Shown piece by piece: positions 1 through 64,000 of a stretch of 64,000 bases of DNA (position 1 is the stretch's first letter; each line of letters begins with the position of its first letter). Made by a program: the position numbers and the translations under genes. Below the pieces are notes generated by a model. That model had not been told where the DNA came from. It did not search any database and was given only the letters and a program-made list of their open reading frames with translations. Source of the stretch: an uncultured Christensenella sp. (GTDB lineage Bacteria > Bacillota > Clostridia > Christensenellales > UBA1242); NCBI GenBank assembly GCA_949294455.1, contig CASFHD010000001.1, positions 76,215 through 140,214 on the forward strand, read 5' to 3'.

Positions 1-3000
1 TATAGAAATTGCTACTATTACAACTATTGTAAATGTTGTAAGCGGTGTTTTCTTAATTACTTTAATACTTGAATAAATGTCTCCATTCAAAGATTGAATT
101 TGTACAAAATAAGTTCCACTTTCTGTAATGTTAAAACTATCTTGATTTACATTTAAATTTGAACCATCAATAACGATTTCATTGATTGTTTTCCCTTGAG
201 AATTTTTAACCACAATTTTACATTCTCCAATTTGTTCAAATAGCATAAAAGTATTATAAGATATTGTAATAGTTTTAGTTGTACTTTCTCCACTTTTTAT
301 AGAAGACGTTAAAGCAAGACCCTCTGTATCTTCAAATCGTACACTAAATTTAATTAAATTATCTGTTAATTGATTATCCACAACAATTCTATAATAGATA
401 TTGTAAATTCCACTAGATAATCCGTTTTCTTTTAGTCTATCGAGAGTGATAAGACCACTAAATGAACCCATTTGTTTTAACAAATTTTTAAATTCATCTG
501 TACAATCAACTTCTTTATTAGTTCTTGTAACTTTTTCTATTGAGTAAAGATTGTTAATATTTGACAAATCAAGAGCATAAGTTGCAGAATTTGGATTAAC
601 AATATTAAATACAAATTCTGTTTTTAACTCGTTTAAACCTGACCTTGCAATCAACACTACACGATAGTTACCATATTCTGTAAAAATAAACGATTGATTA
701 TTGCCTTGTTCCACATATTTGGAATTGTATAAAATAGTTTTAACATTATTATAAACAACATAAGAATCTCTTGAATAAAAAGAATATAAACTGCTATTAT
801 TCGAAATAACATTTACATTAACTGTATTATTAAAAATACCATTATTAACTATTGGCAAAGTTGAATCAACACCAGAAATATTTGTTTTAATATTTGCAAT
901 AACATCGTAAATTACATTAATTTTAACATTCAATTCTTTTTTAATACCATTATCCAAATAAGTTAATATATTTCCAGCCGTATTTCTAAATTTAAGCATA
1001 TACATACCACTCATATTGAAAGGAATGTAGGTATAACTAATATTTGTATTTTCATCATATTCACCTTCAATTGATTTTAAATAGTTATAAGAAATTCCGC
1101 CGTCATTAGAAATATAAACATCGACAATAATTTTATTTAATCTTTCGAAGAATTTATAACTTGAAGCCTTACTAAATGAATTAAATTTTACATAAATTTT
1201 ACCTAAAACATTAGACGGAAGAGTTTCTTCATCTAATATATCATTAGGATAAATGTTGTAATTCCCATTTGCAGATAAATAATTTTGAGAAAAACCTGTA
1301 CTTGATATAATTTCACCTTTATTAGTCGATACGCTTTCAATCATATCATTAGATGATGCTTGCACCAATATTATCAACGTTTCATAATAATAATCACCAA
1401 CTGCTTTAATTTGATAAAGTTTAGCAGGATAAACGCTACCTGTTATAGAACTCGTATCCCAAAGTTGTAAAGCGACAACGCCTTTATCAACATTTACATC
1501 TATATTCATATCATAAATTGACATGTAAATAGGAATGCTAAAATTTTTATCAAAATTGATACTGATTGATTCACCCTGATGCGAATTTTCATAACTTTCA
1601 ATTAATTGTTGAATAAATAAATCAGTTGAAATTTCATTTACAACAAAATAATTTGTAAGAGTTGTTAACTGAGAAAGTGAAGAATATCCTACAGGAGATA
1701 ATGTTTCTCCATTCGCCTTTACATCATACATATTTTTTGTTGAACTATCGTAAATTTCAAAGCCTATATTTTTACTAAATACCAATTTCCCGTTAATACT
1801 TGTTTTAAACGATACAACATAAATGTTTGGACTGTCTAATACGAGACCCGACATATTAGAGATATTACCATCAATAACACTACTGCTGTTATAAAGAACA
1901 AATTCATTATCAACTAAAACATAAAGATAAACTTCATTGTCAAAATAGTCTGTATTAAAATTACCCCATTCTAAACGCAATTTTTCACTTGTAGCAAAAT
2001 TTGATTTTGGATAGTTGTTTATATTGAGTTCGTAGTTTACTGCTACTATTCTTGATGCCAAATTTTCTGAATATGTGTTTAACAATTTTAATTCTGGTAC
2101 ATAGTTATCTATAGTAAACTCATACCTTGAATTAGGTTCATTATTTATTCCATTTAAAACTACTATATAATTTGCTATTCTACCTGTTGAATTAGGAGTA
2201 TTTTCTTCAGCCTGTTTTAAAAACACTATTCTATAAATATTTTGGTTGTTTTTATAAATGTAGTAGTAATATTCTTGACCATCTATTATATCAACAGGAT
2301 ATATTCGTACAAATTGTTCACTTGTAACAACGCTATCATCTAGCGAAGATAGAATTATGTTTGTTGTAGAGTTTGTAATGCTATTTGTAATATTTACTCT
2401 GTCATATCTAATTGCATTAAATTCAACAACCATATTCAAATCAGTATAATATTTTCCATCTCCTAAACTTGATACAATGTTATCATTTTGAATATTAACA
2501 CCCATTATATCACTACTAGCATAAATTCTTGAATTGAATCCAACTGTATCAGTAATTTTTGTATATAAATTATCAGAATTATCTATAAGATATAAAGTAT
2601 ATTTCGTATTAGTTTTAAGATTAATAACAGAATTTGAAAAATCGTAACTTCTTATTGTTTCATTTAAAATATAACCATCTGCTTGCAAATTAGCAATTAT
2701 ATCATCTGGTATTATAGAATTTCCAGCCAAATTGCCAATATAGATTGTATAAGTTTTGTTAGTATCGTTTACAAGAATTAATTTATCAAGTCTGCAATTT
2801 GCTTCACCAATGTGAGTGTTGACATTAGTTAAATCTAATATCCAATTTTCGTTTTGTTGAACAGCTTGAACTGTATTTATATTTAATTCAATTCTTTGAG
2901 TGTAGTAATTCAAATTGATTGAATAATTTACTCCAAGTCTATTCCACAAAGTCAAAGTATAATTTTGACTGTCATTATTAATTATAAATTCAACTATTTC

Positions 3001-6000
3001 ATCTTTTAAATCATTTATAAGAGTATGAGTATTTATTAATTTTTCAAAAGATTTAGTTGATGTAGAATTTTTTATAGAAATATAACTAGAATAGTCATAT
3101 AAATTCAAATCAAAACTACCTTCGATAGAATTCAAATAAAAGGTTGTATTTGAATTGTGTTGAACAGTATTGCCATTATTAGATATTGAATTTGATAAGG
3201 AATCATTGTTCACTAGATAAATTAAATAAGATGTGTAATTACCAGCAAAATCTTTTTCTATTATTTCATAAAAATTATTTTCAGATATATTAAAAATTTG
3301 ATTTATTAATTGACCATAAGTTTTAGGGACATTTAAACTTGTATAAGAACTAAGAATGACTGAATTATAATCTGTTTGATTTTCTGAAAAATTCAAATAA
3401 CTATTACCAACATTTGAATAATACTCAGCCTCTGAAGGCAATAGTGATAAAGATTTATATCTGTCGCTAGAAGAGATATTAATTGCTCTTATAAATACTT
3501 TTTCTAAATCATCACTTGCAAAAGAAGTATTTTCGTTTGCCGACAATAAATAATCATAACTTAATTTTATAGAATAATAATAAACATTTTGAGTATCAAA
3601 GCAACTAGAACTATTTGTTTTTGCAATACTTGAAATTTCGCCTTGATTATATAGTTGTACAAAATAATTATTAATTTGATTATCACTTGATATTAGATTA
3701 TTAATATTTATATTATCCGGTTGTTTGTCTATTACAACATCTTGGTAAGTTTCATAATATTGCAAATTTTCATAAGCAGACTTATCGCTATATTTATGAC
3801 AATAAATAGTGTAAGTTGAAGTCTCTCCCTCATTTACACTAGAACAATCTAATATTATATAATATTTCCAAGGAGTATCAACTGCCTTTACAACTTTTAT
3901 AATTCCATTATCAAAATTTTCCGTTGACCAAGCGAAAATTTCAACATCGTCTTTAAATATTTTAATTGAACTAGGGTCAACGCTATCATATTTAATGCTT
4001 GGATTTGCTGAATAATTTTCTTCAAACTCAAATATCAAATAATTTTGATTTGTAGTGCTATTTGAATTAAATCTATATACTTCATTTAATGAATTATCCG
4101 CATTTAATATGTTATCAAAATTAACTGCATAATATTTATCAATTTCTATTTCTTTAGGAGAAACAGTGATAGCAAATCTAAATTCATTTCCTGAAGATTT
4201 TGTCCAATTTTCAGTATAACCGCCAATTCCATCTGTTAATACAAATTCGTACACTCCTGATTTATTCAAGTATTCAATGTTAGATAAATCAATTAAGCCA
4301 TTTTCATCAACTATGAGTTCTTTTAAAAGAATTTCACTATAAGAATTATTTGTACCAGATTCGTAATAATAAATACTTAACTTTAATTGCATATTAGCAA
4401 TCAATGTGTTGTATGTTCTGACACCAAATTCATCATAGTATTTACTTGCTGAAATATTCAAAACAGCAGGCATAATATCAGTTGTTAAATAATTATAAGT
4501 ATTTCCGTTTATCAATGCATCATCTGAAAGTGTTAAATTAAAGTTATCAAAAATAACATTATTTAAATCATCTCCCCAACTAACACTAATAAAAGCACCC
4601 AATCTTTCGTTTGATTCATAATGGACAATCCCATTTCTATCAACAAAAATTACATAAGTGCGTATTAAATCATCATTATCATCTGCAAAACTTTCTAAAG
4701 AGCCTACATATTGTCTAGTAATAACGTACATACCTGGAGCGGTAACAGTTTTGACAACTGAATTGTGATTTTCATCGACAAAAGTAGTTTGTATAGTGTG
4801 CAAAGGAGCGCTTACATTATATACTTCTCCATCTATTTCTATTGTCGAAGACCCTTCAATTAAATCAATATTTGAATATCCACTTGCAGGTGTTTCAGCA
4901 TAAGGATAATTTCTACTTGAACTATCGTAATTTAAAGGATAATAAGAATAAACTAATTTTGAAATAGTATATTTGTCAATTCCACTATTAATCCACCTAA
5001 ATGTAACTAAATCTGCGTTTGTAACATTTGAAGAATTTAAAACAGACTTGTTTTGTTCAGCGGACAAATCATCGCACATAATAAGATTTTCAACATTTCC
5101 TAAATACTCTTGATTGTTGTCAATATTAATATATTTTGAACCATTAAAAGTATATCTGCCTACAATTTCATAAAACTGCCCAGAAATTTTAATTAAATCA
5201 TTTATATTTCCTTCAAAATTATTAATATCAACAGATTGTGACTTATCCACTTCAAAATAAAAGGTTGTAATTTTTGGTGAATAGTAATATAATTCATCAC
5301 TGTTTGAAACATTGTTTGAATAAAATCTTCCTTTAGAATTGTCATAATTTATTTCAAAAGTAAAATTATTGACACTATTTGTTATATCAGTTAAATTAGT
5401 TTGGTTTTCCGCAACTAAATAAAATGAATATAATCCTTCTAAATCATCTAAATTCAAATCAGATACTTTTACTGAATAATCTTTATTAGTATCAACGACA
5501 ATTTCTTTTTGTAAACTAGCGTTATCAGTAATACTATTTAATAAAATATTATTATTTTTTACTACATAATAATAATTATTATCATAAGTTTTAAATGCTG
5601 ATTTTAATACAGCAATGTTAGTTATGTTATTATTTGGTGCATAATTGATAGAATTTGATGAATTATTATATAAAAAGTTAATATAATCGGCTAAATAATC
5701 TATTGAATTTACATTTCCAATATTTACAGATTTGTGAGAACCATAAGATATTGTTATATCATTATTCAATATGTAATTGAAACTATCAATATCAATAATT
5801 GAACCTAAATCATCATAGAACATATATTGATTTTTTATGTTGTCAATTACAATCATATAATTTGCAATATTTCCTGCTTCGTCTTCAAGCGTAAACAAAT
5901 AAATACCACTTGCAGATAAAACATTGTCAGCGTCTATTGATGAAGTTGTCATACTTTTAGGTTTTGATATAGCCACATTTTCAGATATAGCACCTATTTT

Positions 6001-8466
6001 ATAAGTAGTATTAATCCAAACTTCATTATTGGAAATAATAGTTTGCACAGATTTTGAATTATCTACAATAAAAGGAATAAATCTATAATAAGCATTAATC
6101 TTTGCCCCGCTTAAAGTTTTGTCGTCCCAAGTTAAAGTAATGCTAGTATTGACCATCGCTTTAGATGAATAATCTTTTAAAGAGCCATCAGCATTTCTTT
6201 CTAATTGATAAGAAGTGTAACCATTGATTATAGTTGATTTGACTCCCAAAATTCTTATATTTGATATAGGAGTTTTGTCAATAGTAAAGAAATACATTGT
6301 TTTTGACTTTGATGAATAATTAACTACCACATAATATGTTCCGTTTTGAGTAAACATACCGCCTTTATTTTGATAAGTATAAGGAGTATTATTAATTATA
6401 GAACTTTCATCTTGATAGGTAGATGAATAATAATATGTTGCACTAATAACGCTTTCAAATCTTCCGCTTTCATTCCAAGTCAAATATACATTTTTATTAG
6501 TAATACCATCTGTATAAATTCTAGTGCTTGAATCTTCATTATCTGGTAGATTTGCTTCATTAGTAGCCCAAATTTTTACATTTGGAGACTTTGAAGAAAC
6601 TCTAAAAGCAAACGCTTGCGTTCCTTTTAAATTGCTGTTGTCTGCATTTGAATATCTAACTATTAAAACATAATACCCAATTCCACTAAACATTTGACCT
6701 TTAGTATAACTTAAATATTCAGTTGCACTATTCGGTAAACTCTCAGGTAAAGTTGCACTAAAATAATATTTGCAATAATCTAAATCAAATTCTCCATATA
6801 AATCTAGCCACAATCCACCTTGATTAGTTCTAGCAAAATAACTTTCTTTATCTACCTGTTCTAAATAACTGTTAGATAAATTTTCTATAATAGTATCGTA
6901 ATTGTCAGTTGAATTTATAAGATTTTTTTCACCAGTTTCAACACTCTGTGCTGTACCTGTTCTCATTGAAGATTTGCTAGTTTCATACTTTAACCCTAAA
7001 GATAACGAACTATCCAATTCTGTTTCTGTAAGAATTTTTCTGTCCAAAATTGAATCATATTCCCAACCTATGAAACTCTTTCCATCTACTTCTTCATAAC
7101 CACCTACAACAATTAAATTTGATATTCCATCATCAGAAAAATTATAATATCTTAAATCAGCTTGATAATAATCAGTTTTTGCATAAACAAGCGAATACCC
7201 ATTTATGTCCAAATCAAAATTTTTAACTAAATTGTCGTCTTCAATAATGACAGACCCGTTTATACCATCCGCTAAAAAGCCGGTATATATGTAATTAAAG
7301 TTAAATGTATATTTACCCACATCACTAAACACTAAAGTTAATAAATGCGTATTATTTTTACTATTATACATAGCATAGCGATAGGTAGTGGTTTTACTTA
7401 AAGCAGAAGTTGTAATCTCGATATAATCTGTTGAATTTTCTTGAACATAATTTACTTCAACATTATAAGTAACATTGTATTTAACATAAGCGTATCTTAA
7501 ATTAAATAATGTGTAATCGTATGTAAGTGTCGGTAAATTTTTACTACTTCCTAAATTATAATCAAAATTAGTATTTTCGTTAGAAAAATTATTAGCATTA
7601 GTTAAATCATCTGCCAAATAAAATTCAGGTGCAGAACTATAGCCTGTATTACTTATTGTTTGATTGTACGAGTCTGCATTTATTAAATAAAATCCAAAGT
7701 CGTAAGTTTTTGTAGCATAGGTATAGTCCCCACTTCGATAGCCGTAACTAATGTCAAATTTGTAATAACCAGTTATAGGATTAGAATCTGAATCTAAAAA
7801 TGTGTTAAGATTAAAAAACCAAACCAAATCACAATAATCTCTACCATTTACAGTATAACTTCTATATCTAGGTATTACATTTGTCTGAATTACACCGTTT
7901 ATGTATAAGGTTATATTTATGTTATAAAGCGATGCCCCAATATTATTTCCACCATCAACTACTGAAGCATTAGTTTTAAGAGTATCAATTGATAAAGGGT
8001 CTTCAAGGTAATATCCACCCAAGGTCATAAGCATATATTCTTGATAATTATAACCATCTATAATTTTTGAATTAGAATTTGATAAAAATACAAAGTCATT
8101 ATTGTCAACCACATACTTATTAAATAAATCAGTACCAACCCTTTTTTCAATATTATAAAAATTATTATTTTCAAGACTATAACCAAATTGTGAATTTTGA
8201 GTTAGGTTAGAACCCAATATGTTATTAGCGCCCGTGTTAGCAATATTTGCATATTCAGGGTTGTAATAAACCTTTTCTAATGAAAAAATAGTTTTATGAT
8301 TTTCAGCGTCTGCATATTCTTGTGAATAATAATCAGTTTTTGTACCATAACTTAATGCAGAAGTTGTAATAGATTTTCTGTTAAATGACGCACCAAAAAA
8401 CACGCCTAAAAAGGCGAACATAATTGTCGCGATGAAAACACCCCTATAAAATTTATTCTTTACCAT
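1..8466 (-). CDS. Giant (>2,822 aa; 3' end beyond the left window edge) Asn/Tyr/Ser/Thr-rich secreted or membrane-anchored surface protein
   Basis: ATG at 8466-8464 is preceded by GGGGTAGGA. N-terminus MVKNKFYRGVFIATIMFAFLGVFFGASF is a signal/anchor. Codons at the window edge (...LNGDIYSSIKVIKKTPLTTFTIVVIVAISI) are in the same frame (coordinate mod 3) as the ATG. Spot checks of about 10 lines found no in-frame stop. The track lists only complete ORFs and shows nothing over 65 aa across these 8.4 kb. Confidence 0.75.
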   Translation of the reverse strand, partial: MVKNKFYRGVFIATIMFAFLGVFFGASFNRKSITTSALSYGTKTDYYSQEYADAENHKTIFSLEKVYYNPEYANIANTGANNILGSNLTQNSQFGYSLENNNFYNIEKRVGTDLFNKYVVDNNDFVFLSNSNSKIIDGYNYQEYMLMTLGGYYLEDPLSIDTLKTNASVVDGGNNIGASLYNINITLYINGVIQTNVIPRYRSYTVNGRDYCDLVWFFNLNTFLDSDSNPITGYYKFDISYGYRSGDYTYATKTYDFGFYLINADSYNQTISNTGYSSAPEFYLADDLTNANNFSNENTNFDYNLGSSKNLPTLTYDYTLFNLRYAYVKYNVTYNVEVNYVQENSTDYIEITTSALSKTTTYRYAMYNSKNNTHLLTLVFSDVGKYTFNFNYIYTGFLADGINGSVIIEDDNLVKNFDLDINGYSLVYAKTDYYQADLRYYNFSDDGISNLIVVGGYEEVDGKSFIGWEYDSILDRKILTETELDSSLSLGLKYETSKSSMRTGTAQSVETGEKNLINSTDNYDTIIENLSNSYLEQVDKESYFARTNQGGLWLDLYGEFDLDYCKYYFSATLPESLPNSATEYLSYTKGQMFSGIGYYVLIVRYSNADNSNLKGTQAFAFRVSSKSPNVKIWATNEANLPDNEDSSTRIYTDGITNKNVYLTWNESGRFESVISATYYYSSTYQDESSIINNTPYTYQNKGGMFTQNGTYYVVVNYSSKSKTMYFFTIDKTPISNIRILGVKSTIINGYTSYQLERNADGSLKDYSSKAMVNTSITLTWDDKTLSGAKINAYYRFIPFIVDNSKSVQTIISNNEVWINTTYKIGAISENVAISKPKSMTTSSIDADNVLSASGIYLFTLEDEAGNIANYMIVIDNIKNQYMFYDDLGSIIDIDSFNYILNNDITISYGSHKSVNIGNVNSIDYLADYINFLYNNSSNSINYAPNNNITNIAVLKSAFKTYDNNYYYVVKNNNILLNSITDNASLQKEIVVDTNKDYSVKVSDLNLDDLEGLYSFYLVAENQTNLTDITNSVNNFTFEINYDNSKGRFYSNNVSNSDELYYYSPKITTFYFEVDKSQSVDINNFEGNINDLIKISGQFYEIVGRYTFNGSKYINIDNNQEYLGNVENLIMCDDLSAEQNKSVLNSSNVTNADLVTFRWINSGIDKYTISKLVYSYYPLNYDSSSRNYPYAETPASGYSNIDLIEGSSTIEIDGEVYNVSAPLHTIQTTFVDENHNSVVKTVTAPGMYVITRQYVGSLESFADDNDDLIRTYVIFVDRNGIVHYESNERLGAFISVSWGDDLNNVIFDNFNLTLSDDALINGNTYNYLTTDIMPAVLNISASKYYDEFGVRTYNTLIANMQLKLSIYYYESGTNNSYSEILLKELIVDENGLIDLSNIEYLNKSGVYEFVLTDGIGGYTENWTKSSGNEFRFAITVSPKEIEIDKYYAVNFDNILNADNSLNEVYRFNSNSTTNQNYLIFEFEENYSANPSIKYDSVDPSSIKIFKDDVEIFAWSTENFDNGIIKVVKAVDTPWKYYIILDCSSVNEGETSTYTIYCHKYSDKSAYENLQYYETYQDVVIDKQPDNININNLISSDNQINNYFVQLYNQGEISSIAKTNSSSCFDTQNVYYYSIKLSYDYLLSANENTSFASDDLEKVFIRAINISSSDRYKSLSLLPSEAEYYSNVGNSYLNFSENQTDYNSVILSSYTSLNVPKTYGQLINQIFNISENNFYEIIEKDFAGNYTSYLIYLVNNDSLSNSISNNGNTVQHNSNTTFYLNSIEGSFDLNLYDYSSYISIKNSTSTKSFEKLINTHTLINDLKDEIVEFIINNDSQNYTLTLWNRLGVNYSINLNYYTQRIELNINTVQAVQQNENWILDLTNVNTHIGEANCRLDKLILVNDTNKTYTIYIGNLAGNSIIPDDIIANLQADGYILNETIRSYDFSNSVINLKTNTKYTLYLIDNSDNLYTKITDTVGFNSRIYASSDIMGVNIQNDNIVSSLGDGKYYTDLNMVVEFNAIRYDRVNITNSITNSTTNIILSSLDDSVVTSEQFVRIYPVDIIDGQEYYYYIYKNNQNIYRIVFLKQAEENTPNSTGRIANYIVVLNGINNEPNSRYEFTIDNYVPELKLLNTYSENLASRIVAVNYELNINNYPKSNFATSEKLRLEWGNFNTDYFDNEVYLYVLVDNEFVLYNSSSVIDGNISNMSGLVLDSPNIYVVSFKTSINGKLVFSKNIGFEIYDSSTKNMYDVKANGETLSPVGYSSLSQLTTLTNYFVVNEISTDLFIQQLIESYENSHQGESISINFDKNFSIPIYMSIYDMNIDVNVDKGVVALQLWDTSSITGSVYPAKLYQIKAVGDYYYETLIILVQASSNDMIESVSTNKGEIISSTGFSQNYLSANGNYNIYPNDILDEETLPSNVLGKIYVKFNSFSKASSYKFFERLNKIIVDVYISNDGGISYNYLKSIEGEYDENTNISYTYIPFNMSGMYMLKFRNTAGNILTYLDNGIKKELNVKINVIYDVIANIKTNISGVDSTLPIVNNGIFNNTVNVNVISNNSSLYSFYSRDSYVVYNNVKTILYNSKYVEQGNNQSFIFTEYGNYRVVLIARSGLNELKTEFVFNIVNPNSATYALDLSNINNLYSIEKVTRTNKEVDCTDEFKNLLKQMGSFSGLITLDRLKENGLSSGIYNIYYRIVVDNQLTDNLIKFSVRFEDTEGLALTSSIKSGESTTKTITISYNTFMLFEQIGECKIVVKNSQGKTINEIVIDGSNLNVNQDSFNITESGTYFVQIQSLNGDIYSSIKVIKKTPLTTFTIVVIVAISI

Positions 8467-8512
8467 AAATAAATCCTACCCCTATAATTTATCGAATGTA
8501 CCAATATAGTTT

Positions 8513-8542
8513 ATTTTATCACAAAATAAAGCAAATAATCAA
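8513..8542 (-). promoter_or_regulatory. Putative sigma-A-type promoter for the giant ORF
   Basis: Minus strand reads TTGATT, an 18-nt spacer including TGA, then TAAAAT (extended -10 TGnTAAAAT). It lies about 45 nt upstream of ATG 8466. Confidence 0.3.
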
Positions 8543-8776
8543 ATAAAATACTAAAAAACAACTTAAATAAATATTTTAAAAAATATTAAAAAATAATTAA
8601 CGGATAATTTAATGAATAAAATAATATTCAAATAATACTGAAAATAAAAGAAAAAATTTAATAAAAAATGTAAAAATATTGAAAATTTTATTAAAAATTA
8701 AAAAAAATAAATAAAAAATAATAATTTCTAATTATTTTTAATAAAAAAATGCCTATAATTAGACATTTTTATTTTT

Positions 8777-10315
8777 TTATACCATTAATTGAACGCCGTT
8801 AGAATTTACAACTTTTAAAACTTTTATAATATCTTGTTTGTTTACATCTAAATATATATAATAAATTCCGTCCATTTTTTCCACGATATATTCAAAACAC
8901 AAACTTTCTTTTCCATCATCTAAAGGTATAACACATTTATTAATTGCCTGCAATTTATAATCAAACCCTAATTTATCTTCATAATCTGCAGGATTAAGAT
9001 TAGTCGATACATTTCTAGTAACGTGGTTAAATGCGTAATTTCTTGCTTCCCAACCCAATACATTTCCTTTTGTCAAACAAACTTTGACTTTAATTAAATC
9101 AGGATACATTATAACATCATCTTGCACATAAGCCAAATTGATGTAAGCACAATTATTATCAACTTCCAACCATACAGCATTCATATTTTTAAGTCCTACT
9201 TTTTCAGCAAATGAAAGTGCAATATCAACTGCCTTATCATTAGATATTGCAACATCACCGATTTCGTTATGCCCATTGATATTTAACAAAAATCCATCTC
9301 TTTTTGTTACTTGTGCTAAATACACAACACCATCAATTGTAACATTAAAGTCGTAAGTTTCAAATTCTCCAGATGTTTCTCTTACAAACTCAATTTTTGT
9401 ATTAGTTCCGTTATAAACTTGATTTTGCAAATAATTTAAAGCATCTTCTTTTGATACGACAGATTCGCTTAAACCTAATATTTGTTTTTCTTCTAGAGCT
9501 GAAGAAAACGGACCATCGAAAATCATTGCAGGGTAATCTATTGTATCATTTGATAAATCACCCATTGAAACTGAAAATTCATTCATTCCATTTTTATCTA
9601 AAGTTGTGCTATCTATAAAATTATAATTGCCCTTGTTTACTTGTTCGTTTTGTTTGTTTAAACTTGTCTTTATATCTTGTAAAATTAATGAAATTTGTGA
9701 AACCAAATTCAACTCATCGTTTGTTAAATTTTCACCAGAGTTCAGTTTATTTAAATATGCTTCACAAACACCACCAACTTGGTTAAAAAATTTTGTAACA
9801 GCTATTACATTATTGTGGCTAATTGGAAGAATACTAAGCCCTGCTAAAACTACTTCGCAATCTTCACTCATATTATTAAGACTCATTCTTTGAGCTTCAG
9901 TTGTAGGAAGTGATTGAAATTTTTCACTATCCACCACCATATTATTTACGCTGTCTACCATTGTATAATAAGAACTAGCATAAATTGAAGAAAGTGAGTT
10001 GTCAACTTGTTTCTTTTCTTTCTTTACTTGAAAAAACGCTATAGAAACTGCTAGTAAAACTATTGCTAGAGTAACAATTGTTATAATAAGTCCCGGCAAC
10101 GCTTTTTCAGCATTTGACATTTTCTTTTCTCGTTTAGTAACTTCATTGCCAGCATTATAATTTGTTTGCATTTCTATCTCTTTTTCAATAGAATTATTTT
10201 CTAAATTTTCATTTTTTTTAATTTTTTTATCATTTTTTTGATTATTTTCTTTATTTTTTGCGTTTTTTTCTTGATTTTTTACATTATTTTTTAAATTTTT
10301 AGTTTTATTTTCCAT
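8777..10315 (-). CDS. ypeB: Germination protein YpeB (PepSY-domain membrane protein)
   Basis: Lys/Asn-rich N-terminus followed by a single TM (LPGLIITIVTLAIVLLAVSIAFF) and a large extracytoplasmic domain. Lies 15 nt downstream of sleB, as in the Bacillus sleB-ypeB operon. AGGAG precedes the ATG. Confidence 0.8.
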   Translation of the reverse strand: MENKTKNLKNNVKNQEKNAKNKENNQKNDKKIKKNENLENNSIEKEIEMQTNYNAGNEVTKREKKMSNAEKALPGLIITIVTLAIVLLAVSIAFFQVKKEKKQVDNSLSSIYASSYYTMVDSVNNMVVDSEKFQSLPTTEAQRMSLNNMSEDCEVVLAGLSILPISHNNVIAVTKFFNQVGGVCEAYLNKLNSGENLTNDELNLVSQISLILQDIKTSLNKQNEQVNKGNYNFIDSTTLDKNGMNEFSVSMGDLSNDTIDYPAMIFDGPFSSALEEKQILGLSESVVSKEDALNYLQNQVYNGTNTKIEFVRETSGEFETYDFNVTIDGVVYLAQVTKRDGFLLNINGHNEIGDVAISNDKAVDIALSFAEKVGLKNMNAVWLEVDNNCAYINLAYVQDDVIMYPDLIKVKVCLTKGNVLGWEARNYAFNHVTRNVSTNLNPADYEDKLGFDYKLQAINKCVIPLDDGKESLCFEYIVEKMDGIYYIYLDVNKQDIIKVLKVVNSNGVQLMV

Positions 10316-10330
10316 ACCTTCTCCTTACAA

Positions 10331-11026
10331 CTATACTGCAAACACATGCTTTCCTATTGTTGTTACTGTTTTTAAACTATATATCCAACTGCTTGTTGCC
10401 GTTTTGGGATTATAGTAATATACACACCCATAAGTTGGGTCCCAACCATTTAAAGCATCTCGTGCAGCCTGATACGCTGTACTATTAGGTGTATAATAAA
10501 ATTGCCCGTCATCTACTGCTGTAAAAGCACCTTTTTGATATATAACGCCAGATATAGTATTTGGGAATCTGCTGTCTTTTACTCTGTTTAGGACAACCGC
10601 TGCAACAGCAACTTGACCTGTGTAACTTTCACCCCTTGCTTCTCCATAAACTAGGTGAGCAAGCAAATCCAAATCATTGCTACTATATGATGAAGATGAA
10701 CTTGTAAGTGTTATTCCCATTTTGGCAGCAGTCAATGGTCCCACAATACCGTCAGCAGTTAAACCGTATTTTCTTTGAAAAGATTTTACAGCAGCTATCG
10801 TTTTAGGACCATTAATACCGTCAACATTTCCTGTATAATAACCCCATTGCTTTAACTTTTTTTGCACAGTAGTAGTATCTGCCGTAACAGCATTAACTTC
10901 ATCTATATCATACGCTGAACAAGTATTCATAGCAGAAGTCTTTGCATTTAATATGCCAGCACCTATAACAAACATTACAGACATAGCAAGTAATAGTGCA
11001 ATACTTATTATCTTAAATTTTCTCAT
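10331..11026 (-). CDS. sleB: Spore cortex-lytic enzyme SleB (PG_binding_1 + cell-wall hydrolase domain)
   Basis: N-terminal signal. PG-binding motif LKQWGYYTGNVDGINGPKTIAAVKSFQRKYGLTADGIVGPLT. Hydrolase_2 motif LLAHLVYGEARGESYTGQVAVAAVVLNRV. Confidence 0.9.
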   Translation of the reverse strand: MRKFKIISIALLLAMSVMFVIGAGILNAKTSAMNTCSAYDIDEVNAVTADTTTVQKKLKQWGYYTGNVDGINGPKTIAAVKSFQRKYGLTADGIVGPLTAAKMGITLTSSSSSYSSNDLDLLAHLVYGEARGESYTGQVAVAAVVLNRVKDSRFPNTISGVIYQKGAFTAVDDGQFYYTPNSTAYQAARDALNGWDPTYGCVYYYNPKTATSSWIYSLKTVTTIGKHVFAV

Positions 11027-11037
11027 ACCCCTTCCTT

Positions 11038-19495: not shown

Positions 19496-19750
19496 ATGAA
19501 AGCGTTTAAAATAATTGCATTTGTGTTAACAATTATAGGTGGATTAAATTGGCTTACTATAGGAATGTTGCAATACGATTTTGTTGCAGGAATATTTGGC
19601 ACACAAGCAAATTTATTTAGCAGAATTATTTATACTCTTGTAGGAGTTTCTAGTGTATATGTATTAATATCAACAATTTTCAATCATTTTGTCTTTGATT
19701 TTAAAAGCAAAAAAAATACTAATACTGAAATGAAAAAAGAGAGCAATTAG
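19496..19750 (+). CDS. DUF378 family small membrane protein
   Basis: GGLNWLTIGMLQYDFVAGIFG is the DUF378 signature. Two TM segments. AGGAG RBS. Confidence 0.85.
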   Translation: MKAFKIIAFVLTIIGGLNWLTIGMLQYDFVAGIFGTQANLFSRIIYTLVGVSSVYVLISTIFNHFVFDFKSKKNTNTEMKKESN

Positions 19751-21234
19751 TAAATAACACTCTCTTTTCCATTCAACCAACTTTCAAAAAAAGAATTTAA
19801 GTCAATTTTTGAACTTTGTACTATTGTATTAATTAAATCATCTTGGTTTGCATTTTGATATGCGAACCTTTTTGCATATACAGACAGTGCGGTAATTAAT
19901 TTATCTTTAATAATGTTTTTAAGGCTATCGTACATCATAACGCCTTTTACATATACAGAGTAAACATATTCAACTTCTGAACTGAAATCATCCAAATTTT
20001 TATTCATTGAAGTGTCAACTTCGCCTAAAACATCTTGATAAACTGTTACATAAAATTCAAAGTTAGAATAACACGCTTTAACTATATCACTGCTTAATTT
20101 GTTGTATCCGTCATTATAATCATAAAATATAGCGGTTGAAAATTCAGTCAAACTTTCATCTAGCCAAGCCTCATCATACTCATTATTACCGACAAGTGAA
20201 TACCACCATTGATGTGCCGTTTCGTGAATTATACAATTCAAATAATCGTCATAGTCTTTAATTGAATTTGATATCATAACAAGATTAGGATATTCCATTC
20301 CGCCATAACAAAAATCTGCTTGAACTACATTGTAATTATCGTACGGATATTCGCAAAATAAATTGCTAAAAGTCTTAATCGAATCCACAGCACAACTTAG
20401 AGATTTTTGATAATTTTCATCGTCTGTGTAGTAATAATTTATATTAATATCATTGTAAGTAGTAGAATGAACTTTTAAATTCTCGCCACCCACTATACTA
20501 AAATCTCTAATTGCATTATTTGATATTTCGTAACAAGTTTTTCCATTTGTTTTAGTTTTGCTATTAATGTTACCTGAAAAAGCAAATGTCAAATCGCTAT
20601 CCGCTGTAAAGTTTACTACATAATTTGACACCTCGCTATAAAATGGGTCGCCTATTTTGTTGTAAGTGTGCGTATCCCAAACTCCGTCTTCATACACGCA
20701 GGCTATAGGATAAAAATTATTAATGTTATATGTATTTTCGCCATATCCGAATCTATGATTGCAGTTAGGCAATATCACATTATATTCAAAATATATTTCC
20801 ACACTTTCATTTGGGTAAAATGGAATATCTATCAAAATGCTTGCAATTTCTTTTGTCATACTAGCATAGTTTAGACTAATATCTACACCATTTAACTTGC
20901 ACCTTGTAATTTCAATTTTACCAAAACTTTTACCATTATAATAGCAAGTTGAATAATTATTAGAACTTACAGGACTTTCAACTAGTTCGCTAAAACTATT
21001 AGGATATAAATGAAAATATACTTCCTTTAATATATCATTTGACCTATTTACATATTTTAGGGTTTGTTTTGCATTTAGCGTTTTTGTATTCCTGTCAAAA
21101 TCAATATCAATGTTATATGTTGAAATATTTTTAGGTGCTTCAATTAGTTTATCTTCTTTTTTGCAACCACTAAATATTGTAGAAATACATATAATTAATA
21201 AAGTTAATATTATTATTTTTTTTAATTTCTTCAT
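19747..21234 (-). CDS. M1-family zinc metallopeptidase, lipoprotein
   Basis: Lipobox FSGC at the N-terminus. Gluzincin motif IIHETAHQWW followed by WLDESLTEF (HExxH-18x-E). Confidence 0.85.
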   Translation of the reverse strand: MKKLKKIIILTLLIICISTIFSGCKKEDKLIEAPKNISTYNIDIDFDRNTKTLNAKQTLKYVNRSNDILKEVYFHLYPNSFSELVESPVSSNNYSTCYYNGKSFGKIEITRCKLNGVDISLNYASMTKEIASILIDIPFYPNESVEIYFEYNVILPNCNHRFGYGENTYNINNFYPIACVYEDGVWDTHTYNKIGDPFYSEVSNYVVNFTADSDLTFAFSGNINSKTKTNGKTCYEISNNAIRDFSIVGGENLKVHSTTYNDININYYYTDDENYQKSLSCAVDSIKTFSNLFCEYPYDNYNVVQADFCYGGMEYPNLVMISNSIKDYDDYLNCIIHETAHQWWYSLVGNNEYDEAWLDESLTEFSTAIFYDYNDGYNKLSSDIVKACYSNFEFYVTVYQDVLGEVDTSMNKNLDDFSSEVEYVYSVYVKGVMMYDSLKNIIKDKLITALSVYAKRFAYQNANQDDLINTIVQSSKIDLNSFFESWLNGKESVIY

Positions 21235-21332
21235 TCTATAATGTATTAAAGTTTAATAAAGTTTATTCATTTTTTATTTACAATTTATATAAATTTATGT
21301 ATAATATAGGTCATAAATTATAGGAGGTTTAA

Positions 21333-22793
21333 ATGGCGTTTTGTAGTTTTAGCAAAATTGACGAAGAAAAGACATCTACATTGTTAGATAACCAATTTAT
21401 TTTCGAATATATGCCTGAATCTCCAAGCATTTGTGCTAAAGTTTATATTTTAGGGCTGTCATTATGTCAAAATCCTAATAACCCAAATAATAACATAAAG
21501 TATTTTGCAAATATTTTAAATGTTTGTGAAGATGATATAATTAGTGCTTTTATGTATTGGCAAGAATTGGGTCTTGTAGAAGTTTTAAATATTTCACCTG
21601 TTGAAATAAGATTTTTACCTATGAACAAAGACAAAATTAAAATGCGTACTTATAATCCTTCTGTTTACAAAGATTTTAATATTCAAATGCAAGAAATTAT
21701 TTCTAAACGCCAACTAACTCCTACCGAACTAGACGAATATTACAGAATTATTGAAGACTATCATCTAACTCAAGAAGCTCTTATTATGATTGCTAAATAT
21801 TGCGCTGATTTAAAGGGCGAAAATGTAAGTCGCTCGTATATTTCCACAGTTGCAAAAAATTGGGCAAAAGAGGGAATTTTAAATTTTGAAGATGTTGAAA
21901 AGAAAATTGAAAGTTTAGGTATTCTTGATGATAACTTGAATTTGTTATTTAATGCTTTAGGTATAAAAAGAAATGCCACTATTGATGACAGAGAATATTT
22001 GAATAAATGGATAAAAACTTTGGGTTTTGATATGAGTGTCATACTGCATATACCAAAAACTATTAGAATCAGAAAAAGATTAGATTTAATAGACCTTGAT
22101 AATCAACTGATGAAATATTATGAAATGAAATTATTTTCAATAAAAGAAATTGATGATTATGAAAAGAATAAATCAGATTTATTCAACACCGCAAAACAAG
22201 TGGTTAAAAGTTTGGGCTTATACTATGATGACCTTTCAAAAGTTGTTGATACATATATAATACCATTTATTAATATGGGTTATGATGAAATAACATTAAC
22301 GCAAATGGCAGATTATTGTTTCAAACACTCAATAAGAACGCTTGATTCTTTTAACGCTTTTGTTGGCAAAATGTATTCGTTAGGAATTACCAATGTAATT
22401 AGTTTTGCGGAATATCTTGAAAACATTGCTGTATATGATACAAAGATTAAAGAGATTTTATTTAACCTAAATATTTTAAGAAATGTAAATAATTATGATA
22501 GGGCTATGTACAAAACCTGGATTTCTGATTGGAATTTTGATGATGAATTGATTAGTTATGCAACAAGTTTGTCAGCAGGTACTCAAAATCCTATGCAATA
22601 TATGAACAAATTGTTATCTAATTGGTACACTTTAAAAATTAATACTATTGAAAAGGCAAAAGCAAATAGTCAAACTGTAAAGAACGCACCAAATACGCAA
22701 AAAGACAAATTAAATGAAAGTTACAAACAAACTAATTTTTCAAAAGAATTTTTAGACAGTTTAATTACCAACTTGGACGAGGTTGATGTATGA
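21333..22793 (+). CDS. DnaD-domain replication initiation / membrane attachment protein (B. subtilis DnaB-like)
   Basis: 486 aa with repeated DnaB_2/DnaD-like segments (YISTVAKNWAKEGI ... YMNKLLSNWY). Translationally coupled (ATGA overlap) to the dnaI-like gene, as in the dnaB-dnaI operon. Confidence 0.7.
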   Translation: MAFCSFSKIDEEKTSTLLDNQFIFEYMPESPSICAKVYILGLSLCQNPNNPNNNIKYFANILNVCEDDIISAFMYWQELGLVEVLNISPVEIRFLPMNKDKIKMRTYNPSVYKDFNIQMQEIISKRQLTPTELDEYYRIIEDYHLTQEALIMIAKYCADLKGENVSRSYISTVAKNWAKEGILNFEDVEKKIESLGILDDNLNLLFNALGIKRNATIDDREYLNKWIKTLGFDMSVILHIPKTIRIRKRLDLIDLDNQLMKYYEMKLFSIKEIDDYEKNKSDLFNTAKQVVKSLGLYYDDLSKVVDTYIIPFINMGYDEITLTQMADYCFKHSIRTLDSFNAFVGKMYSLGITNVISFAEYLENIAVYDTKIKEILFNLNILRNVNNYDRAMYKTWISDWNFDDELISYATSLSAGTQNPMQYMNKLLSNWYTLKINTIEKAKANSQTVKNAPNTQKDKLNESYKQTNFSKEFLDSLITNLDEVDV

Positions 22794-23707
22794 CAAAAGC
22801 AGAAATATTAAAACAAGTTTTAAGCGAACAAAAAATAAAAAGAGAACAGATTGAAACTGATTGTAAAGTTGCTTTGCAAAAATATTTAAACAATCTTGAA
22901 TTTAAAAATGCGTATGAAAATTACAATAAAAAATTAATTAATTATGCAAAAGCAAAACATCAATCAATTGATGTAGATATTGCTTTGCAAGATTTAAATA
23001 TTGAAAAACTGGCATTTGAAAATGTATTAAAAAAATTAAACATTGACAAAAATTCTTTATTTCCTAATTACGAGTGTAAAATTTGTAAAGATAGAGGAAT
23101 AGTTAATGGAAAATACTGTTCTTGTGTTATGAATAAGGTAAATATTAAGTTGCAAAATCTTTCAAAATCAGCAACTAGTTTGCAAACATTTGAAAACAGC
23201 GATGAACGAGTTCTAAACGCCGACAAAAATTTGCAAAAAACTTATGATGTAATACTAAAATGGATTGACAACTTTGAAAACACACAAATTAAAAATATAA
23301 ACTTCATAGGGCAGGCAGGAACAGGAAAAACATTCCTTTTAGAATGTATTGCTTCAAAACTTTTAAAAATGGGTGTAAATGTTCATTTTACTACAGCATT
23401 TTCATTAATTAACGAATGCAAAAATTATCATTTTTCAAAACCTAGTTTACTTGAAGAATACCTAAATTGTAAAGCACTGATAATTGACGATTTAGGGTGC
23501 GAGCCTATTATTAAAAATATAACTATTGAATATTTATACAATATCATTAGTTTAAGACAAAAAAACGGCTTGGCTACCTTGATTTCCACAAACCTTGACA
23601 GAGAAGACTTGTTGGACAGATATGATATGCGAATTTTTTCGAGATTGTTTTTGAAAAAAGTATCATTGACTGTATTATTCTCAAATAAAGATTTAAGGAC
23701 TCATTAA
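22790..23707 (+). CDS. dnaI: Primosomal helicase loader DnaI (IstB-like AAA+ ATPase)
   Basis: N-terminal Cys cluster CKICKDRGIVNGKYCSC. Walker A GQAGTGKTF. Walker B LIIDDLG. Confidence 0.8.
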   Translation: MTKAEILKQVLSEQKIKREQIETDCKVALQKYLNNLEFKNAYENYNKKLINYAKAKHQSIDVDIALQDLNIEKLAFENVLKKLNIDKNSLFPNYECKICKDRGIVNGKYCSCVMNKVNIKLQNLSKSATSLQTFENSDERVLNADKNLQKTYDVILKWIDNFENTQIKNINFIGQAGTGKTFLLECIASKLLKMGVNVHFTTAFSLINECKNYHFSKPSLLEEYLNCKALIIDDLGCEPIIKNITIEYLYNIISLRQKNGLATLISTNLDREDLLDRYDMRIFSRLFLKKVSLTVLFSNKDLRTH

Positions 23708-24585
23708 ACGTCCTTATTTTTATTCATATATAGATTTAATCCCATTTTGTTACAACGAAGATCTACTTTGTCATATTCATACAATTCGCCATCTAAATTA
23801 ATTGTTATTGGCTGGTCATCATTTTTACTAATTTCAATACCTTCTGCCCATATTTGCTTTGTAAAATCTTTGTATATATGTTTACCTTTTAAAAATGATG
23901 ATAATAAAAATAATCTTTTTCTAGGTGGCAAATAATCTATTTGTACAATATTCAATAACCCATCTTGCAAATTGGATAACGGACTTACATGCATTCCACT
24001 ACCAAAATATTCACCATTACATATTGCTAACAATAACATTCTTTTATCTTTTTCAGATTTTTCATCAGTATTATATGAAAAGGTATATCCATCAACTTTT
24101 CCTATTACACTTATGGCAGATTTTAAATAGGTAAATTTACCCTTTCTTTTAGAAGAATTAAATTTTTTTATAACATCTACATCTAAACCACAAGATGCAG
24201 TATTAATAGCCTTTTTATCATTACATTCAATATAATCTAACTTTTCAACATTTCCCTGCATTATAATATCTAATGCTTTCAAAGGCTTTTTAGGTAAATT
24301 AATGGCTTTACAAAAATCATTGCCTGTGCCGGCTGGTATAATTCCAAGATTAATTTTTGACAAGTCTTCAACACCATTAATAAATTCGTGCAATGTTCCA
24401 TCTCCGCCTATTACAATAAACTCTGTTTCGGTTTGACTTAATTTTTTAGCAATTTCAATTGTTTGACCTTTAGTTTCACTATAAAAGACTTGAAATGGCA
24501 AATCATTTTTCTTAAAATATTTAGCAATTGTTTTAATTGCTTTTTTTGCTTTTTTCTTTATAGGATTTACAATTATATTAAACAT
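23704..24585 (-). CDS. Diacylglycerol/lipid kinase family protein (YegS/DagK type)
   Basis: VIGGDGTLHEFINGV and PAGTGNDF are the signature motifs. Confidence 0.85.
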   Translation of the reverse strand: MFNIIVNPIKKKAKKAIKTIAKYFKKNDLPFQVFYSETKGQTIEIAKKLSQTETEFIVIGGDGTLHEFINGVEDLSKINLGIIPAGTGNDFCKAINLPKKPLKALDIIMQGNVEKLDYIECNDKKAINTASCGLDVDVIKKFNSSKRKGKFTYLKSAISVIGKVDGYTFSYNTDEKSEKDKRMLLLAICNGEYFGSGMHVSPLSNLQDGLLNIVQIDYLPPRKRLFLLSSFLKGKHIYKDFTKQIWAEGIEISKNDDQPITINLDGELYEYDKVDLRCNKMGLNLYMNKNKDV

Positions 24586-24746
24586 TTTGTCCCTTTTTAA
24601 TTTTAGATAATAATATTATACCCAAATTATTTTATTTTGTAAATGTTTTTTGATATAATGTTAATTGCCATTCTTTAATAGAATGATTATTTATTATTTT
24701 ACATTTTATCAAAAAATATTTATATTTAATAACAAAAGGAAAAAAT

Positions 24747-26051
24747 ATGACTAATACCACACTTTTACTTATAATTTCTGCTATATCTTTAATATGTATA
24801 ACAGGTTTGTTTCTTGTAATTATTAAAAAAATCAAATCATCTAACAACAATTCTCAATCAATAGATGTTCAAAATTTTTCAAAAGACATTGCAAACTTAA
24901 AAGAACAATTTATTCAAGTTACATCATTACTTAATTCAAATGTAAATTCTAATCTTCAAAAAAGTGAAGCTACCACTCATAATTTAATAAATTCAATTCA
25001 GGTTACTCAAAAAAATGATTTTGTAAATATCGAGAAAAAAGTAGATGATTTAATTTACAAAAATGAAGTTCGCATCGCAAGACTGACAGATGAAGTTAAT
25101 AAATCGTTAAGTTTAATGCGTGTCGAAAATGAAAAAAAATTAGAACAAATGCGTGAAACCGTAGATGAAAAATTAAACAATTCGTTGAGTCAAAGATTAA
25201 ATGAAAGTTTTTCAAAAATACAATCTAGCCTTGAACACGTAGATTTAGGTCTTGGAGAAATGAAAGCGCTAGCCAACGGTGTTGGAGATTTAAAAAAAAT
25301 GTTAGGGAATGTAAAGACAAGAGGTGTATGGGGCGAAGTAATGTTAAACAGCCTTTTAGAACAAATATTATCTCCTAGTCAATATATGTCGCAAGTACAA
25401 ATTAAAGAAAACTCTCGCGAACGAGTAGATTTCGTAGTTATAATGCCAGGAAAAGATGATAAAGAGATATATCTTCCAATAGATAGTAAATTCCCTTTAG
25501 ATGATTATTATAGACTAGCAGAAGCATCAGATATGGCTTTAATTGAAGAAATGGATAAATGCCATAAAGCCATTGCTAAAAGAATTAAAGAAGAAGCAAA
25601 AAAAATATCAGAAAAATACATAATGGTGCCAGCAACTACAGATTTTGCAGTTATGTTTTTGCCAATTGAAGGCTTATATGCTGAAGTAGTTAGAGATGTT
25701 GAACTTATAAATTATGTTCAAAACGAATGTAAAGTAATTGTATCTGGACCAACCACACTTGTCGCACTTTTGAATTCATTGCAAATGGGATTTAAAACAT
25801 TGTCTATTGAAAAGCGTTCAAGTGAGATATGGTCAGTTTTATCAGAATTTAAAAATGAATTTGAAAAATTTGTTTCACTACTTTTAAAAACTCAAAACAA
25901 AATATCAGATGCTAATGACACAATTGAGCAAGCCACTAAATCTTCAAAGAAGATTGCAAAAAAATTATCAGATGTTTCCACCGTAGTAGGCGTTGACTAT
26001 GATAGTACTAACAAACTAGACGCTCCTAATGATAATGACGATAATAAATAA
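24747..26051 (+). CDS. rmuC: DNA recombination protein RmuC
   Basis: N-terminal TM and coiled coil. RGVWGEVMLNSLLEQIL and FAVMFLPIEGLY are typical RmuC motifs. Confidence 0.9.
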   Translation: MTNTTLLLIISAISLICITGLFLVIIKKIKSSNNNSQSIDVQNFSKDIANLKEQFIQVTSLLNSNVNSNLQKSEATTHNLINSIQVTQKNDFVNIEKKVDDLIYKNEVRIARLTDEVNKSLSLMRVENEKKLEQMRETVDEKLNNSLSQRLNESFSKIQSSLEHVDLGLGEMKALANGVGDLKKMLGNVKTRGVWGEVMLNSLLEQILSPSQYMSQVQIKENSRERVDFVVIMPGKDDKEIYLPIDSKFPLDDYYRLAEASDMALIEEMDKCHKAIAKRIKEEAKKISEKYIMVPATTDFAVMFLPIEGLYAEVVRDVELINYVQNECKVIVSGPTTLVALLNSLQMGFKTLSIEKRSSEIWSVLSEFKNEFEKFVSLLLKTQNKISDANDTIEQATKSSKKIAKKLSDVSTVVGVDYDSTNKLDAPNDNDDNK

Positions 26052-26114
26052 GTTTTATAAATGCGTGCATAATAAAAGTATAAAATTCGACAAAATTTTA
26101 TAAATCAGGTAATT

Positions 26115-27482
26115 ATGCATCATTTTTTTAATAAAATCACAAAATTTTTAATATTTTTGTTAATTATTTTTGCAATAATTATTTTTTCGTATACTAGTCT
26201 AATGATTAATATTGATACTACACACGCTTTAGAAAATACTACACAAGATACTACATTTTTTGATTTGCATTATGAGGGAAAACATTTTAACTTTAGTGCA
26301 TCAGAATTCAAAATTTTTTCTAAAGTTTTTATGATTAATGAGAAAATTTCAAAATATAAAAGAAATGGTTCAAAATCCGATAAAATTCAAATTTTAAATA
26401 GAGCAATTAATTTAGGATTAGACCTTGATATTGCATTCAATTATATTTTCCCAGGATTAGATGAAAAAATAAATAAAATTGAAAAATGGGTAAACACAAA
26501 ATCCACAGATGCAAGCGTAAAAATAAATAAATACAGCAATAATCCTATCACTATAAACAAAGAAATAGTTGGAATAACATTAGATAAAGATAAATTATTT
26601 AAGATGATGTATATCGCCTACACAAAAACTAATTATGTAGATTTAGAAATTCCTATAATAAAAACAATGCCAAAGATTACAAAGGAAAAATTGTTATTGC
26701 AAACAAATAAATTAAGTGAATTTAAAACAAACATTTCAACTTCATCAAATGCTAGAAAACATAATATTAAACTTGCACTAAATTCTATAAATGGGAAAAT
26801 TTTACAGCCAAATGAAACCTTTTCATTTAATGAAATAGTTGGAAACCGAACTGAAAATAGAGGTTATAAAATAGCAAAAGTTATAACTAATGGAGAATTT
26901 GTTGAAGGAATAGGTGGCGGAGTATGTCAAGTTTCAACAACAGTATATAATGCAATGTTATTAGCAGGCTTAACCCCAATTATAAGTTTTCATCACAGCC
27001 AACGAGTATCGTATGTACCAATAGGGTTAGATGCTATGGTAAATTATGGCACTGCAGATTTAAAATTCAAAAATACAAGTCAATATCCTGTATATATTTT
27101 TACAACCTTTTCAAATAATGAAATAGGCGTGAAATTTTATGGTTATAAAATAGATAATATATCATATAAATTAATTTCTAATATTGAAAAAACAATATCC
27201 AGCGACAACGAGAAAATTGAATATGATAAAGAGAAAAAATACACTGATAAAATTATTTATGATGACGAATTTTTTTACTTAAAAAAGCATATAGACGGAT
27301 ATGTTGTAAATTCATATAGACTAACAATTAAAGACGGAGTTGTAATAAATAAAGAGTTGTTAAGACATGATACTTATAAGCCACAAACAGCAATAAAAAT
27401 TTATGGCGTAGAAAAAAGACCTAAAATCAGTGGAAATGTGGATAACTCAGTGGATAACTTGAAAAAATTGTGTATTTATTAG
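26115..27482 (+). CDS. VanW-domain protein
   Basis: N-terminal TM. VanW core GGGVCQVSTTVYNAMLLAGL. Confidence 0.85.
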   Translation: MHHFFNKITKFLIFLLIIFAIIIFSYTSLMINIDTTHALENTTQDTTFFDLHYEGKHFNFSASEFKIFSKVFMINEKISKYKRNGSKSDKIQILNRAINLGLDLDIAFNYIFPGLDEKINKIEKWVNTKSTDASVKINKYSNNPITINKEIVGITLDKDKLFKMMYIAYTKTNYVDLEIPIIKTMPKITKEKLLLQTNKLSEFKTNISTSSNARKHNIKLALNSINGKILQPNETFSFNEIVGNRTENRGYKIAKVITNGEFVEGIGGGVCQVSTTVYNAMLLAGLTPIISFHHSQRVSYVPIGLDAMVNYGTADLKFKNTSQYPVYIFTTFSNNEIGVKFYGYKIDNISYKLISNIEKTISSDNEKIEYDKEKKYTDKIIYDDEFFYLKKHIDGYVVNSYRLTIKDGVVINKELLRHDTYKPQTAIKIYGVEKRPKISGNVDNSVDNLKKLCIY

Positions 27483-27491
27483 CAAAAACTA

Positions 27492-27704
27492 TTAATTTAT
27501 GGAATATATAGTATTGTGAATTTGTTCTATATTGTGGATAACTTGCTCACAACACTTTAATTTGTCTGATAAAATTTTTGCCTTATTTTCTAAATTATCA
27601 AAAAAATTATCAATCTGGAATTTTGCAACTTTACACTCAATTAAATTTTTATTTATCCAAATTTCTAATTTGTTTAACTCTAATTCATTTAAAATGTTTA
27701 ACAT
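27492..27704 (-). CDS. Small hypothetical coiled-coil protein (uncertain gene)
   Basis: 70-aa ORF with helix-like composition. No clear RBS. A 60-aa ORF overlaps it on the other strand. Confidence 0.3.
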   Translation of the reverse strand: MLNILNELELNKLEIWINKNLIECKVAKFQIDNFFDNLENKAKILSDKLKCCEQVIHNIEQIHNTIYSIN

Positions 27705-27814
27705 TCATATATAATAATAAGAAATTATAAATTTATGACAATAGACTGACATTCTCTTTACATTTTGACAAAAATATGTTATATTATATAATAAAATTAA
27801 TTTTAGGAGAAAAT

Positions 27815-28390
27815 ATGGACAAAAAAACAAACAGATTATACTTGTACACCTTTATAACTTTATTGATAGCATTATCTGTAAAATATTTTTATTTAACAGG
27901 ATTATCTATTACAATACCTTTAGTTGCTAGTTTGGTATTTGTTATGATTTCATTAAAAATGCTATCAAATGATAACGACTTTTTCAAAAAAAATAAACTG
28001 CCTTACATAACTCAATTTGCTTCTACAACTATCGTAGCTATAGCCTTTATTATAAACGACATTTGCACAGTTTTATTATATAATTACGAATGGATATTTT
28101 CTGTAATTTTATTCCTTGCTTTAATGGGTGCAATATTTATTCTAGTGTACTACACATTAAAACTAATGAATTTCAAAATTGAATTGAAAAAAAATAAAAA
28201 AGTTTACGATAAGTCAGTTCCCAAAGAAGTAATAACTGGTGAATTTGAACAAAAACCAAATAATATAAAAAAGAACGAACAAATAGATGCAGAAAATAAT
28301 GATAGCAATAAAAATCTTTCAACAACATCTAACTTGCCTGAAGAAATAATAATAGATGATAAAGATTTAGATGATTCAAAAAATGAATAA
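27815..28390 (+). CDS. Hypothetical membrane protein with an acidic Asn/Asp-rich C-terminal tail
   Basis: Start set at ATG 27815 (MDKKTN...), with AGGAG 6 nt upstream. Four predicted TM segments. Confidence 0.6.
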   Translation: MDKKTNRLYLYTFITLLIALSVKYFYLTGLSITIPLVASLVFVMISLKMLSNDNDFFKKNKLPYITQFASTTIVAIAFIINDICTVLLYNYEWIFSVILFLALMGAIFILVYYTLKLMNFKIELKKNKKVYDKSVPKEVITGEFEQKPNNIKKNEQIDAENNDSNKNLSTTSNLPEEIIIDDKDLDDSKNE

Positions 28391-28476
28391 ACTTGATTTA
28401 TAATTAAAATTAACTATTGATTTTTATATATTTTTGATATATAATGTTGATAGTTAATTTTTTTAAAAGGAATAAT

Positions 28477-29820
28477 ATGGAAAAAGTTTACGATTATATC
28501 ATAAAAAATCAACTTATTAAACCAGGTGAAATTATTGGTGTTGCTTGTAGCGGTGGCAGGGATAGTATTGCCTTACTTCATTATTTAAACAGCATAAAAG
28601 ATAGTTTAGAATGTAAAGTTCTTGCTATAAATGTTGACCACTGCATACGCGAAAAAAGTGCAATGGACACAATATTTGTTGAAGATTTTTGTAAAGAAAA
28701 TAAAATCAAACTTTATAAATTTAAAGTTGACGCATTGAAAATTGCAAGGGAAGAAGGCATAGGTACAGAAGAAGCAGCCAGAAAGGCACGCTATGGAGTG
28801 TTTGAAGCCCTTGTTCAAAAAGGTGTAGTTGACAAAATTGCACTTGCTCACCATTTATCTGATCAAACTGAAACAATATTATTAAATATTTTTAGAGGTT
28901 CTGGAATTACAGGTGCTAAAGGAATGTCACCTATTAGAGATGGCATTTATATTAGACCATTTCTATCAACTTCTCGTGAAGAAATAGACAAATATAATTC
29001 TGATAATGTGTTAAGTTTTGTAGAAGACGAAACAAATAAAGATAACGGTTATGCTAGGAATTTTTTAAGAAATATAGTTATTCCAATGATTAAAAAACAT
29101 TTCCCAGCACTCGACAAGAATTTGCAAAACTTTAAAGATAATTGCACAGAAGATTTAGAGTATATTAATAGTCAAATACCAAAAAACGCCTACATTAAAA
29201 ATAAAGATGTTATAAGACTGCCAATATCTATGATACAATTTCCACCAGCAATAATAAATCGTATATTATTAGAAATATTATCAAATTACACCTATAAAGA
29301 TATTGAAAGAAAACACATAAATATTATCAAACAATTTGCAATAGAGGCAAAAAATGGATCTGCTATTAATTTACCTGAAGGCATAAAGGTTTATAAAGAA
29401 TACGATTTCATAACTTTTACACCAAAAACTGATAAAACCACTGAATTAGACTACACTTTCAAAAAAGGCAAAACTTACATTCCAGGATTTGGTGGAATTA
29501 GAGTCGTTTCATCAAAAGTATTTAATGAAATTAAGGAAAATCAACAAGTAGTAGATGCCTTTAGAATACCAGAAAACGCAAAGTGGAGATTTATGGAAGA
29601 AGGCGACTTATTTAAACCATTCAAATCAACAACTGAAAGAAAATTGGCAGATTACTTTACAGAGAAAAAAATTCCTAAAAGACTTAGGAATAACATACCT
29701 GTATTAGCAAATGGTAAAAAGATATTATTAATTGCAGATGTTGAAATAAGTGATGATGTAAAAGTAACAGATGATTCAACAGAATTATATAAAATAAATT
29801 ATACTAAGGATTTATATTAA
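28477..29820 (+). CDS. tilS: tRNA(Ile)-lysidine synthase TilS
   Basis: PP-loop GVACSGGRDSIALL, ALAHHLSDQTETILLNIFRG, and a C-terminal TilS domain. Start set at MEKVYDY (28477). Confidence 0.9.
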   Translation: MEKVYDYIIKNQLIKPGEIIGVACSGGRDSIALLHYLNSIKDSLECKVLAINVDHCIREKSAMDTIFVEDFCKENKIKLYKFKVDALKIAREEGIGTEEAARKARYGVFEALVQKGVVDKIALAHHLSDQTETILLNIFRGSGITGAKGMSPIRDGIYIRPFLSTSREEIDKYNSDNVLSFVEDETNKDNGYARNFLRNIVIPMIKKHFPALDKNLQNFKDNCTEDLEYINSQIPKNAYIKNKDVIRLPISMIQFPPAIINRILLEILSNYTYKDIERKHINIIKQFAIEAKNGSAINLPEGIKVYKEYDFITFTPKTDKTTELDYTFKKGKTYIPGFGGIRVVSSKVFNEIKENQQVVDAFRIPENAKWRFMEEGDLFKPFKSTTERKLADYFTEKKIPKRLRNNIPVLANGKKILLIADVEISDDVKVTDDSTELYKINYTKDLY

Positions 29821-32120
29821 CCTCTGTAATATATGCGAGCGACTAAGACAGTTAAATCGTCTTTTGCTTGCATATTTTTTTCTTTTAAATATTCGATTAT
29901 TGTTTCTGCAATTATTTGTGGATTAATACTAGCAATTGAATTCACATACGCAATCATTTCATCAATACCATCAAAAGCGTCTGTAACACCATCAGTTGCC
30001 ATAATCAAAATATCTTGAGAAGACATTGATACTCTAATTGTATTTACTTTAATTTTATCAACTATACCAATAGGAACTGCGCTACCTTCAATTTTATCAA
30101 CTGAACTTTTTCGCTTTATAATGCTGAATGGAGCACCTAATTTAATAATATCAATAGTTTCATCATCTAAATTAACTATAGCAAGGTCTAATGCAGAATA
30201 ACATTCATTTATATTTACCGACAATAATTTATTTACGCTTTCTATAATACTATCATTATCAAACCCAGCCTTGTAAAAACTTTCTATTAAACTTAATGTA
30301 TTAGCGGACATAATTTGAGCTTCAACTCCACTGCCCATACCATCACAAAGCGCAAGTAAAAATTTCGAATTATTAAGTTTAATCACGCTATACGCATCTC
30401 CGCTAGCAGTTGAACCCAATTTGGTTTCTTTAGCGACTCCAAAAACAATATTAAATTTAGATGCAAGAGATAATGTTACCGAATAGAAATCTTCCGTGTC
30501 GCTAGGGGATACTTTCACAACTTCAAATCTTTTTTTAAGAATAGAACTTACTACTTTTTCAATTTGTTGATTATAAGCATTATCACCTTTAATAATTAAA
30601 ACTATCCTTTCATTTACTTCACAAGTTTTATATAACAAAACTTCAGTACATATTATATTAAAAGATAACAATTTTTCGATGATTTTACTTTCGATAGTGT
30701 AATCTACACGGATGTTATTGTCTATTTCTTTACCTAGATTCAACATTAAATTTCCAACAGAACCAATTTGGTCTGATAATAAAATTTTAACATTATTTAC
30801 TTCAGACTGCATACCTTCAAAATCTTTAAATTGCAAAACTTTTGTATTAATAGCACTTAAAATAGTATTTACTTTATTACATCTGGCTGTTAAACTTGCT
30901 GGCAAATCTAATATGCTAATTTTACCTTTTTGTAAAGCCTTTTCAACCATTTTATTTATAGTTGTGAGTTCTGTTTCAATATATGTTTTATGACATTTAT
31001 TCTTATCAATACAATCTTTACAACACTCTTTACACAAATCACTTGAAAGCATTTTTACAACTTGTTCTTTTGTGAGTTGCTTTTTAATCATACTTCTGTA
31101 AATCCTTTCCATATCATTAAAAGCAGTGGATAAGTTTAATAATCTCATATAGATATTTTTTCTAGCAACATTTAATACACTTTCTACACCTTTTTCATTT
31201 TTCATTACATACATTCTAGATTCTAGGTTTGTTAACCACGACTTAGGAATAAGAACATACACACAACTAACAATTATTGTAGGTAAAATATAATTTAAAA
31301 CATCAATATTGTTGAAAAATAAATAATACAAACCTAAATCTACTAATATTAAAACTAAAGATGATTTTATTCTTTCATCTTTTCTAAAAATAAGTAAACT
31401 AGAAGTAATTAATGCAAACATCGCTAAATAGTTTAAATCTTGTAATGTAATAGCGACACCCAAACCAAAAGCAATACTAAACATCAATGCCCAAGTTCGT
31501 TTGTCCGTACCAACCAAAAGACAGGAAAATATCAAACAAACAAGTTTTGAAATATCAAAACTTTGAATGTGAAAATTAGACACGCCAATTGCAAAAACAG
31601 TAACTATTGCAAAAATGCTTAAATATTCATCAAGTGTAAACACTAAATATTTATTTCTATATAAAATCACCTGCAAAACATTCACAGACATATACAAAAA
31701 GAGAATACCAAAAAATAGATATATTAAAATATTTCTTGTAGGAGTTTTTTCAACTACCTGAAAATACAACAATGCAAATTGACTAATAATGTAATACAAA
31801 CTCACCAAATAAACATTCATAGGAATTTTTATAATTTTGTGTAGTAAATAAAACAATATCAAAACACCTATAGTCATAGAGATAAGAATCAAAGCGTCAA
31901 TCGTCATATTAAAAAAAATATTTGCAAAAAAATATTCCACACTTATAATATAAAGATTAAAATTGCACCAAACCAAAGCGAATAAAAAAGCACTAGAAAA
32001 TGGAGAATATTCAAATCCTATATTGCTATTAGAAAATATAATCAACAATAAAAAAGGTATTAAATATTTTAAAATTAAATAAGTTTTTTGTTTAACAATC
32101 CTTGCTTGCAATTTATTCAT
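29817..32120 (-). CDS. spoIIE: Stage II sporulation protein E (membrane PP2C phosphatase)
   Basis: About 10 N-terminal TM segments. C-terminal PP2C motifs LALCDGMGSG and ILIMATDGVTD. Confidence 0.9.
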   Translation of the reverse strand: MNKLQARIVKQKTYLILKYLIPFLLLIIFSNSNIGFEYSPFSSAFLFALVWCNFNLYIISVEYFFANIFFNMTIDALILISMTIGVLILFYLLHKIIKIPMNVYLVSLYYIISQFALLYFQVVEKTPTRNILIYLFFGILFLYMSVNVLQVILYRNKYLVFTLDEYLSIFAIVTVFAIGVSNFHIQSFDISKLVCLIFSCLLVGTDKRTWALMFSIAFGLGVAITLQDLNYLAMFALITSSLLIFRKDERIKSSLVLILVDLGLYYLFFNNIDVLNYILPTIIVSCVYVLIPKSWLTNLESRMYVMKNEKGVESVLNVARKNIYMRLLNLSTAFNDMERIYRSMIKKQLTKEQVVKMLSSDLCKECCKDCIDKNKCHKTYIETELTTINKMVEKALQKGKISILDLPASLTARCNKVNTILSAINTKVLQFKDFEGMQSEVNNVKILLSDQIGSVGNLMLNLGKEIDNNIRVDYTIESKIIEKLLSFNIICTEVLLYKTCEVNERIVLIIKGDNAYNQQIEKVVSSILKKRFEVVKVSPSDTEDFYSVTLSLASKFNIVFGVAKETKLGSTASGDAYSVIKLNNSKFLLALCDGMGSGVEAQIMSANTLSLIESFYKAGFDNDSIIESVNKLLSVNINECYSALDLAIVNLDDETIDIIKLGAPFSIIKRKSSVDKIEGSAVPIGIVDKIKVNTIRVSMSSQDILIMATDGVTDAFDGIDEMIAYVNSIASINPQIIAETIIEYLKEKNMQAKDDLTVLVARIYYRG

Positions 32121-32164
32121 AATACACCTTACGCCTAGTATAATATGAAAAATTTAATAATTTT

Positions 32165-32200
32165 TATAAAAAATACAGCAAATTTTGTAATTTTTGCTGT
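32165..32200 (-). terminator. Rho-independent terminator downstream of pheT
   Basis: ACAGCAAA (32175..32182) pairs with TTTGCTGT (32193..32200). On the minus strand the stem is followed by ATTTTTTAT. Confidence 0.6.
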
Positions 32201-32261
32201 AAATTTTGATTTTTTTAATTTTTTTTGTAAGATTTTACATTCGAAGATATAATATGATATT

Positions 32262-34634
32262 TTAGTATCTAAATTCAATATTAGATTTCGATAGTTCTTT
32301 TATAACCCTATCTGTAAAAATTTTAACATCATCAGCACTCAATGTTTTGTTGTTTGCACATAAAACAAATCTAATGGTAATGCTTTTTTTGTTACCCAAT
32401 TTTTCTTTATCTTTATATGTTTCTATTAACTTATATTTCTTTAAAAATTTATAATGCATAGAAGATATTATATCTTTTAATTTTTGATATGGAATATCTT
32501 CATCGCATACAAAACTTAAATCCACATCTGTGCTTGGGAATTTTGATACCGCGGACATTTTTATTTCAGATTTCTTAATGTTGGATAATTTTCCAAAATC
32601 AACTTCTAAAAATGCGATACTTAATTTTTTATCAATAATATTTTCAACTTTTGGGTGAACAATAGATATAACACCTAATTCTGTATTATTAACAATTATC
32701 TGCATATTTTCAACAGGGTGCATATAATCTTTAACTTTAGAGTTATCAACAAATTTAACTTCAACAGACTTTAGTTCAAAAACTAATTCTTTAATCTCTT
32801 TTGCCAATTCCTTATAAAGAGTTTTGCTATCTTGATTTTTAGACGCTTTAACCATACAAAGATGAGTATTTTCAACTACTTGATTTTTTTCATCGAAACC
32901 GTTGAACACTTCGCCAATTTCAAAAATATTAATATTATCAAAATCTTGTTTATTAATTATTACAGCATCGAGCAAGGTTATAATCATATTGCTTCTCAAT
33001 TCATTATCACCAGAAATTGAATTTAATATTTGCACATTTTTATCCACATTTAATTTTAATTCTTTTATTAACGCTCTTTTTTGCCAAATATTCGAATGAA
33101 CTTCTGAATATGAAAATCTATTGCATAAATATTTTTTAGCATTCATCATATCCTCATGGAAAATATTTATAGCAGTAGGAGCAACAGGCATCATATTGGA
33201 TTTAGGTTGTATCTTGTTATAGCCATACATTCTAGCAACTTCTTCAACAATATCAGATTTATTGCTTATATCTTTTGTCGCTCTAAAACTTGGGACAAAT
33301 ATTTTGTAATTATGATTATTGTTTTGAATTTTAAATCCTAATCTTGTCAAGATATCTATAATTTGACTTTCATTAATAACTTCACCTATATAATCATCAA
33401 TAAATTTTTTACTAATATCAATAACGATTTTGTCATAATGTTTTTTATAAATATCAGTGTAAGAACTGACTACTTTTATATTAGTGTCAATATTTTTCAA
33501 AAGATATAGGTATCTAGCAGTTGCAATTTCACAAAGTTCAGGGTCTAAAGTTTTTTCATATCTATTTGAAGAGTCTGTTCTTGTACCAATAGCGTTAGCA
33601 CATAGTCTTACTGCCTTTGCATAAAAATTTGCACTTTCTAAAAGTATTGAGTTGGTATCGTCCGTTATTTCACTATCTAAACCACCCATAACTCCAGCGA
33701 CAGCAACTACATCATCTTTGTTACAAATTACAGTACTACCTTGTGGCAATTTCTTTTCAATCTTGTCTAGTGTCATAAAACTAGTAGGGCTAACAAGGTC
33801 CTTAACTATTATTTCATTTACTTTTTTACCATCAAATGCGTGCATAGGTTGCCCTAATTCGAGCATAACATAATTTGTCAAATCAGCCAAAAGATTTATA
33901 GGTCGCATACCGCAATAAAATAAACGCACTTTTGTTTTATAATCACTTTCGTGAATGTTTACATTTTCCACTTTAATAGCGGAATATCTGTAACAATTTT
34001 CGCTTTCAACTTTAACATTTAATTTAGGTAAATTATTAAAATTCATTAAATCTACACTAGCAATAGATTTTAAAGGTTTTTTCAATATGCATGCAACTTC
34101 TCTAGCAAAACCATAATGCCCCCACAAATCAGGCCTATTTGTTAATGATTTATTGTCAATTTCTAATACTACATCTTTTAACCCTAACAATTTTATGGCA
34201 TCAGTGCCAACTTCTATTGAATCATCTAATATAATAATACCTTCGCTTTCAACATTTAAGCCTAATTCTTCTTCACTGCAACACATTCCTTGACTTTTAT
34301 AACCCGCTACTAATCTCTCTTTGATTTTCATTCCTGGTAGCGTTCCACCAACTTTTACAACTACTACTTTTACACCTTTTTTTACATTAGGGGCACCGCA
34401 AACAATATCCAATATTTCATTTCCTACATCTACTTTTAATAAATGCAAATGGTCGCTGTTAGGGTGAGAGTCGCACTCTAAAACTTTACCTACAACCAAA
34501 TTAGAAATATCATTTCCTTTATATTCAACTCCTTCCAATTCGCAAGTCATAACTGTTAAATTGTCAATTAAAGTTAATTCGTCTAATTCATCAATATCTA
34601 CAAAATCACGCAACCAATTTAAACTTATTTTCAT
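32262..34634 (-). CDS. pheT: Phenylalanine--tRNA ligase beta subunit
   Basis: 790 aa. N-terminus MKISLNWLRDFVDI, tRNA-binding domain, B3/4, B5 and FDX-ACB architecture. Confidence 0.95.
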   Translation of the reverse strand: MKISLNWLRDFVDIDELDELTLIDNLTVMTCELEGVEYKGNDISNLVVGKVLECDSHPNSDHLHLLKVDVGNEILDIVCGAPNVKKGVKVVVVKVGGTLPGMKIKERLVAGYKSQGMCCSEEELGLNVESEGIIILDDSIEVGTDAIKLLGLKDVVLEIDNKSLTNRPDLWGHYGFAREVACILKKPLKSIASVDLMNFNNLPKLNVKVESENCYRYSAIKVENVNIHESDYKTKVRLFYCGMRPINLLADLTNYVMLELGQPMHAFDGKKVNEIIVKDLVSPTSFMTLDKIEKKLPQGSTVICNKDDVVAVAGVMGGLDSEITDDTNSILLESANFYAKAVRLCANAIGTRTDSSNRYEKTLDPELCEIATARYLYLLKNIDTNIKVVSSYTDIYKKHYDKIVIDISKKFIDDYIGEVINESQIIDILTRLGFKIQNNNHNYKIFVPSFRATKDISNKSDIVEEVARMYGYNKIQPKSNMMPVAPTAINIFHEDMMNAKKYLCNRFSYSEVHSNIWQKRALIKELKLNVDKNVQILNSISGDNELRSNMIITLLDAVIINKQDFDNINIFEIGEVFNGFDEKNQVVENTHLCMVKASKNQDSKTLYKELAKEIKELVFELKSVEVKFVDNSKVKDYMHPVENMQIIVNNTELGVISIVHPKVENIIDKKLSIAFLEVDFGKLSNIKKSEIKMSAVSKFPSTDVDLSFVCDEDIPYQKLKDIISSMHYKFLKKYKLIETYKDKEKLGNKKSITIRFVLCANNKTLSADDVKIFTDRVIKELSKSNIEFRY

Positions 34635-34987
34635 ATTTTCTCCTGTTATATTTTTATTTATTTTTAATTTTATTTTTATCTATATTTTTTTATTTATTAA
34701 TTTTTTATTTACTGTTTTTTCATAATTAATTTTAATTTTTTAATAATTATTTTAATTTTTTTAATAATTATTTTAATTTTGTCTAATTAAATTTATTTAA
34801 TTTGTCATTTAACTTAAATTTTTATAAATAATTAGATGATTTATATAATTTTTTACTGTTTTTTATTATTTTTAATTATTTTATTTGATTTTTTGTTTTT
34901 TTTATTATTTTATTTTTAATTTTTTTGTTTTTATATTTATTTTTTTATTTAAATATTTTTTAAAATAATTTTAGTAATTAAAATTAA
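34635..34987. repeat. 353-bp extremely AT-rich, strand-skewed spacer between pheS and pheT, with a 20/21-bp tandem repeat
   Basis: No ORF. The plus strand is almost only T/A. TTTAATTTTT(T)TAATAATTAT is repeated about 2.5 times at 34729..34781. Confidence 0.8.
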
Positions 34988-36007
34988 TTATTCTTTAAAT
35001 TGATTTAATATTTTTAAATTACACGAGTTTAAATCCCTAATATCTGAAATTTCATATTTCATAAGTGCAAGTCTAGTAAGGCCCAGCCCAAAAGCAAAAC
35101 CTTGATATTTATCTGGGTCAACACCGCCTAATCTTAAAACATTTGGGTGAATCATACCACCAGGTATTAATTCTAGCCAACCAGAATTTTTACAAGTAGG
35201 ACAACCTTTGCCTTTACAAATACGACATTCAACATCAATTTCAAAACTAGGTTCAGTAAAAGGGAAATATCCTGGGCGCAATCTGTAATTTATTTTGTCA
35301 TTAAATATTTTTTGCAACAATTCGTCCATAAAATATTTAAGATTTGCAATTGAAATGTTTTTATCGACAATCATTCCTTCCATTTGGAAAAATGACATTT
35401 CGTGGCAAGCGTCAACATCTTCATTTCTAAAACATCTGCCTGGGAATATTGCCCTGATTGGCATATCTAAATTTCTTAAACAGTAATTTTGCATTGCAGA
35501 AGTTTGAGTTTTTAATAATTGCCCATTTTCAAGCCAAAACGTATCTTGCATATCTCTAGCAGGGTGGTCTTTGGGAACATTTACTGCTTCAAAATTTTCA
35601 AACTCAGTAACAACTTCTTTTTGAGCATCAATTACTGAAAAGCCCATTGATTTGAATATTTTTTCCAATTCAAGTTGCATTAAAGTAACAGGGTGTAAAC
35701 TTCCCATATTTTCTAATTCAATCTCACTTAAATCTGTCTTTACAGTACTACTAATTTCTTTTTCAAGCATTAAATTTTTTACTTTGATTTCTTTTTCGTC
35801 CAACAAGTTTGTAATATTCACTTTTAACAAATTCATATTTTTTCCAAAACTTGGCTTTTCTTCATTCGATAAAGTTTTTATTTTTTCCATTAAAGATTGA
35901 ACAATTCCTTTTTTGCCCAAATATTCAACTCTTAATGCATCTAACTCTGTCTCTTTGTTTGCATTGTTTAATTTATTCTCAAAATTTTTTAAAATATCTT
36001 CAAACAT
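34988..36007 (-). CDS. pheS: Phenylalanine--tRNA ligase alpha subunit
   Basis: HPARDMQDTFW, class II motif FPGRCFRNE, and GFAFGLGLTRLAL. AGGAG RBS. Confidence 0.95.
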   Translation of the reverse strand: MFEDILKNFENKLNNANKETELDALRVEYLGKKGIVQSLMEKIKTLSNEEKPSFGKNMNLLKVNITNLLDEKEIKVKNLMLEKEISSTVKTDLSEIELENMGSLHPVTLMQLELEKIFKSMGFSVIDAQKEVVTEFENFEAVNVPKDHPARDMQDTFWLENGQLLKTQTSAMQNYCLRNLDMPIRAIFPGRCFRNEDVDACHEMSFFQMEGMIVDKNISIANLKYFMDELLQKIFNDKINYRLRPGYFPFTEPSFEIDVECRICKGKGCPTCKNSGWLELIPGGMIHPNVLRLGGVDPDKYQGFAFGLGLTRLALMKYEISDIRDLNSCNLKILNQFKE

Positions 36008-36021
36008 ATTAACTCCTTAAA

Positions 36022-36250
36022 ACAAAAAAGTGCCCTATAACATAGGACACTAGGCAAGTGTGGTACCACCCAATTTTATACTCATTAATATTTTTACGGT
36101 TTTATCCGTCCTTTCTTAATGCAATGCTTTACCGAAAGGAAACTCCACTATTGAAATTCAAATTTTGACCTTGACAAGAACTTCCCAGCCACGAGTTCTC
36201 TCTCTTTAGTTGTATCAAAATTTTACTATATAGTTTCACAGTTTTTATTA
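36022..36250 (-). promoter_or_regulatory. T-box riboswitch leader (Phe specifier) with terminator/antiterminator
   Basis: Minus strand carries the T-box sequence AATTGGGTGGTACCACAC (about 36056..36075). A terminator, AGTGTCCTA-TGTT-ATAGGGCACT + TTTTTGTT, follows. Stem I opens with AGAGAGAGAAC. A UUC-A is present in the candidate specifier loop (GAATTTCAATAG). Confidence 0.85.
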
Positions 36251-36259
36251 AGTTAGTAA

Positions 36260-36288
36260 ATTTTAACACAACATATAATTTTTGTCAA
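36260..36288 (-). promoter_or_regulatory. Sigma-A-type promoter of the pheST T-box leader
   Basis: Minus strand reads TTGACA (36288..36283), a 17-nt spacer, then TAAAAT (36265..36260). Confidence 0.6.
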
Positions 36289-36299
36289 ACAAAATTTTA

Positions 36300-37556
36300 C
36301 TATGCATTATCTATAACTGAAACAGTTACTTCTAATTGTACTCCATCTAAATAATAATCTACTGTAGATAAATATTCAGTCCATTTTTTATAATGATATT
36401 TGTTAAATTTTGAATATATATTTAATGTTTCAAATTCCATATTTTTTAAATATTCAAAAGCAGTTGTAATATCTGTTTTAATTTTTTCTTCCAAGAGATT
36501 TCTAATAGATTTATTTAAAAAATTAGAATAATTAGTCAAAAATTTATCATTTTTACCATTTTCTACAACTTCTTCAATTGTGCAAAATGCCTGTATATTT
36601 ACTTTTAGCACGGGAATATTCCCTTCAAAATAAGTATCTACATCAAGTTTTTTATTCTCCATCAATATAGACACATCTGCGTTATTATATAATTCATCAG
36701 TAACATTATGCAAAATGAAATTTCCACTTCTAGAGCCAGTATGCAGTATGTTTATTTTTGACATATCAACGCTACTTACTTCAAATTCTTTTATACCTTG
36801 TTTAAAAACAGAAGTTGTACCATCATTTACAAAATATAGTTCATCACTAGAAGACGCACTTCCACTCGCACTGCTACCGCCACCAGCACTAGTAGAACCT
36901 TCATTGCCTGAGTTAGATGAAGAATTTTCACCCGATGCTTTTACTTTTATAGCATTTATTTTTTGTTCAGTTGTTATTTCAACTTTTGGCATTATTGCTA
37001 CCCCTATATCGCTATAATAACCTGAATAAAACGCTTCAATATTTGATTCACTTGCGTCTAAAGAGTCTTTGTTGTAAGAGATTATTTCTGCAATTTCAAG
37101 ATTTAATGTTTCATTTAAATATGTCATTGCTTCTAAAAATTTAAAAGGTTCTTTATTAAAATTCAATAATTTAGCATTTCTGCCCACTTTTTTTGTTCTT
37201 GTAAAAAAATCTAATACTTTTAAAATTCCTTCGTTGCATAAATTATCACCTACAGCCATAACATCACAATGTGCCAGTCCAATATCTTTTCCCAATTGCA
37301 CGGAAACATTTTCCAATGCTTTTGAAATAGTTTCACCACTTCCGCTAAAAGTTTTTGTCGTTTTTCCACCTGATGAAGGAGTAATAATATTAACAGCGAC
37401 TTCAATCTTTTCACCATCACTATCGACAGCAAGCAAATTTACTACAGCTAGTCGATTTCCTTGTGCTTCAGCAGATATTCCACCAATTCCAAGTAAAAAT
37501 ATAATAACAAGCAAAATACACAATAAAGATTTATAACTAAATATTTTTTTTATCAT
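36300..37556 (-). CDS. Ger(x)C-family spore germination protein
   Basis: Third gene of the gerA-type operon. Start set at ATG 37556 (MIKKIFSYKSLLC...), with GGAGGG upstream; it overlaps the gerB-type stop. Carries a Ser/Gly-rich insert. Confidence 0.8.
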   Translation of the reverse strand: MIKKIFSYKSLLCILLVIIFLLGIGGISAEAQGNRLAVVNLLAVDSDGEKIEVAVNIITPSSGGKTTKTFSGSGETISKALENVSVQLGKDIGLAHCDVMAVGDNLCNEGILKVLDFFTRTKKVGRNAKLLNFNKEPFKFLEAMTYLNETLNLEIAEIISYNKDSLDASESNIEAFYSGYYSDIGVAIMPKVEITTEQKINAIKVKASGENSSSNSGNEGSTSAGGGSSASGSASSSDELYFVNDGTTSVFKQGIKEFEVSSVDMSKINILHTGSRSGNFILHNVTDELYNNADVSILMENKKLDVDTYFEGNIPVLKVNIQAFCTIEEVVENGKNDKFLTNYSNFLNKSIRNLLEEKIKTDITTAFEYLKNMEFETLNIYSKFNKYHYKKWTEYLSTVDYYLDGVQLEVTVSVIDNA

Positions 37557-38649
37557 ACTTTTGCCCTCCGCGACAATGTAAGTTATAATTAATTGTTGAA
37601 GCAACAAATAAGATATATGGTAAAATATAGGCTATAATTATCACAAAGATTTTAATCCCCGTAGAATAAAATACAATTCTTAAATGTGTTATTTGTTCAC
37701 TTAATATTATACAAAAAATCATATAAATACCTATTAATATTATAGGAATATCTTTTTTACAATTAAATAGTAGAGATATTGATTTAGATGCAACATTTGC
37801 ATAAATTGCAAGTTGCAAAACTTGTGCAATCATCCAAATTACTACAACCAGCCAAGCAATCTCATTTAAAGACCCTGATGAACTTGAAATTTGACTGATA
37901 TCACTTATAGCAAAAGAATGTTGAGAAGAAGTGATATTAAATAAGCCATAAAATGTAAAAAATAATAGTGAGTAGATAAAAATTGTTATAATTATATAAA
38001 ACCAAAACTTTTTTTGATTAGACTTTAAATCAACTCTACCAAAGAATAAAAACAAAACATTAAATGACCCAAACCAAGCAATATGTGAATATGCTGAGTT
38101 TATTATAGGTTTAAAACCATCTTTTAAAATAGGCAAGAAAAAATCAAATTCTACATTCCCCATACTAGAAACAATAATAAAAATAACACCAATAATAATC
38201 ACCCAAATAAAAACTTCTGCGACTTTTGCTATATTATAATCTCCATTCACGCATAAAAATGTTACGACGATAACCAAAGGGAGAACAAAAAGAGCCGATT
38301 TAAAATCAATAAATAAATTTTCTACAATAAAGAAATGTAAACCTTCTAAAGATAAAGCAATTTGTAACAAAAATAGTAATAACAAAGCAATGCAATAAAT
38401 TTTAGCAAAAATTTTGCCAAAGCACATTTTTACATATTCATAAAAATTTTTATTGCCTGCTCTTTTCAAAATAATATAAACCAAAAACGTCATTAAAACA
38501 TCTAATATTAGCATAATTATTGATGTTAAATAACTATCATTTTTTGCAACCTCATAAATTAAAGAAGGTAAAGCAAAAAATTTCAATGCAATAGTAGCCA
38601 AAAGTGTTATTATACCTAGTTGTCTGAAACTAAGTTTTTTCTTATTCAT
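37537..38649 (-). CDS. Ger(x)B-family spore germination permease
   Basis: 370 aa with about 10 TM segments (APC-type spore permease). N-terminus LSFRQLGIITLLATIALKFFALPS. Confidence 0.85.
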   Translation of the reverse strand: MNKKKLSFRQLGIITLLATIALKFFALPSLIYEVAKNDSYLTSIIMLILDVLMTFLVYIILKRAGNKNFYEYVKMCFGKIFAKIYCIALLLLFLLQIALSLEGLHFFIVENLFIDFKSALFVLPLVIVVTFLCVNGDYNIAKVAEVFIWVIIIGVIFIIVSSMGNVEFDFFLPILKDGFKPIINSAYSHIAWFGSFNVLFLFFGRVDLKSNQKKFWFYIIITIFIYSLLFFTFYGLFNITSSQHSFAISDISQISSSSGSLNEIAWLVVVIWMIAQVLQLAIYANVASKSISLLFNCKKDIPIILIGIYMIFCIILSEQITHLRIVFYSTGIKIFVIIIAYILPYILFVASTINYNLHCRGGQKYDKKNI

Positions 38650-40084
38650 TTATGTCCTCCCGCACTAAATTTTTTTTATTATTTTTAATTGATACAGGAC
38701 GAGTTCTCATTTCACTAATAGTCCTTTTAAACAAGTTGTCTTTTTGGTCATTTTTAATATAGGGAGAAAGAGGAGCCATATATTCGCTTGAAAATTCATT
38801 TATATTACATAAATAACTAACTAAAAAAACTAAAGATAATAAAATTCCATAAAGACCCAATATACCACCAACGATAGCAAAGATTAATCTTAAAAATGTA
38901 AATTGACCTGTTTGATTAGGTACTAAGTAAAAAGAAATTCCAGATAATGCGACGATCATAACAGCAGGAGGACTAACAAGACCAGCATTAACAGCTGTAT
39001 CACCCAAAATTAAAGCGCCAACAATACTTAATGCCATACCGACATATTGTGGCATTCTTAAGTTTGCCTCATATAAAATTTCAAATAAAATAATTATAAA
39101 AACTGTTTCAAAAAAAGGATTAAAAGGAATATCTTTTGCAGTATTCATAATTGTTATTAAAAATTCAGTAGGCAAAATTTTGTAATGATATATTTGTAAA
39201 GAAATATATATACCTGGTAATAAAATTGCAATAACCACACCTATAAGTCTTAAAAATCTTAAGAAAGTGGCTCTAATAGGCTGGTCGTAATAGTCTCCGC
39301 TGTCCTGCAAATCTTCAAGCAAAATAAAAGGTAATGTTATAGCAATAGGAGATCCATCAACTAAAATTCCAATTCTACCTTCTAAAATCTTTGAACATAA
39401 AATATCAGGTTTTTCGGTAGAGCCTGTCTGCTTAAAAATTGAATATTTTCTTTCTTTCAAAAAACCCGCAATATATGAACTATCAATAATCCCATCAATA
39501 TCAATTTTTTTTAATTTATTTTTGATTTTTTCAATAACTTGTTCACTTGCTATGCCTTTCAAATAAATAACAGACACCATAGTTTTCGTAATATTACCTA
39601 TTTCTTGAATATCAATACGCAAATTTTCATTTGGCAATCTTTTTCTTATAAGAGATAAATTTATTTTTATACTTTCAACAAATCCTTCTCTTGGTCCTTT
39701 TATCACGACAGAAGTCGGAGACTCTTGAATACTTCGTCCTACTATTTTTTCAACATTACAACAAATGACAGACGAGAATCCATCAACAATTAACACACAA
39801 TGACCTTTTAACAACTTTTCTTTAACAGTCATAATGTCCGTTTCAGTTGTAAATTCGATACTTAATAAATATTTGTTAACTAATTCTAATTCTTTAATAT
39901 TTTCATCAATATGCATTATTGGACGAATAATTTCTTCATTTATTCTAATTTCATCGCAAAGTTCTGCAAAATATATAATTACCGCCTGTTTGTTAGATAT
40001 AAAAAAATTTTTAACTTTCAAATCTTGCGGACTGTCAAATTCTTTTAATATTCTTGATTTTACATTGTTGAGATTAATTTTCAT
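38642..40084 (-). CDS. Ger(x)A-family spore germination protein
   Basis: GerA signature: SIQESPTSVVIKGPREGFVESIKINLSLIRKRL, plus C-terminal TM segments. Confidence 0.9.
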   Translation of the reverse strand: MKINLNNVKSRILKEFDSPQDLKVKNFFISNKQAVIIYFAELCDEIRINEEIIRPIMHIDENIKELELVNKYLLSIEFTTETDIMTVKEKLLKGHCVLIVDGFSSVICCNVEKIVGRSIQESPTSVVIKGPREGFVESIKINLSLIRKRLPNENLRIDIQEIGNITKTMVSVIYLKGIASEQVIEKIKNKLKKIDIDGIIDSSYIAGFLKERKYSIFKQTGSTEKPDILCSKILEGRIGILVDGSPIAITLPFILLEDLQDSGDYYDQPIRATFLRFLRLIGVVIAILLPGIYISLQIYHYKILPTEFLITIMNTAKDIPFNPFFETVFIIILFEILYEANLRMPQYVGMALSIVGALILGDTAVNAGLVSPPAVMIVALSGISFYLVPNQTGQFTFLRLIFAIVGGILGLYGILLSLVFLVSYLCNINEFSSEYMAPLSPYIKNDQKDNLFKRTISEMRTRPVSIKNNKKNLVREDINE

Positions 40085-40154
40085 AAAATCATTTTCTGCA
40101 ATATTTTAAAAAATATGATTTAATATAAAATAAATTAAAAGGAATTATTATAAA

Positions 40155-40183
40155 ATAATAAAAAAATGAACAAAATCGTTCAC
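40155..40183 (-). terminator. Weak rho-independent terminator after the LURP-one-like gene
   Basis: Minus strand reads GTGAAC-GATTTT-GTTCA followed by TTTTTTTATT. Confidence 0.35.
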
Positions 40184-40231
40184 TTTTTTATAACTACACA
40201 ATTAAAACAAATATTTATTTAAATCAAAATA

Positions 40232-40714
40232 CTATTTTCTTTTCTTGTCTGTAATATTATCAATTGCAATAACCAATGAAACCAAAAAAGGTAAATCTTC
40301 CTCATTAGCTTCCAACTCAAAACTATCCACAAAGAATGTAATATTTCTTCTTATTGTACCAAAAAGTTCTCCGTTTTTTAAAATTCTAGATTCAAGCGAA
40401 AAGAACTTCCCTTCAATTTGAATTTCATCTTTGTATCCTGTAATAAAATATTCGTTTTTAAAATTAAAAAATTTATCTTTAACTTTAGCTATTTTATTAT
40501 TGTCAGAATCATAAATGTAAGCACTATGAACAAACCAATTAAACCATTTGTTTCTTACTGTATATAATATGTTACCATTTGCATCACAAACTTTTTTCTT
40601 TCGAGTAGGGCTTAAAATTTTTCCTTTAACAACAAAAACTAAATTTTTGTTTTCATCTAACACCTCAGAACTGCCACCCCAAGAAAACATTTTATTTTTA
40701 ACATAAACCTTCAT
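40232..40714 (-). CDS. LURP-one-related / YxjI family protein (tubby-like fold)
   Basis: Pattern MFSWGG...VVKGK...IEGKFFSLES...LVSLVIAIDNI parallels B. subtilis YxjI. Confidence 0.75.
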   Translation of the reverse strand: MKVYVKNKMFSWGGSSEVLDENKNLVFVVKGKILSPTRKKKVCDANGNILYTVRNKWFNWFVHSAYIYDSDNNKIAKVKDKFFNFKNEYFITGYKDEIQIEGKFFSLESRILKNGELFGTIRRNITFFVDSFELEANEEDLPFLVSLVIAIDNITDKKRK

Positions 40715-40726
40715 AAAGCGATCCTT

Positions 40727-41224
40727 TTATAAATATTTTTTTAGCACAAAAATTAACGTTATAATTAAGGCTATCCATAATAAGATTTTCACACCTATTA
40801 AAATTTTATATCTCTTTTTCACTTGTTCATCAATGTAATATGAATTTTCAATCACTTCGACTTCACAATCTGATTTAATATCAACAGCTTTAGCATTTGA
40901 TGAATTATTAAAAGCGACTACGACCTTATTAGTTTCTTTTAAGTTTATTTTAAATTTGCAATTTATAGCAATAAATTTTCTATCATAAGGTGGATCCAAT
41001 ATACCAAATATGCTTATAACAAAGAATATCATAGCCATTAAAAACCAAATTCTACTTTTCAACTCCAATTGTCTCAAAATAACAACTTCAACACAATCTT
41101 TGTCTGTAGTATAATTAGTTTCTAAAGAATTAAACTTATTCCTTTTTAATCTAACACTTTTACCATCTATAAAAACACTTGAAACAGCATTTGAACCGGT
41201 TAATTTTAAATTAAGTTCTTTCAT
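40727..41224 (-). CDS. Hypothetical membrane protein (two TM segments)
   Basis: 165-aa ORF, 12 nt upstream of the YxjI-like gene and 1 nt downstream of the preceding ORF. No family recognised. Confidence 0.6.
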   Translation of the reverse strand: MKELNLKLTGSNAVSSVFIDGKSVRLKRNKFNSLETNYTTDKDCVEVVILRQLELKSRIWFLMAMIFFVISIFGILDPPYDRKFIAINCKFKINLKETNKVVVAFNNSSNAKAVDIKSDCEVEVIENSYYIDEQVKKRYKILIGVKILLWIALIITLIFVLKKYL

Positions 41225-41225
41225 A

Positions 41226-41669
41226 TTAGTTCCCTCTCAACAAAACAAAAATAATTATAATAATAGAAATTAAAACTAACACGGAAAAAACAATTCGAGC
41301 AGTGTGTTTGTTATTTCTGTCCAACAATAAAAACACTACAGATAAAATAGCACAAATAATACCAATAGGTGCTAAAAATTTCCAAGCGTAAACCATAAAA
41401 CTAGCAAATTTTCCTACAAATTCACCAGTTGATGTTAACATACTCCAATAATTAGGGAAAATAGCGAACACTAAACCAAGTGTACAAATCATCATTATAA
41501 TACCAAACATTATAAGGAAAACCGAGATTAATGTAGTGATTATAGATGCAACACAAAGCAACAGACAAACAATAGATATATTTGATAAAATTTTACCAAA
41601 TCTACTGCAATACATCATAAAATATGTTGAATTTGAACGCAATTTCTGAGTAGTTACTATATCATTCAT
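41226..41669 (-). CDS. Hypothetical polytopic membrane protein
   Basis: 147 aa with 4 hydrophobic segments. First gene of a tightly packed three-gene unit. Confidence 0.6.
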   Translation of the reverse strand: MNDIVTTQKLRSNSTYFMMYCSRFGKILSNISIVCLLLCVASIITTLISVFLIMFGIIMMICTLGLVFAIFPNYWSMLTSTGEFVGKFASFMVYAWKFLAPIGIICAILSVVFLLLDRNNKHTARIVFSVLVLISIIIIIFVLLRGN

Positions 41670-41773
41670 ATGAACTCCTACTTATAGCATATTCTTAATA
41701 TATCTAATTGTATGATAACAAATAAAATATATAGTTGTCAAATATTAAATTTAAATTTTAATAAATAAAATTA

Positions 41774-42895
41774 TCATTCATAAATAACATTTCCAATAGC
41801 ATATTTTATATGCATATTTTTAGAATTAGATTGTACAGGAGATAAAATTATAAATTTGTTATAATTATCAAAAAACGTCATTCCCTTACTCCAACCTGTT
41901 TGTAAAATTCTGTTATCATATTCAATTAAAGATGGAATTTTATTCCAAGTTTTACAATCGCCACTAAATAAAAAACTACCCAAATTTAAACCTATTTCTC
42001 CATTGTCTCGTTTTGCATTTAAAAGAATCGTTCCATCTTCATTACCTTTTGGCGTATATATGCAATAAGGCATACTACCAAGAAAATAACCTTCTTTAGT
42101 TGTTGCCTTAATGCCCATTTCATTAGGATTACCAAAATCTAAACCATCATTAGAAAGTTTGTAATAAATTCCATTACATTCAGTGCCTACTATTTCATAA
42201 CATAAAAAATACTTATCTTTCATTTTTGCTACAATAGGCATACCAGGTCTTAAACTATTATTTAATGCTACTATTAATTTTTCTTTTTGCCAAGTCTTTC
42301 CACCGTCGACAGATTTCATTAAACCAATAACTTGATTATATTTATCTTTCGTATGCAACCTTTCATCAGAAAAAATAACCACTAAGTCATTAAATTTATC
42401 TAAATAAATAAAAGGTTCCCAAACCGGACCTAAAAAACTAAAGTTTTGTTCAATTGGTGCCCCTCCCAAAGCAATAGAAGAACGATACTCCCAGGTTTTA
42501 CCACAATCTCTACTTATAAACAACAATAATTCAGTTGATGACATATCTTTAGGAATAGAATTTCCAGCATAAATTATTGTGCCCTTTTTTAAATCCGCAA
42601 CATCGCATTCCAATTCATATAAAACAGGCTGAAATCTCATTCCAAAATTATTCTTCACATCTTTGATTTTACTAATCAAAGTCCAACTAATTCCACCATC
42701 TAAACTTCTGTAAATAGGTGCAAATGGAGGTTCTTTTTTAGAATAATTTTCAAAAGTAGCCAATAAAACATTTTTCTTTCCAGAATGTCTTAATTCAATC
42801 ACGCGCGGATACATACACCCTGTAGGATTCCCAATTTGATACTTAGAAGGTGCATATAAAATACCTTCAAACTCTTTTGTTATTTTTATAGCCAT
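41774..42895 (-). CDS. BNR/Asp-box repeat protein (sialidase-like beta-propeller), no signal peptide
   Basis: Three Asp-boxes: SLDGGISWT, SRDCGKTWE and SVDGGKTWQ. Confidence 0.8.
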   Translation of the reverse strand: MAIKITKEFEGILYAPSKYQIGNPTGCMYPRVIELRHSGKKNVLLATFENYSKKEPPFAPIYRSLDGGISWTLISKIKDVKNNFGMRFQPVLYELECDVADLKKGTIIYAGNSIPKDMSSTELLLFISRDCGKTWEYRSSIALGGAPIEQNFSFLGPVWEPFIYLDKFNDLVVIFSDERLHTKDKYNQVIGLMKSVDGGKTWQKEKLIVALNNSLRPGMPIVAKMKDKYFLCYEIVGTECNGIYYKLSNDGLDFGNPNEMGIKATTKEGYFLGSMPYCIYTPKGNEDGTILLNAKRDNGEIGLNLGSFLFSGDCKTWNKIPSLIEYDNRILQTGWSKGMTFFDNYNKFIILSPVQSNSKNMHIKYAIGNVIYE

Positions 42896-43251
42896 TATAC
42901 CTCCTGCAAATTTTGATAAAAATAAAAACCAATTAATTCAGCCACAAATTATAAAACTATTTTTCTATTGTTTATAAATAATTTAAACGATAACATTATA
43001 AAATAAAAAAAATAAAATGTAAACATAATTTTTAAATTATTAATTAGGTATTGAAAAATTCAGCCAATTATGTTATTGTAATGTACAAAGGAAGTTTGTG
43101 TGGAAAATTTATTCTATAAACAAACAAAATATATTTTCAATTATTTTTTCATAATTACTTTAAAATAAATACTGCTTAATCATTTTTTAATTCATAAATA
43201 TTCTGTCTTATCAAGATCTTATTATAAAATTAAAAAAGATTATTATTAATC

Positions 43252-43977
43252 CTATTTCAAATTTTGTTTTTCTTTTCTACAAAACAACCTTACAATAGAC
43301 CAATCTTTGACTTTTAAAGTGCACATTTCGTAAATTTGTAACAAAATTGTGTAAAGTAGAATAAATAAAATCCCAACAACATACCAAGTTAACCCTGTAC
43401 CACTTAAAATAGGTGAGTTTAAATACATATTGTTGCTTTGACCTAAAACACTATTTCCAAACACAGCAAACACAACCATAAACGCTAATCCTATTGGAAC
43501 TGAACACCATTTATTAAAACTAGGTACAAAGTATCCTGTAACAACCGCTAGTAACGCAATATACATCATAAGTGTATGATACAAAAGTCCTGTAAATGGA
43601 TGAATGTTAAATATATTATCGAAATACACTAAAAAATCTGGATATACAAATGTTAAAAATCCTCCAATAAAACCAGAAAATATAGCATATTGATAGATTT
43701 TTGAACTAGGCTTAAAAAACAATACAGTTAGGGGTAATATAAACCCCATCATAGAACAAAATGTATCGGGTATAAAATCAATAAAATTTGCAGAGCGTGA
43801 TTTTGAAACGACTATTCTATTTATTATTATTAAAATCAGCCCTATTACTGCCAAAATCTTAATAGGTATTTTTATTTTTTCCTTTGGAACATAAATTTTG
43901 ATTAAAATTAATGAGAGAATAATAACAAATAAAGTGATAACCATATATAATATATGCTCTATGCCATAAATTTTCAT
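43252..43977 (-). CDS. Polytopic integral membrane protein (family not confidently recognised; possibly YwaF/TIGR02206-like)
   Basis: About 7 TM segments. Start set at ATG 43977 (MKIYGIEH...), with GGAG 7 nt upstream. Confidence 0.6.
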   Translation of the reverse strand: MKIYGIEHILYMVITLFVIILSLILIKIYVPKEKIKIPIKILAVIGLILIIINRIVVSKSRSANFIDFIPDTFCSMMGFILPLTVLFFKPSSKIYQYAIFSGFIGGFLTFVYPDFLVYFDNIFNIHPFTGLLYHTLMMYIALLAVVTGYFVPSFNKWCSVPIGLAFMVVFAVFGNSVLGQSNNMYLNSPILSGTGLTWYVVGILFILLYTILLQIYEMCTLKVKDWSIVRLFCRKEKQNLK

Positions 43978-44027
43978 AAAAAACTCCATAGATATTCTAT
44001 CAAATTATAAAAAAAATAGAAAGCGAT

Positions 44028-44330
44028 TTATTTAATAAATATTAACAAAGCATTTTTTTTCTCATCGCTCATATTTTTTAATATTTCAAGAAATTCCATA
44101 TCTCTATCAAAATTTTTGTAGTCGTGATAAAAGAATTTTTCAGGTGAACAGTTGCAAACATCAAGAATTTTAAAAAACACTTCAAGACTAGGTAAAAAAT
44201 CTTTTTGCGTTTCAAGTCTATTGATATAACTTTCGTGCATATCTATCTTTAGAGATAATGCTCTTGCAGACAAATTGTTTTCTCTACGAATAGTTCCTAT
44301 TCTAAATATTAGTTCTTCTTTATTCATCAT
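44028..44330 (-). CDS. XRE-family helix-turn-helix transcriptional regulator
   Basis: HTH_3 pattern: IRRENNLSARALSLKIDMHESYINRLE. Confidence 0.8.
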   Translation of the reverse strand: MMNKEELIFRIGTIRRENNLSARALSLKIDMHESYINRLETQKDFLPSLEVFFKILDVCNCSPEKFFYHDYKNFDRDMEFLEILKNMSDEKKNALLIFIK

Positions 44331-44495
44331 ATCACCTTCACATTTAGTATAAAATATTTGTTTAAAACTCTATTTGAATTAGAATTGTCAATATTGTATT
44401 TGTTTCAATTTTTTATTGAATTATACTCAATGTAGTTGATTTTTATAGAATTTAATGTTATATTCAATTAACGCAAGTTTAAAAGGAGGTGAATT

Positions 44496-45005
44496 ATGGA
44501 GTACAATAAAATAAAACGAACAACAGAACTTGTAGCTGGAATTTTAGGTTTAGTATTTGGTATTGGAATACTTATTGCCTCACTTACTATCGCTATCATA
44601 GCGTTAAACACTCAACCATTTGTTTTTAACTTTTTATTTGTGTGTTACTTGTTAATGGCAATTTTTGCTATTATTGAAATTGTGTTTAGTGCTAAAGTTA
44701 TAAAATCGCCTGTACAAGAAAATGGAGTACTTAATACAAATATTACAAGAATCTGTTTAATAATTTTCAGTGCTTGTATTAGCAATATTTTTACTTTTGT
44801 TTTAATGATTATTGTAATGTGTTTGCCAGATTTTGTAGATGGAAACAAGAAAAAAGAAAAAAGACTTAAATTTATTAATACTCAACCTAAAAACGACACT
44901 GTTGAACAAAAAATCAACGAATTAAAACATCTTAAAGACCTTGGCGTAATAAATGATGTTACATACAATAAGGCAATTGAAAAAATCATCAATGATTTAA
45001 AATAA
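44496..45005 (+). CDS. Membrane protein with a C-terminal SHOCT domain
   Basis: Three to four TM segments. C-terminus KINELKHLKDLGVINDVTYNKAIEKIINDL is SHOCT-like. AGGAGG RBS. Confidence 0.7.
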   Translation: MEYNKIKRTTELVAGILGLVFGIGILIASLTIAIIALNTQPFVFNFLFVCYLLMAIFAIIEIVFSAKVIKSPVQENGVLNTNITRICLIIFSACISNIFTFVLMIIVMCLPDFVDGNKKKEKRLKFINTQPKNDTVEQKINELKHLKDLGVINDVTYNKAIEKIINDLK

Positions 45006-45010
45006 TGAAA

Positions 45011-45037
45011 AGCTGAACTTAAGTTCGGCTTTTTTAT
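45011..45037 (+). terminator. Rho-independent terminator
   Basis: AGCTGAAC-TTAA-GTTCGGCT followed by TTTTTT. Confidence 0.8.
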
Positions 45038-45282
45038 TATCTTTGTCCAAACTGATACTCAAAATAATATAGGAGTTTAAAATTAAATTATTTGCACAAA
45101 GAAAAGAATAGTTTATAAATAAAATGATTAATTTTATCTACATTAAAACAACATATTAATAGAATCTTGAATATTTTCTAAAAAAATTTGACTTATTGTT
45201 TTTTTATATGCAATACTTATAATAAGTTATACATCTTTTCACATAATACTTTTAACTTGCGTATAACACAGGGAGGAGATTT

Positions 45283-48200
45283 ATGAAAAAGAAAATTTTT
45301 ATTTGGGTCTTTGCATTGGCTATGATATTACCTAGTGCTATCATTTTGAGTGCTTGCGGTGGAAAGAAAAAAACTCCACAAATAACTGAAACAGGTATAA
45401 CCATTTATATTGATGAAAAAGAAGTAACCAATGAATTTAACACAATAGAAATTTTTTACGGCGATTATGAAAATACCGCCGAAATGATAAGTACTAAATT
45501 ATCTGTAATAGTAAATTATAGTGATAATACTTCTAGCAATGTAGTTTATGGAGATGGTGGATTTACAGTTTCTGGTCTGCCTCAAAATTTGAATGCTAAC
45601 GAACAAGGCTATAATCTTACCTTAAACTATAAAAATTTCAATGAAAATTTAAAACTTATTATACATAAGGCAACTATAGATTTTCAGTATGTTGGTTGGA
45701 GTTATGATGATTCTGATCCATTTACTTATGATGGGGAAGAAAAAACTATTGAGTTAGTAAATGTTCCAAATCTTGTTGAAGTTTCTTATGAACATAATAT
45801 AAAAGAAAATGCTGGAACATACAATGCAACTGCTATTATTGAGTATGATGAGAGTAATTATAACATAATAAATGACGAAGATTTAATTTTATCTCAACAA
45901 TGGACTATAAATAAAGCACAAATTGACATGTGGTCAGTAAATTGGGATTATTCTACCTCACAACCATATACTTATGATGGAACGCAAAAAGAAGTAAAAC
46001 TAATGAATTTGCCAGAAGTCATTACCGTAAGTTATGAAAATAACACTGCTACGAATTCGGGTAATTATTCAGCAATAGCAACATTAAACTATGATACGGC
46101 AAACTATGAATTAATTAACAAAAATTTTGATGATACAATAAATTGGGAAATAAACAAACAAAAAGTAAATACACCTACCCAAAAAGGTGGCAGATTGTTT
46201 TACAATGGTCAAGAGCAGTCAGGAGTTAATTACAACATAGAAGATAGCAACAATTTATTTACAGTTAACGGAACAATAAGTTCTACTAATGCAGGTCAAT
46301 ATTCTGTAACATTTACATTAATTGATACAACAAACTATGAATGGGATGATAGTACTATTAACAATATTATCATAGAATGGGAAATTGAAAAAGTTCCACT
46401 TTATTTTAGTGGCACAAGTTGGGATTATAACACTTACGAACCATTTACCTATGACGGAGAAGAAAAAACAGTTGCGGTTATAAATCTTCCAGAAGGTGTA
46501 ACTATTAAAAACTATACAGGAACAACATCAGAAACAAATGCTGGAACTTACACGGCAGGTGTTGAGTTTAATTATGATGATGTAAACTATTATCTTTCAG
46601 GTGAGCCACAAGAACTTGAGTGGAAAATTGAAAAAGCTCAAAACACAATAACTGGCACGTTGGTTTTTGAAGGTAAAACTTACGGCGAAGCACTTGGCGA
46701 ACCTAGCGGAGTGACAGCATCACATGGAGATATAACTTATAAATATTATAATAGTGAGTATACGGAAATTTCTAAACCCACAAATGTTGGAACTTATTAT
46801 GTAAAGGGTTTCTCTGTTGGCGACAACAACTGGATAGCCCAAGAAACTGAATTTAAACAATTCTTTATTTCAAGGAAATATATTGCTGACCCAGAATTAG
46901 TTAGAAATAGTTTTATTCATACGGGAACTGCTTTTACACCAGAATTAGCTGAGGAAATTGATGAAAGTATAATTCAAATGTCTGGCGATTTAACAAAAAC
47001 AGACATCGGCGATTACACTATCACATTTACACTAAAAGATAAAACAAATTATGGCTGGCTGAGTGAATATAACACAGCAAATGAAACTAATGATATTACA
47101 TTAAATTGGAGCATTATTGACAGTCCTTTAACTATGACATTGAATAATAAAGCTCTTTCTGCAAGCGAATTTGAAGCTCGTACACAAGTAGAGATTGGCG
47201 ACAAATGGCAAGTTTCTGTCAGTGAAGGTTATAATTATAGTTTAGACTATGAGTATTTAAACGAAAGTGGCAATAAAGTATGGTCATATAATACTGACGA
47301 AGGACGTTACGGCAATTTAACAGTCAATCCATCACATCTTACTTATGTAATCGAAATCACACAAAGTGCGGAAGTTGTTTACACAAAAACAATAACTGTA
47401 AATCACGACATCTTTGAAAATGTTATGGTTGGCGACACAGAAATGACCTTTGACGAGTTTGTCGCAAATCCTTCAGTTGAATACGGCAAAAATTTAAAAT
47501 TTAACTTAAAAACAGAGTATGAGGATATATTTACTTTTAGTCAAAACAATTTCACAATAACTGAAGACACGATTATAACTATAAATTATCAATTAATAGG
47601 TACTAGAGTTTATAAAACAATTAATGTAGTATGCGTATTCGACCCCATAGAAAATATAACAATAAATTCACAAACTCTTTCTTACGAAGAATTTATTGCT
47701 AATCCATTAGTTAAATATGGAGATGAACTATCTATAAATTTTAAATCTAATTATGATGGATTCTACACATATTTCTCATTCCCTTATATTGTAAAAGATG
47801 ACGTCGAAATTACTATTTACACTCCTACAGGAGAAACCTTTGAAACCATTAATGTGAATTGTCGAATTAATGTATTAAGCAATATTTTAATAGATGGCGA
47901 AAGTGTGTCTTATGAAGAATTTTTGCAAATGGAATCTATACATTTAGGTAGCACTTTAACTTTCACTGTTAATGAAGAATTTGCAGACATTATTCAAGTT
48001 TCAACTTATAATAATGGTCAAAAAGTTGTTTTAACAGGTCAACAAACATATACATTTAACGAAGTGGGCAGTTGGCAGTTAAATATTAGAGAAACAGAGA
48101 CTCAAAATTATATTGATGATATATTTTTAATTGTTGTTTTATTTGATAGTATTGAAATTAATGATAAAACTTTTGACATATCTTCTTCAACTTCTGTGGA

Positions 48201-50355
48201 ATATGGTAGAGATTTAGGAGAAAGCACTTTTGAAATTTCATTTGATAGCAATTTGCTTAACGAATATGATTTATACTATGAAATGAATTCTTCTAAGATC
48301 AAACTAACTCAATCAACCTTTGAAGTTTCAATAGATGAAAATGAAGAATATGCTTATGCTTATATTTATGCGTATATAAATGACGAGTATTTGCAAGTTT
48401 TATCAATTAGTTTTACAAGTTTTTGCCCTGTTGAAATGGTATCAATGCAAGTTTATCAACAAAATTATATAGATAATCCACAATATAACATTTACAATAA
48501 TGAAATAAGTATAACAAGTAATGGGGTTATTAATAGTTTAAATCTAACATATAAAGATGGTTATACTGATTGCACATATAAAATTTTTGATGAAAGTGGG
48601 GCTGAAATTCAAGATTTCACAACCATTAAAAACGCAACATATACCATTAAAATTTATTCTAATAACAGCGAAATATATTCATTCTTATTTAAAGTTAAAT
48701 ACCAATTTGATAATTTGATTAATGGTATGCAAAATTTAGGAGATAAAAATGTTGCTTTAATTATTGCAAATGAAGGCACTTTAAATGTTCCAAGTTTAAC
48801 CGACACCCATTACTATACCAACCAAACTATGACGTTTAATGATAGTAGTTCAGTGACATTAACAGATGGTCAACAAACAATTGAGGTGGTTTACACTTTC
48901 ACAGCAAATGAAAAAACTTACACCTACACATTCGATTTAATAGCAGAGTATGTTCCGCAAGAAGAAAGTCCAATACATTATGTAACAAATATAACTGTAA
49001 ATTATACGGATATATGGGGAAATTCTTATGAAGTTAGTTTTGATAACAATTTGCAATATTCAGATGGATCGTATAGTTTATCAGATATAGCATTTGTTGA
49101 AGAAGATAATATTGAAATTACTTCTAATTATACAGTTACTTCAAAAGAAATAAAATTTACTGATGATAAAACATCTTGCTGGTTAGAATATACAATTTCC
49201 ATTGATGGGCAATATAAAACTTTTAGAGCTTATATTAAAACTTATGGAACAATATCAAACAATACTAATGCTCAAATAATATTTTCAGATGCTAAAACAG
49301 AACTTGACATTACTGATTTAATTATTAATAATTCTTACACTATTGAAAAAGTTAATGTTTTTGGGGATATAGACATAATTTTAGAAGATGAAAATGCAAG
49401 AATTGAGTATTATTTCAATGGCGAAATTATTGATAGATACAATTTTGAATTAAATTCAATTGGAACTTATACAGTAAAAATATTTTCATCAGACAACACT
49501 GCAACAAGGTCCATAAATATTATAGTTCAAGACTATGAAAGCTTAATGTTTGAAGTTTTCTATGAAGGTGAAAGACTTTATCTTGAATATTCTGATGCTG
49601 GTCCATTAGGCAATATGACAATGAAATATGACGAACTAACAGGTCCTTACTTTATTGGTTATTTCGGTGAAGCAAATTTAACTGGAACGCAAGTTACCAT
49701 TTCTGGAAACACTGCTTATGAAGAAATGTTGTATTGTTCAGACAAAGTTACACCTATAACAAATCTTGATAATCTTGTGCTAGATATAATGACCGACACA
49801 GATGGCACATTAACTGGAATTGTTGGTGGCAAATATGTGTTAGTATATGCCAAAATTGAAGGTATAGATTTTGCAGTGTATTTCATATTTGAAGATAGAC
49901 CGCCATATCCTATGACATTCTGTTTTGACACAGATAATGATAACGAAATAACTGAAAACGACACGCAAATTAGTTTAAAAGTTGATTTAGATGAACTTGG
50001 AACAGGCATTATGGATTTGGGAGATTTCTATATTGGAGAAAGTGGTCCAAGTGTTGAAGTAACAAGAGAAGAACTTGGAATGGCTGAAACCGAAACAACT
50101 GTTAGTGCAACTGTAAATTGGTTATCAACTTTTGAAGATTATAGTTATCAATGTTTTATAGATTTACCAGAAGGGCAAGAAATGCCTGAATTAATAGGTC
50201 CAAGTGAAGAAACTTTGAGTGCAGAAATAACATTAGATTTTGAAGATGCCGGAAATGGCACATACACAGCTAAAATATATGTTTGTACTGAAGGCACTAC
50301 ATTAGAAACATTTAAGGATTTAACGGTGTTAGTAACTTTTATATTGATTAATTAA
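45283..50355 (+). CDS. Large (1,690 aa) surface lipoprotein with MBG (YGX-type)-like repeats and a second repeat family
   Basis: Lipoprotein signal MKKKIFIWVFALAMILPSAIILSAC. About 6 repeats of the type W.Y....P(F/Y)TYDG..K.V.L.NLP..V...Y.....NAGTY.A......D..NY. GGAGG RBS. Confidence 0.8.
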   Translation: MKKKIFIWVFALAMILPSAIILSACGGKKKTPQITETGITIYIDEKEVTNEFNTIEIFYGDYENTAEMISTKLSVIVNYSDNTSSNVVYGDGGFTVSGLPQNLNANEQGYNLTLNYKNFNENLKLIIHKATIDFQYVGWSYDDSDPFTYDGEEKTIELVNVPNLVEVSYEHNIKENAGTYNATAIIEYDESNYNIINDEDLILSQQWTINKAQIDMWSVNWDYSTSQPYTYDGTQKEVKLMNLPEVITVSYENNTATNSGNYSAIATLNYDTANYELINKNFDDTINWEINKQKVNTPTQKGGRLFYNGQEQSGVNYNIEDSNNLFTVNGTISSTNAGQYSVTFTLIDTTNYEWDDSTINNIIIEWEIEKVPLYFSGTSWDYNTYEPFTYDGEEKTVAVINLPEGVTIKNYTGTTSETNAGTYTAGVEFNYDDVNYYLSGEPQELEWKIEKAQNTITGTLVFEGKTYGEALGEPSGVTASHGDITYKYYNSEYTEISKPTNVGTYYVKGFSVGDNNWIAQETEFKQFFISRKYIADPELVRNSFIHTGTAFTPELAEEIDESIIQMSGDLTKTDIGDYTITFTLKDKTNYGWLSEYNTANETNDITLNWSIIDSPLTMTLNNKALSASEFEARTQVEIGDKWQVSVSEGYNYSLDYEYLNESGNKVWSYNTDEGRYGNLTVNPSHLTYVIEITQSAEVVYTKTITVNHDIFENVMVGDTEMTFDEFVANPSVEYGKNLKFNLKTEYEDIFTFSQNNFTITEDTIITINYQLIGTRVYKTINVVCVFDPIENITINSQTLSYEEFIANPLVKYGDELSINFKSNYDGFYTYFSFPYIVKDDVEITIYTPTGETFETINVNCRINVLSNILIDGESVSYEEFLQMESIHLGSTLTFTVNEEFADIIQVSTYNNGQKVVLTGQQTYTFNEVGSWQLNIRETETQNYIDDIFLIVVLFDSIEINDKTFDISSSTSVEYGRDLGESTFEISFDSNLLNEYDLYYEMNSSKIKLTQSTFEVSIDENEEYAYAYIYAYINDEYLQVLSISFTSFCPVEMVSMQVYQQNYIDNPQYNIYNNEISITSNGVINSLNLTYKDGYTDCTYKIFDESGAEIQDFTTIKNATYTIKIYSNNSEIYSFLFKVKYQFDNLINGMQNLGDKNVALIIANEGTLNVPSLTDTHYYTNQTMTFNDSSSVTLTDGQQTIEVVYTFTANEKTYTYTFDLIAEYVPQEESPIHYVTNITVNYTDIWGNSYEVSFDNNLQYSDGSYSLSDIAFVEEDNIEITSNYTVTSKEIKFTDDKTSCWLEYTISIDGQYKTFRAYIKTYGTISNNTNAQIIFSDAKTELDITDLIINNSYTIEKVNVFGDIDIILEDENARIEYYFNGEIIDRYNFELNSIGTYTVKIFSSDNTATRSINIIVQDYESLMFEVFYEGERLYLEYSDAGPLGNMTMKYDELTGPYFIGYFGEANLTGTQVTISGNTAYEEMLYCSDKVTPITNLDNLVLDIMTDTDGTLTGIVGGKYVLVYAKIEGIDFAVYFIFEDRPPYPMTFCFDTDNDNEITENDTQISLKVDLDELGTGIMDLGDFYIGESGPSVEVTREELGMAETETTVSATVNWLSTFEDYSYQCFIDLPEGQEMPELIGPSEETLSAEITLDFEDAGNGTYTAKIYVCTEGTTLETFKDLTVLVTFILIN

Positions 50356-50364
50356 AATCATTTA

Positions 50365-50398
50365 AAAGACCAATCAGTTTTGATTGGTCTTTTTTATT
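50365..50398 (+). terminator. Rho-independent terminator
   Basis: AAAGACCAATCA-GTTT-TGATTGGTCTTT followed by a T-run. Confidence 0.85.
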
Positions 50399-50573
50399 TC
50401 AAAACACAGAAGTTAAATACAAAATATAATTTCATAGTTATATATATTTTTTAAGATATTATGACTTAAAACTACAGATTTCATTGATTCCTTTATTATT
50501 TATTAATCTATTAATGATGTTTGACTTTTAACTTACAATATTATAAAATTATTTAGTAATAAAGGGGAATTAT

Positions 50574-51554
50574 ATGAATTGGAATGCTATTTGGCAAGAT
50601 ATTGTGAATTTTTTTTCAAATAATATTTGGAATATTTGCCTGTTTTTTGTCGTTTTAATATTTGGCTCACTTGCAATAAAGATATTATTAAATATCATTA
50701 AAAAAGTACTAGGAAAAACAAAAATGGAGCGTATAGCTCAAAGCTTTTTAGTGACTTCATTAAAATTTGTATTATGGCTAGTATTGATTTTATCTTTGTT
50801 AAGCATAATCGGTATTGAAATTTCAGGAGTCTTAACTGCTATAAGTGCTTTAATTCTAGCTATAGGTATTGCGCTTGAAAGTAATATGGCTAACCTTGCT
50901 AATGGCATAATAATAGTCTCAAATCATATGTTTAAAAAAGGAGATTATATAATTGTTGATGGTGTTGAGGGTTGTATTACTGATATAAATTTTTTATTCA
51001 CCACTTTGCAAACTACAGATAATAAAAGAATAACTATACCGAACTCAGATATAGTAAACTCACCTGTAATTAATTTAGGTGCAAATGAAAAAAGAAGGGT
51101 AGAATTTACTTTTTCTGTAGCTTATGAAAGCGATATTGAACTTGTTAAAAACGTTGTTGTGAATGTTATGAAAAGCAATGGTAAAGTATATCTTGACCCC
51201 GCACCTTTTTGTCGATTAAAAATTATGAATACTTCAAGTCTAGACTTTTTCGCTAATTGTTGGTGTGATAATGAAGACTATTGGGACGTCTATTATTATA
51301 TAATAGAATGGGTGTATAATGAATTCAAAAGACATAATATATCTGTTCCATTCAATCAACTTGAAGTTCGAAATCGAATTGATAAGCCTAAAAATATAAT
51401 TATAGGAAAATCGTTGCCAGAGCGTGTAGAAAAAGAAAGAAAAGAAGTTCACTCTCATTTTACACTTGTTCCATTACTGCACGAATACAACAAAAAGAAT
51501 AAAGAAAAAATTAAAAAAGATGTAAAAATAAACAAACAAACAAACAAAAAATAA
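50574..51554 (+). CDS. Mechanosensitive ion channel family protein (MscS-like)
   Basis: Three N-terminal TM segments. MscS beta-domain motif FKKGDYIIVDGVEGCITDINFLFTTLQTTDNKRITIPNSDIVNSPVINL. Confidence 0.85.
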   Translation: MNWNAIWQDIVNFFSNNIWNICLFFVVLIFGSLAIKILLNIIKKVLGKTKMERIAQSFLVTSLKFVLWLVLILSLLSIIGIEISGVLTAISALILAIGIALESNMANLANGIIIVSNHMFKKGDYIIVDGVEGCITDINFLFTTLQTTDNKRITIPNSDIVNSPVINLGANEKRRVEFTFSVAYESDIELVKNVVVNVMKSNGKVYLDPAPFCRLKIMNTSSLDFFANCWCDNEDYWDVYYYIIEWVYNEFKRHNISVPFNQLEVRNRIDKPKNIIIGKSLPERVEKERKEVHSHFTLVPLLHEYNKKNKEKIKKDVKINKQTNKK

Positions 51555-51615
51555 TAACAAACAGAAAAACGTAAAAATAAACAAACAAATAAAAAATAAT
51601 AACAAACAGAAAAAT
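51522..51615. repeat. Two tandem A-rich units (49 + 45 bp) spanning the mscS-like stop codon
   Basis: GTAAAAATAAACAAACAAACAAACAAAAAATAATAACAAACAGAAAAAC is followed by a copy lacking 4 nt. Confidence 0.8.
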
Positions 51616-52020
51616 ACTAAAAATAAATCAACTAAAAACAATTAAGTATAATTGTTGTAATACAAATTAAATGTATTATAATAAATAAAGTTTATTAATG
51701 CTGTTGTTAGCTTTAACAGAGAACTTAAGCTTTCTTAATTTAAAGTTATTAAGTATAAAATTATTATTTTTTTGCTGACCAAATGTAAAAAATTAAAACA
51801 AATTTAATTTTTTTTAATATTAACAATGCTTGTATGCTAAAACTATTAGTTAACAAATAGATTAGATATACTCAATAGATATATTTATAATAACTGAAGA
51901 TAAAAACGAAAATTTATTAAACAGTTTTGAGATATAATGACATTTAATCATATTTTTAAATAAAAAACATCTTCACTCATTTTTATTTACTTTTAACTTT
52001 AAGTTTGTTATCATATTTTT

Positions 52021-52449
52021 ATGAATGAATGCAGTTATAAATATGAATTAGACGATAATTTAAAAGCTACCAAATATCTACTAAAAATTAAAAACAAACA
52101 GAAAAATAACATTGTGACTGTCTTTTTAATTTTTATAACTATTTTTGGCATTATGGTATCGGTTGGTGCTTTTATAAACCACAATAATAATTGGTCTGTT
52201 GGAATAGCGAGTATTTTTTTAATAGTAGGTTATTTTTTGGTAGATGTAGTTATAATGAGAATAGATTTAAACAAACAAAGAAAATTCTTTTTATCATCTC
52301 AATTAAATAAAGTTTCTAGAGTAAAAGTTTGCTACGAAAACGACCTCATTACTGAAACATTTATGATAAAAGAAAATATTTTAGGCATCAATAAGTATAG
52401 CGTAAACGATTTAACTAATATAAAAATTTTGACACCAATTAGGGGCTAA
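52021..52449 (+). CDS. Hypothetical two-TM protein (possibly YcxB-like), C-terminus possibly truncated
   Basis: 142-aa ORF. The stop lies between two copies of a 13-bp direct repeat. Confidence 0.5.
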   Translation: MNECSYKYELDDNLKATKYLLKIKNKQKNNIVTVFLIFITIFGIMVSVGAFINHNNNWSVGIASIFLIVGYFLVDVVIMRIDLNKQRKFFLSSQLNKVSRVKVCYENDLITETFMIKENILGINKYSVNDLTNIKILTPIRG

Positions 52450-52504
52450 TTTGACACCAATTGTAAATTTTAGCATTATCAAAAATAAAATTTTAAAAAA
52501 GAAA

Positions 52505-52546
52505 AAATCGCTAAATTCCTTTATTTATAAGGCTTTTAGCGATTTT
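52505..52546 (-). terminator. Rho-independent terminator immediately 3' of the tRNA fragment
   Basis: AAAATCGCTAAA (52505..52516) pairs with TTTAGCGATTTT (52535..52546). On the minus strand the stem is followed by TTTTTTC. Confidence 0.65.
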
Positions 52547-52552
52547 GTTTTA

Positions 52553-52597
52553 TGGAGCTAATGACGGGACTTGAACCCGTGACCTCCGCCTTACCAA
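52553..52597 (-). pseudogene. 45-nt 3' fragment of a tRNA-Thr(GGU) gene, anticodon loop to CCA (candidate att repeat)
   Basis: Minus strand reads TTGGTAA-GGCGG-AGGTC-ACGGG-TTCAAGT-CCCGT-CATTAGC-T-CCA. The D-arm, the 5' acceptor strand and the 5' anticodon-stem strand are absent upstream. Confidence 0.75.
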
Positions 52598-52859
52598 TTT
52601 GTCCAGCACAAAAATTGGATTTTGCTCTGCCCACTAAAACCCTTTAAAACACTAGCAAATAAGCTGGTGTTTTTTCTTTTGATGTCAAAATGTCAATTCC
52701 TTGACGCCATTTGACAATTATGCTTAATTTATCCAATGACACTATCTACCTAAGTCGATTTTGTATTGTCTAAAACTATGTGAATTTGTTTAAGTTTTTA
52801 TAATTTAAAATCATTATTTTGATATAATCTTTTACAAAAAAAGACAAAGTTTCGAAACT

Positions 52860-52913
52860 TTCCCCCGAAAAATCTCCATTTTCTAAAAATATTCCCCCGA
52901 AAAATCTCCATTT
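52860..52913 (+). promoter_or_regulatory. Two perfect 22-bp direct repeats (32-bp period) abutting the ATPase promoter
   Basis: TTCCCCCGAAAAATCTCCATTT occurs at 52860..52881 and 52892..52913. Confidence 0.6.
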
Positions 52914-52916
52914 AAA

Positions 52917-52944
52917 TTGACTTTTGTAATTTCAATGATATAAA
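52917..52944 (+). promoter_or_regulatory. Sigma-A-type promoter of the AAA ATPase gene
   Basis: TTGACT (52917..52922), a 16-nt spacer, then TGATATAAA (extended -10, TATAAA at 52939..52944). AGGAG RBS at about 52958. Confidence 0.5.
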
Positions 52945-52968
52945 ATATTAAAAAATAAGGAGAGAAAT

Positions 52969-54264
52969 ATGTTAAAAAGAGAAATTGAAACCAAGCTTAT
53001 AGAATGGAAAAATAAAACTGATAAAAAATGTTTGATAATTAGTGGAGCAAGGCAAGTTGGGAAAACATATATAGTTGAAAAATTTGCAAAAGATAATTAT
53101 GAGCATTTTGTAGAAATAAATTTTGTTGAAAATCCAACTGCAAAAAAGATATTTGATGGTGATTTGGATATTACAACAATTCTTGCAAATATTTCTCTTT
53201 ATTTACCAGAGCAATCAAATTTAATACCAAATAAAACTTTAATATTTTTTGATGAGATACAAGCTTGTCCAAATGCAAGAACTGCATTGAAATTTTTTGC
53301 AATAGATAAAAGATTTGATGTTATTGCTTCTGGATCACTTTTAGGTATTAACTATGAAAAGGTTTCTTCATATCCAACAGGTTATGTTGAATTTTTAGAA
53401 ATGAATCCACTTTCATTTAAAGAATTTCTTTGGGCAAATGGAATTGATGAAAATGTTGTTTCAATAATAAAAAGTTGTTTTGAAAATAAAAGTGTTGTAA
53501 ATAAAGCAATGAACTTAAAATTGTTAGAATATTTTAAGCAATATATTGTTGTTGGGGGAATGCCTAATGTTGTTAACACATTTGTTAATAATCATAATTT
53601 TGAAGAAGTTTTAAATTTACAAAAAAACATTTTAATTGATTATAAAAATGACATAGCAAAGTATGCTTATTCAACAGAAAAGGTAAAAGCAAAAGCTTGT
53701 TTTGAAAGCATACCAGCTCAACTAGCAAAAGAAAACAAAAAATTTATGTATAGTACATTTGATAAAAATGGGAAAAGTCAAAAGTATTCAGGTAGTATAA
53801 ATTGGTTAATAGATGCAGGAATTGTTAACATTTGCAATAATGTAACGTCTCTTGATTTGCCGTTAATAGCATACAGAGAAGAAAATTACTTTAAACTTTA
53901 TATGGCAGATACTGGACTTCTTGTTGCTATGTTAGATGACGGAACAAATGCTCAAATAATGGAAGGAAATCTTGGAATTTATAAAGGGGCAATATTTGAA
54001 AATATTATTGCTCAAATATTACATACAAATGGAAATAAATTATATTTTTATAATAGGAATAATACATTAGAAATAGACTTTGTTTTATCAAAAAATGCAA
54101 AAATTACACCAATTGAAGTAAAAGCCAATAACAATAAAGCGAAATCATTATCAACCATTTTAAAAACAAATCCAGATATGAAAGGAATTAAATTAGTAAA
54201 TGGAAATGTAGGGGAAGTTGACAATATGTTGACCTTACCATTATATATGGCAATGTTTTTGTAA
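52969..54264 (+). CDS. AAA-family ATPase (AAA_14 + DUF4143 architecture)
   Basis: Walker A ISGARQVGKTY and Walker B LIFFDEIQ. The C-terminal segment IEVKANNNKA is typical of the DUF4143 restriction-endonuclease-like fold. Confidence 0.85.
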   Translation: MLKREIETKLIEWKNKTDKKCLIISGARQVGKTYIVEKFAKDNYEHFVEINFVENPTAKKIFDGDLDITTILANISLYLPEQSNLIPNKTLIFFDEIQACPNARTALKFFAIDKRFDVIASGSLLGINYEKVSSYPTGYVEFLEMNPLSFKEFLWANGIDENVVSIIKSCFENKSVVNKAMNLKLLEYFKQYIVVGGMPNVVNTFVNNHNFEEVLNLQKNILIDYKNDIAKYAYSTEKVKAKACFESIPAQLAKENKKFMYSTFDKNGKSQKYSGSINWLIDAGIVNICNNVTSLDLPLIAYREENYFKLYMADTGLLVAMLDDGTNAQIMEGNLGIYKGAIFENIIAQILHTNGNKLYFYNRNNTLEIDFVLSKNAKITPIEVKANNNKAKSLSTILKTNPDMKGIKLVNGNVGEVDNMLTLPLYMAMFL

Positions 54265-54279
54265 TGATAAAAAGAAAAA

Positions 54280-54307
54280 GACAATGAAAATAATCATTGC
54301 CTTTTTA
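54280..54307. terminator. Bidirectional hairpin between the convergent ATPase and XRE genes
   Basis: GACAATGA-AAATAA-TCATTGCC (one mismatch) followed by TTTTT. Confidence 0.4.
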
Positions 54308-54310
54308 TAT

Positions 54311-54553
54311 TTAATAAAAATTTAGATTTTCGAGCTTAAAAACATCATCGTCAAAAAATTCTTCTAGTGTCATATTAAAAGCACTTGCAACTTTGCAGAT
54401 GGTTGAAAATTTTACATCGGTATTTACTTCATTAAAAATGTATCTAAGTGCAGAGTGTGTTAAACCACTCTCTTTTTCTAATTTATATTTTGACATATTG
54501 TTTTTGATTAATAAATTGCTTATTCTCAAAGCAAAAGCTTTATTTAGTGTCAT
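54311..54553 (-). CDS. XRE-family HTH regulator (80 aa)
   Basis: HTH_3 pattern NNMSKYKLEKESGLTHSALRYIFNE and a MTLEEFF tail. Confidence 0.75.
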   Translation of the reverse strand: MTLNKAFALRISNLLIKNNMSKYKLEKESGLTHSALRYIFNEVNTDVKFSTICKVASAFNMTLEEFFDDDVFKLENLNFY

Positions 54554-54570
54554 AATATTAACTCCTTTAC

Positions 54571-54810
54571 TCAGTAAACATCTTCTGAACCGTTAAAATA
54601 ATCTCGTGCAAAAAATTCTGCAAGTGTGATATTTGCACCTAAACAAATTTTCTTAATTGTAATAACTTTGGGGCATTTGCTTTTACCTGACATAAAATCA
54701 AAAATAGTTGATGGTGTTAAATTTGAATTTAAACATAATGCAGTTAAAGTTGTTTTGTTTATTTCTACTATCTCATTTATTCTTTTTCTAATTGCTTCAT
54801 CAATATTCAT
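54571..54810 (-). CDS. XRE-family HTH regulator (79 aa), paralogue of the downstream gene
   Basis: HTH pattern LTALCLNSNLTPSTIFDFMSG and an ITLAEFF tail. Divergent from the DUF1273 gene. Confidence 0.75.
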   Translation of the reverse strand: MNIDEAIRKRINEIVEINKTTLTALCLNSNLTPSTIFDFMSGKSKCPKVITIKKICLGANITLAEFFARDYFNGSEDVY

Positions 54811-54822
54811 AATTACTATACT

Positions 54823-54939
54823 ACGTAACGATATTCCGTAATTATTTTACTTTTTTGAGCATATTTAGTCTTACGGAGTTTCGTAATAATGTTTGCCATA
54901 AATATGAAATTTTATTATAATATTGACGGAGTTTCGTAA
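54823..54939. promoter_or_regulatory. Three related operator-like sites (TTACGGA-N3-TCGTAA) in the divergent XRE/DUF1273 intergenic region
   Basis: ACGGAGTTTCGTAA occurs at 54873..54886 and 54926..54939 (perfect direct repeat). An inverted, degenerate copy (TTACGGAATATCGTTACG on the minus strand) lies at 54823..54840. Confidence 0.55.
54893..54921 (+). promoter_or_regulatory. Sigma-A-type promoter of the DUF1273 / T5orf172 / (hsdR) transcription unit
   Basis: TTGCCA (54893..54898), a 17-nt spacer, then TATAAT (54916..54921). Operator copy 2 overlaps the predicted start site. Confidence 0.5.
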
Positions 54940-54941
54940 AT

Positions 54942-55496
54942 ATGCAAAATAAGGTTTGTTGTTTTATTGGTCATAGAAAAATTGACTTAACAAAAGAATT
55001 AGAAGAAAAAACTAGAAATATCATTGAAGACATGATTATCAATAAAGAAGTCAAAACATTTTTGTTTGGTAGTAAAAGCGAATTTGATAGCCTTTGCCAT
55101 AAAATAGTAACTGATTTAAAAGATAAGTATCCATATATTAAACGAGTAGTATACACTTGTAAAAGTGAAGGGTGCACACTTGAAAGTGAAAGAAAAAAAT
55201 GGGAACAAATTTATTTTAACTTATATAAAGAAAAAATTGATTTACTTTGTGTTGATGAAGAATTTGAACATAAAACAAAATACACATCAGGTAAAGCGAG
55301 TTATGTAGAAAGAAATCAAGCAATGATAGATAATAGTGACTATTGCATTTTTTACTATAACGAGAACTATAAACCGCAGCCCCGAAAACAATCAAAACGA
55401 GACATTACTTATTATCAGCCAAAATCAGGCACATCTCTTGCCTATAAATATGCTCAAAAAAAGAAAAAGGAAATAATCAACATTTTTGTTTTATAA
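54942..55496 (+). CDS. SLOG-superfamily DUF1273 (YpsA/YoqJ-like) protein
   Basis: N-terminus VCCFIGHRKI, FGSKSEFDSLCHKIV, VERNQAMIDNSDYCIFYY and SGTSLAYKYA follow the DUF1273 pattern. Confidence 0.75.
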   Translation: MQNKVCCFIGHRKIDLTKELEEKTRNIIEDMIINKEVKTFLFGSKSEFDSLCHKIVTDLKDKYPYIKRVVYTCKSEGCTLESERKKWEQIYFNLYKEKIDLLCVDEEFEHKTKYTSGKASYVERNQAMIDNSDYCIFYYNENYKPQPRKQSKRDITYYQPKSGTSLAYKYAQKKKKEIINIFVL

Positions 55497-55583
55497 TTTT
55501 ATACAAAAATAAAAAATATATGCTATAATGAAATTAATTAACTTCCAATAATAAGAAATTATGGGAACATTAAGGAGTTTTTT

Positions 55584-56270
55584 ATGTCCAGAGGTATAAT
55601 TTATGTTTGCTCTACAGCTGTTGAAGGTTTAATTAAAATTGGTAGAACTAATGATTTTCAAAAAAGGATGAAACTTTTAGAAGATAATGGATATAGAAAT
55701 GTTACTGGTTTAAAAAGACAATTCGCTATTGAAGTAGATAATCATGAGGAAATAGAACAACTTTTAGATGATTTATTTGCCAAAAGCAGAGTGGGGAACA
55801 CGGAATTATTTTCGTTAGATTTAAACAAAATAATTCAATTATTATCATCTTTTGCTGGCAAACAAGTTTATCCAACAAATGAAACGAAGCAAGAAGTATT
55901 TAGCAATGCAACAGAAATAATACATATCAAAATGGTACCTGATGGAGAATATTTTTTATCTAGAAAGATTAAAGAAATAAATCAAACAGTAAAAGCAGAA
56001 ATGTTTGTTGAAAATGGAAAATTTATTCTTAAAAAAGGTTCAACTATTGCGCCATATAAAGAATATAAAAATCCATCTTGGATAGCAGTGAGAAAAGATA
56101 TGAAGTTAGACCATAATGGTGGTTTATTGAATGATGTTGAATGTTCTTCTCCATCAATGGCGGCAGCTTTGGTTGTAGGGCAATCTGCAAATGGTTGGAC
56201 AAGTTGGAAAAATGCAAACAATCAGTTAATTGATATATATCGTCAAAACGATATTAATGAGGATTTATAA
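55584..56270 (+). CDS. T5orf172 (GIY-YIG-like) domain protein with a C-terminal DUF4357-like domain
   Basis: N-terminus GIIYVCSTAVEGLIKIGRTNDFQKRMKLL ... NTELFSLD. C-terminus SPSMAAALVVGQSANGWTSWKN. AGGAG RBS. Ends 46 nt upstream of hsdR. Confidence 0.7.
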   Translation: MSRGIIYVCSTAVEGLIKIGRTNDFQKRMKLLEDNGYRNVTGLKRQFAIEVDNHEEIEQLLDDLFAKSRVGNTELFSLDLNKIIQLLSSFAGKQVYPTNETKQEVFSNATEIIHIKMVPDGEYFLSRKIKEINQTVKAEMFVENGKFILKKGSTIAPYKEYKNPSWIAVRKDMKLDHNGGLLNDVECSSPSMAAALVVGQSANGWTSWKNANNQLIDIYRQNDINEDL

Positions 56271-56316
56271 ATTAAAAATCCTTAATTTAAAACATTAAAG
56301 ATTTAGGGAGTTTGAT

Positions 56317-64000: not shown

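Follow-up and report, generated by a model that had tools for sequence, protein, structure and literature searches.

A YpsA-like SLOG gene and a T5orf172-DUF4357 nuclease gene upstream of a Type I restriction operon probably belong to different modules of a clostridial defence islet

Do two adjacent genes at the head of a Type I restriction-modification (R-M) operon form one functional unit with that operon, or do they only share a location? Here, we address this question for gene 1, which encodes a YpsA-like SLOG protein, and gene 2, which encodes a T5orf172-DUF4357 protein, in a 64-kb stretch of DNA from a Christensenella genome (64,000 nt; hereafter, the window). The initial annotation proposed that the SLOG protein senses a nucleotide signal, that the T5orf172-DUF4357 protein is the effector nuclease, and that the pair works in functional association with the Type I enzyme. 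Its open reading frames and quoted motifs were exact, as were its gaps, i.e., 87 nt between genes 1 and 2 and, because hsdR starts at 56317, 46 nt after gene 2. Its domain calls were likewise right, being upheld by Pfam matches and predicted folds, and a profile search reassigned neither. From the window and related loci, we arrive at a different reading, to which we give a probability of roughly 0.7: the part of the window beyond ~52.9 kb is a chromosomal defence islet of a gut Clostridia genome in which autonomous, independently exchangeable modules are stacked head to tail in the order PDC-S01, the xreA-xreB genes divergent from the SLOG gene, P2 with the PDC-S57 nuclease gene, and a phase-variable Type I R-M system (Table 1). 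Genes 1 and 2 are probably members of different modules, and their adjacency, which is ancestral in the lineage, is probably positional and not functional.

Table 1. Features of the islet, in window coordinates
Feature	Position	Strand	Evidence
AAA_14-DUF4143 ATPase gene, PADLOC candidate PDC-S01	52969..54264	+	Pfam AAA_14 and DUF4143; PADLOC E=1.6e-160
xreA, XRE-family HTH protein (HTH_26/HTH_3), 80 aa	54311..54553	-	Pfam
xreB, XRE-like protein divergent from the SLOG gene, 79 aa	54571..54810	-	Weak Pfam HTH_3
TTACG-N6-CGTAA palindrome cluster, four putative XRE operators	54813..54939		Pattern search
P1, promoter-like site for the SLOG gene between operators, TTGCCA-17-TATAAT (11/12)	54893..54921	+	Motif match
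Gene 1, stand-alone YpsA-like SLOG protein, 184 aa	54942..55496	+	ORF, Pfam, predicted fold
P2, promoter-like site in the gene 1-gene 2 gap, TG-extended -10, TATACA-18-TGCTATAAT	55500..55529	+	Motif match
Gene 2, T5orf172 (GIY-YIG superfamily) and DUF4357/RAMA-type domain, 228 aa, PADLOC PDC-S57	55584..56270	+	Pfam, PADLOC
hsdR, Type I restriction subunit	56317..59118	+	Pfam HSDR_N, SWI2_SNF2/ResIII, T1R_D3, EcoR124_C; TIGR00348; PADLOC REase_I E=2e-199
Half-size hsdS, single target-recognition domain, 202 aa	59209..59817	+	PADLOC Specificity_I; weak Pfam Methylase_S
hsdM, N6-adenine methyltransferase	59817..61385	+	Pfam N6_Mtase E=8e-112, HsdM_N; PADLOC MTase_I
hsdS as two overlapping ORFs (61387-62079, 62018-62581)	61387..62581	+	Methylase_S on both
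Inverted promoter-distal hsdS copy	62574..63719	-	ORF and profile calls

The surroundings of the islet are chromosomal housekeeping genes (PheS, GerA/B/C, and MscS). A mobile-element reading of the region was rejected for the window, where housekeeping genes lie upstream and a tRNA gene is absent; an integrase/TnpV element abuts one related SLOG locus. At its left edge, the islet has the PDC-S01 ATPase gene as a module in its own right. The interval 52788-55232, within which this gene lies, is swapped for unrelated sequence in L001, the closest relative. An Rfam scan of 50-64 kb returned no RNA family, and NCBIfam has no model matching gene 1 or gene 2. At the other end of the islet, hsdR, hsdM, and hsdS of the Type I system are all present and co-oriented. 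Two pairs of inverted repeats (82 nt at 61971-62052 and 63189-63270; 41 nt at 61460-61500 and 63660-63700) together with the inverted hsdS copy suggest that this is a phase-variable specificity locus.

The match of gene 1 to the Pfam YpsA family (PF06908) is barely over threshold (29.3 bits versus a cut-off of 27.7; E=1e-6), and the protein contains the FIGHRK ('GHR') motif. In structural searches of the PDB, the AlphaFold model (pLDDT 84) came closest to B. subtilis YpsA (2NX2; E=1.1e-7; TM 0.58-0.60), while DprA, the ThsA SLOG domain, MCP, LOG, and TRPM ranked lower. The predicted Rossmannoid fold confirms the SLOG assignment, with YpsA as the nearest relative. Both proteins are stand-alone and ~180 aa long; however, they share only 15% identity, gene 1 has GHR where YpsA has GYK after strand 1, and gene 1 is paired with a divergent XRE gene and operators. 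Moreover, the FLFGS-S-F motif is invariant in the gene 1 family, whereas the acidic residue of GxD/E is not (D, E, N, or Q at positions 47 and 49), in a putative register with G53/E55 of YpsA. According to the YpsA literature, Bacillus YpsA has a role in division and oxidative stress, and gpsB gene coupling is the mark of the division-linked 'YpsA proper' branch in Firmicutes; neither in the window nor in any of the related loci does a gpsB-like gene adjoin the SLOG gene, which has XRE genes and variable cargo beside it. The dN/dS of gene 1 is 0.15-0.22. In a fusion search of the SLOG subfamily among 1.8 billion cluster representatives, the 150 best matches listed were all 85-257 aa long, and these short lengths are consistent with stand-alone proteins. 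Carriage of the close SLOG clade by phages or plasmids was rejected because phage and plasmid collections gave distant homologues only (26-33% identity).

The constant partner of the SLOG gene is a divergent XRE gene, not gene 2. In L032-L036, L048, L049, and L059, xreB is the gene immediately 5' of the SLOG gene, in divergent orientation, and a divergent XRE gene is present in every close-clade SLOG locus examined. xreA, a paralog of xreB with 31% identity, accompanies the SLOG gene in L033 and L035. More broadly, when 80 non-redundant upstream neighbours of SLOG homologues are sorted by family, XRE-type HTH proteins come first (HTH_26 in 21, HTH_3 in 19). Between xreB and gene 1 lie four TTACG-N6-CGTAA palindromes (54813-54828, 54826-54841, 54871-54886, and 54924-54939), the last of which overlies the SLOG ribosome-binding site (GGAG). 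These account for four of the five matches with at most one mismatch in the 64-kb window, where 0.94 is expected. The operators occur at conserved positions in L035, L036, L048, and L059 (three each) and in L049 (two). These five loci also conserve P1, and their SLOG proteins share 61-93% identity with gene 1. In other SLOG clades, the palindromes flanking the same -10 element differ. In L032-L034, P1 has been lost through a 53 bp deletion, by operator-operator recombination. Based on the position and conservation of the operators, we propose that the divergent XRE proteins bind these sites, which bracket the -35/-10 elements and the ribosome-binding site, to hold the SLOG gene repressed. This layout shares small XRE HTH proteins and palindromic operators adjoining restriction genes with R-M systems governed by XRE-family C-proteins; however, the XRE genes here are divergent from, and mainly linked to, the SLOG gene rather than an endonuclease gene, and the XRE-SLOG unit is also found without any R-M system.

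Gene 2 has a promoter-like site of its own. The window, L001, L021, and L032 all have P2 with 100% conservation. L021 has a duplication at a cassette junction: P2 stands before an inserted helicase gene, and another copy of 55484-55533 stands before gene 2. From this motif and its conservation, P2 is the likely promoter for gene 2 together with the hsd operon; because the 46-nt gap after gene 2 has no terminator or promoter-like site, transcription from P2 would continue into hsdR-hsdS-hsdM. Thus, the placement of both genes under an XRE-controlled promoter in the initial annotation fits operator-flanked P1 and gene 1, whereas gene 2 has the separate, conserved P2. No terminator was found between genes 1 and 2 in the window; therefore, read-through from P1 into gene 2 and hsdR is possible, and so is some regulatory coupling of gene 1 with these genes by this route.

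In gene 2, T5orf172 (aa 4-88; 39.7 bits versus a threshold of 20) and DUF4357 (PF14267; aa 181-214; 50.4 versus 38.4) pass their Pfam thresholds, while the match to RAMA (PF18755) is sub-threshold (23.1 versus 35.2 bits); precomputed RAMA matches are listed for several close homologues. The protein contains the peptide SPSMAAALVVGQSANGWTSWKN. Viral T5orf172 proteins match the gene 2 model (pLDDT 91) with an rmsd of 2-3 Å over ~90 residues (E ~1e-4; Foldseek, BFVD). A Foldseek search of the PDB with the full-length model gave nothing significant, the best relevant hit being Slx1 (probability 0.57), and a profile search of PDB sequences gave no match. K18-I-G20, R28, and E74 do not vary among 44 homologues, at least 90% of which keep Y7; the second Tyr of GIY-YIG is replaced by the invariant K18, in a register that we take to be that of I-TevI. 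The C-terminal half has its own invariant residues (S191, G199, N203-G-W205, W208, and R220). According to the literature on ICP1 Odn, this protein is an active T5orf172 nuclease, and it keeps the same Arg and Glu. Altogether, the conservation of Arg, Glu, and Tyr points to gene 2 encoding a predicted single-chain nuclease that keeps the GIY-YIG-type residues Arg28 and Glu74.

The initial annotation expected PADLOC to call neither gene and stated that no function has been described for the pair. Gene 1 indeed has no PADLOC match; gene 2, however, matches the PADLOC model PDC-S57 (PDLC05040) with E=5.4e-87 and 289.5 bits over aa 1-222 (model positions 1-227 of 229). PDC families are candidates found by 'guilt-by-embedding' in Type I, BREX, or DISARM loci (Payne et al. 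2024). The term PDC-S57 was found neither in a full-text literature search nor in the main text or searched supplements of the Payne et al. preprint. Like the founding members, gene 2 sits at a Type I R-M locus, and it matches the model end to end; it differs in being first in the operon with its own promoter instead of nested between hsd genes. Its sequence shows nothing that sets it apart from the family. The statement on function is also incomplete with regard to architecture, as T5orf172-RAMA fusions were described in 2016, with RAMA predicted to be an N6-methyladenine reader joined to nucleases and with the RAMA-nuclease fusions assigned to N6A-modifying systems as their restriction endonucleases (Iyer, Zhang and Aravind 2016). 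GIY-YIG-RAMA fusions have been flagged as possible 6mA-dependent Type IV enzymes; the preference of RAMA for m6A is disputed even in the single protein assayed, and its support is equivocal (Helbrecht et al. 2024). As in these fusions, gene 2 joins a T5orf172/GIY-YIG nuclease domain to a RAMA-type domain beside N6-adenine methylases; however, its C terminus passes the DUF4357 threshold and not that of RAMA, and both m6A reading and cleavage are predictions for prokaryotic members. With GmrSD and other single-chain Type IV enzymes, gene 2 shares a stand-alone nuclease with a DNA-reader module in restriction islands, and DUF4357 is fused to some GmrSD and McrB proteins; in contrast to GmrSD, its fold is GIY-YIG-type and not His-Me/ParB, it has no NTPase, and its modification dependence is putative. 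We conclude that gene 2 is a further member of a candidate family already catalogued, and that XRE-SLOG, which is absent from defence catalogues, is the less-described part of the locus. Gene 2 is nonetheless a compact 228-aa candidate with a clear prediction, i.e., a reader-guided and possibly 6mA-dependent nuclease.

The distribution of gene 2 does not follow that of the SLOG gene. Our contig survey for gene 2 used a single-protein query and returned mostly close relatives and DUF4357-only matches, so that its breadth is limited. The window and its closest relative L001 are 98.4% identical over 55232-61478, and this homology starts in the middle of the SLOG gene. L001, L021, and L023 retain just the 3' half of the SLOG gene (aa 100-184), with an in-frame TGA in the two remnants whose sequence was read (L001 and L021). 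L020, L022, L024, and L025 have only block 55411-56275 in common with the window, which leaves ~85 nt of the SLOG gene and stops 5 nt past the gene 2 stop codon. Gene 2 is intact in L001 and L020-L025, and its dN/dS is ~0.10 whether the SLOG gene is intact or not. Hence, purifying selection on gene 2 is seen in loci with a truncated SLOG gene, a SLOG pseudogene, or no SLOG gene. The R-M partner of gene 2 varies as well. In the L020/L022/L024/L025 type, the gene 2 copy is 92% identical, and in place of hsdRSM it is followed by a Type II methylase gene and a gene for a 1396-aa Type IIG enzyme (PADLOC E=1e-274). More distant relatives follow Type IIG (L122), Type III mod/res (L123 and L124), or Type I genes (L125), and one lies after a helicase gene, two EcoRI-type methylase genes, and GmrSD (L030). 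Two Veillonella relatives (L005 and L006) lie among the housekeeping genes dnaK-dnaJ-prmA with no methylase gene nearby, and in L026, the nearest methylase gene is 6 kb off on the other strand. Proteins that share DUF4357 with gene 2, and not the rest of it, were found inside a Type III locus (L009, a 281-aa protein encoded between mod and res) and after a Type I locus (L010), and a stand-alone DUF4357 domain is encoded between hsdM and hsdS in L102. Across ~10 distinct gene 2/DUF4357 locus types, an intact SLOG gene is adjacent in two.

Seen from the SLOG side, the homologues form 24 clusters at 80% identity (20 clusters, four of them with Type I genes, plus four more contexts that have none). 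The SLOG gene is thus followed by Type I genes in 4 of the 24; same-strand Type I genes lie downstream in 4/20 clusters versus upstream in 1/18, and the downstream value is ~ten-fold or more above a background of 1-2%, which is our own rough estimate. Thus, each family by itself is linked to restriction loci as initially proposed, DUF4357 proteins to Type I, IIG, and III systems and SLOG to Type I. By contrast, co-occurrence of the two is not obligate: in 21 of the 24 SLOG clusters, the next four genes downstream include none with a DUF4357 domain, and in most loci, XRE-SLOG occurs without gene 2, often amid housekeeping genes. Some DUF4357-domain gene is also present in three of the four SLOG clusters adjoining Type I genes, with a different architecture in each; a genuine three-way association might lie behind this, the sample being too small to interpret. 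What follows SLOG genes that are 88-93% identical is gene 2 with Type I genes, gene 2 with a Type IIG gene, GmrSD with hsdM, hsdM-S-R directly, or an ABC transporter, and in the close clade, this cargo invariably shares the strand of the SLOG gene and lies 59-98 nt past it. In the sister loci L035 and L036, the Type IV enzyme GmrSD fills the slot after the SLOG gene, although the SLOG protein is 93% identical to gene 1. The upstream flank of the 88-93%-identical copies varies among AbiL, PDC-S01, and an acetyltransferase gene. The sister loci provide a concrete example of how a defence islet is rebuilt, with restriction cassettes exchanged behind a conserved, portable promoter.

These observations bear on whether genes 1 and 2 form the sensor/effector module of the initial annotation. 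The two genes are on the same strand only 87 nt apart with no terminator between them; their adjacency is ancestral, as SLOG 3' remnants still travel with gene 2; and L048 provides an independent case, in which a SLOG gene (64% identical) overlaps by 19 nt a GIY-YIG-DUF4357 gene followed by hsdM-hsdS. The DUF4357-domain genes in three of the four Type I-adjoining clusters point the same way. However, the intact gene 2 beside SLOG pseudogenes, the conserved P2, and the independent distributions, with even 93%-identical SLOG genes followed by GmrSD, make a single module very unlikely, and a tempting but unsupported 'sensor/effector' annotation is thereby removed. Under the modular reading, gene 2 would act autonomously as a second, Type IV-like restriction layer: its RAMA-type domain would bind adenine-methylated or otherwise modified foreign DNA, the T5orf172 domain would cut, and phages that escape the Type I enzyme through their own methylation would be caught. 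A generic m6A-dependent nuclease would seem at odds with the adjacent adenine methylases unless gene 2 reads a context or density that the host lacks. The reverse logic, in which the RAMA-type domain reads host m6A as 'self' and gene 2 attacks unmethylated DNA alongside or downstream of Type I, IIG, and III systems, agrees with the presence of an N6-adenine methylase in every partner system (Type I, Eco57I-type IIG, Type III, and EcoRI-type methylases), with the co-orientation of gene 2 as first or last gene of these systems, with DUF4357 domains lying between hsdM and hsdS or mod and res, and with the classification by Iyer et al. We nevertheless find it doubtful, given the homologues in L005, L006, and L026 without a nearby methylase; moreover, because 92%-identical proteins serve Type I and Type IIG systems with necessarily different targets, gene 2 cannot read a system-specific site. 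Proteins of the PrrC type combine an ABC-ATPase with an anticodon nuclease and are nested in the hsd operon. Genes 1 and 2, like PrrC and the Rlo genes, are extra genes attached to a Type I locus, and embedding at restriction loci is the defining context of both PrrC and the PDC candidates; RloB/AbiL-type genes are also present in sister locus L035. A gene 2 guard that is kept inactive by the R-M complex and freed when a phage anti-restriction protein inhibits the complex would suit this context. But Pfam and PADLOC detected no PrrC-type domains in either gene, and there is no sequence or domain similarity to PrrC; both genes lie outside the hsd genes, upstream of hsdR and not between them; gene 2 has no ATPase or sensor domain; and its partners are not confined to Type I but range over four R-M types, with stand-alone copies in existence. 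Such a guard is therefore highly improbable.

For the XRE-SLOG unit, we speculate, with low confidence, that the SLOG protein, once derepressed, slows growth and acts on a nucleotide, either NAD/ADP-ribose or an adenine nucleotide, by binding or processing it, in which case the unit would resemble a toxin/antitoxin or abortive-infection unit. The grounds for a toxic effector are an analogy with YpsA overexpression in B. subtilis and the regulatory layout. Divergent transcription is atypical of type II toxin-antitoxin pairs, which counts against the toxin/antitoxin version. Extending this idea, XRE-SLOG may tentatively be regarded as an uncatalogued autonomous conflict module, in which a growth-arresting or signal-degrading effector is tightly repressed, combined with a hotspot where restriction cassettes are swapped at promoter-level junctions; this is possible, if on the unlikely side. 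On the unlikely side as well, gene 1 may be an ordinary YpsA-like physiological regulator of division or stress beside an insertion hotspot that brings in the restriction neighbours. The many homologues among housekeeping genes, the roles of Bacillus YpsA, and the lack of a PADLOC match for gene 1 would suit such a regulator; the absence of gpsB synteny, the repeated truncation or promoter loss of the SLOG gene, and the Type I enrichment downstream (again relative to our rough background) would not. Moreover, both flanks vary even among 88-93%-identical copies, and therefore the XRE-SLOG unit is itself part of the variable DNA. Alternatively, XRE and SLOG could be a controller that times or gates the downstream restriction cargo in the manner of a C-protein, with SLOG as the ligand-sensing co-factor. 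The operator-rich switch region, the constant strand and spacing of the cargo, the missing terminator after SLOG in the window, the downstream bias of Type I genes, and the order in L106-L109 (SLOG, then an HTH_26 XRE gene, then hsdM) all fit a controller. Yet most XRE-SLOG units lie amid housekeeping genes with nothing to control, P2 is an independent promoter for the cargo, and relatives in which the SLOG gene is truncated and XRE genes are missing have functioning Type I systems; we consider a controller unlikely.

In returning to XRE-SLOG as a conflict module, we note that the unit combines a moderate enrichment before Type I systems with a clean operator/repressor layout; should it turn out to act in defence or in a toxin-like manner, a widespread YpsA branch of gut Clostridia would gain a function. 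LOG-type SLOG enzymes cleave N6-modified AMP, and the SLOG protein might for this reason act on N6-methyl-adenine nucleotides; by this analogy, such an activity might tie SLOG to the neighbouring adenine methylases and RAMA readers. The cassettes that we name for the swap hotspot at XRE-SLOG are Type I, Type IIG, GmrSD, and PDC-S57.

We conclude that the SLOG gene (gene 1) and the T5orf172-DUF4357 gene (gene 2) are parts of different modules. The initial annotation had described them as a candidate sensor/effector defense pair linked to Type I restriction-modification (R-M); the positions and strand it assigned to the two ORFs, and the gaps of 87 nt between them and 46 nt between gene 2 and hsdR, match the sequence exactly. 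On its 3' side, gene 2 is followed by a complete Type I system that comprises hsdR, a half-size hsdS, hsdM, a further hsdS, and an inverted copy of hsdS; 5' of gene 1 are a pair of divergent XRE genes and a gene of the AAA_14-DUF4143 type. Because PheS, spore-germination genes, and MscS are located farther upstream and no tRNA gene was found upstream in the window, the region is a chromosomal islet that does not obviously resemble a mobile element. Among public genomes, the nearest relative is an uncultured Clostridiales MAG from the human gut. The AAA_14-DUF4143 gene, which matches a PADLOC phage defense candidate (PDC) family, is a third independent candidate defense gene in the islet; in the closest relative, L001, this interval is swapped for small genes (a weak nSTAND3 match, DUF3800, and one unassigned). 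The large ORF between the housekeeping genes and the islet has no Pfam match at E<=0.001.

Features of the islet and its surroundings (window positions)
Feature	Position	Strand	Details
ORF upstream of islet	45283-50355		1690 aa
AAA_14-DUF4143 ATPase	52969-54264		PADLOC PDC-S01, E=1.6e-160
Gene 1 (SLOG)	54942-55496	+	184 aa
Promoter-like element P2	55500-55529		TATACA-18-TGCTATAAT
Gene 2 (T5orf172-DUF4357)	55584-56270	+	228 aa
hsdR	56317 (start)
Type I locus, apparently phase-variable	59209-63740
Half-size hsdS	59209 onward		between hsdR and hsdM
hsdS after hsdM	61387-62079 and 62018-62581		two overlapping ORFs
Inverted repeat, 41 nt	61460-61500 / 63660-63700
Inverted repeat, 82 nt	61971-62052 / 63189-63270
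Inverted hsdS copy	62574-63719
Perfect inverted repeat, 19 nt	within 63680-63740		CAAATCTCAAATTAGGAAC / GTTCCTAATTTGAGATTTG, arms 23 nt apart

The proposed SLOG assignment of gene 1 is sound as a prediction: the protein scores barely above the threshold of Pfam YpsA/PF06908 (29.3 bits; threshold 27.7), and its structure model (42 homologues; pLDDT 84) is nearest to B. subtilis YpsA (2NX2; E=1e-7, TM about 0.6), followed by DprA, the ThsA SLOG domain, MCP, and LOG. The best 150 matches for the subfamily measure just 85-257 aa, in keeping with stand-alone proteins, and the collections of cultured phages and plasmids contained no close homologues. Where intact, the gene has a dN/dS of 0.15-0.22.

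Based on conserved gene order, the true partner of the SLOG gene appears to be an XRE regulator. XRE genes of 80 and 79 aa are divergent upstream of SLOG genes with 89% and 93% identity to gene 1 in L033 and L035, and the 79-aa gene alone is seen in L032, L034, and L036, where the contig ends. A divergent XRE gene also accompanies SLOG homologues with 61-67% identity (L037-L041, L048, L049, L059, and L130-L138). In L106-L109, the XRE gene sits between the SLOG gene and hsdM. Among 80 non-redundant upstream neighbors, HTH_26 (21) and HTH_3 (19) are the commonest families. Four of the five matches to TTACG-N6-CGTAA in the window fall in the 130-bp divergent region, with 0.94 expected in the whole window. 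A TTGCCA-17-TATAAT promoter lies between these sites, the last of which extends over the GGAG ribosome-binding site. L035, L036, L048, and L059 retain three of them at the same positions, and L049 retains two; in other SLOG clades, the -10 element is the same but the palindromes around it differ. Operator-operator recombination removed the SLOG promoter in L032-L034; this 53-bp deletion leaves the SLOG ORF intact and may represent a natural "off" allele. These comparisons reveal a conserved, putative repressor-operator-SLOG unit set in variable DNA, which is a modestly novel lead. In L130-L132 (SLOG about 67% identical), the unit adjoins a TnpV/HTH_17 excisionase-like/tyrosine-integrase set, and some copies may ride on, or flank, an integrative element.

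The cargo of this unit varies. SLOG genes 88-93% identical to gene 1 are followed by gene 2 with Type I or Type IIG genes, by GmrSD with hsdM, by hsdM-hsdS-hsdR of a different family, or by an ABC transporter, and a 67% identical one (L049) by genes for a TPR protein and an RnlA-like protein. The upstream flank also differs: it is occupied by PDC-S01 in the window but by AbiL in L035. In the latter, AbiLi/AbiLii (AAA_21 and RloB; 825-2751) lie directly upstream of an XRE-SLOG unit with a 93% identical SLOG gene, so that defense genes are possible on both flanks. The commonest of 132 non-redundant downstream neighbors are Methylase_S (13), Eco57I (6), N6_Mtase (5), HsdM_N (5), and ResIII (4), the others being heterogeneous housekeeping genes. 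Counted per 80%-identity SLOG cluster, Type I genes occur at +1 to +4 in 4/20 informative clusters, all on the same strand, and upstream in 1/18; four further contexts contain housekeeping genes only, giving 4/24 downstream. Against a background of 1-2%, which is our rough estimate and not a measured value, this enrichment is real but partial (binomial P about 1e-3 at 2%).

In gene 2, T5orf172 (aa 4-88) and DUF4357 (aa 181-214) both match Pfam above threshold, in agreement with the domains first assigned to it, and a RAMA match is sub-threshold. The structure model of the protein (pLDDT 91) can be superposed on T5orf172 proteins of viruses. R28, E74, and K18-I-G20 are invariant in 44 homologues and Y7 nearly so; these residues correspond to a predicted GIY-YIG-type catalytic set, which is also kept by Odn, an active T5orf172 nuclease from phage ICP1. 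PADLOC had been expected to call neither gene; however, gene 2 matches PDC-S57 end to end (E=5e-87). The PDC families are 145 candidates proposed from their embedding in Type I, BREX, or DISARM loci. RAMA was named in 2016 (Iyer, Zhang and Aravind) for fusions to N6-adenine methylases and nucleases, explicitly including T5orf172 and GIY-YIG (URI) nucleases, and was predicted to discriminate m6A. Helbrecht et al. (2024) considered GIY-YIG-RAMA fusions possible 6mA-dependent Type IV enzymes, the m6A preference being unconfirmed for the only RAMA protein that had been examined. Fusions of DUF4357 to GmrSD and McrB proteins also occur. Gene 2 is a new member of a known candidate family, PDC-S57, and of the T5orf172-RAMA fusion class.

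Judging from where DNA homology to related loci begins and ends, gene 2 appears to travel as its own cassette. L001 is 98.4% identical to the window over 55232-61478, starting in mid-SLOG gene. In L020, L022, L024, and L025, the common block is only 55411-56275; it opens with the final 85 nt of the SLOG gene, continues through the intergenic region and gene 2, and stops 5 nt past the gene 2 stop codon. In these loci and in L003, L032, and L034, the genes downstream of gene 2 (87-92% identical) are not hsdRSM but those for a Type II methylase and a Type IIG restriction-methylase, the latter about 1,300-1,400 aa long (in L020, 1396 aa with PADLOC E=1e-274). The window, L001, L021, and L032 carry identical copies of P2. 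In L021 (3733-8693) and L023, a 1279-aa UvrD/RQC/HRDC helicase (GajB-like, PADLOC) lies between a SLOG remnant and gene 2; in L021, P2 precedes the helicase and gene 2 has another copy of 55484-55533 ahead of it, and L023 has the same pair of homology blocks, a pattern suggesting that a cassette was inserted through recombination at the promoter. More distant gene 2 homologues (44-74% identity) follow a Type IIG operon (L122), Type III mod/res genes (L123 and L124), Type I genes with a DUF4268 gene (L125), or a helicase, two EcoRI-type methylases, and GmrSD (L030), stand alone (L026), or lie among dnaK-dnaJ-prmA-rsmE in Veillonella (L005 and L006). In addition, a 281-aa DUF4357-family protein is encoded between mod and res (L009) and a stand-alone 116-aa DUF4357 domain between hsdM and hsdS (L102).

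The SLOG gene also appears dispensable for gene 2. Only aa 100-184 remain in L001, L021, and L023, with a common breakpoint and an in-frame TGA in L001 and L021; in L001, hsdR, hsdS, and hsdM are full length and 99% identical to those of the window. Gene 2 keeps a dN/dS of about 0.10 throughout the comparisons, also at loci where no intact SLOG gene is present. A sensor/effector pair is not supported; a separate association of each gene with restriction loci is. The lack of a terminator between the two genes and the presence of a DUF4357-domain gene, in some architecture, in 3/4 SLOG clusters adjoining Type I genes favor some coupling.

The most economical mechanism is that gene 2 would encode an autonomous reader-guided nuclease, a Type IV-like layer beside classical R-M, because stand-alone copies exist, gene 2 is indifferent to the type of R-M system next door, and GmrSD occupies the same slot in sister loci. 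The main alternative is a methylation-sensitive auxiliary nuclease for which host m6A would be the self mark. The N6-adenine methylases constantly next door favor it; however, near-identical gene 2 proteins serve systems of different specificities, and copies exist without any methylase, both of which count against it. For gene 1, based on its layout, its repeated inactivation, and the phenotypes caused by YpsA overexpression in Bacillus, we infer a repressed, potentially growth-inhibiting protein that may bind or process nucleotides.

The sequence of the Type I locus suggests phase variation; up to the end of the window at 64000, no gene for a recombinase is seen. The hsdS copies of L108 have a gene for a 329-aa tyrosine recombinase among them, and an ORF of equal size occupies this position in L106, L107, and L109. 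The 19-nt inverted repeat spans the start of the inverted hsdS, and one of its arms is a copy of the sequence at 61459-61478, which lies at the 5' end of the active hsdS; the repeat may serve as a site of recombination.
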